Shown piece by piece: positions 1 to 55,338 of a DNA stretch of 55,338 nucleotides (position 1 is its first letter; the number at the start of each line of letters is the position of its first letter). Origin of the DNA: Bacteroidota bacterium (GTDB taxonomy: Bacteria > Bacteroidota > Bacteroidia > Bacteroidales > UBA12077); assembly GCA_020049295.1 (NCBI GenBank), contig JAIFLC010000024.1:1-55338 (forward strand), written 5' to 3'. The notes under the pieces were generated by a model. The model was given only the letters and a program-made list of their open reading frames with translations, ran no database searches and was not told the DNA's origin. Made by a program: the position numbers and the translations under genes.

Positions 1-2837
1 ATTACAAATGAAGGAATTAATTTATGAACTGCTGAGTACAATAACTTCCAATCCTTATTCTTTAAACTCTTTTGCATTGTGTTGATTAAAGGTGGAGTTT
101 GTTCCAGATAAAGCGAAATCATATCCATAATCAATTGATTATTAGATTTTGTATGTTTAATCAAATAATCCAAGTTAATACTTTTTTCTTTTTTACTTTC
201 TGCTTTACTTATGCTCTTTCTTTTTCCTTTAGCATCAGTAGATTTAATTTTCTGAGGGTTTTTAATTAATGCTATTATTTTACTGTATAGCAATCTTTCA
301 TCAACCGGCTTTGCAATGTAATCATTCATACCTACTGCTTTGCATTTAGCTAAATCCACGGTGGTTACATCAGCAGTTAAGGCAATTATAGGAATTTTAG
401 ATTTCATTTTATTTCGAATGTATTCAGTGGCTTCAAATCCATTCATCTCAGGCATTTGTAAGTCCATAAGTATAATATCGAACGAATTAATACTCATCTT
501 TTCGATAGCTATTTTACCATTAGCAGCAATTTCACATGCAAATCCAAAATCATCTAATAGTGTTTTCATAAGCAATTGATTAAGAGGAATATCTTCAACC
601 ACTAATACTTTTATGTTTTTAATTTTTATATCAAGTTCCTCTGTTCCTTGTTCTAATTCTTCATGTGCAGTTGTTTTCTGAAAACTTAATGTAAAACTAA
701 ACGTAGAACCCACATCAATTTTACTTTTTACGGTTATTGAACCTCCTTGTGCTTCAACTAAATGCTTAACAATAGCAAGACCTAGACCGGTTCCACCAAA
801 TAGCCTTGAAGTGCCACTAGTAGCCTGCTGAAAATTTTCAAAAATCGTTTCTTTTTTATCATCTGATATCCCTATTCCGGTATCACTAACTGCAAATTGA
901 ATTTTTACGCTCTTTTTATCTTCACTAAGAAGATGAACACTTACTATTATTTTACCTTTTGTTGAAAACTTAACCGCATTACTTACAAGGTTTATAATAA
1001 TTTGATGCAACCGAACAGGGTCTCCAACCAGTAAATTCGGAATATTTTTGTCGTATTCTTTAACTAATGTTAAATTTTTTTCCTGAATTTTTGTTTCGAA
1101 TAAATGAAGCAAAGCTGATATGGAAAGGTGCATTTTGAAAGGGATTTTTTCAAATGTCATTTTACCGGCATCTACTTTTGCCAAATCGAGTATATCGTTA
1201 ATGAGAACGATTAATGCATCGCCACTCATTTTTATTGCATCTAAGTATTCCTTTTGTTTTGCAGTTAAATCTGTTTTCAGCATTACCTTAGTAAAACCAA
1301 TAATTGCATTCATTGGTGTTCGGATTTCGTGGCTCATATTCGATAGAAATTGCTGTTTTGCTTTCACTGCAACTTCAGCAATGTGAGTAGATTTTTCAGC
1401 TTTAATTTTAGCCTCTTCTGCAAAAAATGTAGCCAACTCAGCAAATGTCTTTGCTTCAATCAATTCAGTTTCTATTCGTTTTTGTTCGGTAATATCACGA
1501 GCAACTACTACTGCTCCAAGTACATTGCCTTCATCGTCCTTATAAACCGATCCATTAAACAGAACATCAGTAAGATTAATGTCTTTAATTGTTAATGTAT
1601 AATCAGCCACAAACCCTTTTGCAAAGACTTCTTTATGGAATTTACGAGCTTTTTTAGGGTCGGTAAAATAATCGAAAAAATTAGTGTTAATAATTTTTTC
1701 ACGTGATAATCTTAATATGTTTACTGAAGCCTTATTCATATCAGTAATTCTTCCATCCAGGTTAATTGTAAACAATGGATCAAGACTGGCTTCAATAAGA
1801 CTTCGGGCGTAGTTTGCAATTCTTAATTCCACTGCTCGCTTTTCTTTTTCTCTGTTTTGGAATGCAAGTTCTTTATTGGCAATAATTAGCTCTGCTGCTC
1901 GTTTTTCTTTCTCATTGTTTTGGAAAGCAAGTTCTTTATTAGCTATAGCCAGCTCTACTGCTCGCTTTTCTTTCTCCACATTTTGAAACAGAAGTTCTTT
2001 GTTCGCAATGATAAGTTCTGCTGCTCGTTTTCCTTTCTCATTGTTTTGAAAAGCAAGCTCTTTATTGGCTATAATAAGTTCTGCAGCTCGTTTTTCTTTC
2101 TCAACATTTTGAAACAGAAGTTCTTTGTTCGCAATAATTAATTCTGCAGCTCGTTTTTCTTTTTCAGCGTTTTGAAAAGCAAGTTCTTTATTTGCTATAA
2201 TTAGCTCTGCAGCCCTTTTCTCTTTTTCATTATTCTGGAAGGCAAGTTCATTGTTTGCAATAATCAATTCTGCTGCCCTTTTTTCTTTCTCTAAGTTTTG
2301 AAAAGCGAGCTCGTTGTTAGCGATAACCAACTCTGCTGCGCGTTTTTCTTTCTCTCGATTTTGGAAAAGAAGCTCTTTATTGGCGATGCTTAACTCTGCT
2401 GCGCGCCTTTCTTTTTCTAAATTTTGAAAAGCAAGTTCTTTATTGGCTATACGTAACTCTATAGCCGATTTTTGCTCATCGATATCTTTTGCTACTATAA
2501 TTGCACCTATTTCAATCCCTTTATCATCTTTATAAACTGATCCATTGAATAGTATTTCAGTCAATTTACCAGCCTTTTGTCTAAGCATAAGAGTAGAATC
2601 AATTACAAATCCCTTAGCAAAAACTTCTTGATATACTCCAAGTGCTTTTCGGGGTTCTGAAAAACAATCAAAAAAATCAATTCCTATAAGTTCCTTGCGA
2701 GTTAATCCTGTAATTTTAGCCCATGCTTTATTAATATCCATGATTTTCCCTTCGGTACTTATTATCATCAGTGGATTAAGACTCGCTTCGATCAAACTTC
2801 TTGCATATTGAAATTCCTCTGCTCTTATTGTTCCCAT
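1..2837 (-). CDS. Cytoplasmic hybrid sensor histidine kinase, PAS-(21-aa repeat x10)-PAS-HisKA-HATPase-REC-Hpt; 3' end lies beyond the window edge
   Basis: Manual translation from ATG at 2837 (MGTIRAEEFQYARSLIEASLNPL...). H-box FLSNMSHEIRTPMNAIIGF (~1300-1350), G-boxes DTGIGI and GGTGLGL, receiver VEDIPLN...MDLQMP...KP, Hpt-like LYSAVHKLIPSF near position 1. Same frame at both ends. Absent from the ORF track, apparently because its stop is outside the window. Confidence 0.93.
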   Translation of the reverse strand, partial: MGTIRAEEFQYARSLIEASLNPLMIISTEGKIMDINKAWAKITGLTRKELIGIDFFDCFSEPRKALGVYQEVFAKGFVIDSTLMLRQKAGKLTEILFNGSVYKDDKGIEIGAIIVAKDIDEQKSAIELRIANKELAFQNLEKERRAAELSIANKELLFQNREKEKRAAELVIANNELAFQNLEKEKRAAELIIANNELAFQNNEKEKRAAELIIANKELAFQNAEKEKRAAELIIANKELLFQNVEKEKRAAELIIANKELAFQNNEKGKRAAELIIANKELLFQNVEKEKRAVELAIANKELAFQNNEKEKRAAELIIANKELAFQNREKEKRAVELRIANYARSLIEASLDPLFTINLDGRITDMNKASVNILRLSREKIINTNFFDYFTDPKKARKFHKEVFAKGFVADYTLTIKDINLTDVLFNGSVYKDDEGNVLGAVVVARDITEQKRIETELIEAKTFAELATFFAEEAKIKAEKSTHIAEVAVKAKQQFLSNMSHEIRTPMNAIIGFTKVMLKTDLTAKQKEYLDAIKMSGDALIVLINDILDLAKVDAGKMTFEKIPFKMHLSISALLHLFETKIQEKNLTLVKEYDKNIPNLLVGDPVRLHQIIINLVSNAVKFSTKGKIIVSVHLLSEDKKSVKIQFAVSDTGIGISDDKKETIFENFQQATSGTSRLFGGTGLGLAIVKHLVEAQGGSITVKSKIDVGSTFSFTLSFQKTTAHEELEQGTEELDIKIKNIKVLVVEDIPLNQLLMKTLLDDFGFACEIAANGKIAIEKMSINSFDIILMDLQMPEMNGFEATEYIRNKMKSKIPIIALTADVTTVDLAKCKAVGMNDYIAKPVDERLLYSKIIALIKNPQKIKSTDAKGKRKSISKAESKKEKSINLDYLIKHTKSNNQLIMDMISLYLEQTPPLINTMQKSLKNKDWKLLYSAVHKLIPSFV
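1812..2459 (-). repeat. In-frame 63-bp tandem repeat, 10 full copies plus a 6-aa partial, consensus ELxIANKELAFQNxEKEKRAA
   Basis: Read codon by codon; full units span 1830-2459 and the partial ELRIAN spans 1812-1829. Confidence 0.97.
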
Positions 2838-2901
2838 CTTTTCCTTTTAATGCACCTTAGGTTAAATTACTTTTAATTAAAACTATAATAATCTGACGAA
2901 C

Positions 2902-3474
2902 TTAAATTGGATTACCAATATCTTCAATCGGTGTTCGTTGTTTGTCCTTCAAATTTTTAAAATGAGAGGGAGTAAGTCCTGTTTCTTTTTTAAATTGATT
3001 TGATAAATGTGCAACACTACTGTAATTCATTTTATATGCAATTTCAGTAATACTTAGTTCATCATAAATAATTAATTCTTTTATACGTTCAATCTTATGA
3101 GAAATAATGAATTGAGCAATAGTCATTCCTTGTACTTCTGAAAACAAATTAGATAAATACGTATAATCGTAATTCAGTTTTTCACTAATATGGACAGAAA
3201 ACTTCTTTTTAATTATCTCACCGGGATAATGAACCATCTCAATTACTGTATTTTTGATTTTTCCAATCAATACAGCTTTTTTGTCGTCCATCAATTCGAT
3301 ACCTGATTCGGATAAAGCTTTTTTAAGCTGTTCTCGTTGTGCCATAGAAATATCTTCCATGATCTCAACTTCGCCTAAATCAACAACAACAAAATGCAAA
3401 CCGAGTTTTCTCAACTCGGTTTTTACCGCTATTTTACAACGGTTACTCACCATGTATTTGAAAAATAATTTCAA
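2902..3474 (-). CDS. AraC-family transcriptional regulator with short N-terminal domain
   Basis: C-terminal double HTH (YTYLSNLFSE...ELSITEIAYKMNYSSVAHLSNQFKKETGLTPSHF); TTG start; N-terminal MVSNRC. Confidence 0.92.
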   Translation of the reverse strand: MKLFFKYMVSNRCKIAVKTELRKLGLHFVVVDLGEVEIMEDISMAQREQLKKALSESGIELMDDKKAVLIGKIKNTVIEMVHYPGEIIKKKFSVHISEKLNYDYTYLSNLFSEVQGMTIAQFIISHKIERIKELIIYDELSITEIAYKMNYSSVAHLSNQFKKETGLTPSHFKNLKDKQRTPIEDIGNPI

Positions 3475-3502
3475 AATAGTTCTAATTTAGATTAAGATGA
3501 GG

Positions 3503-3567
3503 TGAAGGTATATGAAACATGGAAGGATAATATTACACAAAACAATGAATTACTTATATAATTCACA
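3503..3567 (-). promoter_or_regulatory. Putative operator/promoter upstream of the AraC gene (TGTGAA plus two 21-bp-spaced half-sites plus degenerate -7 box)
   Basis: + strand: tgaaggta 3503-3510, ttacacaa 3533-3540, ttatataa 3554-3561, ttcaca 3562-3567; same spacing as 6716-6780. Confidence 0.65.
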
Positions 3568-3636
3568 GGTTTTTATGCTCCAATAAAAAATCAGGGAGTA
3601 AAATTGTTTTATGTCAGTATCAACTCTTTTTAAGAG

Positions 3637-6291
3637 TTACTTTTTTAAACGTGCTCGGATAAATATTTTGATAATCTCATTAAACAATAGTGGAACTAAA
3701 CCTAATGAAATGGCAATTATCCAACCACCAAGATCAAGCATTTGCAAATGAAACGCTCTTTGCATTACCGGAATTCCAATTACGATTAATTGAAGAAGTA
3801 CACCCAACAAAATGGCTCCAATTAGGTATTTATTAGAGAATACCCCGATCTGAAAAACTGATTTTGAACTGTTTCTAACCGCTAAAGAGAAGAATAACTG
3901 ACACATAACCAATGTCATAAAAGCCATTGTGCGGGCATATTCTACTGTATTTGTCGGAGCTGAATGATCAAAAGGGCTGTATCCATGTTCATAATATCCA
4001 AACCAGAAAGCTACGATTGTTAATGCTCCGATTAAGAAACCACCCAGAATAATATGAAGGCCAGCGCCTCCTGCAAAGAAACTCTCTTTTGAGTTACGTG
4101 GTTTTTCTTTCATAACTTCGGGGTTTCCGGGATCCATTCCTAATGCAATTGCAGGAAAAGAATCGGTTAGGAGATTAATCCACAGAAGCTGAGTTGCAAT
4201 TAATGGTGCTTCTAAACCAATAAGTAATGTAATAAACAGAGTAATCACTTCGCCCAAATTACAAGTAAGGAGAAAAATGACCGATTTTTTAATGTTGTTG
4301 TAAATATTTCTGCCTTGTTCTATTGCAGAAACAATAGTTGCAAAATTGTCATCCATAAGAATCATATCCGAGGCTCCTTTTGCAACATCGGTACCGGTAA
4401 TTCCCATTGCCACGCCAATATCGGCAGCATTTAGAGATGGCGCATCGTTAACTCCATCACCGGTCATGGATACAATATGTCCATGAGACTTTAACGCATG
4501 AACAATTTTTACTTTATGCTCAGGAGAAACACGAGCAAATACACGATATCCTTCAATTTTTTCAATAAATTCTTCTTCTGACAAATCATCCATTTCCTGA
4601 CCTGTAATTGCCTGATCAATGGTTTTAGCTATTCCTAATTCAAAAGCAATAGCAAATGCTGTATTTTTATGGTCGCCTGTAATCATTATAGATGTAATTC
4701 CGGCGTTTTTGGCTAATTCGATAGACGCCTTTACTTCTGGACGAGGAGGGTCAATCATTCCCACAAAGCCTGCAAAGATAAGGTCTTTCTCCATTTCAGA
4801 AGTTTCAACAACAGCGTTTACTGGTTTATAGGCAACACCAAGTGTACGAAGCGCTTTGTTCGACATATTTTCTTCAGCCTTTAAGTATTGCTTTTTGTGT
4901 GCTTCAGTAATCGGAACTACTTTACCCTTTTCTAAAACATGAGTTGAAATTTTGATTAGATTGGCAATTGCTCCTTTCGTATAAACGGTAAGCTTTCCAT
5001 CTTCTTCGTTAAGTGTTGACATTAATTTTCGATCCGAATCGAAAGAAAACTCACCAACACGTTTATTCCCTGCATTAATTTTCTTTCTGTCAATTTCCAA
5101 ATCATCTCCAAAAAGTAACAGTGCAATTTCTGTTGGGTCGCCTGTGCCGTTTCCATTTTCGTAGGTTGCATCGGAACAAAGCACCATGGCTTTAGCAAGT
5201 AATTTTGCATCTTCTGTAGCGCTATTATTCTTATTCCGCTCAACAGTTATTTCACCATCCAGATTGAAATAGGCCTCAACAGTCATCTTATTTTGAGTTA
5301 ATGTACCTGTTTTATCAGAGCAGATAATATTTACAGATCCTAATGTTTCAACCGCGGGTAATTTCTTTATGATCGCTTTTTTCTTCGACATGTTTGTAAC
5401 ACCAATAGAAAGGACAACGGCTACAATGGCTGCAAGTCCTTCTGGTATAGCTGCTACAGCTAAAGAAACTGACAAAATAAACATTTCGGCCAAATCACGA
5501 CCTTGAAGTAAGGCAATAATAAAAATAACAACACATATTCCGATGGCAAACTTACCAAGTGTTTTTCCTAGCTGATCTAAACGAATTTCAAGAGGAGTTT
5601 TTGCCTTTTTTTCGGTGTTTATGAGATTTGCAATTTTACCAACTTCGGTATTCATACCCGTTTCAACCACAACTCCAACTCCTCTTCCACTGGTTACTAA
5701 AGTTGACATATAAGCAATGTTTGCCCGATCTCCCAGTGGTGTTTTAAGATCGCTAATAAGAAGTGATGCATCTTTATCGGCAGGTACAGATTCACCTGTA
5801 AGTGCAGATTCTTCGATCTGAAGATTTGCCGATTCAATTAAACGAATATCAGCAGCAATAAACCTTCCGGCATCAAGAATTAAAATATCACCCAGTACAA
5901 TTTCATGAGAATTCACTTCTTTAACTTCATTGTTTCTTCGTACAAGTGCTTTCGGAAACGACATTTTCTGGAGTGCATCAATTGCTTTGCCTGCCTTAAC
6001 TTCCTGAATTACTCCTAGTACAGCATTTGTAATTATAACAAGTATAATGATTATTGCATCAATATACTCACCCATAACCAGAGTAATAACTACAGCCACA
6101 AATAGGATATATATAAGCCATTCCTGAAGTTGAGCAACAAACAATTGGAGAATATTCTTCTTCTTTTTTCCTAGCAACTTGTTTGCACCATATAATGCTA
6201 ATCTGGCTTTTGCATCTTCTTCTGAAAGACCAGACTCCGGGTTAACATTAATTTCTTTTAGGACTTCTTCTTTTGATTTAGAAAACCACAT
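3637..6291 (-). CDS. Cation-translocating P-type ATPase, P2A / Ca2+-ATPase-like
   Basis: TGES, IPEGL, DKTGTLT, TGD, TGDGVNDAP and LWINLLTD motifs. Confidence 0.95.
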   Translation of the reverse strand: MWFSKSKEEVLKEINVNPESGLSEEDAKARLALYGANKLLGKKKKNILQLFVAQLQEWLIYILFVAVVITLVMGEYIDAIIIILVIITNAVLGVIQEVKAGKAIDALQKMSFPKALVRRNNEVKEVNSHEIVLGDILILDAGRFIAADIRLIESANLQIEESALTGESVPADKDASLLISDLKTPLGDRANIAYMSTLVTSGRGVGVVVETGMNTEVGKIANLINTEKKAKTPLEIRLDQLGKTLGKFAIGICVVIFIIALLQGRDLAEMFILSVSLAVAAIPEGLAAIVAVVLSIGVTNMSKKKAIIKKLPAVETLGSVNIICSDKTGTLTQNKMTVEAYFNLDGEITVERNKNNSATEDAKLLAKAMVLCSDATYENGNGTGDPTEIALLLFGDDLEIDRKKINAGNKRVGEFSFDSDRKLMSTLNEEDGKLTVYTKGAIANLIKISTHVLEKGKVVPITEAHKKQYLKAEENMSNKALRTLGVAYKPVNAVVETSEMEKDLIFAGFVGMIDPPRPEVKASIELAKNAGITSIMITGDHKNTAFAIAFELGIAKTIDQAITGQEMDDLSEEEFIEKIEGYRVFARVSPEHKVKIVHALKSHGHIVSMTGDGVNDAPSLNAADIGVAMGITGTDVAKGASDMILMDDNFATIVSAIEQGRNIYNNIKKSVIFLLTCNLGEVITLFITLLIGLEAPLIATQLLWINLLTDSFPAIALGMDPGNPEVMKEKPRNSKESFFAGGAGLHIILGGFLIGALTIVAFWFGYYEHGYSPFDHSAPTNTVEYARTMAFMTLVMCQLFFSLAVRNSSKSVFQIGVFSNKYLIGAILLGVLLQLIVIGIPVMQRAFHLQMLDLGGWIIAISLGLVPLLFNEIIKIFIRARLKK

Positions 6292-6295
6292 CTTA

Positions 6296-6303
6296 CAAAG
6301 TTA
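6296..6303 (-). promoter_or_regulatory. Bacteroidota -7 promoter box TAACTTTG, 4 nt upstream of the ATPase ATG
   Basis: caaagtta on + strand matches the TAnnTTTG consensus. Confidence 0.6.
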
Positions 6304-6506
6304 AATATTTTACATCAATATTAATTGAAATATAAAATACCGTTTGTGCTTACACAATTATCAATATAGGCTGCACCTCATTGTATTGCATTTACGCTAA
6401 AACGGTATTAAGCAAATGATTTACCCAATTAAAAACTAACTTTCAATCGATGGTTAGAAATCAATATAGGATTTTTAGAAATGTAATCCTTTAATTTTCA
6501 TTAAGT

Positions 6507-6692
6507 CTACACATGTAAATCCTTAAGATAGCTTAAAACCCCAAATATTTTTAGTAGCCATACGATTACAACAATCACAACAACAACATTTAAGATTTTT
6601 TTTATTTTCCCATCCATTGGAATGTAATTATTAACAAGCCATAGAAGAACACCTGCAATAATCAGTACAATTAAAATAGTTAATAGTGGCAT
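6507..6692 (-). CDS. Small two-TM membrane protein (Thivi_2564-like family)
   Basis: 61 aa; two hydrophobic helices joined by NNYIPMDGKIKKILN; family recognised from memory. Confidence 0.82.
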   Translation of the reverse strand: MPLLTILIVLIIAGVLLWLVNNYIPMDGKIKKILNVVVVIVVIVWLLKIFGVLSYLKDLHV

Positions 6693-6715
6693 AATAATTT
6701 AGTTTTAGTTTGCAA

Positions 6716-6780
6716 CAAAAGTAATTCGCCCAAGTATTTTATATGTTGCATAACTTTTGAAAAGAATTACATTATTCACA
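6716..6780 (-). promoter_or_regulatory. Putative operator/promoter upstream of the small membrane protein (second copy of the motif)
   Basis: + strand: caaaagta 6716-6723 (TACTTTTG on -), ttgcataa 6746-6753, ttacatta 6767-6774, ttcaca 6775-6780. Confidence 0.68.
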
Positions 6781-7012
6781 CGTTTTCTTTTCATTGATGT
6801 GATTTCTGGAATAAATCAAGCAACTAATTTTTCATATAATTCATTAATCATTGTGAATCATTATTTCTGGATTTAGCCTGTGATATTTAATAATTGTTTA
6901 TATTGCCGCTTTGAACTTTAGATTTGTGAAGTGAATTGAAACAAATGTACACTCGATAAATTGAAGAGTTTTAACAATTTATTAAAATATTACTTAAAAT
7001 TTAAGTGAATTT

Positions 7013-7765
7013 ATGGAAGAAAGGTTTTCAGAAACTCAAACGGTACAGGAAGAACAATATCGTTTCCCACACCATTATGTACCCCAATTTAAAGGAGGTT
7101 TTTCAACTTCGGTTTATTCAGGTTTTGGAATCAATTATGTAAGTACTATTGAATTTCTTTTTTCCAAACTCGATAAAATAGAATTTAATTCTTTAGCTGA
7201 TATTGGCGCTGGTGATGGACGATTAGTAAAGGAAATTACAGAACAATACCCTACTAAAAAGGTAACCGGTATAGATTATTCACAAAGGGCAATTAATATG
7301 GCCAAGGGATTAAACCCTACACATGATTTTATTATGGCTGATATCATCAATGATAACATACTGAATAAATTTGATGTATTAACCCTTATTGAAGTTTTTG
7401 AACATATCCCAATAGAAATATGCGATGACTTTGTGAATGCCTTACACGAATTATTAAATAGTAATGGATTATTATTACTTACAGTGCCTCATGTAAACAA
7501 ACCCGTTTCAAAAAAACATTATCAACATTTTTCATCTACAAGCCTAAAAGAATATTTTGAGAAAAAGTTTTTTGTTGAAGAAGAAATCTTTTTTGAAGTA
7601 AAAAACTGGCGATTGTTTTTCATCAGGAAATTATTAAAAAACAAACTCTTTCTTTTAAATAACCAGTGGATGCTCAATTGCTTGTACAAATCATATAAAA
7701 AGCATTGCTTTTATGCGGTTGAAAAAAACTGTGGAAGAATATTCTTAAAGCTTAGAAAAAAATAA
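7013..7765 (+). CDS. Class I SAM-dependent methyltransferase
   Basis: Motif I LADIGAGDG, GIDYS, FDVLTLIEVFEH, GLLLLTVP. Confidence 0.9.
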   Translation: MEERFSETQTVQEEQYRFPHHYVPQFKGGFSTSVYSGFGINYVSTIEFLFSKLDKIEFNSLADIGAGDGRLVKEITEQYPTKKVTGIDYSQRAINMAKGLNPTHDFIMADIINDNILNKFDVLTLIEVFEHIPIEICDDFVNALHELLNSNGLLLLTVPHVNKPVSKKHYQHFSSTSLKEYFEKKFFVEEEIFFEVKNWRLFFIRKLLKNKLFLLNNQWMLNCLYKSYKKHCFYAVEKNCGRIFLKLRKK

Positions 7766-7913
7766 ACACTTAAACTTAGACTGAATCAAAAATAGATAAG
7801 AATTCATCTGAATTGTTACATATTATTTATATTAAATCCACAACTTTTTAAAAGGGAATAATTCTACTTTAAAAATCCTCATAACTACCAATTTAGGTAG
7901 CATTCCACCTAAA

Positions 7914-8936
7914 CTAGGGTTCATACCTCGATTCGGATAATATTTTTTGATATTCATTATTATTCATTAGCTGCTCCAGATTGACTTTGGGGTTTCGATC
8001 CATATATTTCTTAACAATTTTATATCCTAGCCAAACCACAGCTCTTCCGGGCGATTCACGCGGAAAACCAGAAGTAAATGGTGCCGGGTTTATATACTTA
8101 TTAATTGTCATATAATCAGTCGAGAAAATCAGTTTCTGATCAATAAGGCTGTTCCACATATGCTTTTCGTTGGCCATACACCAGCCAATTTGCGAAGTAG
8201 TCATTCCAAATTTAAGTGTATCATGCGCATCAGAAAAAACAGCATCAAGAAAATATTGTATCTTACCTTGATAAATCATATTATTTACAAGATTATCAAC
8301 CGAATCGTTATAAACAAATTCAGTTAAAGCCCATGCTTTTAACGCATCGGTGGGAATTTTAGCGGGATGCATATTTAGCCTTAAATAATTAGCTGTTTCG
8401 AGACGCTGATAAAACTCACAATCTGTTCCAAAATACTTATCTAAACCAATGGCCAAAATGCTATCAGCAACTACTATCGACTGGTTAAAGCCTCCAATAA
8501 ACGTATAAACGGCTGGTATTTTATGATTAGGAAAATGATAATTATAATACATAAACGCACGATTAATTTCAGACTCCAATTGGTCTATATCAGGAAAAAC
8601 CAATTTTGTTTGTTCGTAGATACTATTAATAGTATAATCAGTTAAAAAAACCAGTAAATTATCAGAATAAGCAGGACTGTTTGGTGATCCAAGAGATATA
8701 ACCCTCTGATTATATAAAACAAAGAAATCACCGTACTTTTCCTTAAGCTGAGTAATTGAATTATCAGCATTGTCGAAATCAATTTCAAATAAATCTTTGT
8801 CGAGTCTTTTAATTTCTATGTTTACAATGGAATCGGAAATATCAACTTTAAATTTATCTTTCTTACTGCATGCTGTAAACAGAAGAATTATGCTTAAAAA
8901 ATATAGAAATAAATTATTCTTCATAACTCGGTTCAA
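7914..8936 (-). CDS. gldB: Gliding motility lipoprotein GldB-like
   Basis: Lipobox FTAC; IGLDKYFG, MIYQGK, SPGRAVVWLGYKIV motifs; adjacent to nadE. True start may be the second Met. Confidence 0.82.
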   Translation of the reverse strand: MNRVMKNNLFLYFLSIILLFTACSKKDKFKVDISDSIVNIEIKRLDKDLFEIDFDNADNSITQLKEKYGDFFVLYNQRVISLGSPNSPAYSDNLLVFLTDYTINSIYEQTKLVFPDIDQLESEINRAFMYYNYHFPNHKIPAVYTFIGGFNQSIVVADSILAIGLDKYFGTDCEFYQRLETANYLRLNMHPAKIPTDALKAWALTEFVYNDSVDNLVNNMIYQGKIQYFLDAVFSDAHDTLKFGMTTSQIGWCMANEKHMWNSLIDQKLIFSTDYMTINKYINPAPFTSGFPRESPGRAVVWLGYKIVKKYMDRNPKVNLEQLMNNNEYQKILSESRYEP

Positions 8937-9048
8937 TTTTAAACTAAAATAAAATGGTTTTAATTTTGCTCACAATCACTAAATATCTATACAATTACTA
9001 TGATTTTTTAATTATTTTTGTAATAACTAAATATTGAGGCCTAAAAGT

Positions 9049-9711
9049 ATGAAAAAGTATTTAATAATTTTAACACTCTTAATTTCTGTTGGACAGAGTT
9101 TGTACTCACAAAATACAAAATTTACTGTATTTGTTGATCCAAAATTTTCGTGGATGACACCCGATTTAAAAAATGTAGACAGTGATGGATCTAAACTTGG
9201 AGTTAATATCGGATTAAATGTAGATAAGTTTTTTGCACCAAACTATGCATTTATGACAGGGATTTCAATTGATAATACCGGAGGGCTTTTAAAATATGAT
9301 CTGGTTGATGGAAAACCAATAAAGACAAATGGAGGGATTGATACTGTTCCTTCAGGAAGCACTCTTGAATACAAGTTGCAATATATAAATATTCCATTTG
9401 GCTTAAAACTAAAAACCAACGAAATTGGATACTTTACATTTTTCACTCATCTTGGAATAAATGCAGGTGTAAATATTAAAGCCACCGGAGAAGTTGAAGG
9501 TTATGAGCTCGAAAATGATAATATTAGTGATGAGATCAAACTTTTTAACCTTGGATATTACATTGGATTAGGTACAGAGTACTCCATTGGAGGGAATACT
9601 GCTATTGTACTTGGCTTAACCTATACCAATGGATTTGTAGATATTACAACCGATTCAAATAATAAGGTAACAAATAGCAATATTGCCATTCGTATTGGTA
9701 TTTTGTTTTAA
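9049..9711 (+). CDS. Outer-membrane beta-barrel (porin / PorT-like family) protein
   Basis: Signal peptide MKKYLIIL, LQYINIPFGLKLKT strand, C-terminal Phe. ATG at 9049 preferred over TTG at 9034. Confidence 0.8.
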   Translation: MKKYLIILTLLISVGQSLYSQNTKFTVFVDPKFSWMTPDLKNVDSDGSKLGVNIGLNVDKFFAPNYAFMTGISIDNTGGLLKYDLVDGKPIKTNGGIDTVPSGSTLEYKLQYINIPFGLKLKTNEIGYFTFFTHLGINAGVNIKATGEVEGYELENDNISDEIKLFNLGYYIGLGTEYSIGGNTAIVLGLTYTNGFVDITTDSNNKVTNSNIAIRIGILF

Positions 9712-9734
9712 AAAACATTTACAATAATTAGGTT

Positions 9735-11393
9735 ATGAAAATTGCAATTGCTCAGTTAAACTATCATATTGGAAATTTCGAGAAGAATACTGCTAAAATT
9801 CTTGAAAAAATCGAAGAAGCAAAAACCAATCTTGTCGACCTGATTATTTTTTCGGAGATGTCGGTATGTGGATATCCACCTCAGGATTTGCTGGAGAAAA
9901 AATCCTTTATTGAGCGATGCGAAGAGTCTGTTGAAGAAATTGCAGCAAATACAAAGAATATTGCTGTAATTATTGGATCACCAACTATAAATTTCAATCC
10001 AAAAGGGAAAAAACTTTATAACACTGCATTGTTCATAAGCAATCTTGAGATAAAATTTATGCAGCATAAAACCCTTTTGCCTACCTATGATATTTTTGAT
10101 GAATACCGCTATTTTGAGCCCAACGATAAGTTTAATGTAGTTGAATATAAGGGAAAAAAAATTGCCCTAACAATTTGCGAAGATCTGTGGGATGAACAAC
10201 CGGTAGGCAATCCATTTGCAAAAAACCAGCTTTATAATGTTACACCCATGGAAAAGCTTATTAAACATAAACCCGATTTTGTTGTAAATATAGCTGCTTC
10301 GCCTTTTTCGTACAGTAAGATCTGGGGCAAAAAAAATATTTTCATTCGTAACGCCAAAAAGTACAAGCTGCCAATTTTAAATGTAAATCAGGTAGGTGCG
10401 CAAACCGAATTGGTTTTTGATGGAGGTTCGTTAATAGTAAATTCAGATGGAACTATTGCTGATGAGCTTAATTTCTTTTCCGAAGATATCAGGTATTATC
10501 AATTAGACGATATAAAAAAGGGGAAACTTAAGAAAACTGTGACTGAAGATCCTGATGTAATAGAAAAAATACATGATGCATTAGTTTTAGGCACCCGTGA
10601 TTATTTTAAGAAAATGAACCTTACAAAAGCAACACTTGGTTTGTCAGGCGGCATTGATTCGGCTGTTGCACTTGTAATTGCTTCGAAAGCTTTAGGTCCG
10701 GAAAACATGAGAGTACTTTTATTACCATCAAAATATTCGTCTGATCATTCCATTGCTGATGCTTCGAAACTAGCAGACAATCTTGGTGTTCGCTACGATA
10801 TTATTAATATTCAGCCCGTTGTTGAAAGTATCGAGCAATCATTAAATACAATTTTTAAAGGGCTTCATCCTGATATAACAGAAGAAAACATACAAGCTCG
10901 TGCACGATGTACTATTTTAATGGCTCTATCGAACAAATTTGGTCATATCTTAATAAATACATCAAATAAAAGCGAATCAGCCGTTGGATACAGCACATTA
11001 TATGGTGATATGGCCGGAGGAATATCTGTTTTAGGAGATGTTTACAAATCGGATGTATATAAATTAGCCCATTACATAAATCGCGAAAAGGAAATAATAC
11101 CAAAAAATTCAATACAAAAACCACCATCGGCAGAACTCAGACCTGATCAGAAAGACTCTGACTCATTACCCGAATATGAAACACTTGATAAAATATTATT
11201 TGAATATATCGAGCTTCAGAAAACTCTTGAAGAAATTGTATCTAATGGTTGGGAAAAAAGCCTTGTTGAAAGAATAATGAAATTAGTAGATAGTAACGAA
11301 TATAAACGTTATCAGGCACCACCAATATTGAGAATATCATCAAAAGCATTTGGTGCTGGACGAAGAATGCCTCTAGTTGCCAAGTATTGTTAA
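9735..11393 (+). CDS. nadE: Glutamine-dependent NAD+ synthetase
   Basis: Nitrilase domain (ICEDLW) plus GLSGGIDSA, ENIQARAR, PSAEL. Confidence 0.97.
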   Translation: MKIAIAQLNYHIGNFEKNTAKILEKIEEAKTNLVDLIIFSEMSVCGYPPQDLLEKKSFIERCEESVEEIAANTKNIAVIIGSPTINFNPKGKKLYNTALFISNLEIKFMQHKTLLPTYDIFDEYRYFEPNDKFNVVEYKGKKIALTICEDLWDEQPVGNPFAKNQLYNVTPMEKLIKHKPDFVVNIAASPFSYSKIWGKKNIFIRNAKKYKLPILNVNQVGAQTELVFDGGSLIVNSDGTIADELNFFSEDIRYYQLDDIKKGKLKKTVTEDPDVIEKIHDALVLGTRDYFKKMNLTKATLGLSGGIDSAVALVIASKALGPENMRVLLLPSKYSSDHSIADASKLADNLGVRYDIINIQPVVESIEQSLNTIFKGLHPDITEENIQARARCTILMALSNKFGHILINTSNKSESAVGYSTLYGDMAGGISVLGDVYKSDVYKLAHYINREKEIIPKNSIQKPPSAELRPDQKDSDSLPEYETLDKILFEYIELQKTLEEIVSNGWEKSLVERIMKLVDSNEYKRYQAPPILRISSKAFGAGRRMPLVAKYC

Positions 11394-11527
11394 TTTCTTT
11401 TAAGAAAAACCAAACAGAATTCAGTAAAATCAATTTTTTCCGATTTTAAGGAAAAAATTTTATTGTTTTAATTGAATTATATACATTTGTATGTTTTCCA
11501 ACATATTTTACAAAAAAATTATAGTTC

Positions 11528-12220
11528 ATGATCTCTGAAAGCCACAATATTATTGATAATCAAATGTCTGTTTTTAGTGTGCTAAATATTGAGGAAAAAG
11601 AATTACTCAAACGAAACAGTACATGTACCCACTTTAAAAAAGGTGATATTATTTATAAAGAGGGTGATAAACCTTCTGGTTTAATCTGCCTTTCGAAAGG
11701 GAAAGTAAAAATCTTTAAAGAGGGCGTTGGCGGACGTGAACAGATAGTTCGAATGGCTAAACCAGTTGGATTTATAGGATACAGAGCATTATTTGCCGAA
11801 CAATACTATATTGCATCAGCTGAAGCAATTGAAGACAGCGTAATTTGCACAATTGAAAAAGATTCATTGTACAAGGTATTAAAAAGTAATTCAGAATTTT
11901 CGCTTAATATCATTCATTCGCTTGCATCAGAATTGGGTTTTTCAAATAACAGAACGGTAACTCTTACTCAAAAACATATTCGTGGAAGACTTGCTGAATC
12001 GCTTATTTTTCTTAAAGATACGTACGGACTTGAAGAAGATAAATCTACCATAAAAGTATACTTGTCGCGTGAGGATATTGCTAACCTATCGAACATGACT
12101 ACCTCTAATGCAATACGAACCTTATCGACTTTTGCTACTGAAAAAATCATTACACTCGATGGTCGAAAAATAAGAATTCTGGACATTAAAGGCCTCGAGC
12201 GAATAAGCGAACTCGGATAA
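11528..12220 (+). CDS. Crp/Fnr-family transcriptional regulator
   Basis: cNMP-binding-like domain and C-terminal HTH (LSREDIANLSNMTTSNAIRTL). Confidence 0.93.
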   Translation: MISESHNIIDNQMSVFSVLNIEEKELLKRNSTCTHFKKGDIIYKEGDKPSGLICLSKGKVKIFKEGVGGREQIVRMAKPVGFIGYRALFAEQYYIASAEAIEDSVICTIEKDSLYKVLKSNSEFSLNIIHSLASELGFSNNRTVTLTQKHIRGRLAESLIFLKDTYGLEEDKSTIKVYLSREDIANLSNMTTSNAIRTLSTFATEKIITLDGRKIRILDIKGLERISELG

Positions 12221-12304
12221 TAAGATTTGAATTTATAGGTTTTTCTTAATCGGGTTTTTGCTCTAACCCTAGAAAATATTTTTGCTGATTTGAGATTTGT
12301 TTTC

Positions 12305-13747
12305 TTATTTAGCCAGCGAAAGGGACTTTAGAAAGTATTTCTCATCCATAAAATTGGTATCAAGTTCTCCCTGAATATACATTGATTTAAACAATTTTAT
12401 TTTCTCAGCTAGTTCACTGTTTTTGCCATTTGTCAATATCGCTGAAGCTTTGTTTAGTTTAATTGTATCGAGTAAAACCTGTCCAGATGATTTGTAGTTA
12501 TAATATTTTTTTATACCATTTTCCAGTCCCGAGTCAATAATTGTAACTATAACATCTTGTGTAAGATCAGTCGAAGTTGAATCATTAAAAACCTTTTCGA
12601 TATTATTCATTATTGTACCATTCAATGATGTAGATGTATGATTTAAGACAATTATTGTATTGCTGTCTTCAACAAATCGATAAATGCTTGTTCTAAACCC
12701 ATTCCATCGGCCATGATGATAAACTAATTTTTTATCATTTCGTTTGGTTACTCTAAATCCAAATCCATAAGGAATATCATATTTATTACGCAATTTGAAC
12801 CCGGCCAGTGCTTCGTTCATAGTTCCTTCAGATACCAGAGTATTTGCATAAAGGGCCTGATCCCATTTAAATAAATCATCAAGAGTTGAGTAAATTCCTT
12901 TATCGCCAACAGTTCCATCGTTAATGGTTTCATCAATAATTCTGTATCTTTTACCCCTATATCCAAATCCATTCAATTTATCTTTTCTGGTTCTGAATGA
13001 ACTGCTATAAACAAAGGTACTTTCCATTCCTAAAGGGATAAATATCTCTTCTTCCATAAACGAAGAAAAACGCTTACGTGACACTCTTTCAACAATAGAA
13101 GCCAAAAGAACATATCCAGTGTTCGAATAATCAAATCGACGACCTGAAGTAAAATACAGAGGTGTTTTCAAATCTTCAAGCATATCAATAATATCCTCAT
13201 TGTATGGTGCTTGCTTCTCTTTCCAATAATTTTCGGTAAGCCACATGTAGTTTGGTAATCCTGATGTGTGATTTAACAGCATCCGAATAGTAATTCCTTT
13301 GTATGGTAACTCAGGGATATATTTTGTAACACTATCCTCGTAGCTTATTTTACCTTGTTCTTTAAGAATCATTATAGCCATTGCTGTAAATTGTTTGCTT
13401 AAAGAGGCAAGCTGAAAAACAGATTCGGTGGTAAGTTTTTCTTTTTTGTTTAAATCAGCATAACCAAATGATTCTTTAAAAATGATATTTCCTTTATAGG
13501 CTACCAGGATATTTCCATTAAAATGGTTTTTACTTGTAATTGATTTTACAACAGAATCAACCTTTTCTGCTTTTTCCTGATAAAAAATTTTATCTAATTC
13601 TTTTTTAGTGGAAGGTTTTACAATCTCCTTTTCATCAACATTAGCTCCTAAAAGGCGTAATCTTATACTTGAACTAACTATAGCTATAACAACAAACAAA
13701 AACAGGATAATTGCAAGCTTGTAATATGTGGCCTTTGTAATACTCAT
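12305..13747 (-). CDS. Serine hydrolase, beta-lactamase / AmpC-like family
   Basis: ASLSK (SxxK), LLNHTSG, YSN, HHGRWNG; N-terminal TM anchor. Confidence 0.9.
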   Translation of the reverse strand: MSITKATYYKLAIILFLFVVIAIVSSSIRLRLLGANVDEKEIVKPSTKKELDKIFYQEKAEKVDSVVKSITSKNHFNGNILVAYKGNIIFKESFGYADLNKKEKLTTESVFQLASLSKQFTAMAIMILKEQGKISYEDSVTKYIPELPYKGITIRMLLNHTSGLPNYMWLTENYWKEKQAPYNEDIIDMLEDLKTPLYFTSGRRFDYSNTGYVLLASIVERVSRKRFSSFMEEEIFIPLGMESTFVYSSSFRTRKDKLNGFGYRGKRYRIIDETINDGTVGDKGIYSTLDDLFKWDQALYANTLVSEGTMNEALAGFKLRNKYDIPYGFGFRVTKRNDKKLVYHHGRWNGFRTSIYRFVEDSNTIIVLNHTSTSLNGTIMNNIEKVFNDSTSTDLTQDVIVTIIDSGLENGIKKYYNYKSSGQVLLDTIKLNKASAILTNGKNSELAEKIKLFKSMYIQGELDTNFMDEKYFLKSLSLAK

Positions 13748-13962
13748 ATTGTACTAACAAATAAAGGCACAAATTAACGTATTTTTTTATTGGATTCAAA
13801 ACCCACATCCCATGCAATTGTATGATTTTGATAAACAAAAAATGAATTAATACGTTATCTCAATAACAAATATAGCTTGGAATTACAGGTTTAATAGTAC
13901 CTGATGAGTTTTTAACAATCGAATTTATTAAAATTCTAAAAAAAATGATTTTGTGGAAAATA

Positions 13963-16425
13963 TTATTCCTGAAAATATACTCGCTTAACTCGGGTAGAAA
14001 TGCCTGTAAAAATCTCATAAGGGATAGTTTTCAAAATATTTGCCATTTCAGCAACTGGTAATTCTTTACCAAAAATAATTACTTCATCCCCTTCATTAAT
14101 TATGCAACCAGTAATATCAGCAATACACATATCCATACAAATATTTCCAACAATAGGAACAATATATCCATTAATGTAAAGCTTGCCTTTGCCATTGCTT
14201 AAATGGCGATTTAAACCATCGGCATATCCAACAGGAATAATTGCAATATGCATTTCTTTTGTTGCCTTTCCCTTTCGGTTATACCCAATTGTATTATCCT
14301 TGGCTACTTGTTTTATCTGAATAACTGTACTTTTAAAAGTACTTACATTAGCCAGATTTGTATTTGCTAAAGATGAAATGCCATAAAGTCCAATTCCTAG
14401 TCGAACCATATCGAACTGACCTTTTGGAAATCGTTCAATTCCCGCAGAATTAAGAATATGTCGTATTGTAAAATAACCAAGTTGATCAATTATCTTTCTA
14501 CTAATTGCATTAAATTGTTCAATTTGTTCTTCGGTAAATTGATCATGAATATCTTCGTCGCTGGCAGCAAGATGCGAAAAGATAGAGGCTACTTTAACCA
14601 GTTTATTTTTCTTTAATTCATTTATTAATGATTCAGATTCAGAGGCCATGAAACCCAACCGGTGCATTCCTGTATCTATTTTAATGTGGATAGGGTATTC
14701 TTTTACACCTAAAGCAATTGCTGTATCAGTAAATTGTTTTAATACCAGGAAACTATAAATCTCAGGTTCCAGTTTATAACGAATCATCAATTCGAAACTA
14801 TTAAGTTCTGGATTCATAACAATTATGGGGAGTTTAATTCCTGCATCGCGAAGAGCCACACCCTCATCAGCAAATGCTACACCAAGATAATCGACCCGTT
14901 GATACTGTAAAATATTGGCTATTTCGTGTGTTCCACTCCCGTACGAAAGAGCCTTAACCATTACCATAATCTTGGTTTCTGGTTTTAACAATGATTTAAA
15001 ATAGTTCAAATTATTTACTAAGGCATTCAGGTTAATTTCCAAAATTGTTCTATGCACTTTCTCTTCGAGTACCGACGATATTTTTTCGAATTCAAAAGAC
15101 CTTGATCCTTTTAAAAGTATCGCTGAGTCTGAGTATTTCTTTGGTTCAAATTCTTCTAAAAATTTATTTGTTGTTGAATAGAATTTCTTTTCGAGATTAA
15201 AAATATTTTGTTGTGATGAGATTGCTGTGCCTATTCCAATAAGTTCATCAATGTTATATTTGCTTAATAAGTTCGACACATCCTCATATAACTGCTTTTG
15301 AACTTTACCACTTTGTAAAATATCAGATAAGAACAGAATTTTCCTTTTATGCTGATTTTGTTGATCTAAGTAATGTAATGCAATGTTAAGCGAATTAAGA
15401 TCCGAATTGTAACTATCATTAATAAGTGTACATCTATTAATGCCAGTCTTTAGTTCCAATCGCATTGCTATCGGAGGTATTGATTCGAGCTGTTTTTTGA
15501 AATCAGATATTTTGTAACCCAATGAGCTAATAAGTGCAATTACATGAGATGCGTTCTCAATAGAAGCATTATCGGTAAAAGGGATTGTTATTTCTTCAGC
15601 TTGATTATCAAATTCGATTTGCAAAGTTGTATGCAGTTGATTTTTAGTTTTTGCATAGATTTTTAGATCAGCATCTGATTTTACAGACCATGTATAGCAT
15701 TTCTTATTAGAGAGTTCAGGGTCATTTTTAATCACCTCGTGGATCAATTCATTATCGCGACAGTAAACTAATAATTGAGAATGTTTAAAAAGTTTTAGTT
15801 TTTCGAAGGCTTTTTGCTTATAGTTTGTAAAATTTTCCTGATGCGACTCGCCAATATTTGTAATTAAACCAATGGTAGGTTGTATAATTTTTTCGAGTTT
15901 TTCCATTTCGCCCGGCATTGAAATACCTGCTTCGAAAACTGCTAAATCATATGTACTATTCATTAACCAAACTGAGAGAGGCACTCCAACCTGCGAATTA
16001 AAACTCTTAGGACTTCTGACAATGTTCTTTTGCGTTTGCATTGCATGATAAAACCATTCTTTTACTATGGTTTTTCCATTGCTTCCGGTTATACCGATTA
16101 CCGGATATGAGAATTGATTGCGATGATATGCTGCCAACTGATGTAATGCCATAACGGTATTTAAAACAACTAGAAAACAGGCTTCGGAATAATCTTTATA
16201 ATTCTCAGGAAGTACTTCAACAACAAAATTGCCTATTCCTTTTTTGTATAAATCATCAATAAATTTATGACCATCCTGCCTTTCACCACGAATGGCAATA
16301 AACAGTGTATTTGGAGATGCTACAATGTTTCTGCTATCAATTAATAAATGCTGAATACTATGGGTTGCTTTTCCAACCAACCTGGCATTTAAAACTTTTG
16401 ATATCTCCTGTATAGTATAGCTCAC
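13963..16425 (-). CDS. alr: Bifunctional MurF-like ligase / alanine racemase
   Basis: GITGSNGKT and INDSYN (Mur ligase), then MVKALSYG, KIDTGMHRLG, GYADG, ICMD (racemase); GTG start. Confidence 0.95.
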   Translation of the reverse strand: MSYTIQEISKVLNARLVGKATHSIQHLLIDSRNIVASPNTLFIAIRGERQDGHKFIDDLYKKGIGNFVVEVLPENYKDYSEACFLVVLNTVMALHQLAAYHRNQFSYPVIGITGSNGKTIVKEWFYHAMQTQKNIVRSPKSFNSQVGVPLSVWLMNSTYDLAVFEAGISMPGEMEKLEKIIQPTIGLITNIGESHQENFTNYKQKAFEKLKLFKHSQLLVYCRDNELIHEVIKNDPELSNKKCYTWSVKSDADLKIYAKTKNQLHTTLQIEFDNQAEEITIPFTDNASIENASHVIALISSLGYKISDFKKQLESIPPIAMRLELKTGINRCTLINDSYNSDLNSLNIALHYLDQQNQHKRKILFLSDILQSGKVQKQLYEDVSNLLSKYNIDELIGIGTAISSQQNIFNLEKKFYSTTNKFLEEFEPKKYSDSAILLKGSRSFEFEKISSVLEEKVHRTILEINLNALVNNLNYFKSLLKPETKIMVMVKALSYGSGTHEIANILQYQRVDYLGVAFADEGVALRDAGIKLPIIVMNPELNSFELMIRYKLEPEIYSFLVLKQFTDTAIALGVKEYPIHIKIDTGMHRLGFMASESESLINELKKNKLVKVASIFSHLAASDEDIHDQFTEEQIEQFNAISRKIIDQLGYFTIRHILNSAGIERFPKGQFDMVRLGIGLYGISSLANTNLANVSTFKSTVIQIKQVAKDNTIGYNRKGKATKEMHIAIIPVGYADGLNRHLSNGKGKLYINGYIVPIVGNICMDMCIADITGCIINEGDEVIIFGKELPVAEMANILKTIPYEIFTGISTRVKRVYFQE

Positions 16426-16491
16426 TTTATTTTATTTATTACAAAGATCGTTTTTTTGGATCAAAAAGCTCAACTCATTTTCGTATAAAAA

Positions 16492-17127
16492 TTAAAACTT
16501 ATAACTCAATCCTATCGAAAAAGTAAGGTTTGTTAAAGCTTCCTCAAAAAAACTTTGTTCTGATCCATCAGAATCAGGAATTCTGCTGAACAATCCCTGA
16601 TAAACCTCAATTTCGCTATTAACATATAATTTATCGCTAATAATTGGAAACTGAAGGCCTGTTCCAAGGCTAAACCCAAAGTCAATAGGGTTTTTCGAAT
16701 AATTCATAGGATATCCCTCGTATTCAGAATCGATTTCTAAGCCTAAATATATACCACCCTGAACAAATCCTTTAACATTTCCTTTGCCAAACTGCCATTT
16801 GTAAAGTGCTGGTATAACAATAAAATCTGCTTTATATGAAAAATCGTAATTCTGATAATATCCATATTCCAGGTAATATGAGCTTGCATTCTTTTCGACA
16901 GACATATATTTTACTTTGATTTTAATACTTCTGCTTTCGGTATAGAAATAATTGAAAGTTAATCCGAACAAATCATGCAGCATTTTATCGTTTTCCGAAA
17001 AATTGGGAGATGCACTAAATCCTGTTTCGATTCCAATATAAATAGGATGTTTTGTTTTTATTTTTGTTTCCTGACCAATGGTATTAATGGAAATAACTAA
17101 AAACAACAATACAAATAGGTGTTTCAT
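16492..17127 (-). CDS. Outer-membrane beta-barrel protein
   Basis: Signal peptide, alternating aromatic strands, ends IGLSYKF. Confidence 0.75.
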   Translation of the reverse strand: MKHLFVLLFLVISINTIGQETKIKTKHPIYIGIETGFSASPNFSENDKMLHDLFGLTFNYFYTESRSIKIKVKYMSVEKNASSYYLEYGYYQNYDFSYKADFIVIPALYKWQFGKGNVKGFVQGGIYLGLEIDSEYEGYPMNYSKNPIDFGFSLGTGLQFPIISDKLYVNSEIEVYQGLFSRIPDSDGSEQSFFEEALTNLTFSIGLSYKF

Positions 17128-17228
17128 AAATTAGGATTTGGATAATTATATAAAGTTAAACAAATTTAAATAACCTAATTATGATTTAAACGGTATAGTA
17201 AGACTTAGATTTTTTTCTTAAAGAAAAC

Positions 17229-17828
17229 TTACTTATTATCCTCTTCTTTTTTCTCAGTCATGGCTTCATTAAAGCAAACTCTGCACAAGGGTTCGTATTC
17301 TGTTTTTTCTCCAAGTAAAACCAGTTTGTCGCTTTTTGCTATTCGAAAAGAATAATGAGCCAGATTTCCACAACGCATGCAAATGGCATGCACTTTTGTA
17401 ACATATTCGGCTTCGGCCATAAGTGCAGGAATTGGACCAAAAGGATTACCAAGGTAATCCATATCTAGACCTGCAACAATAACACGAATTCCGCTATTTG
17501 CAAGTTGTTTGCAAACATTAACAAGGTTTTTATCAAAGAACTGTGCTTCGTCAATACCAACCACATCAACATCGCCAGTAAGCAAAAGAATATTCCCTGA
17601 TGATTCAACAGGTGTTGAACGGATAGTTGTTGAATCGTGCGAAACAACATTTTCATCAGAATAGCGTGTATCAATCATTGGTTTAAAGATCTCAACTTTA
17701 AGTTTAGCGTATTCTGCACGGCGTAAACGGCGGATTAATTCTTCGGTTTTACCCGAGAACATCGATCCGCAAATTACTTCAACCCATCCCCTGTTTTTGG
17801 ATTTTTTATTTGTACCTTCGAAAAACAT
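17229..17828 (-). CDS. tdk: Thymidine kinase
   Basis: [18 protein letters not shown]-terminal Cys pairs. Confidence 0.97.
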
Positions 17829-17881
17829 CGTATATCAATTTCTTAACTTTTATCGTTATTTTTGCAAAAACAACACCAATT

Positions 17882-18604
17882 ATGAACAAAACAGAACTTC
17901 ATCAGAGCATTATTCAGGATATCCAGGAAATCTACTCCTTTGTAAGCCGGTTCGAAAATCCGAACCAGGTTCATCAAATCGATATCGACCTTGCTTTGTC
18001 AAAAGTAAGAAATCTTTACGATTTATTATTACGATTAAATGCACAAGGTATTTATCGACCTGAATATCAAAAAGAAGAAAAATCAACAATTCATAAACCA
18101 TCTGAAAAACAGCATGAACCAAGAGCTGTAGAAGTTGTTCAGAAGGAAGAACCAAAAAGAATAAATAAAACTCCTGAAAAAACAGTACAACCTGATCCGG
18201 TAATTGTAATCGAAAAGAAAGAAGAAAAAAACAAAAAAGAGAGTGTAAAAACTAAGAAATACGATGGTTCTTCTGGAATTATGGCCGATAAGTTTCAATC
18301 AAAAACTTACAAGCACGATACAATTGGAAAGGAAAAACCTGATCAGAAAGATGTTTCGAGTAAGTTAAAATCTAAACCAATTAAAGATATAAACACAGCC
18401 ATCGGATTAAACGATAAGTTTGTGTTTATCCGCGAACTTTTTAATGGAGATAAAAACCAGTTCAGCGAAACAATACAATTGCTAAATAATTTCGATACTT
18501 TCGATAATGCAGTTAGCTACTTAAAAGATAGTTTTAGCTGGGATTTTGAAGATCCAAATGTAGAAAGACTGGTTGAGCTGGTTCGCAGAAAATATACAAA
18601 TTGA
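17882..18604 (+). CDS. Hypothetical protein with charged linker and folded C-terminal domain
   Basis: ATG at 17882 follows a TATTTTTG box and avoids overlap with tdk; C-terminal IGLNDKFVFIRELFNGD. Confidence 0.75.
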   Translation: MNKTELHQSIIQDIQEIYSFVSRFENPNQVHQIDIDLALSKVRNLYDLLLRLNAQGIYRPEYQKEEKSTIHKPSEKQHEPRAVEVVQKEEPKRINKTPEKTVQPDPVIVIEKKEEKNKKESVKTKKYDGSSGIMADKFQSKTYKHDTIGKEKPDQKDVSSKLKSKPIKDINTAIGLNDKFVFIRELFNGDKNQFSETIQLLNNFDTFDNAVSYLKDSFSWDFEDPNVERLVELVRRKYTN

Positions 18605-18631
18605 TTTAGCTGTATTGACTTTTTATTGGGA

Positions 18632-18723
18632 GCTTTGTGAAGACTTTGTGCCTTTCAGACATAGTGGCAAGTGCCACAAAGCCACAAACCCGAAAATTCT
18701 CGGGTCTCAAAGATACACAAAGC
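18632..18723. repeat. Nested palindromic intergenic element (CTTTGTG / CACAAAG units), REP-like
   Basis: Outer arms gctttgtg...cacaaagc; inner gtggca-ag-tgccac; separate cccga-aaattc-tcggg hairpin. Confidence 0.65.
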
Positions 18724-18790
18724 AATACGTATTAATTTTGTTATAGAAATGTACTAAATACTAACCTTTTTAAAAAATTGAAATAAATAA

Positions 18791-19519
18791 ATGAGCAAGT
18801 TATATTTAGTTCCAACCCCGATTGGTAATCTCGAAGATATTACACTTCGAGCACTTCGTATTTTAAAGGAGGTTGATCTGGTTTTAGCCGAAGATACCCG
18901 CAAAACCATTTTTTTACTTAAGCATTATGCTATAGAAAAACCAGTAATTGCACATCATAAGTTTAATGAGCATAAATCGGTTCCGAATTTGGTTGAGCGA
19001 ATAAAGGCCGGTGAGTCGATTGCTGTTGTTACTGATGCGGGTACTCCCGGAATTTCTGATCCCGGATTCCTAATTGCTCGTGCTTGCATCGAAGCAGGTG
19101 TCGATGTGGAATGTTTACCAGGAGCTACAGCATTTGTTCCTGCACTTGTTAATTCGGCTTTACCTAATGATCGTTTTTCGTTCGAAGGATTTTTACCTCA
19201 GAAAAAAGGTCGTCAAAAAAGATTAACCGAACTCAAAGATGAAGAAAAAACAATGGTATTTTACGAATCTCCTTATCGATTAGTAAAAACATTGACTCAA
19301 TTTGCAGAAGTGCTTGGCGAAGATCGACGCGCATGTGTATCGCGCGAACTGACAAAAATTTACGAAGAAAATATCCGAGGAACCATAAAAGAATTAATCC
19401 AATATTATAGTAAATCTGCTGTTAAAGGCGAAATTGTTATTGTTGTCGAAGGATCGACCAGTTATAACAGAATACTGAATTCGGCAGTAGATGAAGAAGC
19501 CGATGAGGACAATGAATAA
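18791..19519 (+). CDS. rsmI: 16S rRNA C1402 2'-O-methyltransferase
   Basis: LYLVPTPIGNLEDIT, AEDTR, DAGTPGISDPG, YESPYR, RELTK. Confidence 0.97.
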   Translation: MSKLYLVPTPIGNLEDITLRALRILKEVDLVLAEDTRKTIFLLKHYAIEKPVIAHHKFNEHKSVPNLVERIKAGESIAVVTDAGTPGISDPGFLIARACIEAGVDVECLPGATAFVPALVNSALPNDRFSFEGFLPQKKGRQKRLTELKDEEKTMVFYESPYRLVKTLTQFAEVLGEDRRACVSRELTKIYEENIRGTIKELIQYYSKSAVKGEIVIVVEGSTSYNRILNSAVDEEADEDNE

Positions 19520-19551
19520 AAAAAGAGGCTTTTTGAAATAGCCTCTTTTTT
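19519..19551. terminator. Bidirectional intrinsic terminator
   Basis: aaaaaagaggct-N9-agcctctttttt between convergent rsmI and helicase genes. Confidence 0.88.
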
Positions 19552-19563
19552 ATGATCTGTCTT

Positions 19564-21549
19564 TTATTTTCTTTTTGTTCGTGGACGTTTTCCTGATGAT
19601 TCCGATCTTTTAGATGTTGTATCTCTATCGAATTGTTTCCATTCAGGGCGCTCTCTTCCTGAAGATTTCTGTTCTGGACGTTCTCGGTCAGAAGTTCTTC
19701 TTAATGGACGATCTCCTCCTTCAGACGATCTGCGCTCTGAATGACCTCTGTCAGATGATCTTCGTTCAGGCCTTTCTCTATCAAATGATCTGCGTTCCGA
19801 ACGTTCTCTTCCAAAAGGTTTTCTGTCACTTCGGTCTGAATCACCAGAAGGTTTTTCGTTGGCAACTTCTGAACTTACTTTAACACCATCGAAATTAGCA
19901 CTATTTAATCCTTCAATCACCTTATTTGTGTATTGTTCGTCAATCTCAAAGAATGAAAATGATTTCAAAATATCGATTCTGCCAATAGGAATATTTTTGT
20001 CGTGAGTAGCTTCGTTGACCAATCCCATTAGTCTTTGTGGGTTTAAACCCTGATTTTTACCAATATTTACAAATAAGCGTTTAAAATCTTTCGATCTGCT
20101 ATCACCTCTATCACCTCTGTCGCCTCTTTCTCCTCTTTCTCCTCTTTCGCTTCTTTCACCTCGTCTACCTCTGTCTCTGCCCCCATTTCTATCTCTGTCT
20201 CTATATTCGCTGAACTTTTCATCAGGAGCATTTAAATCAGTTGCATTTTTATAGTATTCTAAAAAACGGTTAAACTCCAAAGAAACAAAGTGTTTAATCA
20301 AATCATCTCGTTCGAGCCACTCAAGCTTCTTATTCACTTCGGGTAAAAACTCTTCAATTAATTCATGATTAACTTCAACTTTTTCCATCTTTTCGATTAA
20401 ATGAAAAAGTTGTTTTTTACATATTTCCTTCCCTGTTGGAACAGCAAGTACTTCAAATTTCTTATTTATTTTTTTCTCAATTTCTTTAATTCTGTATTTC
20501 TCTTTCATATGCACAATAGCAATAGAAATACCAGCTTTACCTGCACGACCAGTACGTCCACTGCGGTGTGTATATACTTCCATATCATCAGGTAGGTTGT
20601 AATTGATAACATGAGTTAAATCGTTTACATCGAGTCCTCGTGCAGCAACATCGGTAGCAACAAGCATCTGTAAATTTTTTGATCTGAAACGATTCATCAC
20701 CTGGTCACGCTGAGCTTGCGATAAATCACCATGCAACGCATCGGCATTATAACCATCTTTAATAAGCCACTCGGCAACTTCTTTAGTTTCCATTCGAGTA
20801 CGGCAAAATATGATTCCATAAATATCAGGGTTCATATCGGCAATACGCTTTAATGCTAAATAGCGGTCGCGAGCTTGAACCAAATAATAAGCATGTTTGA
20901 TATTTTCTGCACCTTCATTTCTATTTCCGACAGTAATCTCAATTGGATTACTCATATATTTTTTTGCTATTGTAGCCACCTCTCTTGGCATAGTAGCCGA
21001 GAAAAGAAGAGTTCTATGATCTGTAGGAACAGATTCAAGAATTTCATTCAAATCATCACGAAAACCCATGTTCAGCATTTCATCAGCCTCATCAAGTACA
21101 ACCGTTTTAACAGCTGTAATATCTGCAGTACGACGATGAATTAAATCAAGAATTCGACCCGGAGTAGCAACAATGATATGAACTCCCATTCGTAATCCAC
21201 GAATCTGGGCATCGATATTTGCTCCACCATATACGGGCAATATCTTTATACCTTTCATATACTTTGAATAAGCCATCAGATCTTTTGCAATCTGAACACA
21301 TAACTCACGTGTAGGCGACAAAATAAGTGCTTGTGGAAATTTATCAGCAGTATTTATTAGCTGAAGAATTGGTAATCCAAAAGCAGCAGTTTTACCTGTT
21401 CCTGTTTGTGCTAAAGCAACAATATCGTTTGATTTTTCAAGTAAGGCCGGAATTACTTGTGTTTGGACCGGCATGGGCTCGGCAAAGCCCAAATCATTAA
21501 TGCCTTGCAGGATATCTTGGTTGATACCCAGCGCTTCAAATTTATTCAT
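19564..21549 (-). CDS. DEAD-box RNA helicase (DeaD/CsdA-like, with DbpA-type RNA-binding domain)
   Basis: AQTGTGKT, PTREL, DEAD, SAT, HRSGRTGRAG; R/D/E-rich tail. Confidence 0.96.
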   Translation of the reverse strand: MNKFEALGINQDILQGINDLGFAEPMPVQTQVIPALLEKSNDIVALAQTGTGKTAAFGLPILQLINTADKFPQALILSPTRELCVQIAKDLMAYSKYMKGIKILPVYGGANIDAQIRGLRMGVHIIVATPGRILDLIHRRTADITAVKTVVLDEADEMLNMGFRDDLNEILESVPTDHRTLLFSATMPREVATIAKKYMSNPIEITVGNRNEGAENIKHAYYLVQARDRYLALKRIADMNPDIYGIIFCRTRMETKEVAEWLIKDGYNADALHGDLSQAQRDQVMNRFRSKNLQMLVATDVAARGLDVNDLTHVINYNLPDDMEVYTHRSGRTGRAGKAGISIAIVHMKEKYRIKEIEKKINKKFEVLAVPTGKEICKKQLFHLIEKMEKVEVNHELIEEFLPEVNKKLEWLERDDLIKHFVSLEFNRFLEYYKNATDLNAPDEKFSEYRDRDRNGGRDRGRRGERSERGERGERGDRGDRGDSRSKDFKRLFVNIGKNQGLNPQRLMGLVNEATHDKNIPIGRIDILKSFSFFEIDEQYTNKVIEGLNSANFDGVKVSSEVANEKPSGDSDRSDRKPFGRERSERRSFDRERPERRSSDRGHSERRSSEGGDRPLRRTSDRERPEQKSSGRERPEWKQFDRDTTSKRSESSGKRPRTKRK

Positions 21550-21642
21550 TTTTTAAGTTTTTCTGTGCTGTTAGGCGCACTAGCTAAGCCAACAGCCAGA
21601 AAGCACCCCCAATAAACACTAATTAATAAGGGCGCAAAGGTA
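21550..21642 (-). promoter_or_regulatory. Promoter box (TACCTTTG) and structured 5' leader of the helicase
   Basis: caaaggta at 21635-21642; imperfect inverted repeat 21560-21575 / 21589-21602. Confidence 0.6.
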
Positions 21643-21784
21643 TAATAATATTTTGATTTTGAACTATATAATCAGAATAAATTATAAATTAGTTGATTAC
21701 AATTTTAATTATTGAATCTGAATCATCCATAATAAGTACTATCTTTGGAATAGTAATGATTAAATAAAAACCTTTTTTAAAAAG

Positions 21785-22432
21785 ATGGGTATCAAATCAA
21801 AAACTAACAAACAAAAGAAATCTGAAGAGATTATAAATAGCACTTCCCATGGTATTGGTTTGCTCCTTGCTTTTGCTTGTACTACTTTACTAATTATAAA
21901 AGCTGTATACCACGGCACTGCATGGCATATTGTAACTTTCAGTATATTTGGAGCCGGGTTAATTAATCTTTATGCAGCATCTACACTGTTTCATAGCGTA
22001 ACAAATATAAAAACTAAGTTTAAGCTAAACCGATTCGACCATTCATCAATTTATGTTTTAATTGCAGCAACATATACACCATTCGCTCTGATAGGAATAA
22101 AGGGTGCATTTGGATGGGTAATCTTTGGACTCGTTTGGAGTATGGCTATTGCAGGGGTTATTTTTAAAGTCTGGTTTTATTCACCCAAGTATCGTAGCAT
22201 TTCAGCCTGGTTATATGTAATTATGGGATGGACAGGGATTATTGCAATTGTTCCAATCATTAACCATTATCCTGCATCATCGCTTTGGTTTTTATTGGCT
22301 GGTTGTTTATCTTACATGTGTGGAGTAATATTTTATCTCATAGAAAAAATTCCTTACGGACATGGAATCTTTCACTTATTCATATTAGGTGGAAGCATTT
22401 GTCACTTCTTTTCGTTGATGTTTTTAATTTAA
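21785..22432 (+). CDS. Hemolysin III / PAQR family membrane protein
   Basis: EEIINSTSH, STLFH, DHSSIYVLIAATYTP, HGIFHLF; about 7 TM. Confidence 0.93.
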   Translation: MGIKSKTNKQKKSEEIINSTSHGIGLLLAFACTTLLIIKAVYHGTAWHIVTFSIFGAGLINLYAASTLFHSVTNIKTKFKLNRFDHSSIYVLIAATYTPFALIGIKGAFGWVIFGLVWSMAIAGVIFKVWFYSPKYRSISAWLYVIMGWTGIIAIVPIINHYPASSLWFLLAGCLSYMCGVIFYLIEKIPYGHGIFHLFILGGSICHFFSLMFLI

Positions 22433-22582
22433 TAGACTTCATCACTTAACTATAATAAATAATTATCAATTCTTAATTTTTATTTACTATTTGAACATAG
22501 AATAATTGTTAATAAAGAATCAATACAAATTCTGTCTTATCAATGGTTTTTTTTAAATTTACAAGTTACTAAAACACTTCGT

Positions 22583-23047
22583 ATGAAAATCATTAAAACA
22601 GGAGATATAGCCCCCAATTTTAAGGGTATCAACCAAAATAGCGAACCCATTTCATTAGCACAATTTAAAGGGAAAAAAGTAGTGGTTTATTTTTACCCTA
22701 AAGACAATACTCCAGGTTGTACTGCCGAAGCATGCAATTTGCGAGATAATTTCGATGAACTTATAAAAAAAGGATTTCAAATAATTGGTATTAGTCCCGA
22801 TTCGGTTATATCACACAAGAAATTTGCTGATAAATACAACCTTCCTTTCAATTTAATTTCGGATACCGAAAAAACAATTCTTAAAACCTACAATGCATGG
22901 GGCGAAAAGAAAATGTATGGCAAAACCTACGAAGGAGTATTACGAAAAACATTTATTATTAACGAAGATCAGAAAATTGAAAAAATTATTGAAAAAGTCG
23001 ATACAAAAGATCATACAAATCAGATATACAAAGAATTAAATATTTAA
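22583..23047 (+). CDS. bcp: Thioredoxin-dependent thiol peroxidase (Bcp)
   Basis: [16 protein letters not shown]. Confidence 0.95.
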
Positions 23048-23058
23048 TAAATATAAAC

Positions 23059-24087
23059 ATGGAGAAAGAGAAAACAAAAAAAGAAGTAAGCGTAAACTCA
23101 GAAAAGCTTAAAGCACTTCAATTAACATTGGATAAAATTGATAAAGATTATGGCAAAGGAACCATAATGAAAATGGGTGATAAGGCTGTAGCTGATGTTC
23201 CAACCATTTCAACAGGTTCTATTTCACTTGATGTAGCATTGGGAATCGGTGGTTTACCAAGAGGTCGTGTAACAGAAATTTATGGACCCGAATCTTCAGG
23301 AAAAACAACGCTTGCAATACATGTAATTGCAGAAGCACAAAAAGTAGGTGGAATAGCAGCAATTATTGATGCTGAGCATGCTTTCGACCGCTTTTATGCC
23401 GAAAAACTAGGTGTTGATGTTGAAAACCTACTTATTTCGCAACCCGACAATGGTGAGCAAGCACTTGAAATTACCGATCATCTTATTCGTTCAGGAGCAA
23501 TTGATGTAATTGTTATCGACTCGGTAGCTGCATTAACTCCAAAAGCCGAAATTGAAGGCGAAATGGGCGATTCAAAAATGGGATTGCAGGCTCGTCTAAT
23601 GTCCCAGGCCCTAAGAAAGCTTACTGCAAACATTAACAAAACAAATACTTGCTGCATTTTCATCAACCAATTACGTGATAAAATTGGTGTGATGTTTGGT
23701 AGCCCTGAGACAACAACAGGTGGTAATGCGCTGAAATTTTATGCGACCATTCGTATTGATATCAGAAGAATAGGACAAATAAAAGATGGCGAAGAAATTT
23801 CGGGTAACCGCACAAAAGTAAAAATTGTTAAAAACAAACTTGCACCACCATTTAAAAAAGCCGAATTTGATATCATGTATGGTGAAGGAATCTCAAAAAT
23901 CGGCGAAATTATTGATATCGGAGCCGAACTAAATGTTATTAAGAAAAGTGGGTCATGGTTTAGTTATGGCGATACAAAACTAGGACAAGGACGTGATGCT
24001 GTTAAACAATTATTAAAAGACAATCCGGAACTTGCAGACGAACTCGAAAAGAAAATTAAAGAACAATATGCATCTAATACCAAATAA
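23059..24087 (+). CDS. recA: Recombinase A
   Basis: [33 protein letters not shown]. Confidence 0.99.
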
Positions 24088-24091
24088 CATT

Positions 24092-26182
24092 ATGAAAAAG
24101 ATTCAACTTTTATTCTTTGTTGTTTTTATATCTCTGTTATTTTCATGCAAGAAAGATACAGAAGTAAAAACAGAAATAAACAATCCAGTTGATCAAATAA
24201 AACTTACTTCGGACATTATGACTCCAGAAGCTCTATGGGCTTTTGGTCGTGTAAGCGAGGTACAAGTTTCGCCCGATGAAAAAACAATTTTATTTTGTGT
24301 TTCATTTTATGATATCGAAAAAAATAAAGGAAACAGAGAATTATTTACTATGCCTGTGGAAGGCGGTAAAGCAATAAATATTACCAATACCGAAGGAGGC
24401 GAATCTGGTCATATATGGAGACCTGATGGTAAGAAAATCGGTTTTTTAAGTCCCGAAAGTGGTTCACTTCAAATGTGGGAAATGGATCCTGATGGCAAAA
24501 ACAGAGTTCCAATTTCGAATATCGATGGTGGTTTAAATGGATTTAAATATTCACCCGACCAATCCAAAATTGTGTTTATAAAAGATATAAAAATTGATAA
24601 GTCTGTTACCGACATTTATCCTGATCTTCCAAAAGCAAATGCCCGAATTGAAACAGATCTTATGTACCGACATTGGGATCGATGGAGCGATTATACCTAT
24701 AGCCATGTGTTTTATGCTGATTATAATGGTATTGTTCTTTCAAACATAGTCGACATAATGGAAGGCGAACGTTTTGATAGTCCGCTCAAACCTTCTGGCG
24801 GAATGGAACAGATTAATTGGTCCCCAGATGGCAAGTCGATTGCTTATACCACAAAACGACTTGTAGGCAAAGCATATTCTCTCTCTACCAATTCTGATAT
24901 TTTCATTTATAATCTTGAATCAAAAGAAACGACAAATATCTCTGAAGGTCATATGGGTTATGATGTATCTCCTGTTTACTCCCCAGATGGCAAAAAAATT
25001 GCCTGGGAAAGCATGAAAAGAGATGGCTACGAGGCAGATAAAAACAGAATATTTATTTATGATATCGATACAAAAGGAATTCAGGATTATTCTGTAAATT
25101 TTGATCAGAATGCTCATAGCCTGGCATGGACAAGTGATAATGCATATATTTATTTTTATAGTGATTTTCAGGCAAGATATCAGATATATAAGCTAAATAT
25201 TGCAACCAAAGAAATCACGCAGGTTACAAAAGGCGATCATAATTATCAGTCGGTAACACCATTAAAGAATGTCCTAATTGGTGCAAAACAATCTATCTCA
25301 ATGCCAACTGAAATTTATAGTATAAATCCTGAAACAGGAGAAGAAACACAACTTTCATTTATTAATAAAAATCTGTTGGATCAACTAAGCTTTGGTAAAG
25401 TTGAAGAACGTTGGATTAAAACCACCGATAACAAACAAATGCTGGTTTGGGTAATTTATCCACCCAAATTTGATCCGAATAAAAAATATCCTGCAATATT
25501 ATATTGCCAGGGAGGACCACAATCATCGGTAAGCCAGTTTTTCTCATATCGATGGAATTTTCAAATGATGGCAGCAAATGACTATATTGTTGTTGCTCCA
25601 AACAGAAGAGGAGTTCCTTCGTTTGGTTCTGAATGGAACGAGCAGATTAGTAAAGATTATGGTGGCCAGAACATGAAAGATTACTTAAGCGCAATAGATG
25701 CAATTGCTGCCGAACCTTTTGTGGATAACAAAAACCTTGGTTGCGTTGGTGCAAGCTATGGAGGTTTTTCTGCTTTCTGGCTGGCTGGAAACCACAATAA
25801 ACGATTCGATGCTTTTATTGCTCATGATGGAATGTTTAATCTCGAAGCCCAATATCTCGAAACTGAAGAAATGTTCTTTGTAAACTGGGATCTTGGCGGA
25901 CCTTACTGGGAACAAGCAAATAAAAACTCATTCGACAATTCACCCCATCGGTTTGTTGATAAATGGGACACTCCTATTATGATTGTTCATGGTGAGCAGG
26001 ATTTCAGAATTGCCTTTACTCAAGGGATGAGTGCATTTAATGCAGCTCAGCTACGCGGAATACCAAGCAAATATTTACATTTTCATAATGAGAATCACTG
26101 GGTATTGCAACCTCAAAACGGTATTTTATGGCAACGCGAATTCTTTGGCTGGCTCGATCAATGGTTAAAAGATGAGGATTAA
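24092..26182 (+). CDS. S9-family peptidase (dipeptidyl-peptidase 5-like) lipoprotein
   Basis: Lipobox LFSC, SPDG propeller repeats, GASYGG nucleophile, ENHW; ATG at 24092 just after the recA stop. Confidence 0.92.
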   Translation: MKKIQLLFFVVFISLLFSCKKDTEVKTEINNPVDQIKLTSDIMTPEALWAFGRVSEVQVSPDEKTILFCVSFYDIEKNKGNRELFTMPVEGGKAINITNTEGGESGHIWRPDGKKIGFLSPESGSLQMWEMDPDGKNRVPISNIDGGLNGFKYSPDQSKIVFIKDIKIDKSVTDIYPDLPKANARIETDLMYRHWDRWSDYTYSHVFYADYNGIVLSNIVDIMEGERFDSPLKPSGGMEQINWSPDGKSIAYTTKRLVGKAYSLSTNSDIFIYNLESKETTNISEGHMGYDVSPVYSPDGKKIAWESMKRDGYEADKNRIFIYDIDTKGIQDYSVNFDQNAHSLAWTSDNAYIYFYSDFQARYQIYKLNIATKEITQVTKGDHNYQSVTPLKNVLIGAKQSISMPTEIYSINPETGEETQLSFINKNLLDQLSFGKVEERWIKTTDNKQMLVWVIYPPKFDPNKKYPAILYCQGGPQSSVSQFFSYRWNFQMMAANDYIVVAPNRRGVPSFGSEWNEQISKDYGGQNMKDYLSAIDAIAAEPFVDNKNLGCVGASYGGFSAFWLAGNHNKRFDAFIAHDGMFNLEAQYLETEEMFFVNWDLGGPYWEQANKNSFDNSPHRFVDKWDTPIMIVHGEQDFRIAFTQGMSAFNAAQLRGIPSKYLHFHNENHWVLQPQNGILWQREFFGWLDQWLKDED

Positions 26183-26186
26183 ATTA

Positions 26187-26214
26187 CAAAAGACCGGTTT
26201 TTACCGGTCTTTTG
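26187..26214 (+). terminator. Intrinsic terminator
   Basis: Perfect inverted repeat caaaagaccggt-tttt-accggtcttttg. Confidence 0.85.
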
Positions 26215-26264
26215 CTTTTCATAATAAAATCCAGTAAATTTAAAAAACTAAAGAATCATTAAAA

Positions 26265-26669
26265 ATGAATACAGCCGTTCAGAATATCGTTCATTTCCTT
26301 TTGATGATCGTATTTCTGATTATTTATTTACTTGCCTTTATAATTATTAAACCGTTTTTAATAAATCATAAGCGAAAAATATCAACACTGCTGCTCAAAA
26401 TAAGTTATTTGATATACCTTCTGGTTTTACTCGTATTTGTCTACCTATTTATGTTTTTTGGCCCAGCCGATATTGAATATCAGATTAGCAATTTGCTTTT
26501 CCTTATTTTATTGTTGGGATTATTTCTTCCAAACTTTGGAATTCTTCTTAGGAGAAATTTTGAAAAGTACAGAACAGAATACAATTACACATTTACTTTA
26601 ATCAATGTTATTATCTTGACTTTTATCCTTATAAAGCTAATACAACATAATTGGTTTCTGGTAAATTAA
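26265..26669 (+). CDS. Hypothetical 4-TM membrane protein
   Basis: 134 aa with four hydrophobic segments. Confidence 0.75.
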   Translation: MNTAVQNIVHFLLMIVFLIIYLLAFIIIKPFLINHKRKISTLLLKISYLIYLLVLLVFVYLFMFFGPADIEYQISNLLFLILLLGLFLPNFGILLRRNFEKYRTEYNYTFTLINVIILTFILIKLIQHNWFLVN

Positions 26670-27586
26670 TCATTAAAAAGTTTTTTTACCCTATCCATTT
26701 TCTCTTGCAAACTTGCATATCCATCGAGCCAATGTATTTCTATACCATCTCGCTCCATTTTTCTGAACCATGTCATCTGTCTTTTTGCAAACTGATGTAT
26801 AGCTGTTTCTAGCTTTGCAAACATATCTTCATATGAGAGTTCACCCAAAATATGTTGGGTAATAAACTTATACTCTAATCCATAATAAAGAATATCTTCA
26901 GCAGTTATTCCTTTTGTTAACAAAGATTTTACCTCATCAATCAACCCTTCATCTAATCGTTGTTTTAGTCGTTGGGTAATTCTCCGTCGTTGGGATTGAC
27001 GGTCAAATTTTAAACCTATATTGAGTGAGTTTATTTTAGGAAAATCATCTTTTGGTGGAGGATTCATGGAATAAAAACTTTCAATTTCTATTGCTCTGAT
27101 CATCCTTTTTCGTGTATCAATATCCGTTTTATTATGAAGCTTTTTTATTGAATCCAGTATTTTAATTAGCTCTTCATCTGATTTCTCCAAAAGTTCCTTA
27201 CGTAAATCCTCATTTACCGGAACATTAATCAATCTATAGCCTTTAAGAATCGATTCGATATACATACCTGATCCACCACAAAGAACCGGAAGTTTATGTC
27301 GTGAATGAATATCGTTAAACACGATAATAAAATCACGTTGATATTCATAAACATTATATTTATAACCAGCATCAACAATATCAATCAAATGATATGGAAT
27401 TGAATTTCCTGAAACAGAATAATCTGCAATATCTTTTCCTGTTCCGATATCCATTCCTCTATAAACCTGGCGCGAGTCAGCACTAATTATTTCTCCATCA
27501 AAGGCATTAGCTAAATGTGCAGCCAACGAAGTTTTACCTCCAGCAGTAGGACCTAATACAGTTAATAAATTATATTTTTGACTCAT
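26666..27586 (-). CDS. miaA: tRNA dimethylallyltransferase
   Basis: GPTAGGKT, SADSRQVY, GGSGMY, FAKRQMTWF. Confidence 0.96.
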   Translation of the reverse strand: MSQKYNLLTVLGPTAGGKTSLAAHLANAFDGEIISADSRQVYRGMDIGTGKDIADYSVSGNSIPYHLIDIVDAGYKYNVYEYQRDFIIVFNDIHSRHKLPVLCGGSGMYIESILKGYRLINVPVNEDLRKELLEKSDEELIKILDSIKKLHNKTDIDTRKRMIRAIEIESFYSMNPPPKDDFPKINSLNIGLKFDRQSQRRRITQRLKQRLDEGLIDEVKSLLTKGITAEDILYYGLEYKFITQHILGELSYEDMFAKLETAIHQFAKRQMTWFRKMERDGIEIHWLDGYASLQEKMDRVKKLFND

Positions 27587-27696
27587 GTTGCTAAATTATA
27601 GAAACTTTTTAGAGTTCTCACATATGCAGGTCTTTTATTAAGACATAAAAAATTAGTATTATTGCATACTTATATTTGACTGCAGGGTTATAATTT

Positions 27697-28146
27697 ATGC
27701 AAAAATCCATTAACATAAAAAACAAAAAGGCATCTTTCAGCTACGAGTTTATTGACAAGTATATTGCCGGAATAAAGCTTACAGGTACTGAGATTAAATC
27801 AATCAGAGGGGGAAAAGCAAACCTTATTGATACATATTGCTATTATGTTGATCATGAATTGTACGTGCGAGGATTAAACATTTCGGAGTATACATATGGA
27901 ACACATTACAATCACGAACCAAAGCGTGATCGCAAACTTTTACTTACACGCCGCGAGCTTAATAAACTTGAACGAAAGGTTTCCGAAAAAGGATTAACCA
28001 TTGTTGCTTTAAGCTTATTTATTAATGAAAAAGGATGGGCAAAGCTCGAAATAGCTCTTGCAAAAGGCAAGCAGGAATTTGATAAACGCGAAAATATTAA
28101 GAAAAAAGACGTTGAACGAGATATGGATCGCCTAAAAAAACGTTAA
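27697..28146 (+). CDS. smpB: SsrA-binding protein
   Basis: [27 protein letters not shown]. Confidence 0.97.
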
Positions 28147-28163
28147 TTCTTAAAGGTGCTGAA

Positions 28164-29504
28164 CTACTGAGCAAAAAAGAAATCATTCAATTCATAGATA
28201 TCATCTGGTTTAAAATCAGATTCGTCCGAATCAAAAAATCTATTGATAGCCTTTAACAACTCATCAAACGAGATATAATTATCATTATCAATATCAAGTT
28301 TTTTAAATTTTTCTGGTATTTCAACATTCGACATTTGAGAATACTTTGACCAGCCCAAACCAATAGGAATCATATATGTTTCTGACCTTCCTACAGCAGT
28401 ATAACTCTGTAATAAACCAGCAAGTATTTCATCACCAGTCATTTGCACACCATGTTCATTTACAATAGCACCAGTAATAGAGCTAGGATCTTTATCAATA
28501 TAATCAGCAACACCGTCTCTATCAAGATCAATAGGACATCCTACTGAATCTACTTCAACACCTGCAGGTGTATCAAAACAATCATCATTTAAGTCTAGAA
28601 CATCATCATGATCATTATCCGCAATTAAATTATAATCAAAATCACCTGTGATATCCATAAACAGCTCTTCAATCATTTTCGTTTTTGGATCGGAGAATAA
28701 GTCAATATTTATACTTGCATAACTCATAGAAAACATATCTCTTTTGGAATCTCCAATTCGTCCCTTTGTATTGCTTGAGCTAACATCATCTATTTGGTCG
28801 TAAAAAGTATAATGTAATGATGTTGCTATTTTTAAAATTACACGATTACTGATCTTAAAATCAATACCAGCATCAGCAACCAAGGCAGGAACACCTTGCG
28901 AATAGCTATCATTCCCGAAACGATTAATTTTCTCGATCGGTGTTTCGTAATTATAATCGCGTTTTGATAACTGATCGTTTACACGTATAGTACCATCAGG
29001 AAAATACTGATAAGCTCCAAGGCTATTGTTTATATCTGTATTATTCGAGCTAATCGAAAAATACTCAGCTCCAATTGATAAGAATGGTCTAAGCATTCTT
29101 TCGCTTTTAAACAAATGGCCAAAGTTATACTCGAAGTTTATTCCGAAACTTGTAATCTCGGCCATAAAATTTAAGTTTTTTGATGTATCACTGTATGATC
29201 GCTCATATCCCGACATGGTGCCAAATAAAACATTCAGGTTTGCTTTCCAGTAATGTTTTTTTCCAAGGGGCATATATACATTAAAACGGTAAGATGGATT
29301 TCCTTGTAAAATATTTTTTGTATCATTTTTTAGTTCACCATAATAATTAATAAATCCAGCTCCAAGGCCAATTACAGGCATATAAACAGGATTTTCAACT
29401 TCAACCTCACGCATCAATAATTCTTCGTATCCACCTTGGGCAAATAACAATTGAATACTAAAAATTAAAATTAGTAATAGAGTAATTTTTTTAATTAATC
29501 TCAT
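28164..29504 (-). CDS. Outer-membrane beta-barrel protein with TSP3-like Ca-binding repeats and C-terminal EF-hand
   Basis: Signal peptide; barrel-like N-half; DNDHDDVLDLNDDC...GCPIDLDRDGVADYID; DIDNDNYISFDE. Confidence 0.7.
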   Translation of the reverse strand: MRLIKKITLLLILIFSIQLLFAQGGYEELLMREVEVENPVYMPVIGLGAGFINYYGELKNDTKNILQGNPSYRFNVYMPLGKKHYWKANLNVLFGTMSGYERSYSDTSKNLNFMAEITSFGINFEYNFGHLFKSERMLRPFLSIGAEYFSISSNNTDINNSLGAYQYFPDGTIRVNDQLSKRDYNYETPIEKINRFGNDSYSQGVPALVADAGIDFKISNRVILKIATSLHYTFYDQIDDVSSSNTKGRIGDSKRDMFSMSYASINIDLFSDPKTKMIEELFMDITGDFDYNLIADNDHDDVLDLNDDCFDTPAGVEVDSVGCPIDLDRDGVADYIDKDPSSITGAIVNEHGVQMTGDEILAGLLQSYTAVGRSETYMIPIGLGWSKYSQMSNVEIPEKFKKLDIDNDNYISFDELLKAINRFFDSDESDFKPDDIYELNDFFFAQ

Positions 29505-29529
29505 GGTGAAAGATTAAAATTTTAAGTTA

Positions 29530-30867
29530 TTATCGTACCCAATCATGATTTGCTATCATTAATGCTTCCTGCACAGTAATTCTTGCTCCATTATTATATG
29601 CAGCAACAAATGCATCGTCAATAGATGTTGTGTTCCAAACATGAACCCTGTAATCTCGTGCTGCTTTATAAACATAAAACGAACCTACTGAATATTTTCT
29701 CCATCCTTCGTGAATTTCTGTTCTTACTTCTTTGTCTAGGTTATACTTTTTAAAATATCGATCAATATTAATTGGTTTGTGTCCGGCAGCAATCTGAACT
29801 CTGTAATAAACACCAGTTTCGGGCTCAAGCATTTTGGTAAGCTTTGTATCCTGGCGCAATAGTTTTAATGCACTTTCCGCAATCTCTATCGTAACTTTCC
29901 CAGAATGATTATATGGTTGAGTTATGGGTTCGGATAGTTTTGTTGTTGAAGTCATGGATGACAATACAGCCAAAAGGTTTTCGGAAGATTTATTTGTAAG
30001 GTTTACTTCTTTTTCTTCTATATCGATGCTTAATGTATTATCATTCTCAATAAACGAAAATGTGCCTGCAAGATTAGGTTTGTCGGTTTTTTCAGGCTCC
30101 GGAACCAATTTGTAGGAAACAACAAAATATGGATCATTAGGCATATTCATCCATAACAACTTAACAGTTTGATCTTTAAAAGTAAAAATAGCGTCCTTAT
30201 TATCAATACTCACAGCAGTAAAACCTGCAGGTATAGTTTCTTGTATTTTTGCAAACTTTTCCTTATTTCCTTTATTTACAAGAATATTAACTACATATTC
30301 ATTTAATCCATTTGTTTTATAAGGAGTTTGTCTTATACATTTAACCTGATTTACATCTGCCAAAATGTATGAAGTTGTAACCAGTGGTTTAAAGTCAGCA
30401 ATATCAACTATTAAGTTGGGATCAATACTTGGTGATGGCGTAATGACAATTGTCTTAGGAGTTACATCAACAGATTTTCTTTCATTATCGGCAATATAAG
30501 AGAATCGGCCATCTAGGTTGAAACGGCCTTTTAATCGCTGATCAACCTGTAATTTATATGAAATGGTAATTTCTTGTTCTGCTGGAAGTTTTAGCCAAAT
30601 AAATTTTATTTTCTGGTCGCTAAAACTAAAATCTGCATTAGCTGTATTAACAGGTATAGGAGTTAATCCGGCAGGTATTTCCTGTTGAAATCTTGCAAAA
30701 CTCTCATAGTCTGATTTGCTTAAGGTAATTTCAACATATATCTCACTCCCTGCCTCAACTTGATCTGATGAATGTAATACGAGTGATACTTTATCTGAAA
30801 AAATAGAATTCAGCAAAAGTAAAACACCCATATAAACAAAAACAATTAGCTGTTTTATCATATACAT
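29530..30867 (-). CDS. Exported hypothetical protein with two similar beta-rich domains and a SPOR-like C-terminus
   Basis: Internal duplication FARFQQEIPAG...KFIWL / FAKIQETIPAG...KLLWM; YYRVQIAA...KYSVGSF...DAFVAAYNNG. Confidence 0.7.
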   Translation of the reverse strand: MYMIKQLIVFVYMGVLLLLNSIFSDKVSLVLHSSDQVEAGSEIYVEITLSKSDYESFARFQQEIPAGLTPIPVNTANADFSFSDQKIKFIWLKLPAEQEITISYKLQVDQRLKGRFNLDGRFSYIADNERKSVDVTPKTIVITPSPSIDPNLIVDIADFKPLVTTSYILADVNQVKCIRQTPYKTNGLNEYVVNILVNKGNKEKFAKIQETIPAGFTAVSIDNKDAIFTFKDQTVKLLWMNMPNDPYFVVSYKLVPEPEKTDKPNLAGTFSFIENDNTLSIDIEEKEVNLTNKSSENLLAVLSSMTSTTKLSEPITQPYNHSGKVTIEIAESALKLLRQDTKLTKMLEPETGVYYRVQIAAGHKPINIDRYFKKYNLDKEVRTEIHEGWRKYSVGSFYVYKAARDYRVHVWNTTSIDDAFVAAYNNGARITVQEALMIANHDWVR

Positions 30868-31005
30868 CCCAATTTAATCCACCAAATTATCGAATAAAAA
30901 TAATCAAATAAAGCAATAATAACAAAATATCAACACTAGTTATCAACAATTGTTAATAATCTAATCTGTTTAAAAGCAAAAATATAAGACAACCAAACTA
31001 CAAAA

Positions 31006-31713
31006 TTAAAAGTTGGGACTCAATAAATACTTGGAATAGAACTCATTGATTTTAGCTACTGCTTCATCCGAAGTATCAACAATCGAAATCAAATCGAGAT
31101 CTTTTTCTTTTATATTGTTTTCCTTTGCCAGCATGGTATCACGTATCCATTCTAATAATCCATGCCAGTATTCTGATCCAACCAATATGATTGGGAAATG
31201 ACCTATTTTCTCTGTTTGAATCAACGTAATCGCTTCAAAAAGCTCATCAAGAGTACCAAATCCTCCTGGTAAAACGATAAATCCTTGTGCATATCGAACA
31301 AACATAACTTTACGTACGAAGAAATTCTCGAAACTAATCAATTTATCAGGATCAATAAATAAGTTTGCTGACTGCTCAAAGGGCAGATCAATGTTTAATC
31401 CAACAGATCGTCCATTACCTTTTTTAGCACCCATATTACCGGCTTCCATAATACCTGGACCACCACCTGTAATTACACCATATCCGTGTTGGGTTAATTT
31501 ATAGGCTATCTCTTCAGCAAGTTTAAAGTATTTATTGTCGGGTTTTGTGCGCGCAGAACCAAATATTGAAACACAAGGCCCAATGCGAGCTAACTTGGAA
31601 AATCCCTCGACAAACTCAGCCATTATTTTAAAAATAGTCCATGAATCGGTTGTTTGAATCTCATTCCAAGTCTTGTTATCAAATGCATTCTTTATCAGTT
31701 CTTCGTTATTCAT
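31006..31713 (-). CDS. LOG-family (Rossmann-fold) nucleotide phosphoribohydrolase
   Basis: FGSAR, TGGGPGIMEA, PGGFGTLDE. Confidence 0.93.
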   Translation of the reverse strand: MNNEELIKNAFDNKTWNEIQTTDSWTIFKIMAEFVEGFSKLARIGPCVSIFGSARTKPDNKYFKLAEEIAYKLTQHGYGVITGGGPGIMEAGNMGAKKGNGRSVGLNIDLPFEQSANLFIDPDKLISFENFFVRKVMFVRYAQGFIVLPGGFGTLDELFEAITLIQTEKIGHFPIILVGSEYWHGLLEWIRDTMLAKENNIKEKDLDLISIVDTSDEAVAKINEFYSKYLLSPNF

Positions 31714-31765
31714 AATTTCTGGTTTATTTGGTTGATTGACTAAATTACACTATTTTATTTAATTC

Positions 31766-34624
31766 TTAGATTAGTTCATTAATTAAAAAAGGAGATGTAT
31801 AACTTTGTTTATTCTTACAAATCTCTTCGGGTGTTCCTGTGCATAATATTTCGCCACCATTGCGTCCTCCCTCTTTGCCCATATCAATAATATGATCGGC
31901 CATTTTTATTACATCCATATTATGTTCGATGACAATAATTGTGTTTCCCTTATCGACTAAACTATTAAGTACCCCTAATAATATTCGTGTATCTTCAAAA
32001 TGCAATCCGGTAGTTGGTTCATCGAGAATATACAATGTATTTCCTGTGCTACGTTTCGCCAGTTCGGTTGCCAGCTTTACTCGCTGTGATTCGCCCCCCG
32101 ACAATGTTGTGGATGCTTGACCAAGGGTAATATAACCAAGTCCTACTTCCTGTAAAGCTTTTATTTTTTGTTTTATATTAGGAACCTGCTGAAAGAACTC
32201 AAGAGACTGGCTAATTGTCATATCGAGTACATCGCTAATAGATTTACCTTTGAATTTCACTTCAAGCGTTTCCCTATTGTACCTTTTGCCATTACAATCC
32301 TTACAATGTACATACACATCGGGTAAAAAATTCATTTCGATAGTTTGTACTCCTGCTCCCTGACAAGTTTCGCAGCGACCACCCTTCACATTAAATGAAA
32401 ACCGACCAGCTTTATAACCTCTTATCTTTGATTCGGGCGTTTGTTCATATAATTTACGGATATCAGTAAATACGTTTGTATATGTTGCCGGGTTTGATCG
32501 TGGAGTTCTGCCCAAAGGTGATTGATCAACTTCAATAACCTTATCAATATTTTTTATTCCTTCTATCGAATCATACTCGAGAGGTGTTGAGTGTGATCTG
32601 TAAAAATGCTTGCTCAGGATCGGATGTAATGTTTCATTTATTAATGATGATTTTCCGCTTCCCGAGACACCTGTAACACAGATAAATAATCCCAGAGGAA
32701 ACTCAGCTGTTATATTTTTTAAGTTATGTCCGCGAGCACCTTTAATGATAATGCTCCTTCCATTTCCCTTTCGCCGTTCTTTTGGAACTTCTATGGTTTT
32801 TCTATGGTTTAAATACTCCGATGTAAGTGTATTTGATTTTAAAATTTCTTCCGGAGTACCTGCAGCAACAACTTTACCACCGTGTCGTCCAGCTTTGGGT
32901 CCCATATCTACAATATAATCAGCCGAAAGAATCATTTCTTTATCATGTTCTACAACGATAACGGAATTCCCTGAATCGCGAAGCTGTTTAAGTGAATTAA
33001 TTAGTTTCTGGTTATCTCGCTGATGAAGACCTATACTTGGCTCATCAAGAATATATAATACATTTACTAGTTTAGAACCAACTTGGGTAGCTAATCTAAT
33101 TCTTTGACTCTCACCGCCTGATAAACTGCGCGATGTTCTATTTAACGAAAGATAATTCAACCCTACATCGAGTAAAAATGATAATCGTTCCCTTATTTCT
33201 TTAATTACATCGCGAGCTATAAGCTTTTGTTTATCTGATAATAACTTCCCAACATCAGAAAACCATTGATATAGCTGATCAATATCCATTTCGGACAATT
33301 CAGCGATATTTTTCTCTGCAATTTTAAAAAACAATGATTCCTTTTTAAGTCTTTTGCCATTGCATTCGGGACAAATTACTTTCTCAATATATCGATCTGT
33401 CCAACTTTTGCTATCTTCTCCAAAACTGTCAGTTTGGTAATTACTTATGTAATTAATAATTCCTTCAAAATTTAGAAAATAGTTCGACGACATACCCAAA
33501 GGCGTATTTATTAGCTTGAACGACTCGTCGGAACCATACAAAATAATATTTAGAGCATTTTCGGGTATTTCTTTAATTGGAGTATCGAGGGTGAACTTAT
33601 ATTTTACCGCAATTGCTTCCATTTGCCAAAATATGAGTATGTTCTTGTATTTGCCCAAAGGCAAAATACCCCCATTTTTAATACTAAGATTGGTATCTGG
33701 GATTATCTTCTTTGCATCTATCTGGCTTACCGTACCTAATCCACTGCAAGTTGGACAAGCTCCCTGTGGCGAATTAAAAGAGAAAGTATGAGGAGCTGGT
33801 TCATTATATGAGATACCCGTAGTAGGACACATTAGTTTTCGGCTAAAATATTTTACTTCTTCGGTATCCTTTTCCATAACCATAATAATACCTTTGCCAT
33901 GCTCCATAGCTGTTTGAACAGTTCTTTTCAAACGGGTTTCATCTTTTTTATCTACGTTGAGCTTATCGATTACTATTTCAATAAAATGAGTTTTATATCT
34001 ATCGAGCCGTAACCCATGAACCAGTTCTTTTATTTCGCCATTTATCCTGGCATAGATGAATCCTTTTTTTCGAATCTGTTCAAAAAGTTCTTTATAATGT
34101 CCTTTACGACCCTGCACCAGAGGAGCCAAAATAAGAATGTTTTTTTCGCTGAACTTTTCAACAATGAGTTGAATGATCTGATCATCGGAATATTTAATCA
34201 TTTTTTCACCGGTTGCATGCGAATAAGCATCTGATGCGCGTGCAAAAAGCAACCGTAAAAAGTCATAAATTTCGGTTACCGTGCCAACAGTAGAACGGGG
34301 ATTTTTATTGGTAGTTTTTTGTTCAATTGAGATTACAGGGCTTAATCCGGTTATTTGATCTACATCGGGTCGTTCCATGTTTCCTAAAAACTGGCGGGCA
34401 TAAGCCGAAAGCGTTTCGATATACCTTCGCTGACCCTCAGCATATATTGTATCAAAGGCGAGTGATGATTTTCCACTTCCACTCAATCCTGTAATTACAG
34501 TCAGTTTATTTCGTGGAATAGTAACATCAATATTTTTTAAATTGTGAACTCTGGCTCCAAGAACCACTATTTCATCTCTCTGTTCGATCTCCAAATCTTC
34601 GTATTGGGTATTTTGGTTGTTCAA
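31766..34624 (-). CDS. uvrA: Excinuclease ABC subunit A
   Basis: Two ABC ATPase modules ([23 protein letters not shown]), Zn fingers; TTG start. Confidence 0.98.
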
Positions 34625-34646
34625 ATTAAAACTCCTTTGGCAATTT

Positions 34647-35663
34647 TTAGTTTTCTACAAAAGTAGTATCAATTTTAATTTGATCCATGATTTTTGAATA
34701 ACTTCTGAATCCCTTTTCAGGGATTTTAATTGAATATTCTTTATTCGTGTTATTCTCGAGAAAGGTATCGCGTAACCAGGGATTAAAATATTTCAAAATT
34801 TTGTAATTAATCTCTATTTTCTGTGCAAAATCAGCAAAATTCGAGATTGATGTATCTATTTTAATATCGTAGGTAGGAATTGGATGATACAAGTCTTTTT
34901 CGCGAAGATGAAAACCATAATTCTTCGGGTTTTCAAGAATTAGTTTAATGGCTACAATTCGATAAACATAGCGTGCTGTTTCATCACTAAAAAGCAGGTC
35001 ATAATAATCAGATTGACCCTGACGATTTACCTGTCGGGCTAATCCTTTTCGTCCCATATTATATGCTGCAGCAGCCATTGTCCAGCTTCCAAAAAGCACT
35101 TTTGAGTCTTTTAAAAATTTACATGCGGCTATAGTTGATTTTTCGAGATGATATCTTTCGTCTACAATATCGTTAACTTCAAGACCATAATCTTTTGCGG
35201 TACCTTCGAGCAATTGCCACACACCTACAGCCCCAGCAGGAGAAACTTGATTTCTCAGATCGCTTTCGGCCAATACAAGATACTTAAAGTCATCAGGGAT
35301 TTCGTTTTCTTCTAATATTTTTTCTATTTCGGGAAAATATCTGCTGGCTCTTTTCATAAATAAAATCGTTTGCGATTGCCAGTATGTATTCACCAAAATT
35401 TCTCTGTCGAGCGCTTCGCGAACATCAAAATGATCGAGAGGAACTTCTTCGTTGGCAAATGTTACATGATCAGGGAGGTCAATAGCAAAAACAGAATACT
35501 TGCGCAGAAAAATATCTCGGTATTCTTTATCATCAGAATCATTCCCTGTTTTAGAGTAACTAAAAATAACGATAGCCAAAATAAGTCCAACAAATGAGAT
35601 TATTGGTATTCCAACCTTGTACCAAATTGTGTATGGGGATTTTTTAAGGTTATTATTTATCAT
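34647..35663 (-). CDS. Lytic transglycosylase (SLT / MltD-like)
   Basis: LAES, GAVGVWQ, AAAAYNMG, ETARYV; N-terminal TM. Confidence 0.92.
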   Translation of the reverse strand: MINNNLKKSPYTIWYKVGIPIISFVGLILAIVIFSYSKTGNDSDDKEYRDIFLRKYSVFAIDLPDHVTFANEEVPLDHFDVREALDREILVNTYWQSQTILFMKRASRYFPEIEKILEENEIPDDFKYLVLAESDLRNQVSPAGAVGVWQLLEGTAKDYGLEVNDIVDERYHLEKSTIAACKFLKDSKVLFGSWTMAAAAYNMGRKGLARQVNRQGQSDYYDLLFSDETARYVYRIVAIKLILENPKNYGFHLREKDLYHPIPTYDIKIDTSISNFADFAQKIEINYKILKYFNPWLRDTFLENNTNKEYSIKIPEKGFRSYSKIMDQIKIDTTFVEN

Positions 35664-35747
35664 TTACTATCAATATAAAAAAATTCTTTACAGAAAACTC
35701 TTTACGACAAGGTTAAAAACAATACTGATTTTTACCTCAGAAAAGAT

Positions 35748-37121
35748 TTATAAAGATAAACAAAAACCCGAGAATATGGATATTGAATAAGGATGAGACT
35801 TAATTTCTGTATCGGTATTAATTGCATTAATATAATATTTAAAGCCCGGTTCAAGCCTGAATACCAACTTATTAGCCAACGGTAGCTCAATACCAAAGCC
35901 CAAATTGCCAGTATAGTTGGTTTCTCTTATACTTTTGGTTTCTCCAATATTTGTCTCTGTTTCATTAATTATCAGGTACACTTGATTACCAACAAGAAAA
36001 CTTGCACTCATACCTGCAGTTAAGTTCAAATCAATTTTTTTATCAATAAGCTTATACCTAAATAAAAGTGGCACGTCTATATATTCGAAGTTCTGCTGAA
36101 CTTTTGATTCGAGTGGGTTTAGTGATGGGTCATTTGGATCAAAGAAAAACTTGCTGTCCGAACTTGTATTTACTCTTATATTCGTTTGATCGACAAAAAC
36201 ATATTTAGAGTTTATATTAATATTTCCAACCGAATTGGTAAGTGTAATAGAACTTAAATAGTTTTCTTTATATGCAGGGGCTGCATTATCATAGCTTTTA
36301 TTATCATATATAGTCATATTTCCAATGCTTTGGCCCATTTTGGCATAATATATTCCTGTCTGAATAGTTAGTCTTTTTAAGGCTTTGTATTGAATATTAA
36401 CTCCGCCAGAAAAGGTTTTAACAGGGTTTTCTACTGTATTGAAATAAGCCACACTTTCCTGATTACCAGAACTGCTTAAATGACGGTATGAATATGATGG
36501 CGCAAAATCAATACCCACAGACCATTTATCTCTATTCCTGATTTTAGAGTTTGTATTCAGCGCTAATAAATCAGTTGAATTTTGTTGTGTCGATTTTTGA
36601 TGTTGCTTATAATCAAACTCTTTAATAGTTAACGAATTTTTTGAAACAAGCATGGTTATTGCTTTGTTTTTCAGTTTAATAAGTTTATTATCAGAAATTG
36701 ACAACGCAATATCTTTATCCGAATCTGCTTTATCACTTACAATCTCGGTTTTCAGGTTATTTACAGGATTAAAAACTGATGCAATTGATCTATTTGATGA
36801 CTGAACTGTTGCAGCAACAGGCTGGATTGTTTCCTTAGTAATTACATTATTATTCTCAATTTTTTGATTTAATTCAGAAACATTATTTTCATCAATAATA
36901 AATGAGTTGTTTAGTTTATACAACGAGAATAATGTAGCCGATACAGCAATAATTGCAATACTTGCAGCAGCGATATATCGAATTGGAATAATTCGTTTTG
37001 ATTTGGATTGCAGTATAAGTTGATTTTCAATATTTGTCCAAATATCATCCGGGGCCTTGATTTTTATATTATCCAGCTTTTCCCTAAAAACATGATCCAT
37101 TTTTTTATCCGTATTTCCCAT
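35748..37121 (-). CDS. Putative anti-sigma factor with single TM helix and C-terminal outer-membrane beta-barrel
   Basis: N-terminal DHVFREKL...APDDIWTNIE, TM (YIAAASIAIIAVSATLF), polar linker, barrel strands (EYIDVPLLFRY); starts 2 nt after the ECF gene. Confidence 0.8.
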   Translation of the reverse strand: MGNTDKKMDHVFREKLDNIKIKAPDDIWTNIENQLILQSKSKRIIPIRYIAAASIAIIAVSATLFSLYKLNNSFIIDENNVSELNQKIENNNVITKETIQPVAATVQSSNRSIASVFNPVNNLKTEIVSDKADSDKDIALSISDNKLIKLKNKAITMLVSKNSLTIKEFDYKQHQKSTQQNSTDLLALNTNSKIRNRDKWSVGIDFAPSYSYRHLSSSGNQESVAYFNTVENPVKTFSGGVNIQYKALKRLTIQTGIYYAKMGQSIGNMTIYDNKSYDNAAPAYKENYLSSITLTNSVGNININSKYVFVDQTNIRVNTSSDSKFFFDPNDPSLNPLESKVQQNFEYIDVPLLFRYKLIDKKIDLNLTAGMSASFLVGNQVYLIINETETNIGETKSIRETNYTGNLGFGIELPLANKLVFRLEPGFKYYINAINTDTEIKSHPYSISIFSGFCLSL

Positions 37122-37123
37122 TA

Positions 37124-37675
37124 TTAGCTGAAATTTACTGTTACACCATAATGTTTGTTAACTTTATCTTTTAATATTTCCCTTGCTCTCGATAGGTTCG
37201 ATTTTGATGTTCCTTCCTTAATATTCATAATATCGCTTATTTCTTTATGTGTATAGCCTTCAATAGCATAAAGATTAAACACCATGCGATATTGCGGCGA
37301 CAACTCCTGAATAAGTTTTAATAAGTCGGCTGCCGATAAATCGCTCAAAATATGATCGTACTCTGAATCGCCTGCTTCATAGTTTTGAGTCATACTAACA
37401 GCAAACAGATAATTCTTATCCCTGAATTTTTCAAGAGCCGTATTTACAATAATACGTCGAACCCAACCTTCGAAAGAACCTTTGAAATTAAACTGGTTTA
37501 AATGCAAAAACACTTTAATAAATCCATCCTGCAAAATATCTTTTGCCTCATCAACATTTGAAGCGTATCTTAAACACACTCCATACATCTTATCAGCAAA
37601 CATCTGATAAAGTGTTTTCTGAGCAATCCTATCGCTTTTTATACAAGCTTTTATTATTTCAGGAAGCTTATCCAA
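37124..37675 (-). CDS. ECF-type RNA polymerase sigma-70 factor
   Basis: AKDILQDGFIKVF, SFEGWVRRI, LSPQYRMVFNL, GTSKSNLSRAR. Start uncertain; TTG at 37675 preferred over 37732. Confidence 0.93.
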   Translation of the reverse strand: MDKLPEIIKACIKSDRIAQKTLYQMFADKMYGVCLRYASNVDEAKDILQDGFIKVFLHLNQFNFKGSFEGWVRRIIVNTALEKFRDKNYLFAVSMTQNYEAGDSEYDHILSDLSAADLLKLIQELSPQYRMVFNLYAIEGYTHKEISDIMNIKEGTSKSNLSRAREILKDKVNKHYGVTVNFS

Positions 37676-37758
37676 TTTTATATCCAGTTTATACAAATTT
37701 ATGAATAATTTCCTCCTACAAAAAGCTTGCAAATTTTTTTTATTGCGAATTCATTTTT

Positions 37759-37786
37759 TAGATGGTAAATAGTGATAAATAGTTGC
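37759..37786 (-). promoter_or_regulatory. Putative ECF promoter GCAACT-N16-CATCTA facing the sigma gene
   Basis: + strand tagatg 37759-37764 and agttgc 37781-37786. Confidence 0.72.
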
Positions 37787-37808
37787 GTTAAATATTTCAC
37801 TTGATATA

Positions 37809-37836
37809 GCAACCTTTAATTTGTAATTTGCATCTA
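37809..37836 (+). promoter_or_regulatory. Putative ECF promoter GCAACC-N16-CATCTA facing the serpin gene
   Basis: gcaacc 37809-37814 and catcta 37831-37836. Confidence 0.75.
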
Positions 37837-37869
37837 TATTTGCCTGATTGTTAATGAAGAAGAAAAACT

Positions 37870-39093
37870 ATGTTAAATAAATTAAGATTTTTAAGCAAAT
37901 ATTTTATATATTGTATTGTAATACTGATTATTACGTCATGTGAAGATGAAGATCTTGATAGTTCTTTTGAACAGATTATTCTTTCTAATCAGGATAAAGT
38001 GCTTGTTAGCTCAGCAAATAATTTGGGATTTGATATTTTGAAACTTTCAATCATATCCAAATCAAACGAAAATTTTATCATCTCTCCATTCGAATTATCC
38101 TCAACCCTAAATCTTTTATTAAATGGGTCAACAGGTTCAACATATGAATCTATTAATTCGTATATAAATCCTTCAAATCTATCTGTTGACGAGATTAATA
38201 ATTCATATAAACGAATATATGAGGCCATTACAAACCTGTCAAATAATGAAATAATTCTTTTAAATGGATTTTGGTTTGATAGCAATAGCGGGATTAATCA
38301 TCAGTTTGGAAACATAAGCAGTTATTTCTACAAGACTTATATCGATTCGATTGATTTTGCCGTTTCATCAGAATATAACCATATAAGTAATTGGCTGTAT
38401 TCTAATTCCCAATATACGTTAGAATTTACAAACCCTGGATTAAGTGCTCAAACGCAGTCATTATTAATTAATGGATTTACCTGCAGTTTGGATTTCAAAT
38501 ATTTTTTTCAGGAAAGCTTTTCAGGAGTGTTTTATTTACCTGAAACGGATACGATGAAATTACCAATGCTAAGAGTAACCCAGAGTTTTAATTATTTTAG
38601 CCATGATTATTTCGACTTAATTGAAATACCATATTCCAATAGTAGTTTTAGCCTTCTCATTGTATTACCCAAACCAGATATAACGCTAGATTATGTTTTA
38701 CCATTAATAAATTCAGTTAACTGGGACACATGGATTAATAATTTCACAAAAACTAATATTGCATTAGCTCTGCCTGAGTTTAACCAATTGGCTTCTATTG
38801 AAATGGGCAGATATTTAGAAAATTCGCCATTTAGTTTTATGGTATCAGAATCAACTGATTTTTATGGAATTACCAGTAGCAATTATTTTAAAATTGATTA
38901 TTTATTATCTCAAACAAATTTTAAGATACAAGATAATCGATTAAACTTTTTAAGGTCAGATAACAACAACCAAAACACATTAATCGAAGATTATGTAGAG
39001 TTTAATGTTAATAAACCATTTTTATTTGCAGTAAAAGAGAATAGTTCCAACCTGGTTTTATCGACAGGAATAATAAATAATCCATTAAATTAA
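37870..39093 (+). CDS. Serpin-fold lipoprotein, probably non-inhibitory
   Basis: Lipobox ITSC; NFIISPF, IEIPY, IVLP, LALPEF, FNVNKPFLFAVKE...GIINNP; no EEGTEAAA hinge. Confidence 0.85.
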   Translation: MLNKLRFLSKYFIYCIVILIITSCEDEDLDSSFEQIILSNQDKVLVSSANNLGFDILKLSIISKSNENFIISPFELSSTLNLLLNGSTGSTYESINSYINPSNLSVDEINNSYKRIYEAITNLSNNEIILLNGFWFDSNSGINHQFGNISSYFYKTYIDSIDFAVSSEYNHISNWLYSNSQYTLEFTNPGLSAQTQSLLINGFTCSLDFKYFFQESFSGVFYLPETDTMKLPMLRVTQSFNYFSHDYFDLIEIPYSNSSFSLLIVLPKPDITLDYVLPLINSVNWDTWINNFTKTNIALALPEFNQLASIEMGRYLENSPFSFMVSESTDFYGITSSNYFKIDYLLSQTNFKIQDNRLNFLRSDNNNQNTLIEDYVEFNVNKPFLFAVKENSSNLVLSTGIINNPLN

Positions 39094-39108
39094 TTAAACC
39101 TAACCTAT

Positions 39109-39291
39109 ATGAAACCAAATATTACAAATAAGCCGGAGTATACAAAAAGCTACAATCTTGGAGTAATAATAATTTTTATTCTTGTAACTATTTTATTTGT
39201 TATTTCTTTTGCAAAGAGCAGCTATAGGTATGAATTATTTGAAAATAAGAAGATTGTAAAATCTGAAAATATAAATTCAATTAATAAATAA
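39109..39291 (+). CDS. Small single-TM hypothetical protein
   Basis: 60 aa with one hydrophobic helix, 15 nt after the serpin stop. Confidence 0.5.
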   Translation: MKPNITNKPEYTKSYNLGVIIIFILVTILFVISFAKSSYRYELFENKKIVKSENINSINK

Positions 39292-39384
39292 ATTCTATAT
39301 ACTTCAGTGTAAGATTAGAAATATTTTTTTTAACTTCGCTTTCAATTTTAAAAACTCAATTAATTAATTTAAAAAAACAACGTT

Positions 39385-40188
39385 ATGAGAAAGATTAAAA
39401 CTATTTTAGGATTTTGTGCAGCAGCAGTTCTATTATTTGCTGCATGCGAAGAGGTAGAATCAACAGATCTAACACTAGACTTAACCAAAAAAGCTACCGT
39501 TAGAGCCTATGTTTATGCTCAGTTAGATCAAACTATTCAGGGATTGGAATTTGCTCCTAATGGAACAAAAATTATTGTTTCTATTCCTAATAGTGCTTTC
39601 AATTCATCTGCAAGTGGTAACTGGGTTGATACGGCAACAATTACAAATGGATTAGTTCAGATTACAGTACCTGCTACAAATGCTGGAGTTACAGTTACAT
39701 TTACTCCTGCAGAGTTTACTTATGAGCAAGTTCAGGCGTTTGGCTCAAACTCTGCTACTATTTTAAAATTATACAAATCAACCACGCCAGGCAGTCTAAG
39801 TACTGTAAAACCAAGCCAGATTCGTACACACGAAATTAATTACGATGATATTACAGCCTTTGATAACTTTGTTGAAAAAGTAGATCTTAAATTCGAAGGT
39901 TATGCAGATGTTGACGAAAATGTAGCTGGTGAATTTATTCCAGCAAGCACTTTGATTAATGTGTACACTTCAACATGGTCAACTACAGTTACCGTTGGAG
40001 CAGCTGGCCGTTTTGATGTAAGCGTTCCTAAAAGTGAAATTATTTATTTCCAATTCGAAGCAAATAAAGCGCTAGTTGGTCCTCCAGCTGAAGTAAAAAA
40101 ATATAAATATACATCAGCCTATGTTGCACCAAGTGCCTCAACACCGGTAGTTCAAACACTTGGTTTTACTGATGAGGTTTGGGAATAA
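39385..40188 (+). CDS. Hypothetical beta-rich lipoprotein
   Basis: Lipobox FAAC followed by acidic EEVE; Thr/Val/Ala-rich. Confidence 0.8.
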   Translation: MRKIKTILGFCAAAVLLFAACEEVESTDLTLDLTKKATVRAYVYAQLDQTIQGLEFAPNGTKIIVSIPNSAFNSSASGNWVDTATITNGLVQITVPATNAGVTVTFTPAEFTYEQVQAFGSNSATILKLYKSTTPGSLSTVKPSQIRTHEINYDDITAFDNFVEKVDLKFEGYADVDENVAGEFIPASTLINVYTSTWSTTVTVGAAGRFDVSVPKSEIIYFQFEANKALVGPPAEVKKYKYTSAYVAPSASTPVVQTLGFTDEVWE

Positions 40189-40305
40189 TCTATTAAAGTG
40201 AAAATTAAATTTATTTAAGTAACTCATAATAAATAGATTTCGTTTTTCTAATTACTCAGAAACCAAATGAAGTATATTTATTAGCTTAACAAAAAAAAAG
40301 TAAAG

Positions 40306-41148
40306 ATGAAAAATACATTAATAATACTTTTAATATGCTTGCTGGGATTTTCTGCATTTGCCCAGGAAGAGATTCCAGTGGTTGATCAACCTAAACCATA
40401 CGAAAAGAATGATTACCTTCCCGAAGCTGGCGATTTTGCCATTGGTCTTGAAGCTACCCCATTTTTCAATTATATTGGTAATATGTTTAATGGAACAGAA
40501 GATAATTCATTAGATCTTGGTGATAACACTCTATATTTCAGATATTATCTAAATAAAGATGCTGCCGTACGATTTGCTTTTCAGATTGGTTCAGACGGTG
40601 GTAGCGATGAGTATTATGTTCGCGATGATGCTGCTTTTTTTGCCGATCCATTGAGTCAGGATAAGGTAATTGATAAATACAGCTACACCAACCATTATTA
40701 CCATTTACGGTTGGGCTACCAGATGTTCCGAGATTACAAACGATTTAGAGGTTATTTTGGTGGAGATTTAGGTTATCAGTATTATAAATACACTGATAAT
40801 TACCAATTTGGTAATAACATGACCGAATTGAATCCTTCTCCTACAAATGCCTGGGGTTTTGGAGCAACTCGAACACTTGAAAATAATTATGGTCTGGAGC
40901 AAGGAATCGGTGCTGGTGCTTTTGTTGGGATTGAATATTACTTTATGCCAAAAGTTTGCATTGGTGGTGAGTTTGGTCTTTCATATTATTATTATTTCGA
41001 AGGACAATCTTATTCCAAGCAGGAAAGAATGGTTATAACCCAACATATCGAAGAGGAAATTCCATCTTATCCGGGAGATAACAGTTGGTCGTTACAGACT
41101 AATTTCCCATACTATTTCGGAAACTTATATTTTATGATCAATTTCTAA
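40306..41148 (+). CDS. Hypothetical outer-membrane beta-barrel protein
   Basis: Signal peptide, Tyr/Gly-rich strands (GAFVGIEYYF...IGGEFGL), C-terminal Phe. Confidence 0.8.
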   Translation: MKNTLIILLICLLGFSAFAQEEIPVVDQPKPYEKNDYLPEAGDFAIGLEATPFFNYIGNMFNGTEDNSLDLGDNTLYFRYYLNKDAAVRFAFQIGSDGGSDEYYVRDDAAFFADPLSQDKVIDKYSYTNHYYHLRLGYQMFRDYKRFRGYFGGDLGYQYYKYTDNYQFGNNMTELNPSPTNAWGFGATRTLENNYGLEQGIGAGAFVGIEYYFMPKVCIGGEFGLSYYYYFEGQSYSKQERMVITQHIEEEIPSYPGDNSWSLQTNFPYYFGNLYFMINF

Positions 41149-41163
41149 TTCTTATAATAACAT

Positions 41164-41200
41164 AAAAAAAGCTGTTTCAAAAAATGAAACAGCTTTTTTA
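41164..41200. terminator. Bidirectional intrinsic terminator
   Basis: aaaaaagctgtttca-N5-tgaaacagctttttt between convergent genes. Confidence 0.88.
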
Positions 41201-41219
41201 TTTTCAGGTGATTTGATTT

Positions 41220-42611
41220 TTATAAATGAATAACCTCTCCATATGCAGCAGCTGCTGCTTCCATAATTGCTTCTGACATGGTAGGATGAGGATGAATAGA
41301 TTTTATAATCTCGTGTCCGGTGGTTTCAAGTTTTTTAGCTACTACAAGCTCTCCAATCATTTCCGTTACATTGGCTCCGATTAAATGTGCTCCAAGAAGT
41401 TCTCCATATTGGGCATCAAAAATCAGTTTTACAAATCCATCTTTTTCTCCAGCAGCACTTGCTTTGCCTGAAGCAGTAAATGGAAATTTTCCAACTTTTA
41501 TTTCGTATCCGGCATCTTTGGCTGCTTGCTCCGATAATCCAACAGAAGCAACTTCAGGCGTTGTATAAGTACATGCTGGTATATTTTTATAATCTATTGG
41601 CTCAGGATTTGATCCTGCAATTTTTTCAACACAAACAATACCTTCGGCCGAAGCAACGTGAGCCAGAGCAGGTCCATGAACAATATCGCCAATTGCATAA
41701 ATACCGTCAATATTGGTTCTATAATACTCATCAACTTTTATTTTACCTTTTTCCAACTCAATACCTAGCTCTTCGATTCCAATATTTTCTAAATTTGGAG
41801 TAACACCAACAGCCGACAAAACGATTTCGGCTTCGTGTATTTCTTCACCTTTTTTTGTTTTAATCACAACCTTGCAAAGGTTTCCTTTGGTATCAACCGA
41901 TTCGACTGAAGAATCAACCATTACTTTAATTCCTGCTTTTTTAAATGAACGTCCAAGTTGTTTTGATACTTCATCATCTTCTAACGGAACAATATTCGGT
42001 AAAAACTCGACTAATGTAACATCGGTACCTATTGAGTTATAGAAGAATGCAAATTCACTTCCAATTGCTCCACTGCCAACTACAATCATTGATTTTGGCT
42101 GTTTAGGTAATGTCATTGCCTGACGGTAACCGATTATCTTTTTGCCATCCTGTTTTAAATTTGGTAATTCTTTTGATCTTGCACCTGTAGCAAGGATAAT
42201 ATGGGTTGCCGTAATTTCCTGAACAGTTCCATCATTTGCTTTAACTTCAACTGTTTTATTGTTTTTCAGTTTACCAGTACCTTGAATATGTTCAATTTTA
42301 TTCTTTTTAAATAGAAATTGTATTCCTTTACTCATTCCATCGGCAACGGCCCTACTGCGTTGAACCATTTTTTCGAAATCAGGTTTTATTTCGCCTGTAA
42401 CTGAAATTCCATAATCGGCAGCATGTTGTGTATATGTATATACCTGACCACTTTTCAGAAGCGATTTAGTAGGAATACATCCCCAATTTAGGCATATTCC
42501 TCCAAGTTCTGATCTTTCGATAACACCCACTTTTAATCCCAATTGAGCTGCTCTTATAGCTGCCACATAACCACCCGGACCGCTACCTATAATAATTAAG
42601 TCGTAATTCAT
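41220..42611 (-). CDS. lpdA: Dihydrolipoyl dehydrogenase
   Basis: GSGPGG, GGICLNWGCIPTK, HPHPTMSE. Confidence 0.97.
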   Translation of the reverse strand: MNYDLIIIGSGPGGYVAAIRAAQLGLKVGVIERSELGGICLNWGCIPTKSLLKSGQVYTYTQHAADYGISVTGEIKPDFEKMVQRSRAVADGMSKGIQFLFKKNKIEHIQGTGKLKNNKTVEVKANDGTVQEITATHIILATGARSKELPNLKQDGKKIIGYRQAMTLPKQPKSMIVVGSGAIGSEFAFFYNSIGTDVTLVEFLPNIVPLEDDEVSKQLGRSFKKAGIKVMVDSSVESVDTKGNLCKVVIKTKKGEEIHEAEIVLSAVGVTPNLENIGIEELGIELEKGKIKVDEYYRTNIDGIYAIGDIVHGPALAHVASAEGIVCVEKIAGSNPEPIDYKNIPACTYTTPEVASVGLSEQAAKDAGYEIKVGKFPFTASGKASAAGEKDGFVKLIFDAQYGELLGAHLIGANVTEMIGELVVAKKLETTGHEIIKSIHPHPTMSEAIMEAAAAAYGEVIHL

Positions 42612-42647
42612 ATTTGTAAATTTTAATTGATATGCTAAAATTAATTG

Positions 42648-43499
42648 TTATTTAATTAATTCAAAATTTTTTGTTTTTCTTCGGATACTTAACTTATTTA
42701 TCAATAAATGAATAAGTTTAGCGAACACAAAATATATCACCAATGAGAAAATGATGGATGCTCCTGAAGGAATATTTAATTTATACGAGAAAATTAGTCC
42801 TGTAAAAACACCCACAAAGCTTAAAACAACAGAAGCTATAATAATGTTTCTAAAATTTCTGGTAAATAAATTCGCTATAGATTGAGGAATGGTAAGTAAT
42901 GAAATTACCATTATTATTCCTACAACTTTTATATTCAAAACTATAGTTAATGCTACAAGACTGATAAGTAAATAATTTACCAGATTTACTGCAATTTTAT
43001 GTGTGCGGGCAAACTCCTGATCATAGGAAACAAATAAAATAAGTCTGTAAAATGCCGAAAAAATTAAAATAATTAACAAACTCAAACCAAACATCAACCA
43101 AACATCGAGTTTAGAAACAGTTAGAATACTTCCAAAAAGATAAGTCATAAGGTTAGGAACATAACCCGGTGTTATGGTGATAAAAATGATACCTATAGCC
43201 ATTCCGAATGACCAAAGTATCCCAATAGCAGAATCCTCACGAACTTCGGTTTGTTTGCTTAAAAACTCAATACCTAAAGCAGAAAGAATAGAGAATATGG
43301 CTGCTGAAAATATTGGGTTAAACCCCAAAAAGTATCCTATACCGATTCCTCCGAATGATGCATGTGTTATACCACCACTAAGAAAAACCATTCGGCGGGT
43401 TACTATATATGTTCCAATAATACCACAACTTATACTTGCAAAAAATGCAGCAAGCAATGCATTAACTACAAAATTATACTGGAGTAATTCAATTACCAT
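42648..43499 (-). CDS. znuB: Zn/Mn ABC transporter permease (ZnuB-like)
   Basis: GITHASFGG, YLFGSIL, multi-TM; operon context. Confidence 0.88.
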   Translation of the reverse strand: MVIELLQYNFVVNALLAAFFASISCGIIGTYIVTRRMVFLSGGITHASFGGIGIGYFLGFNPIFSAAIFSILSALGIEFLSKQTEVREDSAIGILWSFGMAIGIIFITITPGYVPNLMTYLFGSILTVSKLDVWLMFGLSLLIILIFSAFYRLILFVSYDQEFARTHKIAVNLVNYLLISLVALTIVLNIKVVGIIMVISLLTIPQSIANLFTRNFRNIIIASVVLSFVGVFTGLIFSYKLNIPSGASIIFSLVIYFVFAKLIHLLINKLSIRRKTKNFELIK

Positions 43500-43502
43500 A
43501 TT

Positions 43503-44258
43503 CTAATGATTATGTTTTTTTAAAACCGTATGAGGGACTTCGCCGTGAGTTATAAGCTTGATCGGGCAGTTATAAGATGCCAACTGTTGTTCGGTAATTT
43601 TGTTTGATTTGTGATAATGCAAACCTCTGTTCACACAGGCAATGGTTTTAATATAGGTGGAAATAGTTCCAATATCATGCGAAACAATAATGATACCCAT
43701 ATCTTTATTAAGTTGAACCAAAATTTCATAAAGCTCACCCTCAAATTTATTGTCAACAAATGTATTAGGTTCATCCAATATCAGAAGCCGTGGAGACGAA
43801 ACAATAGCTCTGGCTAATAATACTTTCTGCATCTGACCTCCCGAAAGTTCGCCAATATGCCTTTCTTTTAAATCACAAATTCCCAATTTTTGAAGAGTTT
43901 CCTTTGCTTTCTGCTTGTCTTTTTTTGAGTGTTTATAGTAAAATCCATTATTATAAATCAATCCAGATAAAACTACATCATATACTGATACCGGGAACTT
44001 ATTATCGATTTGGTTTATCTGAGGTAAAAACCCAATTTTATTATTTCTATCAATATTTGAATCACCAAAATATTCTATTGTTCCCTTAAATGGCTTAATA
44101 AGTCCGAGGATTACTCTTAAAAGAGTAGTTTTCCCTCCCCCATTTGGGCCAATAATGCCAATAAAATCATCATCAAGTATTTCGAGCGAAACGTCATTCA
44201 GAATGATGTCGTCCTTGTAACCGGCATAAATTGATTTTAATTCTAATATTTTGCTCAT
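43503..44258 (-). CDS. znuC: Zn/Mn ABC transporter ATPase (ZnuC-like)
   Basis: GPNGGGKTT, LSGGQ, LDEP, His-containing tail. Confidence 0.88.
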   Translation of the reverse strand: MSKILELKSIYAGYKDDIILNDVSLEILDDDFIGIIGPNGGGKTTLLRVILGLIKPFKGTIEYFGDSNIDRNNKIGFLPQINQIDNKFPVSVYDVVLSGLIYNNGFYYKHSKKDKQKAKETLQKLGICDLKERHIGELSGGQMQKVLLARAIVSSPRLLILDEPNTFVDNKFEGELYEILVQLNKDMGIIIVSHDIGTISTYIKTIACVNRGLHYHKSNKITEQQLASYNCPIKLITHGEVPHTVLKKHNH

Positions 44259-44261
44259 CTC

Positions 44262-45158
44262 CTATTTTGCTGAATAAATCAATGCTATTTCGTTTGTTAT
44301 CAATTTAGTGATCTCAATCCAATCATACCCAAGAGGATCGATCTGTACAACTCTGCCATTAATTTCTTTAGCTAGCACTTCGGCATTATGAGTATTAAAT
44401 TGCTTTTGAACAAAAATAACCTTTATATTCTCCTTTTGAGCAAGTTCGATAATGTTTTTAATATCTATGGGAGTAGGTTCTTTTCCATCAGCCTCAACAG
44501 CTAATTGTTCGAGGTTATAATCGCGAGCAAAATATGCCAGTGCAGAGTGATAGATCATAAATTTCTTTGATTCGAGATTCTGAAAACTCTCTTTAATATA
44601 AAGATCCAGAGAATCAATCTCCTTATTAAATAATTGATGATTTGCAGTAAACTCATCTTTATATTGAGGATAAATCTCGATCAGATTTTCAAATAGAATA
44701 GTACACATTTTACTTACTTCTAAAGGTGATGACCAGATATGCGGATCAATACCCAAATGATGATCGTGTTGGCCATGATCATGATGATCTTCATGAGAAT
44801 CATCAGGTTTAATTAAGATGGCATTTTTCGAAAGATCAACAATTTTCATTTTCGGGTTTAATGCCTCGAATTTACTTATCCAGGCGAGTTCAAACTCAAT
44901 ATAACCCATTCTGAAATAAGCATCTGAGTTGGAAAGATCTTGCATCTGTTTAGCAGATGGTTCATATGTATGAGGATCACTCCCTTCGGGAACCATAACA
45001 TTCACTGCTATCTTACCATTTGTAATCCGATCAATAAAATACTTCTGCGGTAAAATACTTACAGTAACTATTGGCTGCAGTTCAGTTTCTCTCTTTGAAC
45101 TATTTTTACAACCAAAGGACAAAACCCCTAACAAGAGAAATATTAAGAACTTTTTCAT
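44262..45158 (-). CDS. znuA: Zn ABC transporter substrate-binding lipoprotein (ZnuA-like)
   Basis: Lipobox SFGC, DPHTYEP, His-rich loop HEDHHDHGQHDHH, DPHIW. Confidence 0.9.
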   Translation of the reverse strand: MKKFLIFLLLGVLSFGCKNSSKRETELQPIVTVSILPQKYFIDRITNGKIAVNVMVPEGSDPHTYEPSAKQMQDLSNSDAYFRMGYIEFELAWISKFEALNPKMKIVDLSKNAILIKPDDSHEDHHDHGQHDHHLGIDPHIWSSPLEVSKMCTILFENLIEIYPQYKDEFTANHQLFNKEIDSLDLYIKESFQNLESKKFMIYHSALAYFARDYNLEQLAVEADGKEPTPIDIKNIIELAQKENIKVIFVQKQFNTHNAEVLAKEINGRVVQIDPLGYDWIEITKLITNEIALIYSAK

Positions 45159-45231
45159 TTCGATTTACTAAATTATTTGAACAAACAAATTTATAAGAAT
45201 TTTAAAAAGATAAAAACACATATCATTAAAC

Positions 45232-45264
45232 AAAAAAGAGCGGATATTGTTATCCACTCTTTTT
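45232..45264 (-). terminator. Intrinsic terminator of the TlpA-like gene
   Basis: - strand aaaaagagtggata-acaa-tatccgctctttttt; the G-U pair forms only on this strand. Confidence 0.82.
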
Positions 45265-45284
45265 AAATTTTATTCTAAGACTAT

Positions 45285-46382
45285 TTATTTAAAAATCTCT
45301 TCAAGCTTAGCTCCAAGATCATCACCACGTAGGTTTTTTGCGATGATAATTCCATCTTTATCAATAAGTACATTATGAGGAATACCACGTACACCATATA
45401 ATTTACCTGCTTCACAATCCCAATATTTTAAATCAGAAACCTGTGGCCAGATAATACCATCTTCTTGAATAGCTTTAATCCACGCATCACGGCTTTTATC
45501 AAATGATACTCCAAAAATTTCAAATCCTTTGTCTTTATATTTTGCATAGTTTTTTACAAGAGTAGGATTTTCGTGACGGCAAGGACCGCACCATGCTGCC
45601 CAGAAATCAATTAGAACATATTTTTGACCAATAACTGATGATAATGCAACTGGGGTATTGGTAGTATCATTCAACGTAAAATCTACAAAAGGCTGACCTA
45701 TTGCTACTCTTTTCATTGTTCCAATACGGTCATTTATCATAACCATATATTTTGAACTGTTCATTGTAGTATCAAATTCTGCAGCGATTTGCTCAAGTTC
45801 AGTATGTTCAATCTGTACCATTAAGTATTGTGAAGTAACAAATGGACCAACAAATAATTTAGAATTGCTTTTTACAAAGTTTTTCATATAATCCATTTGT
45901 TCAGTTTCAATACCTTCGTATTGCTCTTCTATTTCTTTAACTTTTGCAGCATCTCCAGACATATTTGCTTGCACATATTCTTCGTATAAATCTCTGAATT
46001 TCATTTCGAAATCTCCAAGATTTCTATCAAATTCAATAAATTTGGTTGTACTTTCAGAACCCTTAATATCAGCATCATAAATACTGTCAATATGAACATT
46101 AATAGTTATCTCTTTATTTTCAAGTAATAACGGAATTACACCCAGAGTATCAGCAAATTTTATGATATAAAAATCAGGTTCTGGAACCGCACCTTTGAAA
46201 ACAAACTTTCCTTTTTCGAAGCTAACTGAGTCAACCGTAATTGGTGTCCTTTGGTTACCTTTTTGAAGTAAGGCAGTTCCAGAAGTAAGACCTTCAATAG
46301 TGCCTGTTATTTTATATTGTGGTTCTGAATTACAAGAATACAAGAGAACCATTGCCATTAAAGCATAAAAAAGTTTTTTCAT
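45285..46382 (-). CDS. TlpA-like thiol-disulfide oxidoreductase lipoprotein (DUF4369-type N-terminus)
   Basis: Lipobox LYSC; IDFWAAWCGPCR; cis-Pro motif GIP. Confidence 0.9.
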   Translation of the reverse strand: MKKLFYALMAMVLLYSCNSEPQYKITGTIEGLTSGTALLQKGNQRTPITVDSVSFEKGKFVFKGAVPEPDFYIIKFADTLGVIPLLLENKEITINVHIDSIYDADIKGSESTTKFIEFDRNLGDFEMKFRDLYEEYVQANMSGDAAKVKEIEEQYEGIETEQMDYMKNFVKSNSKLFVGPFVTSQYLMVQIEHTELEQIAAEFDTTMNSSKYMVMINDRIGTMKRVAIGQPFVDFTLNDTTNTPVALSSVIGQKYVLIDFWAAWCGPCRHENPTLVKNYAKYKDKGFEIFGVSFDKSRDAWIKAIQEDGIIWPQVSDLKYWDCEAGKLYGVRGIPHNVLIDKDGIIIAKNLRGDDLGAKLEEIFK

Positions 46383-46470
46383 TTTGTTAAGATTATTGTT
46401 AATATTTAAAATTTACCAAACATACAAAAATTTATACAATTATAGATTTTCTGAATAACGGATAAACAAA

Positions 46471-47580
46471 TTATTTGTTCATATTAAAATACTCATCCAG
46501 TAATATTCGGGCCGCTAGAAAAGAATTTGTTTTTCGGTGCAACACCTTTTCTTCGAATTCGGTAAGTTTTTCTTGAATATAAGGTTGATTATAAAAGTTA
46601 TCTCGAAGTGACTCATTGATATATTCATACATCCAGTATTTGGCCTGTTGCATTCGTCGATGTTCAAAATAATTATTTGCTTTCACAAAATCTATGTATT
46701 CCAAAACGCTATTCCATATCACATCAATCCCGATGCATTTGAGCGAAGAGCAAGTAAATACCTTAGGGCTCCATCCCGAATCAGTAGGTGGAAATAAATG
46801 TAATGCATTTTGATACTCTATTTTAGCCAGATCAGCTTTAACAACATTTTCGCCATCTGCTTTTGTAATGGCAATTCCATCGGCCATCTCCATTATACCA
46901 CGTTTTATTCCCTGCAACTCATCACCGGCACCAGCAAGCATTAAAAGCAAGAAATAATCGACCATAGAATGCACCGCTATTTCAGACTGTCCCACACCAA
47001 CTGTTTCAATAAATATGGTATCAAAGCCTGCGGCTTCGCATAGAATGATTGTTTCACGTGTTTTCTTAGCAACACCACCCAGCGAACCAGCAGATGGCGA
47101 AGGTCTTATGAATGCATTCGGATCAGCAGAAAGTTCCTCCATCCGGGTTTTATCACCCAAAATGCTTCCCTTAGTACGTTCGCTGCTTGGATCAACAGCT
47201 AATACGGCGAGTTTTCGACCCAATTTAGTTGTATACTTGCCCAATGCTTCAATGAAAGTACTTTTCCCTGCACCCGGAACACCTGTAATCCCTATCCTGA
47301 CAGATTTTCTTGCATAAGGAAGACATTTTTCAATAATTTGAAATGCCAGCTGATTATGTTCTGGTAAAGAACTTTCAATTAGAGTGATAGCCTGACCAAG
47401 AATTGTACGGTTTTTATTTAAAACCCCATCAACATAATCATCAACTGTATATAGAGTTCTTTTCCTTTTTTTAAAGCGTGCGATAATTTCTGGATTTATG
47501 GATTCGGGTTGTTCAATCCCCTTCTGCACATTTAGTGCAGTTTTGAATTTCTTGTCCGAATCCTTTTGCTTACCCTCCAT
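46471..47580 (-). CDS. meaB: Methylmalonyl-CoA mutase-associated GTPase
   Basis: GITGVPGAGKST, AVDPSS, GDKTRM, ETVGVGQSE. Confidence 0.96.
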   Translation of the reverse strand: MEGKQKDSDKKFKTALNVQKGIEQPESINPEIIARFKKRKRTLYTVDDYVDGVLNKNRTILGQAITLIESSLPEHNQLAFQIIEKCLPYARKSVRIGITGVPGAGKSTFIEALGKYTTKLGRKLAVLAVDPSSERTKGSILGDKTRMEELSADPNAFIRPSPSAGSLGGVAKKTRETIILCEAAGFDTIFIETVGVGQSEIAVHSMVDYFLLLMLAGAGDELQGIKRGIMEMADGIAITKADGENVVKADLAKIEYQNALHLFPPTDSGWSPKVFTCSSLKCIGIDVIWNSVLEYIDFVKANNYFEHRRMQQAKYWMYEYINESLRDNFYNQPYIQEKLTEFEEKVLHRKTNSFLAARILLDEYFNMNK

Positions 47581-47643
47581 AAAAAAGCTTTTCTGCGAAT
47601 TTAGAGTTTTACAAAAGAATAAAAAAATATAACAGAAACAAAA

Positions 47644-47669
47644 AAGCAGTTAGTACAAACCAACTGCTT
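47644..47669 (-). terminator. Intrinsic terminator
   Basis: - strand aagcagttgg-tttgta-ctaactgctt followed by a T run. Confidence 0.7.
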
Positions 47670-47693
47670 AAATATTAAGAGTATATATATGGA

Positions 47694-48779
47694 TTACTCT
47701 TCTATTTCAGCACTAATCATTAGTCTGGTAGTTGGACTTTCGGGATCATTGGTGATCACATAAATAGATTTATTCTGTTTACCTCTCATTCCGCCAGAGC
47801 TAAATACTATTTTAAACGAACTGCTTTCACCAGGTTTTAAAACGGTTTTTTCAGGATTAACAGTAGTACATCCACAGGTTGCCTTTATTTTATGGATTTT
47901 CATCTCACTCTTACCTGTATTTTTAAAGGTAAACTCATGTTCATATTTACCTGAGCCTTTAATCTTACCAAAATTATGCCTTGGAGCATCAAAAACTAAT
48001 TTGGGTGCATTTTTTAATTGCTCAGGAGATAGTGTTGAGAAATTTTCCTGAACATTTGCACTTATTGTAATTGCATTATTCTGAACTTCAATATCATTAA
48101 TAAGGATTTTTACTCTGTCTGTAATAAAATCCCAATCATTAACTTTTCTACCATCATATTCTCCAACTATAAAACCATGTTGATCAGGTTTTAAAACTGA
48201 AGGTTCGGGTCTTAATTTGATATATGCAGGCACATTGGTAAAACTAACTTTTAACGGTTCTTTTGATGAGTTATAAACTTTAAATGTATCTATTTTAACC
48301 TCATCATTATAAACAGTAACAAAAGAGAAATGATTTGATTGTATTCTCAGTTCGCCAATAGCTTTTGGATAAATATCCTGAACCGTTCTTTCGCGTGGCA
48401 AAACATCGCCTTGAATCCTTAATACTACTCTTGGGTTACTGGCATTTGACTCGACTGTAATGCTTTTATTAAAAGTACTTGGTCTGTTTTTCGGGTCAAA
48501 AATAGCTTTAACAAATCCTTTTTGGCCAGGCATAACTGGTTTCTCTGTCCACGAAGGAGATGTACACCCGCATGATGCTTGTACCTTTGTTATTATAAGA
48601 GGACTCTGACCAGTATTGATAAACTCGAATGAATACTCCACGTTTCCGCCATCTTCTTTTATCTTACCAAAATCATGAATCTGTTTTTCGAATGAAATTG
48701 TTGCCGGCTGCGCATAAGTAATACTTGCTGTAAATAAAACTGCAATTGCAATTAATAAAAAATTTTTCATAGCATTCAA
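47694..48779 (-). CDS. DUF1573-domain protein (Ig-like repeats)
   Basis: Signal peptide; two HxFG...F.NTG...CGCT domains. Confidence 0.88.
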   Translation of the reverse strand: MNAMKNFLLIAIAVLFTASITYAQPATISFEKQIHDFGKIKEDGGNVEYSFEFINTGQSPLIITKVQASCGCTSPSWTEKPVMPGQKGFVKAIFDPKNRPSTFNKSITVESNASNPRVVLRIQGDVLPRERTVQDIYPKAIGELRIQSNHFSFVTVYNDEVKIDTFKVYNSSKEPLKVSFTNVPAYIKLRPEPSVLKPDQHGFIVGEYDGRKVNDWDFITDRVKILINDIEVQNNAITISANVQENFSTLSPEQLKNAPKLVFDAPRHNFGKIKGSGKYEHEFTFKNTGKSEMKIHKIKATCGCTTVNPEKTVLKPGESSSFKIVFSSGGMRGKQNKSIYVITNDPESPTTRLMISAEIEE

Positions 48780-48927
48780 ATTGAAAGAATTAGTAATATT
48801 TATTTGAATCGAACAAATATAACAATAAAATTATGTTCTGGTTTAATGTTAACAATCTTTAACTTTTTATAATATTGTATTAAATTCATGGTGTAATTTT
48901 GCAAATCTGATACCAAAATAAAAATTA

Positions 48928-51900
48928 ATGCCCCGAAAATTACTTTTTTTATTTATTTGTCTGATTAGCTGCTCATCAACTTATTTGTTTGGGCAATTTT
49001 ATAATGGCCATCAGATGGATTTTGGTAAAAAAAGAGTTCAGTATAACGATTTTTTCTGGTCGTTCATTAAGAATGATAAATATGACACCTATTTTAATCA
49101 GGAAGGAGAAGCCATTGCACGATTTACCGATCAATATGCTTATAACGAAATTATCCGGATTGAACAACTGCTTAATTACGAACTAAAGGACAAATTAATT
49201 CTGGTAGTTTTTAATAAATTCTCCGACTTTAAACAAAGCAATATCGGTTTGGTTACTGGTAAAAGCGAATATAACACAGGTGGAATAACAAAAATCAACA
49301 GAAATAAAATAAGTTTATTTTTTCAGGGAAACCATATCGAATACGAGAAACAAATCAGAGAAACAATTGCAGAGGCCATTATTACTGAGATGCTTTTAGG
49401 CAGCAGTTTATCTGAAAACATTTCTAGTTCTACCCTGCTTAATATTCCTGATTGGTTTATCAAAGGTCTTAGTTCTTATCTTGCAGAAGATTGGAATCTG
49501 GAAATCGAAAATAAAGTTAAAGATGGAATAGAAAGCAAATCGTATTTAAAACTAAATCATCTTTCGGGAAATGATGCAAAGATTGCAGGACATTCATTTT
49601 GGAAATTTCTCAACGAATATTATGGCGGAACAATTATACCTGATATTTTATTTATTACCCGGATTAATAAGGGTATAAACCACTCTCTAGAAACCGTTTT
49701 AGGAGTTTCGACTAAAGAATTAACCAACCAATGGTTTACTTATTTTTATGATTATTACGCAAAAGAAAAATCATTTTTTGCCGACACCTTGTATAAACCA
49801 ACTAATATAATCCGAAATCCAAAGCCAGAGAGGGAATATTATCAATTTAAAATTAGTCCGAAGGGAGATTATATTGCCTATGTTTCAAACGAAAAAGGGC
49901 TTTACAAAATCTGGGTTTATAATACAAAAACGGGTAAAACAAAAAAGGTTTATAAAGATGGATATAAACTTAAGCAAATCAACGATTTTACTTATCCTGT
50001 GCTAAGCTGGCATCCTGGAGGAAACTATCTGACCATTATTACTGAATATCAAAATAAACTGCAAATCATACAATATTCGATTGATGATGATGTGCTTAGC
50101 TACCGAAACTTGTTTTCATTTGATAAGATTCTAGATTTCTCGTATTCCTCTGATGGATCGAAAATGGTTTTCTCGGCAGTGCGCAACGGGTTAACAGATA
50201 TATTTGTATATGATGTAGCATCATCAACAAGTACTCAGGTTACCAAAGATATTTCTGATGAGTTTAACCCCCGTTTCATTAAAAATGATCAAGAGATAAT
50301 CTTCTCATCCAATCGCATTAGCGAAAATCTGACTGATAACAACCAGTTAATATATTTAAACAACAGCGATTTATTTATCTTTAATCTGAAGCAAAAAGAC
50401 AAAAAACTCACAAATCTGAGCAATACCGAAAATATTAGCGAAAAACAGCCATTTGAAGCAAACAACAACTATATCTATTTAAGCGATAAAAACGGAATTC
50501 AGAATTTGTATTTTGCTTTTTACGACAGTACAATTAATTTTATTGATACTGCAATCCATTACCGTTATTACTTAAACGAAAAGGCATTAAGCAATAACTC
50601 CAGAAATATAATTGAATACGACGTAAACAAATGGAATAATCAGTATGTAAAACTCTCTTTCCAGGATAATTTGTTTAATGCTGAATACAATAAGGATCTA
50701 GACTTCGTGAAATCAAGTGAGTATAAAATGGAATTAACGAATTACCGTAAAAAAGTTGAAACAGAGAATATAAAAAGCTCAGATTTTATTGAATCAAAAA
50801 AGGATACGCCCGATTCGGCAACGATCTTTTCGACCGAAAATAACTATGCGGATATTAATCATTATTCGTTTGAGATTGAAAAACCTTATTATTCGTACAA
50901 ATACCATAACATTCCAATTGATACAACGGTAATTCAAAAATCAACTCCAAAAATTCAGATTTACCAACGAACTTTTTTTACCAATGAACTTGTAAGTCAG
51001 GTCGATTTTAGCTTTTTAAATTCTTCTTACCAGACATTTACAGGTGGAGCAGTTTATTTTAATCCCGGATTAAATGCATTGATTAAGATTGGAGCCACTG
51101 ATTTATTGGAAGATTACAAGATAATTGCCGGTGTAAGACTGTCTCTTGATTTTAAAAGCAACGAATACCTGGTAAGTTTCGAAAATCTGAAACGGAAAAT
51201 TGATGAGCAATACATCTTTCACCGACAGAGCTTCGAAAATACAACACCTGATTTTGTGTCAAAAACATTGAGTCATAAACTAATGTATATCAGAACAATA
51301 CCATTTAGTCAGGTTGCAGGACTAACAGGTTCAATTACATTGCGATATGATAAACTCACTTACCTTGCCACCGATCGAAATACATTACAAAAACCCGATA
51401 ATCAAAAACTCTGGGGAGGACTTAAGCTTGAATATATTTTCGATAATACTATCAGTACAGGAATAAATCTGTATAGTGGAACACGATTTAAACTTTTTGG
51501 CGAGTATTATAGACAAATTAATAGTTCTGAGTCAGATTTGTTTGTTTTAGGAGGAGATTTCAGACATTATATCGAAATTCATCGTGATTTGATATTTGCC
51601 AGTCGACTTGCAGCCAGTACTTCGTTTGGAAAAAGTAAGTTAATTTATTATCTCGGTGGTGTTGACAATTGGACTAATTTTTCGGGTACTACTCCAACTT
51701 TTATACCTTTGAATGAAATTCCTATAAACACCGATGAAGATTATGCTTTTCAGGCCTCAGCAACAAATATGAGAGGTTTTCCGCAGAATATCCGAAACGG
51801 AAACAGCTTTGCACTTATAAACACAGAGTTAAGATGGCCTTTTGTAAAATATTTTTCTAATTATCCCTTAAGCTCATCATTCTGGACAAACATGCAGCTG

Positions 51901-52161
51901 GTTGGTTTTTTTGATGTAGGTACAGCCTGGAGTGGTTCATCGCCCTGGTCGGATGAAAATGCTTACAGTAAAAAAGTAATTCAGAACAAACCTATAACAA
52001 TAACCATTGATACAGAAAAAGATCCGATAGTTGCGGGTTATGGTGTTGGTTTGCGGGTTATGGTGCTGGGATATTTTATTCGACTCGACTGGGCTTGGGG
52101 AATAGAAAATCAGGAGGTTTTACTAAGAGTTTTTTATTTTTCGTTAAGTTTGGATTTTTAA
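48928..52161 (+). CDS. Omp85/BamA-like outer-membrane protein with TolB-like beta-propeller
   Basis: Signal peptide; ISPKGDYIAY and SSDGSKMVFS repeats; MRGF lid-loop-like motif; GFFDVGTAW, GYGVGLR, ends SLDF. Confidence 0.78.
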   Translation: MPRKLLFLFICLISCSSTYLFGQFYNGHQMDFGKKRVQYNDFFWSFIKNDKYDTYFNQEGEAIARFTDQYAYNEIIRIEQLLNYELKDKLILVVFNKFSDFKQSNIGLVTGKSEYNTGGITKINRNKISLFFQGNHIEYEKQIRETIAEAIITEMLLGSSLSENISSSTLLNIPDWFIKGLSSYLAEDWNLEIENKVKDGIESKSYLKLNHLSGNDAKIAGHSFWKFLNEYYGGTIIPDILFITRINKGINHSLETVLGVSTKELTNQWFTYFYDYYAKEKSFFADTLYKPTNIIRNPKPEREYYQFKISPKGDYIAYVSNEKGLYKIWVYNTKTGKTKKVYKDGYKLKQINDFTYPVLSWHPGGNYLTIITEYQNKLQIIQYSIDDDVLSYRNLFSFDKILDFSYSSDGSKMVFSAVRNGLTDIFVYDVASSTSTQVTKDISDEFNPRFIKNDQEIIFSSNRISENLTDNNQLIYLNNSDLFIFNLKQKDKKLTNLSNTENISEKQPFEANNNYIYLSDKNGIQNLYFAFYDSTINFIDTAIHYRYYLNEKALSNNSRNIIEYDVNKWNNQYVKLSFQDNLFNAEYNKDLDFVKSSEYKMELTNYRKKVETENIKSSDFIESKKDTPDSATIFSTENNYADINHYSFEIEKPYYSYKYHNIPIDTTVIQKSTPKIQIYQRTFFTNELVSQVDFSFLNSSYQTFTGGAVYFNPGLNALIKIGATDLLEDYKIIAGVRLSLDFKSNEYLVSFENLKRKIDEQYIFHRQSFENTTPDFVSKTLSHKLMYIRTIPFSQVAGLTGSITLRYDKLTYLATDRNTLQKPDNQKLWGGLKLEYIFDNTISTGINLYSGTRFKLFGEYYRQINSSESDLFVLGGDFRHYIEIHRDLIFASRLAASTSFGKSKLIYYLGGVDNWTNFSGTTPTFIPLNEIPINTDEDYAFQASATNMRGFPQNIRNGNSFALINTELRWPFVKYFSNYPLSSSFWTNMQLVGFFDVGTAWSGSSPWSDENAYSKKVIQNKPITITIDTEKDPIVAGYGVGLRVMVLGYFIRLDWAWGIENQEVLLRVFYFSLSLDF

Positions 52162-52171
52162 AACATACTAT

Positions 52172-52540
52172 ATGAGTGCAAACGAGCTGATTTTATTACT
52201 TGTTATTGGTCTTTTTGCCGGATTTGTAGGCGGAGCATTAGGACTTGGTGGTGGAATAATAATTGTTCCTGCACTGGTTTTCATAATGGGATTTTCCCAA
52301 CATCAGGCACAAGGAACCAGTCTTCTTGTGTTGCTTTTACCTGTGGGTATTTTCGCTGTAATGCATTATGCAAAAAACAATTATATTGATTATAAGTATG
52401 CTGCCGTTTTAATCATCGCTACTGTTTTGGGAAGTTATGTTGGCTCGGTAGTTTCAACTCATATACCTGCAAAAACGCTTAAAACAATTTTTGGGGTTTT
52501 TATGTTACTTGTTTCGTTAAAAATGATTTTTAATAAGTAA
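52172..52540 (+). CDS. TauE/SafE (TSUP) family transporter, half-length
   Basis: GLFAGFVGGALGLGGGIIIVPAL, AQGTSL; 122 aa. Confidence 0.88.
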   Translation: MSANELILLLVIGLFAGFVGGALGLGGGIIIVPALVFIMGFSQHQAQGTSLLVLLLPVGIFAVMHYAKNNYIDYKYAAVLIIATVLGSYVGSVVSTHIPAKTLKTIFGVFMLLVSLKMIFNK

Positions 52541-52545
52541 ATCAA

Positions 52546-53736
52546 ATGGACCTAAAGGAAAAAATTAGAACACTAACAGAAAAACATTTTTCTCAGGTTG
52601 TTGAAATAAGACAACATATTCATAAAAACCCCGAGTTGTCTTTTAAAGAGTTCGAAACTTCAACATATATCACATCGGTACTCAACTCAATACAAGTAAA
52701 ACACAAAACTGGAATTGCAGGAACAGGTATAGTTGGCATTATCGAAGGAAAAAATCCGGATAAAAGATGCATTGCACTAAGAGCTGATATGGATGCCTTA
52801 CCTATTGATGAAAAAAATGAAATCCCTTTTAAATCAGCAAACAATGGAATTATGCATGCCTGCGGGCACGATGCTCATACAGCTTCTTTATTAGGAGCCA
52901 TAATGATTTTAAATGAATTGAAAAACGAATTTGAAGGAACCGTTAAGTTCATTTTTCAGCCTGCCGAAGAGAAAATACCAGGTGGAGCAAAAATGATGAT
53001 TGAAGAAGGTGTACTTAAAGACCCTAAACCATCGTTAATTATTGCTCAGCATGCTTATCCCGAATTATTCTCAGGTATGATTGGTATAAAATCCGGAATC
53101 TATATGGCTTCGAGCGATGAGATTTATATCACCGTTAAAGGCAAAGGTGGACATGCTGCAATACCAGATAAAATTGATAATACAGTACTCGTAGCATCAA
53201 AACTTATTGTTGAGTTACAACAGATTTCGAGTAATCTTGCTCCAAAAGGAATACCAACCGTTTTGTCAATTGGTAAAGTAATTGCTCAGGGAGCAACCAA
53301 TATTATTCCGGATGAAGTATTTTTGGAAGGAACATTCCGCACCATGAACGAAGAATGGAGAGCGAAAGCACACTCCGAAATAAACAGAATTGCACAAGAC
53401 ATAGCCAACCAAAATAAGCTAAGCATTGAAGTAAAAATCTTAAAAGGATATCCTGTATTATCGAATCATGCTGAATCGACTAAAAAAGCTATTATAAACG
53501 CACAAGATTTTATTGGAAAGGAAAATGTTGTACTTCTTGAATCACGAATGACATCAGAAGATTTTGCCTATTATTCGCAAGAAATTCCTGCAGTGTTTTA
53601 CCGTTTTGGAGTAACTAAACCAGGCTCAACCTCATTTTCGCCTTTACATTCGCCAAACTTTACAATACACGAAGAATCGTTAAAAACAGCCATGGCTCTA
53701 ATAACATATCAGGCAATTAAATTTTTAAATGATTAA
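52546..53736 (+). CDS. M20D-family amidohydrolase
   Basis: HKNPELSFKE, LRADMDALP, MHACGHD, FQPAEE, SEDF. Confidence 0.95.
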   Translation: MDLKEKIRTLTEKHFSQVVEIRQHIHKNPELSFKEFETSTYITSVLNSIQVKHKTGIAGTGIVGIIEGKNPDKRCIALRADMDALPIDEKNEIPFKSANNGIMHACGHDAHTASLLGAIMILNELKNEFEGTVKFIFQPAEEKIPGGAKMMIEEGVLKDPKPSLIIAQHAYPELFSGMIGIKSGIYMASSDEIYITVKGKGGHAAIPDKIDNTVLVASKLIVELQQISSNLAPKGIPTVLSIGKVIAQGATNIIPDEVFLEGTFRTMNEEWRAKAHSEINRIAQDIANQNKLSIEVKILKGYPVLSNHAESTKKAIINAQDFIGKENVVLLESRMTSEDFAYYSQEIPAVFYRFGVTKPGSTSFSPLHSPNFTIHEESLKTAMALITYQAIKFLND

Positions 53737-53902
53737 GTCCTTCTGTTTTAGATATCTGATAATGAAAATAAACATACTTATTTAGAAAGATTCTAAATTA
53801 ATACTAAAAGACCAATTAATGATTAAATTCTTTTTCTATTCAATTTTTGCAGATAATTTTGTACATGAATAAATATTAATTGTAAACTTAAAAACAAATA
53901 GT

Positions 53903-54070
53903 ATGGCTTACAAAATAAGTGATGACTGCACAGCTTGTGGTACATGTATTGACGAATGTCCAGTTGAAGCAATATCTGAAGGTGATATCTACAAAATTGA
54001 TCCAGATACTTGTACAGATTGTGGTGCATGTGCTGATGTTTGCCCAGTAGAGGCTATTCATCCAGCTTAA
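53903..54070 (+). CDS. 2[4Fe-4S] ferredoxin, 55 aa (not in ORF track)
   Basis: MAYKISDDCTACGTCIDECPVEAISEGDIYKIDPDTCTDCGACADVCPVEAIHPA: two CxxCxxCxxxCP motifs. Confidence 0.97.
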   Translation: MAYKISDDCTACGTCIDECPVEAISEGDIYKIDPDTCTDCGACADVCPVEAIHPA

Positions 54071-54090
54071 TCCATAAGCAACAACAAAAT

Positions 54091-54115
54091 AGCCCGCCTG
54101 GTGCGGGTTTTTTTT
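54091..54115 (+). terminator. Intrinsic terminator after ferredoxin
   Basis: agcccgc-ctggt-gcgggtt followed by a T run. Confidence 0.85.
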
Positions 54116-54147
54116 ATTTTCAGATGTAATTTTTAAAAACAAATAAT

Positions 54148-54885
54148 ATGTCTTTAGTAGAAGAATTTGACAAAACAGGAAACTGGTTTTTTAAATACCG
54201 CAGTTTTTTACCATTGGTACTTTTTCCATTGGCAACACTTGTGGTTTACTTAGAAGCTCGCCAAGATTTTGCATTCTCAGGTCTTAAATGGTCTATATTC
54301 TGTTTGTTTATTTCATTGTTAGGATTAGCAGTAAGAATATTGGTTATCGGATTTACTCCAAGCGGAACATCCGGTCGAAATACCGATCAGCAGGTAGCTG
54401 AAAGTTTAAATACCAAAGGGATATATTCTGTAGTTCGCCACCCACTTTATCTGGGTAACTTCTTAATGTGGTTCGGGATCATTTTGTTTGTGAATAATTA
54501 TTGGTTTACAGCAGTTTGTATTCTTCTGTTTTGGCTGTATTACGAAAGAATAATGTTTGCTGAAGAGCAATTTTTAAAACGCAAGTTTGGTGAGCAATAT
54601 CTGGAATGGTCGTTACGTACACCTGCATTTTTTCCACGACTTAAAGGCTGGGAAAATGCAGATTTACAATTCTCGTTTAAAAATGTATTAAAAAGAGAAT
54701 ACAATGGGTTATTTGCCATAGGTATTTCATTTGCATATTTAGATGTATTAAGAAACTATGTTGAATATAGCAAATTCAAAATTTCCGGATTTTGGCTCTA
54801 TATATTGATTATTACGTTTATTGTTTTTATTGTTTTGCGTACGTTAAAAAAATCGACTAGAGTATTGCATGTTAAGGGCAGATAA
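54148..54885 (+). CDS. ICMT/PEMT-family membrane methyltransferase (LmtA-like)
   Basis: LNTKGIYSVVRHPLYLGN, AEEQFL..KFG..Y..W...TP.FFP; GTSGRNT. Confidence 0.82.
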   Translation: MSLVEEFDKTGNWFFKYRSFLPLVLFPLATLVVYLEARQDFAFSGLKWSIFCLFISLLGLAVRILVIGFTPSGTSGRNTDQQVAESLNTKGIYSVVRHPLYLGNFLMWFGIILFVNNYWFTAVCILLFWLYYERIMFAEEQFLKRKFGEQYLEWSLRTPAFFPRLKGWENADLQFSFKNVLKREYNGLFAIGISFAYLDVLRNYVEYSKFKISGFWLYILIITFIVFIVLRTLKKSTRVLHVKGR

Positions 54886-54997
54886 TGGATACAGCATTAT
54901 TAGCATTGATAAAAATTCTTTTATTAAAATAAGGACAAAAAAGTAGGACTGATTTTTTGTTTTAACAAAAAACATGTTTACATTTGCAACTCTTTTA

Positions 54998-55072
54998 CGG
55001 GGTGTAGCGTAGTCCGGTCATCGCGCCTGCTTTGGGAGCAGGAGGTCGCAGGTTCGAATCCTGCCACCCCGA
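54998..55072 (+). tRNA. tRNA-Pro(UGG)
   Basis: Acceptor CGGGGTG/CACCCCG, anticodon arm cctgc-ttTGGga-gcagg, T arm gcagg-TTCGAAT-cctgc; CCA not encoded; TACATTTG box at 54979-54986. Confidence 0.97.
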
Positions 55073-55078
55073 CAAAAG

Positions 55079-55108
55079 AAAAGCCTTGTACGATAGTATA
55101 GGGCTTTT
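55079..55108 (+). terminator. Hairpin / terminator after tRNA
   Basis: aaaagccttgtac-gata-gtatagggctttt followed by a T-rich tract. Confidence 0.7.
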
Positions 55109-55147
55109 ATATTTTTTGATAGATCGAAGCCTGCTTCGAGGCTGAAA

Positions 55148-55338
55148 AAAAATATAAAAGACCGTATTTTGCGAAGCAAAAAAGGCTTTTCTTTTAATCG
55201 AACTCCCCTATCAGGATCATGAAATAATCCTGCTTTTAACTGGAAACTTACTTCAGAATTTATAAAAATATAAAAGACCGTATTTTGCGAAGCAAAAAAG
55301 GCTTTTCTTTTAATCGAACTCCCCTATCAGGATCATGA
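55148..55338. repeat. Exact 75-bp direct repeat (55148-55222 and 55264-55338); second copy ends at the window edge
   Basis: Base-by-base identity, offset 116 bp. Confidence 0.93.

Follow-up and report, generated by a model that had tools for sequence, protein, structure and literature searches.

Class II promoters of the AraC/XylS family (AraC I1-I2, RhaS/RhaR, XylS Om, MelR) carry direct half-sites spaced by 21 bp, of which the proximal sits at a poor -35 sequence. A half-site in this family spans ~17 bp and comprises two boxes, which suits a DNA-binding domain with two helix-turn-helix (HTH) motifs, and autoregulation occurs among its members. The composite promoter described here, present twice near one end of a contig from a Bacteroidota bacterium, shares with class II promoters the 21-bp direct repeats and a weak -35 element with the proximal copy beside it. 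It differs from them in (i) its Bacteroidota -7/-33 promoter type, (ii) an apparently stress-like regulon that is dispersed rather than confined to one catabolic operon, and (iii) the pairing of the regulator gene with a PAS histidine kinase. Compared to AraC proper, (iv) the 183-aa candidate regulator has a predicted ~75-aa β-α-β-β-α module and no cupin/AraC_binding sugar sensor. MarA, SoxS, and Rob likewise combine an AraC-family DNA-binding domain with a dispersed stress regulon and an asymmetric ~20-bp box; these proteins, however, act as monomers that read one degenerate box, whichever way it faces, whereas here two phased, high-information boxes stand at a strict distance from the -7 box.

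General stress regulons governed by sigma-B (Bacillus, Listeria), EcfG (Alphaproteobacteria), or RpoS overlap in target families with the genes reported below, YtxH and lmo0937-type proteins being sigma-B targets, and resemble the present case in that an autoregulated regulator operon (here putatively so) also encodes sensor or signalling proteins of its own. Unlike in those systems, no dedicated sigma factor would be involved; the element retains the primary-sigma -7 box, and an upstream activator site would confer specificity. RpoS was found in 0/41 related genomes above the TIGR02394 cut-off. Bacteroidota are not known to have a general stress regulator, and full-text literature searches found none described. 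The gene csbD is reported to be a well-characterised sigma-B-dependent gene (PMC2248587), with expression often sigma-factor-mediated (PMC11109978). Within the phylum, one study describes PM2, a non-canonical promoter motif of Bacteroides thetaiotaomicron at stationary-phase and oxidative-stress genes, as a near-palindromic -10/-30 element (PMC7366714). Like PM2, our element forms a second class of promoter in a member of the phylum; unlike PM2, it has the canonical -7 box and direct-repeat boxes that reach to about -70.

The window (i.e., the whole stretch of DNA analysed, 55,338 nt from contig JAIFLC010000024.1 of assembly GCA_020049295.1) contains the following features:

6716..6784, minus strand: composite promoter of the Thivi_2564 gene, scoring 54.0 bits against the weight matrix and one of only five such sites in the genome; distal box AACG-TGTGAATAATGTAAT at 6784..6766, proximal box AGTTATGCAACAT at 6755..6743, -7 box TACTTTTG at 6723..6716
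6507..6692, minus strand: Thivi_2564-family membrane protein, 61 aa (NCBIfam NF041949, E 1.9e-21, above cut-off)
3637..6291, minus strand: P-type (Ca-type, IIA-like) cation ATPase, 884 aa, between both promoters (Pfam and NCBIfam)
3503..3571, minus strand: composite promoter of the AraC gene, with the lowest score among the five in the genome (37.3 bits); distal box at 3571..3553, proximal box at 3542..3530, weak -7 box TACCTTCA at 3510..3503
2902..3453, minus strand: AraC/XylS-family regulator, 183 aa (Pfam HTH_18, AF2 model, homologue alignments)
3..2837, minus strand: hybrid histidine kinase that leaves the window (ORF translation)
11528-12220: Crp/Fnr-type protein

A first-pass annotation of this DNA had pointed to a bipartite motif of fixed geometry shared by the regions upstream of the AraC gene and of the 61-aa protein gene, and its reading of the minus strand is exact. 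There, 6780..6716 reads TGTGAATAATGTAA-N13-TTATGCAA-CA-N20-TACTTTTG and 3567..3503 reads TGTGAATTATATAA-N13-TTGTGTAA-TA-N20-TACCTTCA; in both, ATRTAA and RTGYAA are 21 bp apart, the proximal box lies 22 nt from the TA of the -7 box, and the spacers and flanks are unrelated in sequence. The motif start is 88 nt from ATG 6692 of the Thivi_2564 gene, which comes first after the 6780 site, and 114 nt from ATG 3453 of the AraC gene, for which orthologous sites in relatives are at 105-119 nt. The consensus over ~70 bases is AATG-TGTGAATnATGTAAC-N11-A(G/A)TTrTGTAACAC-N19-TAnCTTTG. Both regions are copies of one promoter design conserved across Bacteroidota.

Scans of the genome and its relatives put the motif far above background. 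At ≤1 mismatch, the pattern as first noted has four matches in the 2.96-Mb genome, i.e., both window sites and two others upstream of same-orientation genes, against 0 in 12 Markov-3 simulated genomes. A 72-column weight matrix recovers exactly five genome sites of 37-58 bits, with nothing further above 10 bits; on five simulated genomes it yields 0 at or above 10 bits. Among 41 relatives the pattern has 82 matches and the reversed control 0, with the motif present in 16/41 genomes, and 80 loci (1.28 Mb, many Bacteroidota families) hold 76/138/180 sites at ≤0/1/2 mismatches (reversed pattern, 0/0/0; ten simulations, 0/0/0-1), these samples being non-independent in that they include related genomes. 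An ATG-started ORF of at least 35 aa follows in the same direction at 213/245 sites, counted up to 200 nt past the motif start in the first site set and at 66-230 nt in the second. Two AT-rich intergenic regions that are alike by chance, or copies of a mobile repeat spread through the genome, might be suspected in a genome of 33% G+C when the pair was picked by eye from a 55-kb window. Yet simulations and reversed controls gave 0 against tens to hundreds of real matches, the spacers and flanks are unrelated, the element points at a gene at a fixed distance (213/245), and conservation extends across families of the phylum; this explanation is refuted by the controls, and we accord it practically no weight.

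In a 64-site logo, TGTAAC cores occupy positions 10-15 and 31-36, forming a 21-bp direct repeat and not a palindrome. Positions 58-65 read tAnCTTTG, with TA at position 58 (A59 in 63/64 sites, T62-T64 in 61-64/64, final G in 47/64), and this is the Bacteroidota primary-sigma -7 box TAnnTTTG. Its offset is fixed, TTT[GA] standing at position 62 in 60/64 sites. There is a preference for C at position 61 (49/64), and positions outside the search pattern are also conserved (A at -2 in 63/64, G at 0 in 57/64). Within the window, the -7 box of the 6780 site matches TAnnTTTG in full; that of the AraC-gene site is poor, with 6/8 positions and the final TG missing. The -33 TTTG, expected 19-21 nt upstream of the -7 box, is absent from the logo, where positions 33-40 read TAAcactT and the proximal box (TAACAC) occupies its place. 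Since the -33 TTTG is missing while the -7 box alone is kept, activator dependence is likely. The layout is that of class II, in which direct half-sites are ~21 bp from each other, the promoter-proximal half-site borders the -35 region, and the -35 element is weak. The earlier combination of ~21-bp direct repeats by the -35 region with a TAnnTTTG box thus stands, given the fixed -7 offset in 60/64 sites. Positions relative to the start site depend on the Bacteroidota -7/-33 geometry; transcription would be expected to begin about 5-9 nt beyond the G of TAnnTTTG, close to 6711-6707 and 3498-3494 in the window. No Rfam family matched within 2500-7200 at E≤1, and a transcribed RNA element is unlikely because the boxes sit upstream of the -7 box. 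In a simple sigma-70 scan, promoter-like matches were no commoner than in shuffles, and no intergenic terminators were found.

Taken together with the protein and genomic associations described below, this arrangement leads us to favour, as the probable explanation, an activator-dependent sigma-A promoter at which the short AraC protein would bind the 21-bp repeats, control its own synthesis, and drive a general-stress-like regulon. A strong distal operator (AATG-TGTGAATnATGTAAC) would lie at about -69 to -51, and a weaker proximal operator, A(G/A)TTrTGTAACAC, would have its core 21 bp (two helical turns) downstream, abutting the -35 region. The 3453..2902 protein, or a close paralogue subgroup elsewhere, would bind both direct repeats, with each of its two HTH motifs reading one 7-bp box, and would recruit RNA polymerase in the manner of class II AraC/XylS activators. 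It would thereby activate its own gene and the downstream PAS hybrid kinase, creating positive feedback, as well as dispersed promoters, of which this genome has five. In this scheme we infer the AraC protein as binder, activation, the start sites, and the stress signal. Against it stand the poor -7 box at the AraC-gene site, the imperfect co-occurrence of sites and AraC genes set out below, and, for the link to the kinase, the absence of a receiver domain from the AraC protein.

The same geometry bears on two further readings. We consider it improbable that the AraC protein binds here but mainly represses or dually regulates, e.g., by blocking or looping until a signal arrives. In its favour are the dual regulation exerted by AraC itself, the presence between the cores of a weak inverted repeat (AACTT-N7-AAGTT; logo positions 13-17 and 25-29), and a -35 region covered by the proximal box; against this, a -7 box only, with the -33 TTTG missing, is the usual signature of activator dependence, and fixed helical phasing to the -7 box (60/64) is expected for recruitment. 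There is only a slim prospect that the conserved block is an extended promoter of an alternative or paralogous sigma factor. Genomes of the genus hold 2-5 sigma-70-like paralogues of ~290 aa, one of them beside a motif island (G007), and the C preference at position 61 (49/64) could be read in that light. The boxes at about -38 and -60, however, are too distant to be contacted by sigma, the -7 box is of the canonical type read by the primary sigma, and the paralogues, present in 41/41 genomes versus 16/41 for the motif, do not track it.

The favoured activator reading also depends on the properties of the AraC protein. Its start is most likely ATG 3453, and a product of 183 aa replaces the 190 aa from a TTG start proposed previously; homologues share the N-terminus MVSxRCK. 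Pfam matches to HTH_18 (E 3.2e-18; 66 bits, cut-off 33.6) and HTH_AraC (E 9.6e-14), together with the fold, identify a two-HTH AraC/XylS DNA-binding domain. For the whole AF2 model (pLDDT 83.9), PDB fold matches were AraC-family DNA-binding domains only (AraT, MarA, SoxS, Rob, AdpA, AraC), at E 2.5e-5 and weaker and a TM to target of 0.75-0.82. The model suggests a ~75-aa β-α-β-β-α N-terminal domain, a linker helix, and the two-HTH domain. No N-terminal cupin-type AraC_binding domain was found, residues 1-71 being without a Pfam match, and this is no bar to AraC/XylS membership, as the family tolerates varied N-terminal domains. A heavy-metal-associated (HMA) character of this domain is a lead only, from Pfam hits in CxxC paralogues (E 0.14-0.27) and an Atlas cluster that bears the automatic name 'heavy-metal-associated domain-containing' (score 0.90). 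The protein has no receiver domain, and a homodimer prediction scored 0.34 against a mark of 0.42, which speaks neither for nor against a dimer.

Beyond the window, the motif accompanies this AraC subfamily. All 12/12 genomes in the relatives sample with an AraC homologue of at least 58% identity carry the motif, and it is absent from three genomes (G008, G020, G032) with only 40-46% paralogues. The expected occurrence upstream of AraC homologues is seen at all four closest ones (74-80% identity), 105-115 nt from the ATG. In a gene-first test the strict motif was not found upstream of 58-66% homologues, because their site is at the 3' end. Across 125 AraC homologue genes, a site is upstream in 32 (mode 106-119 nt), abuts the 3' end in 43, and is in either place in 75; in one subgroup the site lies ~110 nt upstream, and in a second it overlaps the stop codon. 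In a 251-genome sample of the phylum, the strict motif occurs in 15/25 genomes with an AraC match at E≤1e-60, a cut picked post hoc with the data already known, versus 18/226 others; of the 10 that seem to be exceptions, eight show a variant site at the AraC 3' end or close to it. Sites gather in islands around AraC genes. Named isolates with an AraC homologue include Pontibacter humidus BT310, Flavihumibacter fluminis RY-1, Flavobacterium cucumis DSM 18830, and Aquimarina sp. SS2-1.

The proposal that the repeat kinase belongs to the same circuit is strengthened by a homologue of its N-terminal PAS domain after site-preceded AraC genes, the autoregulated subgroup, in 21/31 cases. In the window the kinase ORF (PAS, coiled-coil repeat, PAS, HisKA/HATPase, receiver, HPt-like) begins 64 nt past the AraC stop, and the two genes are probably co-transcribed.

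These associations also weigh on an unlikely, though not negligible, account in which the operator is real but is bound by another protein, i.e., some unnamed regulator, the output of the PAS kinase and receiver, or a Crp/Fnr-type protein such as that at 11528-12220, with AraC genes as mere members. By profile, no AraC family member was found in two genomes that have sites, G021 (seven sites) and G011 (two sites), and in three from another class (G054, G059, G064) good sites coexist with only a divergent AraC member (profile E 1e-39 to 1e-53) elsewhere in the genome; the TGTGA of the element also resembles a Crp half-site. G021 and G011, however, are 78% and 88% complete, respectively, and each of two AraC subgroups is physically linked to a site (upstream in 32 genes, at the stop codon in 43; n=125). 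Among ORF translations of one island (G002), the DNA-binding proteins noticed were two AraC genes only, and a 21-bp direct repeat suits AraC/XylS proteins, not Crp/Fnr dimers. Co-evolution of residue 103 (first recognition helix) with distal-box base 6 was considered as well: the raw table of 28/0 against 5/10 was dropped, as the only four phylogenetically independent pairs carry no signal.

If the AraC protein is the activator, its targets can be read from the genes that follow the sites. In this genome the five promoters precede Thivi_2564, AraC-kinase, a 296-aa protein operon, an EncB-like ferritin, and a small lipoprotein-like gene. Across samples the commonest first genes are AraC itself, ice-binding-like lipoproteins, cupin, CsbD, OmpA-family, Thivi_2564, lmo0937, sll1863-like, DUF6600, and YtxH; among 213 first genes were 25 ice-binding-like, 17 cupin (116 aa), 17 CsbD, 14 OmpA-family, seven Thivi_2564, six lmo0937, six sll1863-like, four YtxH, 44 singletons, and several families without an assigned role. 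Association with homologues of the 61-aa protein is borne out: of seven located gene-first, three have a site ~95-106 nt upstream, two have one ~0.5 kb upstream with a small gene in between, and two lack it. 'Small membrane proteins' proved too narrow a description of the targets, which are mostly lipoproteins, OmpA-type proteins, and small soluble stress proteins. The earlier guess at a general-stress-type role fares unevenly: CsbD, YtxH, lmo0937, sll1863-like, OmpA, and Usp fit, whereas the largest classes (ice-binding-like lipoproteins, cupin, 295-aa protein) have no known stress role. Judged by family names, the target set suggests a general-stress-like or envelope-protection regulon. No published description of the motif or regulon was found in full-text literature searches, and the regulon is apparently undescribed so far. 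As far as sequence comparison can speak, the first-pass interpretation appears largely borne out.

Less assured is a broader proposal, which we hold as possible but doubtful, that the short AraC protein and PAS hybrid kinase form a general-stress master regulator for much of Bacteroidota, with the second subgroup a 'split AraC'. An activator on a primary-sigma promoter would then fill the role of sigma-B, RpoS, or EcfG; in the second subgroup, the stop codon would be embedded in the operator of the 116-aa cupin gene, making the sensor cupin a separate, self-induced polypeptide.

The element offers a testable handle: a ~70-bp, high-information promoter with a candidate regulator and sensor kinase, and a regulon readable from any genome. 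This would allow annotation of small 'hypothetical' stress proteins (Thivi_2564, lmo0937, DUF6600, and the 295-aa and 66-aa families), account for islands of such stress-type genes, and supply Bacteroidota genetics with an inducible promoter that is portable and under tight control. It may also represent a clean case of specificity shifted from sigma to activator with the primary -7 box retained.

The P-type ATPase between the two promoters has PMR1/SERCA-type models as its best matches, with scores under their equivalog cut-offs. A terminator scan detected no terminator-like site in the 215-nt gap that separates it from the Thivi_2564 gene, and the two are possibly co-transcribed. An ortholog, 79% identical, lies inside the motif island of locus L114, which also contains a Usp gene, and suggests that the ATPase may be a regulon member.

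Two 65-nt stretches on the - strand of the window, which the first-pass annotation had singled out as copies of a shared bipartite motif, match that description exactly; their setting is as follows.

6780..6716, - strand: site, 65 nt, TGTGAATAATGTAA-N13-TTATGCAA-CA-N20-TACTTTTG
6692..6507, - strand: Thivi_2564-family membrane protein gene, 61 aa (NCBIfam NF041949, E 1.9e-21)
6291..3637, - strand: P-type cation ATPase gene, 884 aa
3567..3503, - strand: site, 65 nt, TGTGAATTATATAA-N13-TTGTGTAA-TA-N20-TACCTTCA
3453..2902 (ATG start), - strand: AraC/XylS-family regulator gene, 183 aa (HTH_18, E 3.2e-18)
From 64 nt past the AraC gene and off the window edge, - strand: PAS / coiled-coil-repeat / PAS hybrid histidine kinase gene

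At <=1 mismatch, the originally proposed pattern matches four times in the 2.96-Mb, 33% G+C genome of the window (G000); the two further matches, at C3:8194(-) and C40:23938(+) (contig:position), are intergenic, aimed at the downstream gene and furnished with a TAnnTTTG-like box at equal offset. Twelve Markov-3 simulated genomes yielded 0 matches at <=1 mismatch and a mean of 0.08 at <=2. A 72-column weight matrix trained on 199 sites finds exactly five sites in G000 (37-58 bits) and nothing else above 10 bits, with the fifth (C130:3705) left out of training and the other four supplying 4/199 rows; five simulated genomes contain no site of >=10 bits. The window pair is beyond chance by a wide margin, and we give virtually no credence to chance or to a mobile repeat.

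The logo, drawn from 64 sites with complete flanks, reads AATG-TGTGAATnATGTAAC-N11-A(G/A)TTrTGTAACAC(tt)-N19-tAnCTTTGt. Conserved though free in the search pattern are A at -2 (63/64 sites), G at 0 (57/64), C36 (42/64), A59 (63/64) and T62/T63/T64 (63/64/61 of 64). Since position 62 begins TTT[GA] in 60/64 sites, the element keeps a rigid phase with the Bacteroidota -7 box TAnnTTTG, and the proximal box (TAACAC) sits where the -33 TTTG would be expected. The two TGTAAC cores, at positions 10-15 and 31-36, form a direct repeat with a spacing of exactly 21 bp. The distal half-site holds a second box, TGTGAAT, ~9 bp upstream of its core, as would be expected of a single AraC domain whose two helix-turn-helix motifs contact neighbouring major grooves. 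Downstream genes mostly start 85-125 nt past the motif start. Across the family, the inter-core spacer also shows weak inverted symmetry (AACTT-N7-AAGTT; positions 13-17 and 25-29 of the logo), which is poorly kept in both window copies (6768-6764 / 6756-6752 and 3555-3551 / 3543-3539) and may serve DNA bending or the binding of a second protein.

In line with the proposal that the AraC gene is itself a target, its four closest orthologues (74-80% identity, three families of the same order) all have the motif 105-115 nt upstream of the ATG at <=2 mismatches. A relaxed pattern (TGTGAATNATRYAA-N13-TKRTRYAA, <=1 mismatch) gave 82 matches in 16/41 genomes, and the backwards pattern 0. In this 41-genome sample, the motif is present in 12/12 genomes with an AraC homologue of >=58% identity and absent from three with only 40-46% paralogues. 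Four genomes have the motif without a close homologue, i.e., G021 (7 sites; 78% complete), G011 (2 sites; 88% complete), and G029 and G039 (a single 1-mismatch match apiece). No AraC family member was found in G021 or G011, profile search included, which either counts against AraC as the binder or reflects incomplete assemblies. That another protein binds the element is a fairly unlikely alternative.

A 'phylum'-scope sample of 251 genomes (>=90% complete, with G000 itself, 78.6% complete, included) gave 87 strict-pattern matches in 33 genomes and 7 reversed-control matches in 7, so single-match genomes in this sample may be chance. With close AraC homologues defined by E<=1e-60, a cut picked after the 41-genome homologue results were seen, 15/25 AraC-positive genomes were motif-positive versus 18/226 others. 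Eight of the 10 AraC-positive, motif-negative genomes have variant sites (TGTGATAtATGTAAC, AGTAAATgATGCAAC, TGTAAAC...) at or within ~170 nt of the AraC 3' end; two have none at their AraC loci. In G054, G059 and G064, which belong to another class, the sites are convincing, but the sole family member is divergent (profile E 1e-39 to 1e-53) and is not adjacent to them.

Scanning one genome per species returned at least 569 relatives of the AraC protein. The best 80 of these at least 569 relatives' loci (1.28 Mb in total) bear record titles of Bacteroidales, Prolixibacteraceae, Lentimicrobiaceae, Chitinophagaceae, Flavobacterium, Cyclobacteriaceae, Saprospiraceae, Pontibacter, Flavihumibacter and Aquimarina, and in a few cases of other phyla; 63/80 hold at least one site at <=2 mismatches. 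Sites at <=0/1/2 mismatches number 76/138/180, against 0/0/0 for the reversed pattern and 0/0/0-1 in ten simulations. AraC homologues also lie on contigs labelled Candidatus Saccharibacteria, Balneolales, Polyangiaceae and Calditrichota (L093, L140, L148, L155), possibly mis-binned Bacteroidota contigs or transfers; L093 and L148 have 7 and 3 strict-pattern sites, and in L140 and L155, where the pattern fails even at <=2 mismatches, the weight matrix alone gives matches (23-27 bits), at the AraC 3' end.

Among 125 distinct AraC homologue genes in the fetched loci, a site (>=20 bits) lies upstream of 32 (mode 106-119 nt) and abuts the 3' end of 43, so that 75/125 carry a site at either place; all but two of the distant MVCPRC-type paralogues (<=50% identity) lack one. 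Subgroup 1 (AraC1) is putatively autoregulated and includes the window's protein. In subgroup 2 (AraC2; L080, L085, L088, L089, L114, L125, L134, L135, L137, L138, L143, L145, L147 and others), the operator ATGTGTGAAT encodes the last residues and the TGA stop, the motif starting 1 nt before the last aligned residue in 14/80 of the best 80 of at least 569 relatives' loci. The commonest gene after the subgroup 2 site is a 116-aa cupin (17 cases) that matches AraC_binding weakly (E 0.0023); the pair resembles a 'split AraC', with the sensor cupin encoded separately and driven from the motif. The tandem order subgroup 2 - site - subgroup 1 is common. The N-terminal PAS domain of the window's kinase has a homologue <=400 nt past the subgroup 1 AraC in 21/31 cases, in keeping with the earlier placement of the repeat kinase in the same circuit; a kinase core follows within 4.2 kb in 27/31, and a kinase follows the subgroup 2 AraC in 0/43.

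An ATG-started ORF of >=35 aa follows 213/245 sites (at <=200 nt from the motif start for the first 65 sites, and at 66-230 nt for the other 180); these first ORFs were clustered and representatives scanned.

First gene downstream of the sites (number of cases)
AraC gene itself: 28
Ice_binding-like / Big_5 / Flg_new lipoproteins: 25
Cupin_2: 17
CsbD: 17
OmpA-family (with DUF4398 or glycine zipper): 14
Thivi_2564: 7
sll1863-family stress protein: 6
DUF6600: 6
lmo0937 / DUF5670: 6
270-aa kinase-like protein (judged from HEIRNPL motif alone): 6
110-aa protein (known by length alone): 5
YtxH: 4
2-TM 71-aa protein: 4
295-aa protein: 4
His-rich 66-aa protein: 3
Further pairs, including OMP barrel: 2-3 each
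Singletons, including YegP/DUF1508, PepSY-like and EncB-like ferritin: 44

The five putative G000 promoters are aimed at Thivi_2564, the AraC-kinase pair, an operon of 296+175+375 aa, an EncB-like ferritin, and a 105-aa lipoprotein-like gene with a 973-aa sensor behind it. Thivi_2564 exceeds the family cut-off in 2/41 relatives and 6/301 class-level genomes, i.e., seven distinct genomes, G000 being in both samples. The expectation of a motif upstream of its homologues held directly at 3/7 loci (94-106 nt) and behind a small gene at 2/7 (~0.5 kb; lmo0937-like in one), and failed at 2/7, which have no same-strand upstream site. L114, the closest relative with the ATPase (79% identical), has the gene order AraC2 - site - AraC1 - PAS kinase - receiver - site - OmpA - Usp - ATPase - site - ferritin-like; the ATPase is therefore kept inside the island in both genomes, and we infer that it is under motif control.

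We propose that the AraC protein would occupy the distal (strong) and proximal (weak) repeats and, from the proximal site, would recruit RNA polymerase with the primary sigma factor to a promoter without a -33 element, as in the class II activation known for AraC, RhaS and XylS. It would thereby drive its own operon, PAS kinase included, in positive feedback; a role as repressor or dual regulator is improbable. A sigma paralogue reading the element is a still fainter prospect, as sigma-70-like paralogues occur in 41/41 genomes and therefore do not track the motif, and none reaches the RpoS cut-off. These ~290-aa proteins (G000:C151:36059-36874 and G000:C118:1060-1884; 2-5 places in each of 40 relatives) score 240-284 bits against the RpoS model (cut-off 378.7 bits), and one, G007:C1:1506803-1507627, adjoins the AraC/motif island of its genome. 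The original observation is thus confirmed, and its interpretation is supported as far as sequence analysis reaches, with binder, sign and signal as proposals.

The conserved MVSxRCK N-terminus of every close homologue favours the ATG at 3453 (183 aa) over the 190-aa TTG form annotated initially. An AF2 model (112-sequence alignment; pLDDT 83.9) comprises an N-terminal beta-alpha-beta-beta-alpha module, a linker formed by a long helix, and a seven-helix AraC domain; its PDB fold matches are confined to AraC-family DNA-binding domains, and Pfam matches nothing in the N-terminal module. In paralogues this module opens with MVCxRC, which contains a CxxC pair (alignments A1 and A2; L008-L028), and in the window's subgroup (MVSxRC) SxxC replaces CxxC with only the second Cys invariant (A1 and A2); C6 is invariant in 112/112 aligned sequences. 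An HMA-like fold, possibly sensing redox state or metals, is suggested as no more than a lead by the paralogues' CxxC motif, HMA hits below threshold (E 0.14-0.27) and an Atlas cluster (score 0.90) with the automatic name 'heavy-metal-associated domain-containing'. The regulator has no receiver domain; a stand-alone receiver follows the kinase in G002 and L114 and could, speculatively, act on the N-terminal module.

The protein family and promoter logic are of known kinds. Full-text searches of freely available articles found no description of the element or regulon, and the PM2 motif of B. thetaiotaomicron differs in being a near-palindromic -10/-30 element (PMC7366714). The element, the regulon, the PAS-kinase pairing, the non-cupin N-terminal module and the stop-codon-embedded operator of subgroup 2 appear undescribed.

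Three further features of the window bear mention. Between the hybrid kinase's two PAS domains lie ~ten tandem copies of a 21-aa unit, RAAELIIANKELAFQNxEKEK (~2460-1850, - strand), also carried by the L114 orthologue. A terminator-like flag inside the AraC coding region (3422-3398, - strand), 30 nt into the reading frame, marks a 10-bp G+C-containing hairpin, AAACCGAGTT-GAGAA-AACTCGGTTT, with a T-rich stretch after it, and could represent attenuation or chance. Lastly, a 230-aa Crp/Fnr-type regulator gene (11528-12220, + strand; cyclic-nucleotide-binding and HTH domains recognised by eye in its translation), some 5 kb away from the sites, is a conceivable alternative binder.
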